20,237 bases of DNA, taken from assembly GCA_016933575.1 (NCBI GenBank), contig JAFGAR010000052.1:1-20237 (forward strand). Direction: 5' to 3'. Positions 1 to 20,237 of the stretch are shown here, piece by piece. Numbering within the stretch: the first letter of the stretch is position 1; each line of letters opens with the position of its first letter. Position numbers and translations under genes: made by a program. The DNA comes from Candidatus Thorarchaeota archaeon. GTDB taxonomy: Archaea; Asgardarchaeota; Thorarchaeia; Thorarchaeales; Thorarchaeaceae. The notes under the pieces are model-generated. The model was not told where the DNA came from. It did no database searches and worked only from the letters and a program-made list of their open reading frames with translations.

Positions 1-2508
1 CTTGAGCAAATCACTCATGAGATAGTAGTTCGGATCATCGATCTTCTCCATTTTGGGGTATTCGTAATCCGGGTAGAGTTTAGTTGGAGCATAGATGACT
101 TTTTTCACCTTCGTTTTCGGCTTCACCTGATTGACTCGTTCTATCCTTCTGTAGGAACAGACGACGACCTCTACGCCACTTTCTTTCAGCTCATACTCCA
201 AATCATCAGCCTTGTGTAGGATACTCAAAGGCACATGTATCGCACCAATCTTCATAGCAGCATAGTCTGCAATGATGAACTCAGGGCATGACGGCAATAC
301 TGTCGCAACCTTGTCGCCTTTCTCCACACCTAATGCAATAAATGCTGAAGCGAGTCTATCTACTCGATCTTTCAGCTCAGGATATGTCATCTCCTCATCA
401 ACATACTCACACGCGATAACATCTGGAAACTCTCGTGCTGTATCTTCCAAGAAGCTGTAGATGTTTATCTCGGGATATGGCTTCATCGTATAGGATAGCT
501 TGAATGGTCCAATGAAATACTTGTCAAACCAGGGCTTATCACTAGCTGATGCTTTCCTCGCCTCAGCAACTTGCTTACGCTCAACTTCTTGTAGATCCTT
601 CACCTTCTTTCTAACGACTTCTTGAATTGGTGCTATATCTCCGTGTATAACATCTACTAGCCATTCCAAATCAAGCTCCTCCAGCTTCTCGATGGTGGGC
701 CTCCCATACTCATCCCATCCTCGATACTGGTAATATGCATCCAAGAGGATGTCAAGATCCACAACCTGTCCCTCTGCAGGACCTTCAGGCAATGGGTCCT
801 CAAGCAATCTAGGTGGAAGGGTATCATCAGCGCGCGTGAATCCCTCTCGTATGAGATATGCACGTTCAAGGTTGTAGATGCGCTCTCCTGTCCTTCGGAA
901 CTCGTCAGCAGTCATATCGATACCCATCAAGCTAGACATCAGTCCTGCCCAGTCGTCCGCTGTGAGCACCATTCCCATGAACTTGCATCCACCAATCGCA
1001 TCGAAATTGCCCAATGAGTCCTCAAAGTTCTTCACAATCAAGGCGGTCTCAGGTATCTCTCGTAAGGGATCTCCAACATCTGCCTCTTCTACTATCATGA
1101 AGGGCATGTTGAGAAAAGCTGGACCTTCAATATATGCGGTGATATGGTCTCCACCACGATTAGCAACAGCGTATGCGAGACCTGTCACCTTTGCTGCTCT
1201 GCTATCATAACCCGGCAACTCGAGACCCTTGACATGCATAGCGAAATGCTCTGAGCCCTGTCCAAGCTTCTGGGACATCCTCATGGTACCTTCGGCCAAG
1301 AGATCTCCTATCCCCTCTCGCTTTGCTATCTTCTCTATGATATCTACAATGAGTTGGGCATTTCCCCATGAGAAGTCCAGACCATCAACATCCTCAGGTT
1401 TCAGGATTCCACGCTGATAGCATTCCATGGCAAATGCCACTGAGCTACCGGCAGAGATCGTATCTAGTCCATACTCATTACAGAGGAAATGTGCGAGTGT
1501 GATGGCTTCCAGATTATCTATGCCACACATCGTTCCAAATGAGCTGATCGATTCGTACTCAGGTCCCTCTCCTTTGCTCTTGAAGGGTCCCGCCTTGATC
1601 TCTGCTATTCTCCCACAATGTATCGGGCATGCAAAGCAAGGCTTTCTCTTCACCAGTATCTTCTCATTGATGGCAGTTCCATTGATAGCCTCTGCATTCT
1701 CAAATACGCCAGTTTGCCAATTCTTGGTGGGGATTCCACCTTTCACATTGACAAGGTCGACCATCGTCGCTGTTCCATAGACCTCGAGTGTCATCTTCAG
1801 GATACTCTGGTTCACCCAATCAAATCTCTGCTTAGCCTCCTCTCGATATCTCTCTGGGTCTGCGATAGGGATTTGCAATGTCCCTCTCGATGCAATCGCT
1901 TTGAGGTTCTTCGAGCCCATCACTGCACCAACCCCGCACCTACCTGCTGCCCGTCCCCAGTTCTCCTCATCGCAGTCATTCATGATGGCCGCATACTTGA
2001 CGAGATTCTCTCCCGCAATGCCAATGCAGGCTACATTGAATGTTGACCCGTGTTTCTCCTTCAAGATTCTGGTAGTTTCAGATGTATTCATCCCCCAGAG
2101 TTTTCCTGCATCAAGGAGCTCTGCCTTTCCATCATCCGTAAGAAGGTATACTGGTCTGGGTGAAACTCCCTCGAATATCACACCGTCAAATCCTGAGCGT
2201 TTGAAATCCCGTCCCCAGAATCCTGCTGAGTTCGCTTGTCCCCATCCATTCGTGAGAGGTGCCTTCGTCACAACACTATAGCGGCCTGTGCTAGGAGACT
2301 GCGTTCCAGTGAGTGGCCCTGTCATGAAGATGAGTTTGTTCTCGGGTCCTAGTGGGTCGATTCCGGGTTCAGTTTCATCAAAGAGATATTTCGTTGCCAA
2401 TCCTGACCCGCCGAGATATTTTCTCAGGGTTTCATCATCAGGAAACTCTTCACTGATGGAACTAGTTGTAAGATTCACTCTCAGGATTTTTCCCATGTAT
2501 CCATGCAT
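1..2508 (-). CDS. aor: Fusion of tungsten aldehyde:ferredoxin oxidoreductase (about 2508-661, ~616 aa) with a FadD-like AMP-dependent acyl-CoA ligase (540->1, first 180 aa visible); 3'-partial, 836 codons in window
   Basis: Manual translation from ATG 2508: MHGYMGKILRVNLTT..LRKYLGGSGLA; CFACPIHC; EGPEYE; NEYGLDTIS; ANRGGDH; DAIGGCKF; typical AOR end GWDEYGRPTIEKLEELDLEW. It continues with no stop (720->1 read manually) into KPWFDKY..PYPEINIYSFLEDTAREFPD..MTYPELKDRVDRLASAFIALGVEKGDKVATVLPSCPEFIIADYAAMKIGAIHVPLS, a long-chain acyl-CoA ligase N-terminus. Its absence from the ORF track is consistent with no stop inside the window. Confidence 0.93.
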   Translation of the reverse strand, partial: MHGYMGKILRVNLTTSSISEEFPDDETLRKYLGGSGLATKYLFDETEPGIDPLGPENKLIFMTGPLTGTQSPSTGRYSVVTKAPLTNGWGQANSAGFWGRDFKRSGFDGVIFEGVSPRPVYLLTDDGKAELLDAGKLWGMNTSETTRILKEKHGSTFNVACIGIAGENLVKYAAIMNDCDEENWGRAAGRCGVGAVMGSKNLKAIASRGTLQIPIADPERYREEAKQRFDWVNQSILKMTLEVYGTATMVDLVNVKGGIPTKNWQTGVFENAEAINGTAINEKILVKRKPCFACPIHCGRIAEIKAGPFKSKGEGPEYESISSFGTMCGIDNLEAITLAHFLCNEYGLDTISAGSSVAFAMECYQRGILKPEDVDGLDFSWGNAQLIVDIIEKIAKREGIGDLLAEGTMRMSQKLGQGSEHFAMHVKGLELPGYDSRAAKVTGLAYAVANRGGDHITAYIEGPAFLNMPFMIVEEADVGDPLREIPETALIVKNFEDSLGNFDAIGGCKFMGMVLTADDWAGLMSSLMGIDMTADEFRRTGERIYNLERAYLIREGFTRADDTLPPRLLEDPLPEGPAEGQVVDLDILLDAYYQYRGWDEYGRPTIEKLEELDLEWLVDVIHGDIAPIQEVVRKKVKDLQEVERKQVAEARKASASDKPWFDKYFIGPFKLSYTMKPYPEINIYSFLEDTAREFPDVIACEYVDEEMTYPELKDRVDRLASAFIALGVEKGDKVATVLPSCPEFIIADYAAMKIGAIHVPLSILHKADDLEYELKESGVEVVVCSYRRIERVNQVKPKTKVKKVIYAPTKLYPDYEYPKMEKIDDPNYYLMSDLLK

Positions 2509-2548
2509 TTCTCGAAGGACCCCTAATCCCATAACTGTGTCTGTACGG

Positions 2549-2556
2549 TTTTATAA
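2549..2556. promoter_or_regulatory. Candidate bidirectional TATA box between aor fusion and moaD
   Basis: TTTTATAA on + and TTATAAAA on -, in the 81-bp divergent gap, about 35-40 bp from each start; GGTGA SD at 2581-2585 before the moaD TTG. Confidence 0.5.
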
Positions 2557-2589
2557 GCGTGCTGTCTGGATATTGAGCAAGGTGATTGA

Positions 2590-2871
2590 TTGAGAATCAC
2601 GGTCAAGTTCTATGCATACCTCCGAGACCAAATCGGTGGTCACTCTGTGCTAGAACTCGACATGGATGAACCAGCCAAGGTTTCTCAAGTTCTTGACAAG
2701 ATATGTGAGAACTCCAAGATACGGGCGGCAATCATGGGTAAGAATAATGAGATGAAGGATGAGATAACCCTTCTGAAGAATGGCCGGGAGATTAAATTCT
2801 TGGATGGTCTAGACACAATCCTTGAACAGGGGGATGTCATAGCAGTCTTTCCGTTAGTTGCAGGTGGTTGA
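2590..2871 (+). CDS. moaD: MoaD/ThiS-family ubiquitin-like sulfur carrier (SAMP-like)
   Basis: 93 aa; VKFYAYLRD N-terminus, LKNGREI..GLDTILEQGDVIAVFPLVAGG with C-terminal GG; adjacent to a pterin-dependent AOR. Confidence 0.9.
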   Translation: MRITVKFYAYLRDQIGGHSVLELDMDEPAKVSQVLDKICENSKIRAAIMGKNNEMKDEITLLKNGREIKFLDGLDTILEQGDVIAVFPLVAGG

Positions 2872-2939
2872 AACCATTTATCTAGCTGTTCTCCTTCATA
2901 TGTTGAGATGAATTCCTGAGTTGAAGGAGAGGTTAGATA

Positions 2940-3389
2940 ATGGCGGAACTATTTTCACCAGAGTGGTTAGAGCTCTATGAAGTAGCTTTGAATAAGAATG
3001 ATGCTTATGCAAAGGCAGCATCTTGGTGGACTGGGGACTTTGTTTTCATTGTAAGAGCCAGTGGGAAGCTAGTTCATGACATCTTTGCCTTTGTCGGATT
3101 GAAACATGGCAAATGCACGGGTGTCAAAGCAATCTCTGGAGAAAGTGACTATGAAGTGGTCGCTGAGGGAGAAAGCGCAAGTGATACCAAGAAGCTTGGT
3201 GCCGAGTACACGTACGAGGCGAGCTATGACACATGGATCTCGATACTAAAGGGTGAACTCGATCCAATCCGTGGACTATTGAGTGGTAAGGCAAAGATCC
3301 AAGGGAATATGGCCAAGGTCCTCAAGGCAACAGATGCCGCCAAGGAATTGGTTCGAACCGCTGGTATGATTGATACAGATTACTTCTAG
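2940..3389 (+). CDS. SCP2 sterol/lipid-binding domain protein
   Basis: FSPEWL..LNKNDAYAKAASWW and ASYDTWISILKGELDPIRGLLSGKAKIQGNMAKVLK match the prokaryotic SCP2 pattern; SD-like GAAGGAGAGG upstream. Confidence 0.85.
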   Translation: MAELFSPEWLELYEVALNKNDAYAKAASWWTGDFVFIVRASGKLVHDIFAFVGLKHGKCTGVKAISGESDYEVVAEGESASDTKKLGAEYTYEASYDTWISILKGELDPIRGLLSGKAKIQGNMAKVLKATDAAKELVRTAGMIDTDYF

Positions 3390-3408
3390 AATCACAAGGT
3401 GGATAGCA

Positions 3409-3822
3409 ATGGATGAATCAGCGCAAGAGACCTTATTCTTGACCTTCAAGACGGTCATCGATGATGTTATCGCAGATAAACGGAGGATTCCTGAGAATGC
3501 CAAGATACTTGATGAGTTCGAGGCAAGAATCAATCTGGGATTGCACGTTGAGGAGGATTTCGTCCTCTGGCTAAATCTGGTCGCTCATGATGGTGTATAC
3601 ACTCTGAATAAAGGGAAGTTGGATGAATATGACCTAGAACTAATATCAGACCCAGAGGATCTGATGTACTTCACGAATGGTGAGTATTCTACGGCTAAGA
3701 TGATGACAGGTAAAAATCGATTTGGGAAAAGGCGACTACGCTATAAAGGTGGAACAACTGGTCGTAATATGGGGAAGCTATTGAAGCTTCCAAAGATCCT
3801 TGTCTTGGATAGGAGAATATAG
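3409..3822 (+). CDS. Divergent SCP2-like protein (137 aa)
   Basis: ATG 3409 preferred over track start 3370 (AAGGTGG SD, no overlap with upstream gene). YTLNKGKLDEYDLELISDPEDLMYFTNGEYSTAKMMTG resembles the SCP2 core. Confidence 0.6.
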   Translation: MDESAQETLFLTFKTVIDDVIADKRRIPENAKILDEFEARINLGLHVEEDFVLWLNLVAHDGVYTLNKGKLDEYDLELISDPEDLMYFTNGEYSTAKMMTGKNRFGKRRLRYKGGTTGRNMGKLLKLPKILVLDRRI

Positions 3823-3992
3823 CATACGAATACTTCTTCGTAAGATTACTCTTGTGAGTGTTATCATTACTTCGTCAAAGAGTTGTTTCGTTTCTTCATA
3901 ATTGATTCCTTCTTTGCCGCGCGCAGAAAAATACATTGTCCTTCACCATAGACAATACTATTTAAGATGCAGACCGAGGCCGAGAATCCAAG

Positions 3993-5336
3993 TTGAGCTT
4001 CTTACACTATTCCAGACTAAAAGGAAGAGAATTCACTGGACTTTCTACATTTCAGGTCCTTTCATACTTCAGACGCTCCATTGTCTATACATTCTTGTCC
4101 ATATACCTTAGGTCTCTGGGACTCTCAACCACTGAAGTCACCTTGATGGCGACTGTAGGAATGATAGCCAATGCTGGCACACAATCGCTCCTGTGGGGGA
4201 ATGCTCTTGATAGATACAGACGACCCACTGAATTCGTCGCACTAGGAGAGTTCCTCGCTGGCTTTGGCCACATATTCATGGTCTTCGGGTACCAGTTCTT
4301 CCTTGTATCGAGTCAGCCTATCAGCGCAGGTTACATTATCATCATCAGTCTGGGAATCATCGAGGTATTCTGGAGCATGTCCAATGTTGGTTGGTCTGCT
4401 CTTCTCTCTGAACTCACAGATCTCGATGAGCGCAAGAGGATCATGGGTCAGCTCTCAATCATTGGCGGCTTTGGTGGTATCGGTGGCGCATATCTAGGTG
4501 GATTCCTCTTCGATAATGGTGTAGGTTTTGCGAACGGTAGCATCTTCTTCATCGCCGCGGTAGTGATGATTCTCTCAAGCTTTATTGTATACTATTCAAT
4601 TAGAATGGGAAGAGAATCCGATTCGATAGGTACTGGTGAATCTGGGTCAAATGGAAACAAGCCATTAAGTGATCTACCGTCAGTATTGCGACGGGGCTAT
4701 CTCCTTTTCATTGCGGCCTTGGTCCTCATCAATTTTGGAAGGAACTCCATTGCCATCATATCAAGTCTCTTTCTGGCAGATCCGACTGGCTTTGGAGCGG
4801 ATGGTGAGCAGATCGCACTCTATAGCAATATTGGCAGTATCGCATCAATGCTTGCTGGATTGATAGTCGGTTCGATCATAGCAAAGGCAGAAGATAACAA
4901 GGTTATGGCATTTGGAGTCACATTGTCGATGCTAGCGATCACATGGCTTATCTTTGCACCGACCTTCATATTGGTACTCATCTCATCGTTCCTTATTGGC
5001 TCCTCTCACGTTGTGATAGAGTCATCAAGCTATTCGATCGTTGCGAGAATGGCACCAGAGGAGTATAGAGGACGTCTATTCGCCTATTACAATGCGACCT
5101 TCTTTCTCAGCTGGGGTATTGCTGCGACGTTGATTGCCGGTCCTATTGCAGACATCCTCATCTCCCAAGGCTTTAGCAATGCTGATGGCTATCGTGGGAG
5201 CTTTGTAGCAGCCATAGCTCTGATCATACTCGGTTTCATAGTCCTAGCAAGGTCCTATCTCTATTCAAAGAAGAATGGACTGCTGAATGATGCAACTGAT
5301 GATATTGTTCTCATTGATGAGGTTGGAAATGAGTAG
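3993..5336 (+). CDS. Major facilitator superfamily transporter
   Basis: 447 aa, about 12 hydrophobic segments in two halves, motif-A-like WGNALDRYRR, APEEYRGRLFAYY; TATTTAAG at 3959-3966 suggests a leaderless TTG start. Confidence 0.9.
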   Translation: MSFLHYSRLKGREFTGLSTFQVLSYFRRSIVYTFLSIYLRSLGLSTTEVTLMATVGMIANAGTQSLLWGNALDRYRRPTEFVALGEFLAGFGHIFMVFGYQFFLVSSQPISAGYIIIISLGIIEVFWSMSNVGWSALLSELTDLDERKRIMGQLSIIGGFGGIGGAYLGGFLFDNGVGFANGSIFFIAAVVMILSSFIVYYSIRMGRESDSIGTGESGSNGNKPLSDLPSVLRRGYLLFIAALVLINFGRNSIAIISSLFLADPTGFGADGEQIALYSNIGSIASMLAGLIVGSIIAKAEDNKVMAFGVTLSMLAITWLIFAPTFILVLISSFLIGSSHVVIESSSYSIVARMAPEEYRGRLFAYYNATFFLSWGIAATLIAGPIADILISQGFSNADGYRGSFVAAIALIILGFIVLARSYLYSKKNGLLNDATDDIVLIDEVGNE

Positions 5337-5365
5337 GATTCTGAAGATTGAATACTTCATTAGAT

Positions 5366-5926
5366 TCACTTCAGAGATTTTGTGATCTCCTCTGGATGCA
5401 AAGGTATGTTGCTGAGAACAGGGGATTCGTTCCCGATCATTGCAGGCAATGCATAGAGCTGGGTTGCTTGAAGGAGCTGCTCCAGCTTCACTCTGACACC
5501 TTCAGTGGATTCGTCAATCATAATCGGCTCAATGCTCTTAATGTCAAAACCATCTAGCAGCTTTGGATAGTTCAAAATTCTCGCAGATGTCTTTTGATGT
5601 CCTGTTGTTGCATATTCGTTGTTGTCTAGTATCAATATCTTCATGTTCTTCGGGTTGACGAATGAACAAGTAGCCAATGCTCCGAGTCCCATTAGTAGAT
5701 TTCCATCTCCCACGATGACGAGAACTTGTTTCTCTGGCTTCGCCACCGCAACACCTAACCCAATGGAGATCGGTAGTCCCATACTTCCTCTGAGATATAT
5801 TTGTGGCCTCGGTAGGTAGTGATAGACTTGTCTGCTGATGTTGCCATTGCTACTCACGATGAGCTCTTCTCCAGTAAGGATATGAGCCAACTCTTGGAGA
5901 ATCTCAAAGCCATGCATTAAGATCAT
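5366..5926 (-). CDS. comE: ThDP-dependent decarboxylase beta subunit (ComE / phosphonopyruvate decarboxylase C-half like)
   Basis: GSMG, GDGNLLMGLG, LDNNEYATTGHQKT ThDP/Mg-binding motif; ATGA overlap with the upstream alpha subunit at 5923-5926. Substrate uncertain. Confidence 0.75.
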   Translation of the reverse strand: MILMHGFEILQELAHILTGEELIVSSNGNISRQVYHYLPRPQIYLRGSMGLPISIGLGVAVAKPEKQVLVIVGDGNLLMGLGALATCSFVNPKNMKILILDNNEYATTGHQKTSARILNYPKLLDGFDIKSIEPIMIDESTEGVRVKLEQLLQATQLYALPAMIGNESPVLSNIPLHPEEITKSLK

Positions 5927-6414
5927 AACACCCCCTGCTTGACTAGGAGAGCAACTGGCCGAGAGGTCTCATTCATCTTCGAAAGCGATTCCTTCATGAC
6001 ATCCTGCCATTCTTCTTCAGAGAGTATCCAATATGGGACCTGATAGGCATCAAGGGTTTCTTCAGTTATGTTTCCCATGATAGAATGCTCCGGAAAGTCG
6101 CGATCAGGTTCAAGTCCTCGCCAGCTAACTATCAACAGCATCGGTAGCTTGTAGAGTTGCGCCAGAGAAGTGAGTGCATCTCCAATGGTGGCAAATCCTG
6201 AGTTCTGCATTATCACAAAGGCCCTTTTCCCTCCGAAAGCGACTCCTGATGCGATCCCAACTGCTTCATCCTCTCTTGTCGCTGGAATATACGATATCTC
6301 TTGTTGATTCGCAAGTGCATCAATGAGTCTGGCAAAATAGGAGCAGGGAACGCCAGATCCGAATGTGAAGTCATGGCACTTGAGAGTTGCCAGAAAATCT
6401 GAAGAGGCTATCAT
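5923..6414 (-). CDS. comD: ThDP-dependent decarboxylase alpha subunit (ComD / phosphonopyruvate decarboxylase N-half like)
   Basis: GVPCS, TREDEAVGIASG, MQNSG, SWRG..DFPEHSIMG PYR-domain motifs; 163 aa. Substrate uncertain. Confidence 0.75.
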   Translation of the reverse strand: MIASSDFLATLKCHDFTFGSGVPCSYFARLIDALANQQEISYIPATREDEAVGIASGVAFGGKRAFVIMQNSGFATIGDALTSLAQLYKLPMLLIVSWRGLEPDRDFPEHSIMGNITEETLDAYQVPYWILSEEEWQDVMKESLSKMNETSRPVALLVKQGVL

Positions 6415-6487
6415 GATTTCGCCGCAGATTTTTCCCTCCTTAAATGTAATGTGCTGAAGAAAGGGAATACATCAAATTACATCAACC

Positions 6488-6512
6488 TAATAATTTAAAT
6501 ATAGTTAATTTG
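6488..6512. promoter_or_regulatory. AT-rich divergent promoter region with TATA-like TTTAAATA
   Basis: TAATAATTTAAATATAGTTAATTT between the divergent comD-like and methyltransferase genes. Confidence 0.35.
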
Positions 6513-6569
6513 AATATTCTACGGCTCCTAGTCGTGAGCCTCTAGTTCTTATTTGAAATTGCCAAGGAA

Positions 6570-7196
6570 ATGATGCCAGTGAATATATTCAAGACAGTTC
6601 AGCAGAGCTATGATAGAATGGGAGCAACCTATCATAGATTTAGAGACAATGAGAAATTCCGAGGCGAGCTGGAGAGATTCTCTACACTGCTTCCACCTTC
6701 AGGTAGAGTCCTTGATGCAGGCTGTGGTGTCGGAACGCCAACATCTGAATTTCTGGTCAGAAGAGGATTCGATGTCACCGGTGTGGATATCTCCCAGAAG
6801 ATGATCGACCTTGCCAGAGTAAATGTTCCTGATGCGACTTTCTATCAGCAGAACCTTCTAGATCTGGACTTTCCTGATTCCTCCTTTGACGGTGTTATCT
6901 GTGTGTACACCCTGTGGCATATACCGCGCAGCAACCATCAAGCAATACTGCAGAAGTTCCATCGTGTACTCAAGAGCGATGGAATCCTTGTGATAAACAC
7001 AGGCACATCAGAATCAGAAGGGATGAGTGAATTCTTCGGAGAGCCTATGCTGTGGAGTACTAATGATCCGAAGGATACTCTCGCTGTGATTCAGAATCTA
7101 GGCTTTGATGTCTTGTTCGAGGGGATTCTCAAGCTTGGAGGTGAACGACAGTATTGGGTGTTTGCCAAGAAGACTTCAGAGACATTCGCTGAATAG
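6570..7196 (+). CDS. Class I SAM-dependent methyltransferase
   Basis: Motif I RVLDAGCGVG, VTGVDISQKMI, FPDSSFDGVIC, LKSDGILVI. Confidence 0.92.
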   Translation: MMPVNIFKTVQQSYDRMGATYHRFRDNEKFRGELERFSTLLPPSGRVLDAGCGVGTPTSEFLVRRGFDVTGVDISQKMIDLARVNVPDATFYQQNLLDLDFPDSSFDGVICVYTLWHIPRSNHQAILQKFHRVLKSDGILVINTGTSESEGMSEFFGEPMLWSTNDPKDTLAVIQNLGFDVLFEGILKLGGERQYWVFAKKTSETFAE

Positions 7197-7392
7197 CATG
7201 ATTGGCACTGATCTCTGCTTTATTTTCAATAGCGCCTGAATAACTTGAATCAAGAAGCTCACATGACAAAAGAAGTACAGCTGTTGATATCATTCGCAGA
7301 TTGTGATTATTCCACCTTATGCCATCTTGCGTCAATGTACTGAGTTTAATAATGTTGCAACATTCGTATATTGATTCAAGAGATGATGATCG

Positions 7393-8322
7393 ATGAAAAG
7401 GAGACCGAAAGCATCTCATTGTCGTAGAGTACTTAGTATCGCAATGCTCTTCCTTCTGAGTCTATCCTCTTTCTCGCTGCGAGCGATTGACGCTCAGCCA
7501 GGAATTACTGACCTCTCTGGAGTAAATGTAGCCATATACAAGGGAATTGGTGTGATGCCTTCGAGTCGCAATGCTCTCAATCGGATGTTCGGGTGGATGA
7601 ACGCGACGGTCGCAAACATGACAGCATCGCAGATCAAGAATGGGTCTCTTAGTGATTTCGATATCCTTGTTGTGCCAGGAGGATCCGAAAGCACAGCGAA
7701 CAGTGAGCTTGATTCGGACGGAAAGCAGATGATCAAGGATTTCGTTGCTCAAGGCGGCTCATATTTCGGGATTTGTGGCGGTGCCACCTTCGGAGCACAA
7801 TACTTGCGCTTCTTCAGGGGTCAGATGGCAGTCGTGTCTGAGCCTGGCTCTATCATGCACATGACTCCCATGCATATTGATCGGAACTGCTCGGGACCGG
7901 ACCTCTCTGGTTGCCCGGAGAATATCTCGGTCATGTACTACAATTCTCAATACTTCATCCCGACTCCTGGGTATGACATTCATACCATAGCATCCTATGA
8001 CCACAATGATCGACCTGGGATGATAGCGCTCAAGGATAATAATGGAACGGTCTTTCTCTCAAGCCCACATGCAGAGTATGAGGAAGATGACGACAGGGAT
8101 GACACGAACTTCGCTGACGACTTTGAAGATCCGGAATCAGAATGGGATCTCCTTTTCCAAGTTTCAAAGTGGCTTATCGAAGCTTCCTATGTCGAACCTA
8201 CTGATTCGACTACAACATCTGATCTTTCTGATTTCGACCTGTCGCTGACCATTGCTGCAACTGTTTGTTGTGCGGTTGTGGGATTGGTAGGTGTTATTCT
8301 CTATAAGACTAAGTACAAATGA
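7393..8322 (+). CDS. Secreted, membrane-anchored BPL_N / class I glutamine amidotransferase-like protein
   Basis: Basic plus hydrophobic signal peptide; DILVVPGG, GGSYFGICGGA (nucleophile Cys at 7774), LSSPHAE (His-x-Glu at 8068-8076); S/T linker, C-terminal TM and KTKYK tail. Confidence 0.8.
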   Translation: MKRRPKASHCRRVLSIAMLFLLSLSSFSLRAIDAQPGITDLSGVNVAIYKGIGVMPSSRNALNRMFGWMNATVANMTASQIKNGSLSDFDILVVPGGSESTANSELDSDGKQMIKDFVAQGGSYFGICGGATFGAQYLRFFRGQMAVVSEPGSIMHMTPMHIDRNCSGPDLSGCPENISVMYYNSQYFIPTPGYDIHTIASYDHNDRPGMIALKDNNGTVFLSSPHAEYEEDDDRDDTNFADDFEDPESEWDLLFQVSKWLIEASYVEPTDSTTTSDLSDFDLSLTIAATVCCAVVGLVGVILYKTKYK

Positions 8323-8347
8323 AGAGTATCATTTACAAGGCTCGCTT

Positions 8348-8629
8348 CTATAGCCGGCTTAGAGCATCCTCGATTTCTGCAAGGAACTCCGGATGCTTCT
8401 TAGCCTTATCTTTTGCTTTCTTGAATGCATTCTTCGCATCCTTCTGTTTCCCTCTCGCAAGGTGAATCTTTCCAAGATAGAATAACGCTGCTGGATGACT
8501 CGAATCTAGGTATTTCTTTGAAATACTCTGTCTGGGATCTCCTGCGATGCAGTCCTTTACCAGACTTGCAGAACTCATGCAAACGGTCTTTGGATTAATT
8601 TGACTGGCATCTTTCGATTGATGATGCAA
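8348..8629 (-). pseudogene. Probable remnant of a TPR protein C-terminus
   Basis: Only LDSSHPAALFYLGKIHLARGKQKDAKNAFKKA..EIEDALSRL is TPR-like. The ORF's N-terminal ~40 aa look non-coding, and an adjacent frame gives EYFKEI just upstream, suggesting a frameshift near 8510. Confidence 0.45.
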
Positions 8630-8756
8630 TCCACTTGGGTAGATTGCAGTTTGCTATCTGAAACAGAACTTTGACAACTAAGTTTATCAAGCGGCCTGGT
8701 GGAAGTTATTTGGTTTGTTTGGTTTTCGCGTCAGTAGTTAGAGGAAGGTTAGTAAG

Positions 8757-11700
8757 TTGAAACGAATCTACCTGATTTTCGTTACACTATTTTTCATGTT
8801 CTTATTCTTCGGGGCAGATATCAAGAGCGCGCTGGATCATCCTGAGATGAATGGATACGCATCAAATGAGGAGGTCGGCCTACGATCTTCTGAAGACCTC
8901 GTTAGGAGCGTACTCGCTGAGATTGGTCCTGCAAAGACACCAGTTACTTTGAAGGATCTAGTAACAGAGCTCCAGTTAGTGACTCCTTTGATCAATCAGA
9001 CTGACTGTGATGGTGATGGACTCTGGGACATCATCGAATCAGTCATCGGTACAGACTTCAATGATACTGATTCTGATCGCGACACACTCAATGATACTTA
9101 CGAGGTTTTCAACGACCTTGATCCTTTGGCAGCGGATTCAAATGAAGATGGTATTCCAGACAATCATGAAATCCGAAATGTTCTTTCATTAGACATCGAT
9201 GGTGATGGAACTCCAAATGCATGGGATTTCGACAATGATAATGATGGTGTGAGCGATGCGATTGACCTTTCGCCAAATGCGAAATCTTCAATCAATGATG
9301 CTTTTGATATCCAAATAACTACTGATGGAAAGCCCCTCTACATCTCATTTCAGATAGTTCCAGATAATCCCCTGCACACCAGACTTGTTGATCAATGGTG
9401 GGATTGGCCAAACGATACAGAAGATAGGATGCAGGATTTAGACGGATCGCAAAAAGATGTGCAGGTATTACCTTTTCTGAATCTCAGTATAAACTTCGAA
9501 CTTGACCAGAGGTTGGTCGAGGGGTATCCTATGCTAGTGACCTATGATGGATTGCTTGCTGCTTTGACCTCTGTTTACGACTCTGGGAGTGTTGTTGCAT
9601 TAGAATCAAGAATCCATATCCCCGAAATGACCTTTACCAATCTCTCATTGCATGCAGAGCTCATATGGAAGGTCGTTGGTTATACAGACAGACAAGCAAT
9701 TGCATTGATGGATGATGAAGGTGCATTCCTCTCCTCTTACTCCAACGGTTTAGCTGTTGCAAATGCAACTGACCTCTTCTCCTCTTCTGCCTTGCAGAAA
9801 ATCGACTTGGCTGATGGAATGATCGCTCTACGGATGCTTGGTGGCGGTTTCCTATCAGTTTCCCCCAATGGTCTTTTGTATTTCAATGGGACCGAACTTG
9901 GTCAAAGCGAAACTTTCATGCCTTACAACACCTCTCAAAATCAGATGTCACTGCGATCGATAGCGACGGGTATGTATGTTGCAACAGGTGCTAATGGTCT
10001 AATGATCGCAAATAGCACCTCTGAAGAGGTCTTTCAGATCGCAGACCTTGGCATCTATCCAGAACCAATAACCTTGGAGATATACGATGATAGCTTCAGA
10101 TTCTCAGGTATCTCTGTTCAGGAGTGCTACTACACCAACATGGGTGTCTACTATAGCAATAATCGTAATCAAACAATAGCGGCTCAGGGACTTCTCTCGT
10201 ACGATTTCTTGAGGAATTCCACAACTACTCTCTGGGATATCCCAGCTGTGCTGGCTGATCATGAGATAGGCTTGATGTACCAGAATCAATCATTTCGCGG
10301 AGTTGACCACGCATATGTATCTCTGAGTAATGATCTTCTGCCCCATGCGCTTGATACTCTCCCCTCATTCAAAATACTTCCTGTGATCATAGCTGGCGCA
10401 CACAGAATCAAGATCGCCGATTTGTCTGAGGTCCTCGAAGGCACTTATGTCGCTGGGCATGTACTCTGTTTTGACTTAGGTATTTTCAACACATCAGACG
10501 TAAAGTCCCTGTCCTGTTATTTCTACAATACTACTACCTACGAAGCCTTGACAATCGGGCAGATTATGGATGAAATCAGAAGCTGGGGCTACGACGATAT
10601 CACCACAGAAGCCCTCATGATCACGATGTGCAAATTCACAGCAGGAGAATGGATAGTTTGCCAAGAGGGATTCACCAATGAGGTTCCCGATGTCTCGATT
10701 GTGGAAAGTTGGGTTCTGTTCGCCAAAGGCGTCTTTGGAACATTTGGAGATGACATACTGAAAATAACCTGTAAGCTCCTCCGGACTTATTTCGATGAGC
10801 ATTTTATGATGCTGAAAACCCGTCCACGCAGCAATGCTATCTGGTCTGAGAAGGCACTGTGGCAACGAGTAACTACTGCCGGAAAAGCCGTTACATCTGC
10901 ACAAAAGGTCTCCAAATTCTTCAGAAGTAATGCCATCGGGATCTTGTGCATTGTGATAGATGTTGGACTCTCAATATATGCTGCATTTCTGATAGCTGAA
11001 GAGATTGGAGGTAGGCTTGGTCAGGAAATAGGGGCAACATATGGCGTAATCTCATCTATCGTTAGTCTGGTGATAGGAATCCACCTACTAGTCATCGCAA
11101 TGGCAGGACCGATTGGATTTGCAATAGCGGCAGTAATTTCTCTGATACTGGGGCTTGCTGAGTTATGTGGTGGTGTCATCTCAAAGTTTGTTGAGTGGCT
11201 AACAGAGACCATTTTTGGAAGTGTAGATAGGATTAGTTCTACACTGCCTTTGTCTGACATTTCAGATATCAGATTCGAAACTAATGATTCCACTCTCAGT
11301 GTTGGTGATAGACTAACGATGTTCTGCAAATTGATAGGAAATGTTACCGGTTCGGGAACCGAGCAGCGAAGGTGGGTAGGTCAAAGCTATAGCATCCCTT
11401 GGATAAGTATGGATATGCCCTCCGGGTCGAATTCTGCTACTGGTAGTTCTGATACTGCGGACTATGATTTCCTCCAGAACACTCTGTTTGGAATTGTGCC
11501 TGGCGATTACTGGGAAGCAAGAATGTACAACTACTCGGTGTGGATCGAGCCTGATGTCGCTTCACCTAATTTTCCAGTTGCCATAGGGCTGCACACGGAC
11601 TATCATATTTGGGATATCTGGTCACATTCTGTACTAGGACTATTCGATTGCCGACATGAGGACGAATATTTCGATAGCATGACCTACGTATACACACGAA

Positions 11701-14700
11701 TCTATTTCGATGTCATGCCGGACAGTCTTGACGCTTTTGTAGAATGGAGATCCATTCATGCTATCGATTCAGATATGGATGGATTGAACAATACAATTGA
11801 GAGCAGCTATGGTTCTTCCAGTCGCTGGTCATATGATACTGATTGTGATGAGCTTAATGACGCATTCGAAGTGACTATTGGCACAGATCCACGGAAACGC
11901 GATTCTGATGACGACTCACTTAGTGATTATTACGAGTGCCTCTATGGCACGAATGCCACAGACAGCGATTCTGATGGTGATGGACTTTTCGACTACCTTG
12001 AGATCGCTGGTTGGCAGATTAGGTTCGACTATATGTCAAACTCCTCACTTCCTTTTGAAATGCTTGTTACATCTAGTCCTTGGATGAATGATAGTGATGG
12101 TGATGATGTTGTGGACTTTGATGAATATCAAAGCCATTTGAATCCAAGAAGCGGTGATACAAACGGTGATAGGCATTCTGATGAGGCTTTGCCTAGGATC
12201 AGGTCGTACATTGATGACTGTGCAGCTGATGTTTATGTCGATGACCTGTGGAAAGACTCAATCTATCAAGGATTCTTGCATACCGAAAATGAGAGCTATC
12301 TTGGTGGAGGTCTGGCTTTCAGTGATGAAGGATACATCTATGTTCCAAATTCTGTTACTGGGGTTGAGAGATTTTACACAAATTTCACAGTAGCGCCAGT
12401 GCCATCGCACTATTTCCCTGACTTGGTTCTCTCAGTCTATCCGTATGCTCAGGCCATGGCCGTTGATGTAGACAATGCAAATGACTGGATCTATGTGATT
12501 CAGCAATTCATAGACGCTGGCTCTTGGGCACATACGGATTTGTACCAATATTCCCTTGATGGGTCTGTCATCAATCCTGGTAGTTGGACCCAGCCTACAG
12601 ATGGCCATAATTATGATGTCGTTGTAGGTGCAGATTCAAGCGTCTTTCTTGCTCATGAGAATTATATCGTGAAATATAGTTCGACCGGGATGCTCCTAGC
12701 CACTTGGGCTGGTCCTTCTATCGTTGATCAGCAACTACTAGAGGTCGTAGTAGATGATGTGAATGGGCTTCTCTATGCGACAGATCGCGGTCGCTGTCTT
12801 TCAGACATTGAACCCGGTCGCATCATTAGGTTGAATGCAACTGATGGTAGCTACCTCGGCTCAATTCCAAAAGGCCCATTCTATGATATGTGTCATATCG
12901 CAGTTGATGATGAGGGGTATATCTATGCGATTGGTAAAATGCTCAATGAGTCCGCATATATTTGCAAGTTCGATAGGAATGGTATGGAAGACATGAGTTT
13001 CAGGAAGAACCTCTATGATCTCTTTGGAGCCGGATATTGCGATGCCCTTTATGTTGATCAGGGTTATATCTACATCTGTTACTATTGTGACAATCTTTCG
13101 GGAACCCGTGTCCTCTGGAAACTTCATCAGGTTACTACGAGTGATGAACCCTGTTTGACTGATGATAATCCTGATTGGGATGGCGACGGCTTGACTAATC
13201 AGCTGGAGGTCAATGGTTGGGAGATCACTGTTGCCTTCAATGCGACCTGCACTATGACCTTCAATGTGACCAGTGATCCACGTCTGATTGATACTGATGG
13301 AGATCATCTCAGCGACTACCTTGAGTACAACCTCACATCAAATCCGCAGTGTTCTGATTCCGATGCAGATGGTGCTTCTGACCATCAGGAGTGGTGGATG
13401 AACTCACATCCTGGTGAGGTATACGTTCCTCCACTGATGCACCCACATTTTCTTGCTCCTGATATGGAATCCACATCAGCGTCCATGGCATCAACGGTGA
13501 GCCTGACCCGTTGGGATAGTGATGGGGATCTCCTTGGAGACGGTGTGGAGTTGGCTTATGGAAGTAATCCGACCTTGCAAGATTCTGATGGCGATTCTCT
13601 ATCAGACCTAGTTGAGTTCCAGCTCAATTCCGATCCGAACAAGATCGATACCGACGACGATGAAGCAACAGATGCCGAGGAGTATACAGGAAACTCAAGT
13701 CTCCTCGTAGCCGATTCTGATGGTGACTTTGCATTCGACGGAGCAGAGTATGACATGGGCTCCAGTCCCTTGAATGCTGATGTTGATGAAGATGGCATCG
13801 TCGATGGCGACGAGGCTCTGTTCGGAACGAACCCATTCTCTAGCGATTCTGACGGCGATAATGTGTCTGATTGGATGGAGCTCAGCCTCTGGCTAGACCC
13901 TCTCAATAATGATTCAGATGGAGACGGCGTTCTTGATGGCGTAGAGTTGGAATGGGGTAGCAATCCTTGGAGTCACGATTCTGATAGGGATGGCGTTCCA
14001 GATGGAGAGGATCCCGATACCTTCATCACTTGGTATGGACCGATAGTTCTCGCCTATGATATCGATGAACAGAACCAGACCTTGTCCTTTGCTGAGAAGC
14101 TGCAGGATTACACAACTGTGATCATGGTATCAGTCGACGAACTCATGCATTCCTACACAGAGTATCCATACATCGTTCTGGTAGGTCGTCCTGATGCTGA
14201 TAGTGATACCGTAGCTGGTCTGACCTACTCGCTTTTGGCGGATACTGGTAGTGTCCTTGGAGAGATGATGGAGCCAGAGTCTCACGAGGTCGCAACCCGC
14301 TATGGCTACTGGACTGATCCACAGACCATTGTTATACTCTCGGAAGCATATGATAGCGATGTCTACACAGTATTACAAATCCTCCGTGGCAGGAATATAT
14401 CGATTCTTCTTGACTCTGTGTATATCGAGTATCTAGCGGAGATTGTTACTGACAACGTTACCTATGCACATGCTTTCGAAGTGAACGAGATTGACACGGT
14501 CAAATCAACGGATACGATACTGTCCATTGCACTAAGTGGCCTTGCAGTACCTATTCTGCTCATAACGCGATATAATGACACCACGACTCCATATCAACTG
14601 ACCTCCAATTCGGGATTAGCTGAGAATGAAGTTCCTTTGGGCAAATATATCGGGATTGACTTGGCATTCAATGGGGTGTCAGGCGGTACAATCCAAAGCG

Positions 14701-15095
14701 CTCTGATTCAGATATACTATAAGGCATTGGATCTTGACTTCAATAGAGATGGGATCATCAACCAGATGAGCGACTTGAATGAAACTTCTCTCTGTCTGTA
14801 CTGGTATGATGAAGAAACTTCTTCTTGGGTCAAACTATCTGAAGATCTCGACTGGGTGCTCGATTGGGGTCTCAACACGATTGATTTGGAACTCTACGGG
14901 GAGCATTATGCTGGATTCATATGGGTACAAGTCACCCACTTCTCACTCTTCGCGGTGGCAGGTGAATTGATTGGTGCTGTATATCCTGATTTGACATATC
15001 TAGCGATATTGGTTGGATGTTTCTGCGTGGTCGCCGCGATAATCCTCCGTCGAAAAAGGAAAGGGCGATTTCATACGGACAAGAAGACATCCTAA
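8757..15095 (+). CDS. Giant (2112 aa) cell-surface protein, copy A: Ca-binding repeats, fascin-like trefoil, hydrophobic helical domain, NHL-like propeller, HFS motif, C-terminal TM anchor
   Basis: Signal peptide MKRIYLIFVTLFFMFLFFG; DxDxDG blocks at ~9003-9272, ~11766-12185 and ~13173-14020; trefoil ~9690-10050; hydrophobic helices ~10930-11220; propeller ~12290-13130; VTHFSLFAVAG; TM followed by RRKRKGR; many N-x-S/T sequons. Confidence 0.9.
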   Translation: MKRIYLIFVTLFFMFLFFGADIKSALDHPEMNGYASNEEVGLRSSEDLVRSVLAEIGPAKTPVTLKDLVTELQLVTPLINQTDCDGDGLWDIIESVIGTDFNDTDSDRDTLNDTYEVFNDLDPLAADSNEDGIPDNHEIRNVLSLDIDGDGTPNAWDFDNDNDGVSDAIDLSPNAKSSINDAFDIQITTDGKPLYISFQIVPDNPLHTRLVDQWWDWPNDTEDRMQDLDGSQKDVQVLPFLNLSINFELDQRLVEGYPMLVTYDGLLAALTSVYDSGSVVALESRIHIPEMTFTNLSLHAELIWKVVGYTDRQAIALMDDEGAFLSSYSNGLAVANATDLFSSSALQKIDLADGMIALRMLGGGFLSVSPNGLLYFNGTELGQSETFMPYNTSQNQMSLRSIATGMYVATGANGLMIANSTSEEVFQIADLGIYPEPITLEIYDDSFRFSGISVQECYYTNMGVYYSNNRNQTIAAQGLLSYDFLRNSTTTLWDIPAVLADHEIGLMYQNQSFRGVDHAYVSLSNDLLPHALDTLPSFKILPVIIAGAHRIKIADLSEVLEGTYVAGHVLCFDLGIFNTSDVKSLSCYFYNTTTYEALTIGQIMDEIRSWGYDDITTEALMITMCKFTAGEWIVCQEGFTNEVPDVSIVESWVLFAKGVFGTFGDDILKITCKLLRTYFDEHFMMLKTRPRSNAIWSEKALWQRVTTAGKAVTSAQKVSKFFRSNAIGILCIVIDVGLSIYAAFLIAEEIGGRLGQEIGATYGVISSIVSLVIGIHLLVIAMAGPIGFAIAAVISLILGLAELCGGVISKFVEWLTETIFGSVDRISSTLPLSDISDIRFETNDSTLSVGDRLTMFCKLIGNVTGSGTEQRRWVGQSYSIPWISMDMPSGSNSATGSSDTADYDFLQNTLFGIVPGDYWEARMYNYSVWIEPDVASPNFPVAIGLHTDYHIWDIWSHSVLGLFDCRHEDEYFDSMTYVYTRIYFDVMPDSLDAFVEWRSIHAIDSDMDGLNNTIESSYGSSSRWSYDTDCDELNDAFEVTIGTDPRKRDSDDDSLSDYYECLYGTNATDSDSDGDGLFDYLEIAGWQIRFDYMSNSSLPFEMLVTSSPWMNDSDGDDVVDFDEYQSHLNPRSGDTNGDRHSDEALPRIRSYIDDCAADVYVDDLWKDSIYQGFLHTENESYLGGGLAFSDEGYIYVPNSVTGVERFYTNFTVAPVPSHYFPDLVLSVYPYAQAMAVDVDNANDWIYVIQQFIDAGSWAHTDLYQYSLDGSVINPGSWTQPTDGHNYDVVVGADSSVFLAHENYIVKYSSTGMLLATWAGPSIVDQQLLEVVVDDVNGLLYATDRGRCLSDIEPGRIIRLNATDGSYLGSIPKGPFYDMCHIAVDDEGYIYAIGKMLNESAYICKFDRNGMEDMSFRKNLYDLFGAGYCDALYVDQGYIYICYYCDNLSGTRVLWKLHQVTTSDEPCLTDDNPDWDGDGLTNQLEVNGWEITVAFNATCTMTFNVTSDPRLIDTDGDHLSDYLEYNLTSNPQCSDSDADGASDHQEWWMNSHPGEVYVPPLMHPHFLAPDMESTSASMASTVSLTRWDSDGDLLGDGVELAYGSNPTLQDSDGDSLSDLVEFQLNSDPNKIDTDDDEATDAEEYTGNSSLLVADSDGDFAFDGAEYDMGSSPLNADVDEDGIVDGDEALFGTNPFSSDSDGDNVSDWMELSLWLDPLNNDSDGDGVLDGVELEWGSNPWSHDSDRDGVPDGEDPDTFITWYGPIVLAYDIDEQNQTLSFAEKLQDYTTVIMVSVDELMHSYTEYPYIVLVGRPDADSDTVAGLTYSLLADTGSVLGEMMEPESHEVATRYGYWTDPQTIVILSEAYDSDVYTVLQILRGRNISILLDSVYIEYLAEIVTDNVTYAHAFEVNEIDTVKSTDTILSIALSGLAVPILLITRYNDTTTPYQLTSNSGLAENEVPLGKYIGIDLAFNGVSGGTIQSALIQIYYKALDLDFNRDGIINQMSDLNETSLCLYWYDEETSSWVKLSEDLDWVLDWGLNTIDLELYGEHYAGFIWVQVTHFSLFAVAGELIGAVYPDLTYLAILVGCFCVVAAIILRRKRKGRFHTDKKTS
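13173..14020 (+). repeat. Protein-level tandem ~22-aa DxDxDG-L-x-D-x-x-E-x-x-x-G-x-(N/D)-P Ca-binding (thrombospondin type 3-like) repeats
   Basis: For example DSDGDLLGDGVELAYGSNPTLQ / DSDGDSLSDLVEFQLNSDPNKI / DSDGDFAFDGAEYDMGSSPLNA / DSDGDGVLDGVELEWGSNPWSH; degenerate at DNA level. Confidence 0.85.
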
Positions 15096-15239
15096 GGATG
15101 ACAGCGAACTTCACCAGCGTGGTCCAGAAACCTACAGGTTTCATACGTTCAAATTAGCGCATAATAGAACCTATTCCCGCCCTACCGAAGTTTCATTCAA
15201 GATTAATTTCTATCTTATCTAGATCGATGGATATACTTG

Positions 15240-15250
15240 CTTTTATATAA
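15240..15250 (+). promoter_or_regulatory. TATA-like box upstream of copy B
   Basis: CTTTTATATAA in the 250-bp AT-rich intergenic gap; AGAAGGA SD-like element at 15331-15337. Confidence 0.35.
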
Positions 15251-15345
15251 TCATCCATTGATTAGAAATACATTTTAGAACCTTTTGGTCTGATTATGCT
15301 ATTCGTCTGGTTCTATTCGCATTGTTGGTTAGAAGGAATATACTA

Positions 15346-18300
15346 GTGAAGCGACCATTGCCATTGCTTTTTGCACTTTTTGTGTTATTCTTATTCATAG
15401 GTTCTGATCTTAGGAGCGCTCTGGATAATCCTAGGTTCATTCATTCTGATTCAGAAGAAAGCGATGTTTTGCAACCTGAGAATTATCAAGTGCAGAACTT
15501 GGCAGATCAACCGAATCCACGCAAAGTATTCTCACTTAGGAATCTTGCAATAGAACTTCAAAGTGTCACGCCTCCAGCAAATAGGATCGATTCGGATGGT
15601 GACACACTCTATGACTCGGTCGAACTTGTTCTGGGGACAAATAGCACCCTTAATGATACAGACCATGATTTCTTGACTGATGACTATGAGGTCTACAATG
15701 GTCTTGATCCAACTGAGCCTGACACTAATTTTGATGGCATGCCTGACAACTTGGAATGCGATGTGTCTTCCTTGGATATCGATCAGGATGGCATTATTAA
15801 TCCTTGGGACTTTGACAATGATGGAGATTCGGTAATTGATAATGCTGATCTGTCACCCATGGCGTTAACTGAGGTAGAAGATGAGTTCAACTTTGAAATC
15901 GAGACCGATGGAAGTCCGCTCTATCTAACTTGGCAAATAAGACCTGAAAATCCTAGCCATCTGCAGTTATACAAGCAATATTGGGACTGGCCAAGTGGGG
16001 ATACAGAGGGTCTCATGAGGGACTATAATAACTCAATAAGAGATGTGCAGGCAATACCGCTCCTGAATGTGACTGCCAACTACATTCCTGACCAAGGTGA
16101 CTTGGTTGACTATGGAATATCCTCATTTGAAACCTACGTACTGGTCCCGTTAATCGCTGTACGTGACAATGGAAAGATTGTTGCCTTCAAGGGAAAGATG
16201 TTCTATCCAACTTCTGCACCTCTCAATTTGATTCTTAGTGTCAAACTAATTTGGAGAATCGTGGGCTATTCAGATGGGGACTTGATAGCATTCCAGGGAA
16301 CCGATAATGGCGGGAATAACCACCTATCTGTGGATTCAGAAGGACTTCTTTCTGTCGCGGCCATTGATCCGGAAGATGGACAATTCGAGGTAGTTGATAT
16401 AGGTCATAGCGACTATGCTAGCCATATAGCAATCAGAGCACCTAATGGTTTGTATGTTTCAGTAAATCCTGATGGTACGATACTTGCAGATAGCGAAACC
16501 ATAGGTGTAGAAGAAACGCTCATCATTGAAAAATGCAATCCTACTAATTGGGAGCAGGCAGCATGGCTTGGGACCAAAGTGGTCATGAAAGACTATCTTG
16601 ATCGATACATCTCAGTCCTTTCAGATACTACCATCAGGGCGTATTCTACCACTGGATTCAATGGAGCAGAGAGATTCAACCTGGTTGACTTGGGAGTATA
16701 CGCATCTCCAGTAACTCTGGTTACGTATGACGATCCCTTCATGCTTACAGGTTTTCGGGCAGAAGCAAACTATGGGACCGATTTGGGATATGTCTATAGT
16801 CCTCACGAGAATGTAACTCTAGCTGCAAATCTCTTTCTAAGCTATCAATACCTCAGGAACTCATCCGTTGGATACAATGATATTCCTGATATACTCACAG
16901 CTACTGACTTCAATGCTGAAATAACTAGTAATTCATATCCACATAGTGATATTGCATTCATTTCAATGGCTAAGGAAACATTGCCGCTTGTTTTGGACTC
17001 TCTCCCATCAAATGAGATACTTCCGATTCTTACGATTGTTTATGATTCATGTAAACTCCTAGACCTTTCGGATCTGCTAGTTGCAGGTTATACTCCCGCG
17101 AATCCAACAGAAATCGATTTCCACACACTTACTTTGCAATCCCACAAATCGATGAAGACTGGCTTCTATAACACATCCAGCAAAGATGCCCTGTCATATG
17201 AAGAAATCATGGATCGAATTGACTATCTCATTCCTGATGATTATGCTTCTCTTGTCGTTCAATGCATGATTCTCAACTGGATGTCTGGAGAGCTTCTTGA
17301 TGCTCAGACAGATGTTTCAGAGTATAGAGATATAGCGGGAGCGATCTCTCAGGTTCTTCTTTGGACTAGTCTTGTCGTGGGAAGTGTCAGTTCTTTAGCG
17401 AGTATTATATTCGGTGGAAAGGCCTTTCAATCAGTACAACTAGTACTGGAGAACTCTTTGGGCAAAGTCACTGCATTCTCAAAGACTGCTGTGTTACAGA
17501 ACAAGGATATCATTACCAAGCAGATTCAAGGTGGAGTAAAGGCAAAACTGGAAACGACAAGTATCTGGGATCGAGTTGGACAATTTCTTCTTGTTGTGTC
17601 AATCCTTACCGAATGCACCATCTCTGTCCTACAGGGACTTGCTCTTGCGGAGGAGATAGGGGGGAATCTTGGACGCGATATTGGAGCTTCTTTTGGCACT
17701 TTTAGAGCTGTCATATTGACACTAGAGCTGGTCGCTCTCTATTATCTTGGTATGGGATTTTCAGCAGTTGCGCTGTCTGGTTTTGGTGTCATATTAATTG
17801 CCATCTGGTGCGTCTTGGATTGTCTCCTTGGACTATCGGATAAGCTTGCAGCTTGGCTATCTTCTCTAATGATAAGCCATGCCCGGTCATATAGTACAAC
17901 ACCTTCCCTTAAGGGAGCGGATATCTCGAAGGATGTACTGGATTATGATTCGAATGGACTAAACATTGGAGATGGATTTAGTGTCTTGGCACGTCTGACA
18001 AGTCGATTGGAATCTCATAGTATAACCTGTAGAGACCAAAGCATCTGTATCCCATATGTTACAATTAATGTACCAGCAGGTAGTTGGTCGACTACTGGAA
18101 GCACTGGTCCCGATTTGATTAGTTCTCAGCAACCCACTTATTGCGATGAAGTGAGTGGGTGGTGGAAGGAGCAAACATATGACTCATCTGCTTGGATTTA
18201 CCCTGGGACTGCAATGGCAAACTTCCCCGTCATGACTAATCTACACATGGACTATAATCTCAGATGGCAGTATGATTACAGGTGGTGGTGTTTTGGATGG

Positions 18301-20237: not shown

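What the first reader, a model, noticed from the sequence alone, without database searches (positions are those of the whole stretch)
1..2508. In-frame fusion of tungsten aldehyde oxidoreductase to an acyl-CoA ligase
Seen: a complete AOR with its four Fe-S Cys and pterin motifs, then a ~40-aa charged linker (660-541; QEVVRKKVKDLQEVERKQVAEARKASAS), then a FadD-type adenylation domain with no stop between. Known: characterised AORs are stand-alone ~600-aa enzymes that convert aldehyde to carboxylate and reduce ferredoxin, while FadD converts carboxylate plus ATP and CoA to acyl-CoA. Inference: one polypeptide channels (long-chain) aldehyde to acid to acyl-CoA, capturing low-potential electrons and feeding beta-oxidation. 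I know of no characterised enzyme with this architecture.
Basis: partly seen in the sequence, partly recalled or inferred. Interest (0 to 1): 0.85.

Follow-up and report, generated by a model that had tools for sequence, protein, structure and literature searches.

The report
Aldehyde oxidoreductase fused to acyl-CoA ligase
This is a real single gene of an uncultured Thorarchaeota-type (Asgard) archaeon that joins an intact tungsten-type aldehyde-oxidising enzyme to an acyl-CoA-forming enzyme; relatives keep the same two enzymes as neighbouring genes beside lipid-carrier genes, so together they probably turn greasy aldehydes into acyl-CoA by a route nobody has tested.

Summary
Window 1-2508 (minus strand) is one open frame: a complete AOR, a 34-aa charged linker (541-642), then the first 180 residues of a FadD-like ligase. 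The frame stops only because the contig ends, so the P-loop and C-terminal domain are not in this window or elsewhere in this MAG.

It is not a misassembly. About 35 protein clusters from independent assemblies encode the same ~1210-aa protein (77-92% identity), and all catalytic motifs of both halves are invariant.

The fusion arose from an operon. Other species of the same genus, and many other Asgard genomes, have AOR and ligase as adjacent cistrons. A tree places the fused genes in two separate clades (Thorarchaeota-type, Hodarchaeota-labelled), so fusion happened at least twice.

An SCP2-family gene flanked 23 of the 24 wide-flank orthologous loci with both genes. A MoaD/SAMP-like gene and a second protein of SCP2 fold are often present. 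The genome has beta-oxidation genes.

Best reading: hydrophobic aldehyde to acid (reducing ferredoxin) to acyl-CoA. Direction, substrate and any channelling are inferred, not shown.

No paper describing the fusion was found. The scan has met this fusion before on other genomes, with the same reading. It is a new variant of known kinds, of moderate to high interest.

The parts
1..2508 (-). 5' 836 codons of the AOR-acyl-CoA ligase fusion gene, cut at the contig end (full length in orthologues about 1210 aa)
1879..2493 (-). AFOR_N domain
   Evidence: E 2.5e-77; coordinates
667..1800 (-). AFOR_C domains 2 and 3 (pterin and Fe-S binding)
   Evidence: E 4.3e-139; coordinates
1615..1638 (-). C-x2-C-x3-C: three of the four [4Fe-4S] cysteine ligands
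   Evidence: aligned to the C-x2-C-x3-C of 1AOR; invariant in 28 fused proteins
1552..1569 (-). EGPEYE motif holding the active-site Glu
1144..1158 (-). RGGDH motif holding the active-site His
979..993 (-). GGCKF: fourth [4Fe-4S] cysteine within the second pterin-binding motif
541..642 (-). 34-aa charged linker; it replaces the stop codon, intergenic spacer and ligase start of the split operon form
1..540 (-). N-terminal 180 residues of the FadD-like adenylate-forming ligase (starts DKPWFDKY); the P-loop lies just beyond the contig end
2546..2553 (-). TATA-like box in the 81-nt divergent promoter region shared with the MoaD-like gene
   Evidence: sequence read directly; function inferred
2590..2871 (+). 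MoaD/SAMP1-like small protein ending in GG, divergently transcribed; probable sulfur carrier for pterin cofactor synthesis
   Evidence: SAMP1 66.2 bits against cut-off 60; moaD_arch 63.1 against 49.5; synteny
2940..3389 (+). SCP2-family protein 'a' (149 aa), present in 23 of the 24 wide-flank orthologous loci that hold both genes
   Evidence: PF02036, 25.9 bits against cut-off 21.3
3409..3822 (+). SCP2-fold protein 'b' (no Pfam hit; recognised by predicted fold)
   Evidence: pLDDT 85.6; Foldseek top hits are SCP2 proteins and domains
3993..5336 (+). MFS transporter, syntenic in several fused Thorarchaeota loci

Best explanation
This is a genuine bifunctional gene that arose by fusing the two cistrons of a conserved Asgard-archaeal operon.

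Proposed steps:
1. The N-terminal half is a canonical tungstopterin/[4Fe-4S] aldehyde:ferredoxin oxidoreductase. It oxidises an aldehyde to the free acid and passes two electrons to ferredoxin.
2. The C-terminal half is a FadD-like adenylate-forming ligase, tethered by a linker of about 40 aa with variable sequence. It converts that acid with ATP and CoA into the acyl-CoA, which enters beta-oxidation.
3. Two small SCP2-fold proteins encoded beside it probably carry the poorly soluble substrate or product.
4. The MoaD/SAMP-like neighbour probably serves pterin cofactor synthesis.

Shown: the architecture, the intactness and conservation of both catalytic halves, the operon origin, at least two independent fusions, and the conserved partners.

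Inferred: the direction, the hydrophobic (medium- or long-chain aliphatic, possibly isoprenoid or aromatic) substrate, and any kinetic benefit of tethering.
For: Architecture is real:
- There is a continuous frame.
- About 35 clusters of 1204-1226-aa proteins carry PF02730+PF01314+PF00501+PF13193, from NCBI, JGI, ENA and Logan assemblies, including a 179-kb contig at 92% identity.

Both halves are intact:
- The AOR half is closest to P. furiosus AOR (1AOR, E 3.7e-160), with the Cys ligands, Glu and His aligned.
- The ligase half is closest to A. fulgidus FadD-1 (3g7s, E 1.4e-59), and the best NCBIfam models are all long-chain fatty-acid-CoA ligases.
- All motifs are invariant in 28 fused proteins of 61-86% identity.

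Functional linkage is independent of the fusion:
- The split pairs have AOR followed by ligase, adjacent and co-oriented, with GGTGA-like ribosome sites, in families f1, f9 and f18.
- The fused genes form two separate clades. A single clade is rejected (AU p 1e-45).

Hydrophobic substrate:
- SCP2a lies beside the pair in 23 of the 24 wide-flank orthologous loci that hold both genes.
- SCP2b has an SCP2 fold.

Downstream pathway: the genome has 5 acyl-CoA dehydrogenase matches and one 3-hydroxyacyl-CoA dehydrogenase match.

A sequential Aor-then-FadD route from aldehyde to acyl-CoA has been proposed for alkane-oxidising archaea, with separate enzymes (PMC10811742).
Against: - No activity, expression or read-level data could be obtained.
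- The ligase half is truncated in this window.
- No curated FadD model reaches its cut-off (best 369 bits against 476), so chain-length specificity is unknown.
- SCP2a-family genes also occur in many loci without this pair, so that association runs in one direction only.
- AORs are reversible in vitro (PMC9295118 abstract), so sequence does not fix the direction.
- The linker is variable and split forms are common, so tight channelling is not implied.
- The full-length structure model was too poor to show any domain interface.
Confidence: 0.6

Rival explanations
1. Same enzyme, opposite physiological direction. The ligase runs backwards (acyl-CoA + AMP + PPi gives acid + ATP + CoA). The AOR half then reduces the acid to an aldehyde with reduced ferredoxin, as an electron sink or a route to alcohols.
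For: AORs can reduce non-activated acids with low-potential donors (PMC9295118 abstract). Nothing in the sequence fixes the direction. Asgard genomes carry many AOR copies: 8 AOR-type matches in the own genome and mostly 6-12 per genome in its genus.
Against: Acid reduction by ferredoxin is thermodynamically uphill under standard conditions (established knowledge of the acid/aldehyde couple). ATP synthesis by AMP-forming ligases is rare (own knowledge). No alcohol dehydrogenase is conserved in the module. The genome has beta-oxidation genes, which fits acyl-CoA as the product.
Confidence: 0.14
2. The pair acts on amino-acid-derived aldehydes (arylacetaldehydes, branched-chain aldehydes) rather than on lipid aldehydes, salvaging the acids as CoA esters during peptide fermentation.
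For: The AOR half is closest to P. furiosus AOR. Asgard papers assign their AORs to aldehydes released by 2-oxoacid oxidoreductases (PMC8163825). A split TPP-dependent decarboxylase-like gene pair lies 3 kb away at 5366-6414 and is syntenic in the closest relative.
Against: The two conserved partners have the SCP2 lipid-carrier fold. The best ligase matches are fatty-acid ligases, not PaaK-type arylacetate ligases. The TPP genes were not found near the pair in families f9 and f18.
Confidence: 0.15
3. Assembly or gene-calling artefact: two adjacent genes falsely joined in this MAG.
For: The contig ends inside the gene, the MAG is fragmented (215 contigs, 6.9% contamination), and the read-level check was not possible.
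Against: The same junction, with a homologous linker at 85% DNA identity, occurs on a 179-kb contig of another MAG. Dozens of independent assemblies encode full-length frames. The linker has no stop in any of about 25 fused genes.
Confidence: 0.02

Closest known systems
Pyrococcus furiosus aldehyde:ferredoxin oxidoreductase (PDB 1AOR) and other AOR-proper enzymes (9mqx, 9g7j, 8c0z)
   Same: Residues 1-614 of the AOR half align end to end (E 3.7e-160). They share the C-x2-C-x3-C plus distal Cys, the EGPEYE Glu, the GGxH His and both pterin motifs.
   Different: The characterised enzymes are stand-alone proteins of about 600-616 aa, or have Fe-S/FAD subunits in Aromatoleum. This one carries a C-terminal linker of about 40 aa and a ligase of about 550 aa.
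FadD-type long-chain fatty-acid-CoA ligases (A. fulgidus FadD-1, PDB 3g7s; NCBIfam PRK06187, PRK05605, PRK08974)
   Same: The two-domain ANL architecture, with the N-terminal KPW..Y start, P-loop TGGTTG.PKG, GYGATE, GD, the DRIKDMI hinge and the C-terminal Lys in the full-length orthologues.
   Different: It lies below every curated family cut-off (best 369 against 476 bits), is fused or operon-linked to an AOR, and its specificity is unknown.
Proposed Aor plus FadD route from aldehyde to acyl-CoA in alkane-oxidising archaea (Ca. Cerberiarchaeum, Ca. Ethanoperedens; PMC10811742)
   Same: The same two enzyme types are invoked in the same order to reach acyl-CoA.
   Different: There the enzymes are separate and unlinked, and the role is hypothetical. 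Here they are operon-linked or fused, and no alkyl-CoM reductase was found in this 85.5%-complete genome.
Carboxylic acid reductases (CAR: adenylation domain, carrier domain, NADPH reductase domain; PMC5826065)
   Same: One polypeptide combines an ANL adenylation domain with a domain that interconverts acid and aldehyde.
   Different: This protein has no phosphopantetheine carrier and no NAD(P)H reductase domain (domain list). Its redox half is a tungstopterin enzyme, the domain order is reversed, and the likely direction is oxidative.
BamB, the AOR-family subunit of class II benzoyl-CoA reductase (PDB 4z3w)
   Same: It is an AOR-family protein that acts on a CoA thioester, which made it worth considering for a ligase partner.
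   Different: It is a much weaker match (E 6.4e-67, covering only residues 5-433) than AOR proper.

Membership tests
AOR family, AOR-proper clade (tungstopterin aldehyde:ferredoxin oxidoreductase) | AFOR_N plus AFOR_C domains over the full length | tested here: met
   259.6 and 464.4 bits, far above the cut-offs
AOR family, AOR-proper clade (tungstopterin aldehyde:ferredoxin oxidoreductase) | Four Cys ligands of the [4Fe-4S] cluster, and the active-site Glu and His | tested here: met
   alignment to 1AOR; coordinates; invariant in 28 fused proteins
AOR family, AOR-proper clade (tungstopterin aldehyde:ferredoxin oxidoreductase) | Closer to AOR proper than to FOR, WOR5 or BamB | tested here: met
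   1AOR 3.7e-160, FOR 4.8e-113, WOR5 2.2e-79, BamB 6.4e-67. This is a ranking by E-value; no family tree was built.
AOR family, AOR-proper clade (tungstopterin aldehyde:ferredoxin oxidoreductase) | Tungsten content and aldehyde-dependent ferredoxin reduction | not testable with these tools
   needs purified protein
AOR family, AOR-proper clade (tungstopterin aldehyde:ferredoxin oxidoreductase) | Stand-alone polypeptide of about 600-620 aa | tested here: not met
   The frame continues into a ligase. This is the variant feature, not a reason to exclude the catalytic domain from the family.
ANL superfamily, FadD-like acyl-CoA synthetase | AMP-binding plus AMP-binding_C domains | tested here: inconclusive
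   The window holds only profile positions 1-133 of 384 because the contig ends. The domains are complete in orthologues of 77-92% identity.
ANL superfamily, FadD-like acyl-CoA synthetase | P-loop, GYGATE, GD, hinge DR.KD and the catalytic C-terminal Lys | tested here: inconclusive
   These are absent from the window, which is cut about 20 codons before the P-loop. They are all invariant in 28 full-length fused orthologues.
ANL superfamily, FadD-like acyl-CoA synthetase | Score above a curated long-chain FadD model cut-off | tested here: not met
   best is PRK06187 at 368.9 bits against a cut-off of 476; the FadD equivalog PRK08974 scores 272.9 against 884
Carboxylic acid reductase (CAR) | Phosphopantetheine carrier domain and a C-terminal NAD(P)H reductase domain | tested here: not met
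   The precomputed Pfam list for the full-length proteins holds only PF02730, PF01314, PF00501 and PF13193.
SCP2 lipid-carrier fold (partner genes) | SCP2 domain by sequence (a) or by predicted fold (b) | tested here: met
   a: PF02036 at 25.9 bits against a cut-off of 21.3. b: AF2 pLDDT 85.6, and the Foldseek top hits are SCP2 proteins and domains with TM 0.5-0.6. Ligand binding was not tested.

The most novel reading that the evidence does not exclude
The pair, fused or in an operon, is a tungsten- and ferredoxin-dependent counterpart of carboxylic acid reductase. The ligase half activates a fatty or isoprenoid acid as acyl-AMP or acyl-CoA. The AOR half reduces the activated acyl group to an aldehyde, feeding alcohol or ether-lipid synthesis in Asgard archaea, with the SCP2 proteins handling the lipid. 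This chemistry is not known for any AOR.
Probability: 0.07. Interest if true: 0.9.

Novelty: new variant of a known kind. Interest (0 to 1): 0.6.

Why it matters
Characterised tungsten AORs are stand-alone enzymes or carry electron-transfer subunits. A natural fusion to the next enzyme of a pathway, made at least twice and backed by a conserved operon with lipid-carrier partners, works as a Rosetta stone. It says that in Asgard archaea one AOR lineage is dedicated to feeding acyl-CoA metabolism rather than to general aldehyde detoxification.

That gives a concrete, testable candidate for how anaerobic archaea bring aldehydes into beta-oxidation while capturing low-potential electrons. Such aldehydes could come from alcohols, lipids, or possibly hydrocarbon activation. 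The aldehyde-to-acyl-CoA step is openly unresolved in alkane-oxidising archaea (PMC10811742).

It also bears on lipid turnover in the closest archaeal relatives of eukaryotes. In addition, it offers a compact scaffold to biocatalysis groups who use AORs and CARs to interconvert acids and aldehydes.

Tried and rejected
Context came from the genome search and the fetch from genomes instead.
No reads could be laid across 500-700 and there is no expression evidence.
3. The AlphaFold model of the 1200-aa fused protein was poor (mean pLDDT 45.5, pTM 0.37). Nothing can be said about a domain interface or linker disorder.
4. The search of 1.84 billion cluster representatives listed no fused representative, because the fused proteins are collapsed under shorter ones. 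The ESM Atlas gave only generic ligase clusters. Neither tells whether the fusion exists outside Asgard archaea.
5. Baiting genome contigs with SCP2a was saturated by Asgard records. The earlier agents' claim that 'many other anaerobes' have the split module was therefore not tested outside this phylum.
6. Programmed read-through of the single in-frame TGA in the split genes of genus g1 was considered and dropped. Those genes have their own ribosome-binding motifs, and in families f9 and f18 the two genes share a frame only about half the time.
7. A BamB-like role for the AOR half was rejected on similarity.
8. The HAD hydrolase that overlaps the fusion's stop codon in the closest relative is not conserved in other loci.
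9. The apparent AOR-only case in a closed Thorarchaeota chromosome is a 100-N scaffold gap.
10. A profile comparison of SCP2a with SCP2b was not significant. Only the predicted fold links b to SCP2.
Full report
**Observation.** The minus strand of window 1-2532 is one open frame of 844 codons that runs off the left end. Pfam finds AFOR_N, AFOR_C and the first third of an AMP-binding domain in that order. The window is the first 20,237 bases of contig C23 of a MAG with 215 contigs (85.5% complete, 6.9% contaminated), so the gene is cut by the assembly and not by a stop. The missing 3' part of about 375 codons is not on any other contig of this genome. The other AMP-binding genes there are complete paralogues of 40-43% identity.

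**Not an artefact.** A search of 5.8 billion protein clusters returned about 35 clusters of 1204-1226 residues that carry AFOR_N, AFOR_C, AMP-binding and AMP-binding_C. They are 77-92% identical to the window's protein and come from NCBI, JGI, ENA and Logan assemblies, most named Candidatus Thorarchaeota. A more distant set at 61-64% includes one labelled Candidatus Hodarchaeota. The closest, at 92%, lies on a 179-kb contig (JBHLQH010000004.1) that is syntenic with the window. Its DNA aligns across the junction at 85% identity with a homologous linker, and it continues into the P-loop about 20 codons beyond the point where the window stops.

**Both halves are intact enzymes.** The AOR half aligns end to end with P. 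furiosus AOR (1AOR, E 3.7e-160). The three cysteines of C-x2-C-x3-C, the distal cysteine, and the Glu of EGPEYE and His of GGxH all align. FOR, WOR5 and BamB score far lower. The ligase half of a full-length orthologue is closest to A. fulgidus FadD-1 (3g7s, E 1.4e-59), and its best NCBIfam models are all long-chain fatty-acid-CoA ligases. None reaches its curated cut-off, so specificity is open. In an alignment of 28 fused proteins (61-86% identity), every catalytic motif of both halves is invariant, including the P-loop TGGTTG.PK, G.G.TE, GD, DR.KD and the C-terminal Lys. The architecture is therefore under purifying selection.

**Origin.** In the same genus, six other species have the uninterrupted frame. 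About eleven others have a 623-aa AOR followed within a few codons by a 562-571-aa ligase. At the junction, the split form reads ...QIY-stop, then a short spacer with a GGTGA-like ribosome site, then M..SYQDKPW. The fused form has lost the stop and carries a charged insert of variable sequence.

A scan of 400 genomes of the phylum found the following:
- Fused genes in five genera of family f1.
- Fused genes in two genomes of family f18, one of them 78% identical over its full length to the Hodarchaeota-labelled protein.
- Adjacent split pairs in f1, f9 and f18, in or out of frame.

A concatenated AOR+ligase tree (53 rows, rooted on a ligase paralogue) puts the 23 f1 fusions in one clade with 100% support. 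The two f18 fusions nest among split f18 genes, and split pairs occupy all deeper branches. Holding all fused genes together costs 462 log-likelihood units (AU p 1e-45; the group was named after the tree was seen). So the operon is ancestral and fusion happened at least twice. Linkers are 38-50 aa long, similar in length but poorly conserved in sequence. The window's gene groups with those of another genus (g22). Within genus g1, fused and split forms are mutually exclusive among the genomes searched.

**Conserved partners.** In the window, the fusion gene is transcribed divergently from four genes:
- A MoaD/SAMP1-like gene, above two NCBIfam cut-offs.
- An SCP2-family gene 'a'.
- An unannotated gene 'b' of about 137 aa.
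- An MFS transporter.

SCP2a lies next to the pair in 23 of the 24 wide-flank orthologous loci that hold both genes, across f1, f9 and f18. The MoaD-like gene is there in most of them, and 'b' is there in f1 and part of f9. Protein 'b' folds confidently (pLDDT 85.6), and its top structural matches are SCP2 proteins and domains: T. thermophilus and A. fulgidus SCP2, human and insect SCP2, UbiJ-SCP2 and the alkylsulfatase SCP2 domain.

One caveat applies. SCP2a is a multi-copy family. About half of 80 loci baited with it lack the orthologous pair, although two of those carry a paralogous ligase and AOR instead. The genome has acyl-CoA dehydrogenase and 3-hydroxyacyl-CoA dehydrogenase genes, and no MCR/ACR alpha subunit was found.

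**Mechanism.** From the established chemistry of the two families, the simplest reading has two steps. First, R-CHO + H2O gives R-COOH + 2 reduced ferredoxin at the tungstopterin site. Second, R-COOH + ATP + CoA gives R-CO-SCoA + AMP + PPi at the ligase, and the product enters beta-oxidation. The SCP2 partners argue for poorly soluble substrates. The fusion would fix a 1:1 ratio and keep a membrane-active free acid close to its activating enzyme. Direction, substrate and channelling are inferences.

The rivals are:
- The reverse direction, as an electron sink.
- Amino-acid-derived aldehydes as the substrates.
- As the most novel possibility, reduction of the activated acyl group in the manner of a carboxylic acid reductase.

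An assembly artefact is effectively excluded.

**Literature and novelty.** Five full-text searches found no description of an AOR-ligase fusion or of an AOR-SCP2 module. The nearest idea is the proposed, unproven Aor-then-FadD route to acyl-CoA in alkane-oxidising archaea, which uses unlinked genes (PMC10811742). Asgard papers treat their many AORs as general aldehyde oxidisers (PMC8163825; PMC11291895). Databases label the fused proteins only as 'AOR C-terminal domain-containing protein'.

Earlier follow-up reports of this scan, on other genomes, reached the same reading. I reproduced their core points independently. Their claim that the split module occurs in many other anaerobes is untested outside the Asgard phylum.

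**Verdict.** This is a new variant of known kinds, and I score its interest at 0.6.

Noticed in passing
window 5366-6414 (-): Two adjacent small genes encode the N- and C-terminal TPP-binding halves of a split TPP enzyme (sulfopyruvate or phosphonopyruvate decarboxylase-like). They are syntenic in the closest relative but were not found near the pair in families f9 and f18. Such an enzyme could make an aldehyde from a 2-oxoacid.
   Followed up: partly
window 8757-15095 (+) and 15322-20235 (+): Two tandem giant ORFs (2112 aa and at least 1638 aa, the second running off the window). Other first-reader notes cover them, and they were not examined here.
   Followed up: no
proteins P0255 and P0134; possibly also G025:C44:14182-16011 (844-aa frame): Other natural AOR fusions exist. 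AFOR_N+AFOR_C is joined to an OMPdecase/HUMPS-family (hexulose-phosphate-synthase-like) domain in P0255 and P0134, and P0198 has an N-terminal 4Fe-4S ferredoxin domain. AORs are therefore not always stand-alone.
   Followed up: partly
L120:2092-8049 and L121:7001-12907: A paralogous triad: an SCP2a homologue (44%), a ligase paralogue (34-35%) and an AOR paralogue (37-38%) lie together in Promethearchaeota-labelled contigs. The AOR/ligase/SCP2 combination thus recurs in a second version.
   Followed up: partly
window 2940-3389 (alignment A2): SCP2a has invariant residues unusual for a passive carrier across 24 homologues (His56-Gly57-x-Cys59, Trp9, Trp30, Asp33, Glu89). They may mark a specific ligand or a catalytic or metal site.
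   Followed up: no
window 1; L077, L093, L096, L112 (contig ends); L090:4480-4579 (100-N gap): Assemblies repeatedly break inside or just after this gene: in this window, in four other MAG contigs, and at a scaffold gap in a 'closed' Thorarchaeota chromosome. This may reflect the many AOR and ligase paralogues or strain variation.
   Followed up: partly
L016-L020, L044, L046-L048 (split genes of genus g1): All ten split pairs of this clade end the AOR with TGA and keep the ligase in the same frame 54-60 nt downstream. In three of them (L019, L020, L044) that TGA is the only stop in between. This is probably inherited, but it would allow a read-through fusion product.
   Followed up: partly
L071:13783-14415 (+): In the closest relative, a HAD-family hydrolase gene overlaps the stop codon of the fusion gene. 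It is not conserved in the other loci examined.
   Followed up: yes
L119 (DATKTW010000026.1): A 5.9-kb contig labelled Candidatus Nanopelagicaceae bacterium carries an SCP2a homologue at the same identity as the Asgard copies. It is probably a mis-binned archaeal contig.
   Followed up: no

Follow-up and report, generated by a model that had tools for sequence, protein, structure and literature searches.

A lineage-restricted hydrophobic core in the middle of giant Thorarchaeota surface proteins as a candidate four-pass membrane module

The 20,237-nucleotide stretch of DNA analysed here (the window), from an uncultured Asgard archaeon of the Thorarchaeota type, encodes two giant surface proteins in tandem, A and B, each with a conserved hydrophobic core in mid-chain that we consider moderately likely to be a family-specific four-pass membrane module, lodged permanently in the membrane of the producing cell and holding a basic loop in the cytoplasm. 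The initial annotation had preferred to see in this core a conditionally inserting bundle for pore formation or translocation, and profile, fold and gene-context tests gave that inference no positive support. Better support goes to the alternative that it had mentioned, an anchor of four passes whose basic loop is cytoplasmic: a further helix, H0, lies upstream at a constant distance in each of the 33 homologs covering this position, conserved Lys/Arg residues follow it directly, and K+R make up 17% of the loop, versus 4.9% of the whole protein. We found nothing that indicates a toxin-like pore, and the core most likely pins the protein in mid-chain to the cell's own membrane.

ORF A (Table 1) comprises, in order, a signal peptide, Ca-repeat motifs, the membrane core, an NHL-type propeller, further Ca repeats and a C-terminal anchor; its orthologs bear the database name Candidatus Thorarchaeota hypothetical proteins, and B is 33% identical to A over B's length. 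The signal segment of A has a Kyte-Doolittle (KD) value of 2.3 (19-residue mean), and the ortholog N-termini consist of MKR, a hydrophobic region and IGxDxKxAxD. The database gene call for A begins 13 codons downstream and thereby loses the signal peptide. At the other end, the anchor of A is followed by RRKRKGR, a basic stretch that we propose to be a cytoplasmic tail. A signal peptide and a C-terminal hydrophobic helix with a Lys/Arg cluster were found in 12 of the 15 full-length members examined, the C-terminal ends of the other three being different; the 12, which keep their own ends, are Sec-type exported proteins with their own C-terminal stop-transfer anchor. Motifs of the DxDxDG Ca-repeat type flank the core on both sides in A as well as in B. 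As a whole A is acidic, as had been stated (D+E 16.0%, K+R 4.9%, net charge -235), and its 38 sequons avoid residues 592-842 entirely; the N-terminal flank has 15 and the C-terminal flank 23, where composition predicts 5.4 and 8.9, respectively, a 2.6-2.8-fold enrichment. Because of the signal peptide, the Ca-repeat motifs, the sequons and the anchor with its basic tail, both flanks look external. The topology conflict raised in the initial annotation is real: three strongly hydrophobic helices lie between two external-looking flanks.

Table 1. Features of proteins A and B and of their mid-chain cores (positions in the window; residues of the respective protein)
Feature	Position	Strand	Residues	Description
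ORF A, giant surface protein	8757..15095	+	2112 aa	TTG start
A signal peptide	8757..8816	+		KR n-region, hydrophobic region of about 15 aa, ..GA/D; ortholog starts agree
A helix H0	10692..10760	+	646-668	marginally hydrophobic, Gly-rich, with acidic residues; proposed first pass
A basic loop	10761..10931	+	669-725	+12/-3, sequon-free; proposed cytoplasmic
A helix TMA	10932..10997	+	726-747	conserved D735, G737, I740, A747; model pLDDT 80-90
A glycine-zipper segment	10998..11045	+	748-763	IGGxxGxExGxxYG
A helix TMB	11046..11102	+	764-782	every position hydrophobic, sequence variable
A tight uncharged turn	11103..11120	+	783-788	family consensus I-P-x-x-G-W, G787 near-invariant
A helix TMC	11121..11165	+	789-803	conserved acidic residue 802 (94% D/E)
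A GG break and amphipathic post-helix	11166..11222	+	804-822	near-invariant G821 at the end
A C-terminal membrane anchor and basic tail	14991..15092	+	2079-2097	KD 2.74
ORF B, tandem paralog of A	15322..20235	+		3' open, cut by the contig end
B helix H0	17332..17415	+	about 671-698	KD 1.94; homologous to A 646-668
B basic loop	17416..17583	+	about 699-754	
B TMA-to-post-helix block	17584..17880	+		TMA 755-776, glycine zipper 777-792, TMB 793-811, turn 812-821, TMC 822-834, post-helix 835-853

Within A, positions 10815-11220 translate exactly as first read, to KTRPRS..KAVTSAQKVSKFFRS and then three helices, corresponding to residues 687-821; the helices are indeed very hydrophobic (KD 2.47, 2.55 and 2.36, 19-residue means). 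Copy B (17341-17870) retains AEEIGGNLGRDIGA, and the charged residues reported inside its helices are there (E, E and D). The additional hydrophobic helix ahead of the basic stretch, which had been described for B, is present (KD 1.94 for this helix, 1.89 and 2.36 for others in B, 19-residue means) and is not specific to B, as A has the homologous H0.

The core is a conserved, lineage-restricted domain. We collected 34 non-identical copies, located at about residue 650-850 of proteins of 2000-2700 aa and 19-69% identical to A; in a sample of 301 genomes from the phylum a single family gave all the matches, and a search of 1.84 billion proteins yielded no more than 19 matching cluster representatives. 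Three copies of these Ca-binding glycoproteins occur in this genome and up to five in a relative, frequently in tandem, and a search for homologs that have the flanks and lack the core, or consist of the core only, found none. All copies share the layout of H0, basic loop, TMA, glycine zipper, TMB, PxxGW turn, TMC and amphipathic helix. I750, G751, G752 and G755 are invariant (34/34), and G737, I740, A747, G759, G763, G787, G821 and P831 nearly so, with Gly in 30 of 34 at position 759 and in 28 of 34 at position 763 (the rest Ala); this pattern is far beyond chance. The four helices are retained in a divergent subfamily of about 2667 aa, in which H0 and TMB are marginal and TMA and TMC strong. 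Scanning whole proteins and 23 core segments against Pfam and NCBIfam assigned the core to no family, the sub-threshold rows being MtrG, DUF2207_C (E 2.2) and a T6SS effector family (E 0.6); a profile search of PDB sequences picked out MtrG alone (E 0.13), ahead of chance matches, and a literature search on giant Asgard or Thorarchaeota surface proteins with such a module turned up nothing relevant. The mid-chain membrane module is previously undescribed and has no described counterpart.

TMA, TMB and TMC are membrane-favourable in all 34 homologs according to Wimley-White octanol sums over 19 residues (medians -4.4, -7.5 and -4.3 kcal/mol, respectively), their KD values range from 1.2 to 2.7 and are at least 1.5 in all but two of the tabulated cases, and column-mean KD exceeds 2 at most core helix positions of the 34. 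Hydrophobicity was dropped as a discriminator between readings, the colicin E1 control being equally high; Gly accounts for 16% of residues 726-806 versus 7% in the colicin E1 pore domain. A first AlphaFold run (321 aa, 23 sequences) reached a mean pLDDT of 55.8, too weak for use, and a second, with AlphaFold2 (211 aa, 34 sequences), was usable for residues 725-820 only. There, residues 725-750, 752-781, 785-805 and 807-820 form an antiparallel helical unit (pLDDT 80-90) in which the glycine-zipper segment is a helical N-terminal extension of TMB. Since three of these helices are long, the two ends of the unit should lie on opposite sides of the membrane, so that a further pass is needed. H0 and the first part of the loop were modelled as one long helix (647-686) at low confidence (pLDDT 42-63), with no confident docking.

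The candidate for this further pass is H0, which has conserved Gly residues at 656, 661 and 664 and between one and four acidic residues, in most cases a Glu or Asp in mid-helix. Its weakness is a point against a four-pass module: KD is 1.24 in A and 0.8-2.2 among 22 homologs (19-residue means), below 1.6 in 18 of them, and the octanol sum is favourable (<=0) in only 15 of 33 with charged carboxylates, while all 33 are insertion-competent if these are neutralised; in one distant member, P0018, H0 is plainly polar. The hydrophobic moment of H0 is low (median about 0.24), which sets it apart from amphipathic surface or coat helices. The charges around it point to a pass. Over 22 homologs the H0-TMA loop, 50-90 aa long and proposed to contain amphipathic Lys-rich helices, has 272 K+R versus 104 D+E in 1587 residues (17.1% and 6.6%), with conserved basic positions at the end of H0 (673 and 676, 76% basic) and at the TMA end (717, 720 and 723, about 70% basic). 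In the same homologs acidic residues outnumber basic ones in the zipper loop (22 K+R versus 39 D+E) and in the post-helix (30 versus 42), and the TMB-TMC turn is entirely uncharged. This distribution agrees with a positive-inside pattern and both flanks outside; the rule has been structurally confirmed for archaeal Mtr subunits (PMC10998594). Sequons are absent from H0 and the loop of the 22 homologs, in which composition predicts 13 (about 10 in the loop alone), and return in the post-helix segment after TMC. As a test of topology this depletion is real (0 versus about 10-13) and non-discriminating, a weak point because a neutral cytoplasmic loop also predicts about 10 and because the sequences are related.

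That H0 spans the membrane, the orientation of the module and any role beyond anchoring are what we infer from these features. The signal peptide would export an N-terminal ectodomain of about 620 aa, H0 would then take the chain back across the membrane from outside to inside, and the Lys/Arg-rich loop would remain cytoplasmic. TMA would cross outward, with the tip of the TMA/glycine-zipper hairpin protruding slightly on the outside, TMB would cross inward, and the uncharged PxxGW turn would reverse the chain into TMC, which would cross outward again and be followed by the post-helix, proposed to be an in-plane helix that rests on the outer face. A C-terminal ectodomain of about 1250 aa would finally be exported, terminating in the stop-transfer anchor with its basic tail. 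With the module as a mid-chain staple in the membrane, the protein would present two separate ectodomains. The divergent subfamily retains four-helix parity, in favour of this arrangement. Besides the weakness of H0, it is opposed by the MtrG-like motif ahead of TMB, which in Mtr is cytoplasmic, the opposite side to that proposed here (the match is sub-threshold), and by the three helices being no more hydrophobic than the colicin E1 hairpin.

The same two observations on H0 and the MtrG-like motif, namely that H0 is under the usual insertion thresholds in most homologs and that a cytoplasmic motif before TMB would fit TMA running from outside to inside and TMB from inside to outside, suit a resident module of another topology, in which H0 does not span and one of the three hydrophobic helices, re-entrant or confined to the outer leaflet, restores parity. 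TMC would be the most plausible odd helix, being short in most members (11-15 hydrophobic residues ahead of the conserved Asp), and the Lys-rich loop would bind anionic lipid head groups outside. The positive-inside rule is not binding on such a chain, as long exported segments may break it. We nevertheless hold this arrangement to be unlikely. It would leave the outside with a net charge of +168 (summed over 22 homologs) and the inside with a loop that is net acidic; in the AlphaFold model TMC is a 21-residue helix (pLDDT 80-90) that packs antiparallel to TMB after a 3-residue turn, so that TMC should span if TMB does; and the post-helix and the sequons directly after TMC fit an outer side reached by a full pass. 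That the helices never enter a membrane and are instead buried as the hydrophobic core of a helical domain outside the cell would solve the parity problem too, and both flanking domains are extracellular. We regard this as very improbable, since an unbroken run of about 60 helix residues lacks a polar face in every one of the 34 homologs, the other helices are too few and too short for burial, and Y762, W788 and K717/K720/K723 occupy positions typical of membrane boundaries.

More weight, yet still little, goes to the conditionally inserting bundle, which we judge improbable. Here the chain would be outside save for its C-terminal anchor, with the hydrophobic helices shielded by H0, basic amphipathic helices and the post-helix until contact, Ca2+ or low pH triggers insertion into the cell's own or a neighbour's membrane, as a pore or a second anchor. 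This removes the parity problem without H0 spanning, and H0, insertion-competent throughout once its carboxylates are neutral, would be compatible with switching by pH or a cation. The core resembles the colicin pore domain (PF01024) in being all-helical, in its length of about 190 aa and in the order of basic amphipathic, very hydrophobic and amphipathic helices, and the colicin E1 hairpin matches its helices in hydrophobicity. Colicin pore domains are globular ten-helix bundles that bury one hydrophobic hairpin, and colicins are encoded next to an immunity (usually also a lysis) gene and released without Sec signal or membrane anchor. The core, in contrast, has three fully hydrophobic Gly-rich helices rather than one Ala-rich hairpin, and its proteins have a Sec signal peptide and their own anchor and lack an immunity or lysis gene: neighbours are housekeeping genes that vary at every locus examined, with no conserved neighbourhood and no conserved immunity-type gene. 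No profile relation was detected: the 34-sequence profile, aligned by hhalign with the colicin E1 pore domain, a control of confirmed identity, gave a probability of 0.6%, and no Colicin or other toxin family of Pfam matched 23 members at E<=5.

Fold searches likewise lend no support to a pore. Foldseek, proposed in the initial annotation as a check against alpha-pore-forming toxins, diphtheria T and TcdB, returned for two models (best E 0.5 and 1.3) only generic helical hairpins and membrane helices, and VIA-align against 48,161 chains also gave generic hairpins (best Z 7.6). None of the colicin, diphtheria T or TcdB chains was listed by either program; all rows were at noise level, and the models are only partly confident. 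The T domain of diphtheria toxin and the translocation region of TcdB, with no listed fold match, are likened to the core by analogy. A protein-language-model search of the ESM Atlas with homolog P0006 produced noise-level scores (best 0.84), among them a Colicin-family cluster at rank 8 (0.83). The three fold searches contained no convincing Bcl-2-type match, and none in the PDB was convincing for the core. The shielding coat was not built by AlphaFold, and H0 is not amphipathic. During export, very hydrophobic helices partition from the translocon into the membrane, and since the protein is exported by Sec and bears a stop-transfer anchor of its own, its core helices should enter the producer's membrane. 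The idea of a pore-former is disfavoured rather than refuted by these observations, because H0 is only borderline hydrophobic and the hairpin of colicin E1 has about the same hydrophobicity as the core helices.

The most conserved part of the core is its Gly ladder (G751/G752, G755, G759 and G763), which leads into a membrane helix. In the form (G/A/S)xxxGxxxG the transmembrane glycine-zipper motif (GxxxGxxxG; Kim et al. 2005 as cited in PMC10434224) is present as G755-x3-G759-x3-G763 with G751/G752, in a segment that is helical in the model. Zippers occur in membrane-damaging toxins, among them TelE, which requires its zipper for activity, CdzC/D, Tse4 and VacA (PMC10434224), a point in favour of conditional insertion, and also in resident proteins such as EspZ, IFITM3 and C19orf12. 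Unlike small secreted toxins or small membrane proteins, the core is a 3+1-helix module in a self-anchored surface protein of 2100 aa, and no immunity partner is present. MtrG (PF04210), a single-helix subunit of the stalk of the archaeal Na+-pumping methyltransferase (PDB 8Q3V, 9QTQ), shares A-x-x-IG-x-x-x-G-(R/K)-(D/E)-IG-x-x-YG-x-V at the entry to a membrane helix; in Mtr, the MtrG helix bearing the motif packs closely on another helix. MtrG differs in being single-pass with the motif on the cytoplasmic side. In 4 of 23 members about 28 residues match, spanning positions 33-61 of the 64-position profile at 11.5-18.7 bits, and PDB MtrG chains score E 0.13-0.16; membership was rejected, the best score lying below the gathering threshold of 27 bits, and the resemblance is most likely a convergent packing motif.

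The invariant glycine zipper, together with the carboxylates D735, E757, D/E802 and usually E658, suggests tight packing, self-association or a bound cation. It is improbable, but conceivable, that the module is a switchable insertion device, in which H0 or the three-helix unit inserts once Ca2+ or protons neutralise its acidic residues, or else a zipper assembly that self-associates to bind cations or conduct ions. The device could have the membrane of a neighbouring or partner cell as its target and so provide a physical tether or conduit between cells, and the two large ectodomains could gate the assembly; each of these, if true, would represent a novel type of machine on the cell surface, in the archaea most closely related to eukaryotes. 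Very little is known of the Asgard archaeal cell surface, and cell-cell contact is central to current ideas on partner interaction. If the module has four passes, a single chain displays two large ectodomains and holds a basic loop of 50-90 aa in the cytoplasm, which could plausibly connect the surface with the cell interior; if it is conditional or channel-like, it would represent a new membrane-active domain.

Among named families, the flanks matched only two in the Pfam/NCBIfam scan, the myxobacterial CglD (NF033765) and MtsD (NF047639). The matches involve repeat arrays only, at 70.4 bits versus an equivalog cut-off of 400 and 57 versus 800, respectively, scores so far under the cut-offs that membership was rejected. 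The likeness lies in thrombospondin type-3-like Ca-binding repeat arrays in large surface proteins of adhesion or cohesion; CglD and MtsD differ in being bacterial and without an internal membrane module, and CglD is named a lipoprotein. For the core, IGGxxGxExGxxYG ... PxxGW ... D provides a compact diagnostic motif with which the family can be searched for.

The window encodes two tandem paralogous giant surface proteins, A and B, which lie 226 bp apart, share 33% identity over their full length and find their nearest database relatives in hypothetical proteins from Candidatus Thorarchaeota MAGs (~50% identity in the core, the mid-chain domain of hydrophobic helices); the remaining genes of the window are ordinary metabolic genes. 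The strings quoted for the core in the initial annotation recur letter for letter in the translations of 10815-11220 and 17341-17870, and A is acidic as described (D+E 16.0%, K+R 4.9%, net charge -235), which confirms the observation. The extra helix reported for B is also present, but it is not peculiar to B, as it aligns with helix H0 of A. In the database, ORF A (P0005, 2099 aa) is called from an internal ATG, which removes the signal peptide (8757-8816), and ortholog N-termini (MKR, a hydrophobic region and IGxDxKxAxD) agree with a TTG start at 8757. Two antisense ORFs across the core (10494-10904, minus strand, 136 aa; 11021-11329, minus strand, 102 aa) are most likely spurious, since the sense frame is conserved in 34 homologs.

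A core profile search revealed three copies in the genome of the window (A, B and one on contig C212) and, across 301 genomes sampled phylum-wide, 23 loci in 12 genomes of a single family (11 of the 76 other genomes of the family and 0 of 224 elsewhere in the sample), all within open frames of 2000-2500 aa, contig permitting. An exhaustive HMMER search of 1.84 billion cluster representatives recovered just 19 proteins with the core, located at ~residue 650-850 wherever the N-terminus was intact, and no stand-alone form of the domain. Extending the query by 200-aa flanks gave the same family-restricted distribution, plus a divergent subfamily of ~2667 aa. The core domain family appears to be undescribed, as Pfam, NCBIfam and literature searches returned no match. 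Neighbouring genes differ at each locus examined, without a shared neighbourhood. Tandem pairs of core-bearing genes occur in several genomes, including G206:C52, G158:C25 and a single-contig relative (L025, G239:C1:1600000-1619999) with members of 2165 and 2198 aa arranged head-to-tail 100 bp apart, and duplication in tandem appears typical of this giant surface-protein family. The third paralog of the window's genome (L024, G000:C212:4000-23000; ORF 6800-13030, 2076 aa) is a single copy among unrelated genes, and ~1.2 kb upstream of it is an oppositely oriented Ras-family small GTPase gene (L024:5027-5575).

The initial annotation had argued that, with both flanks outside, the number of passes between them must be even, and this reasoning is upheld by the protein ends, by DxDxDG-type Ca-repeat motifs on either side of the core in both A and B, and by sequon enrichment in A. 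Among 15 full-length members (the truncated B not counted), 12 begin with a basic n-region and a hydrophobic segment, preceded in three of them by an extension that probably reflects an early start-codon choice; P0021, P0023 and P0026 lack these features and may be truncated at the 5' end. At the C-terminus, 12 of the 15 have a hydrophobic helix and then a cluster of Lys/Arg; in P0012 such a helix lies ~260 residues ahead of the end, and P0013 and P0021 have none. The 38 N-x-S/T sequons of A, none within residues 592-842, exceed compositional expectation 2.8-fold in the N flank and 2.6-fold in the C flank, compared with 1.6-fold in the other proteins of the window; B is near expectation (7 vs 5.9 in the N flank, 9 vs 6.4 in the C flank). 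The upstream BPL_N/GATase-like protein (7393-8322) has 6 sequons vs 2.2 expected from composition, unusually high for a presumed cytoplasmic enzyme. In several members a (Y/F/S)-P-D motif precedes the anchor helix and Lys/Arg cluster (14970-15092 in A), an arrangement reminiscent of archaeosortase-type tripartite sorting signals, for which the tails of 10-25 aa beyond the basic cluster are long. A further hydrophobic stretch ~160 residues before the anchor (A residues 1915-1940, 14499-14576; KD 1.91, central Pro) probably represents buried strands rather than a membrane pass, since it reaches threshold in some homologs only.

Anatomy of the core and hydrophobicity of A and B. Residue positions follow A numbering; conservation is from 34 non-identical sequences, charges from 22 homologs; KD, Kyte-Doolittle 19-residue mean hydrophobicity.
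Feature	Position	Strand	Details
ORF A	8757-15095 (nt)	+	2112 aa; contains core
ORF B	15322-20235 (nt)		paralog of A; runs past contig end
Signal segment			KD: A 2.3, B 2.15
H0	646-668		moderately hydrophobic; Gly 656/661/664; Glu/Asp usual at 658; P-(E/D) before; KD (helix preceding basic stretch): A 1.24, B 1.94
Basic positions	673, 676		76% basic; directly after H0
Basic loop	669-725		48-90 aa; predicted helical; K+R 272, D+E 104 in 1587 residues
Basic positions	717, 720, 723		~70% basic; immediately preceding TMA
TMA	726-747		D735 acidic in 82%; conserved G737, I740, A/G743, I746, A747
Gly-zipper segment	748-763		invariant I750, G751, G752, G755; E757 82% acidic; also conserved G759, Y762, G763; K+R 22, D+E 39
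TMB	764-782		every position hydrophobic; column entropy high
Turn	783-788		I-P-x-x-G-W, no charge; G787 in 32/34; K+R 0, D+E 0
TMC	789-803		residue 802 D/E in 94%
Three core helices			KD: A 2.47, 2.55, 2.36; B 1.89, 1.67, 2.36
Break and post-helix	804-822		G805/G806, then amphipathic helix to G821; K+R 30, D+E 42
Start of next domain	831		P831 conserved
C-terminal anchor			KD: A 2.74, then RRKRKGR; B lost to contig end
Divergent subfamily	L027 (G087:C7:100500-108800), L028 (G149:C17:31000-39300)		~2667 aa

The alignment is shallow (effective number ~4), so that counts across these related sequences overstate their independence. AlphaFold2 with the 34 sequences predicted helices at 725-750, 752-781 (the zipper continuous with TMB), 785-805 and 807-820 at pLDDT 80-90, and H0 with the first basic stretch as one long helix at a pLDDT of just 42-63 (pTM 0.50); an earlier, longer construct gave a poor model. 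Because an antiparallel three-helix unit has its ends on opposite sides of the bilayer, one more pass is needed. The likeliest reading, somewhat more probable than not, is that the module resides permanently in the membrane with four passes and has its basic loop in the cytoplasm. H0 is found in all 33 homologs spanning its position but is marginal (KD 0.8-2.2): Wimley-White octanol sums over the best 19 residues, with values of the published scales, were favourable in 15/33 with charged carboxylates (median 0.0 kcal/mol) and in 33/33 with neutral ones (median -5.0 kcal/mol). Its low hydrophobic moment (median ~0.24) and three conserved glycines make it unlike an amphipathic coat or surface helix. 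Sums for TMA, TMB and TMC were favourable in 34/34, aromatic and charged positions are consistent with membrane boundaries (F/W675, K717-R723, Y/W741, Y762, W788, W814), and a hydrophobic core that never enters the membrane is highly improbable.

A resident module of another topology is rather unlikely, and one minor point does count against four passes. The sole recurrent weak match of the core was the C-terminal membrane segment of MtrG, with which it has in common A-x-x-IG-x-x-x-G-(R/K)-(D/E)-IG-x-x-YG (11.5-18.7 bits, below the cut-off of 27; E 0.13-0.16 vs PDB chains 9QTQ_S and 8Q3V_G). In the Mtr structure, MtrG is oriented N-in, C-out, its helix closely paired with MtrA in the stalk (PMC10998594), opposite to the zipper orientation in the four-pass model. 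We read the resemblance as a convergent helix-packing motif at the membrane boundary.

The initial annotation preferred a pore-forming bundle that inserts conditionally, with a four-pass anchor as the alternative; we regard such a bundle as improbable, and profile, fold and gene-context tests lent it no support. Among 23 members there was no match to Colicin or another toxin family at E<=5, and the family profile, compared by hhalign with the pore domain of colicin E1 (control from plasmid ColE1, identity confirmed by Pfam), scored a probability of 0.6%. The Foldseek comparison with the PDB that had been proposed as a check listed no colicin, diphtheria T or TcdB chain (best E 0.5 and 1.3), nor were such chains among the matches listed by VIA-align for 48,161 chains, whose best Z of 7.6, confined to the TMA/TMB hairpin, falls in the range the tool calls common for helical models. 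A protein-language-model search with homolog P0006 stayed at noise level (best 0.84), its eighth hit, a Colicin-family cluster at a noise-level 0.83, being a lead only. Moreover, the protein is exported as a Sec-type substrate and carries a stop-transfer anchor of its own, its loci share no immunity-like gene, and the core has three Gly-rich hydrophobic helices (16% Gly, compared with 7% in the colicin E1 pore domain) rather than a hairpin. Conditional insertion does draw support from the requirement of glycine zippers for TelE activity, zippers being found also in CdzC/D, Tse4 and VacA, with several toxins having cognate immunity proteins (PMC10434224), and from H0, which would be insertion-competent once its acids were neutralised. 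Also in its favour, the colicin E1 hairpin (KD 2.04, -8.5 kcal/mol) equals the core helices in hydrophobicity, so this property alone is no guide to whether a helix is resident or conditional.

The invariant zipper and the conserved carboxylates suggest that the module may do more than anchor passively: it may pack its hairpin tightly, self-associate or bind a cation. From the boundary residues, we infer that D735 and D/E802 would lie at similar depth toward the outer face. In the subfamily of A (5 sequences), K657-G658 (~10725-10730 in the window) replaces the usual L-E and residue 802 (11160-11162) is Glu, not Asp. The change might put a Lys-carboxylate pair within the membrane in place of a cation site; as a single evolutionary event, it carries no statistical weight. 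The divergent subfamily has lost the zipper and is strongly hydrophobic in TMA and TMC only, H0 and the TMB equivalent both being marginal; the available helices still number four. It retains H0, TMA and TMC along with a strongly basic loop; a polar QGG..P.. stretch replaces the IGGxxG zipper, and the TMB equivalent contains Lys and Asp. These proteins offer a natural zipper-less set for comparison.
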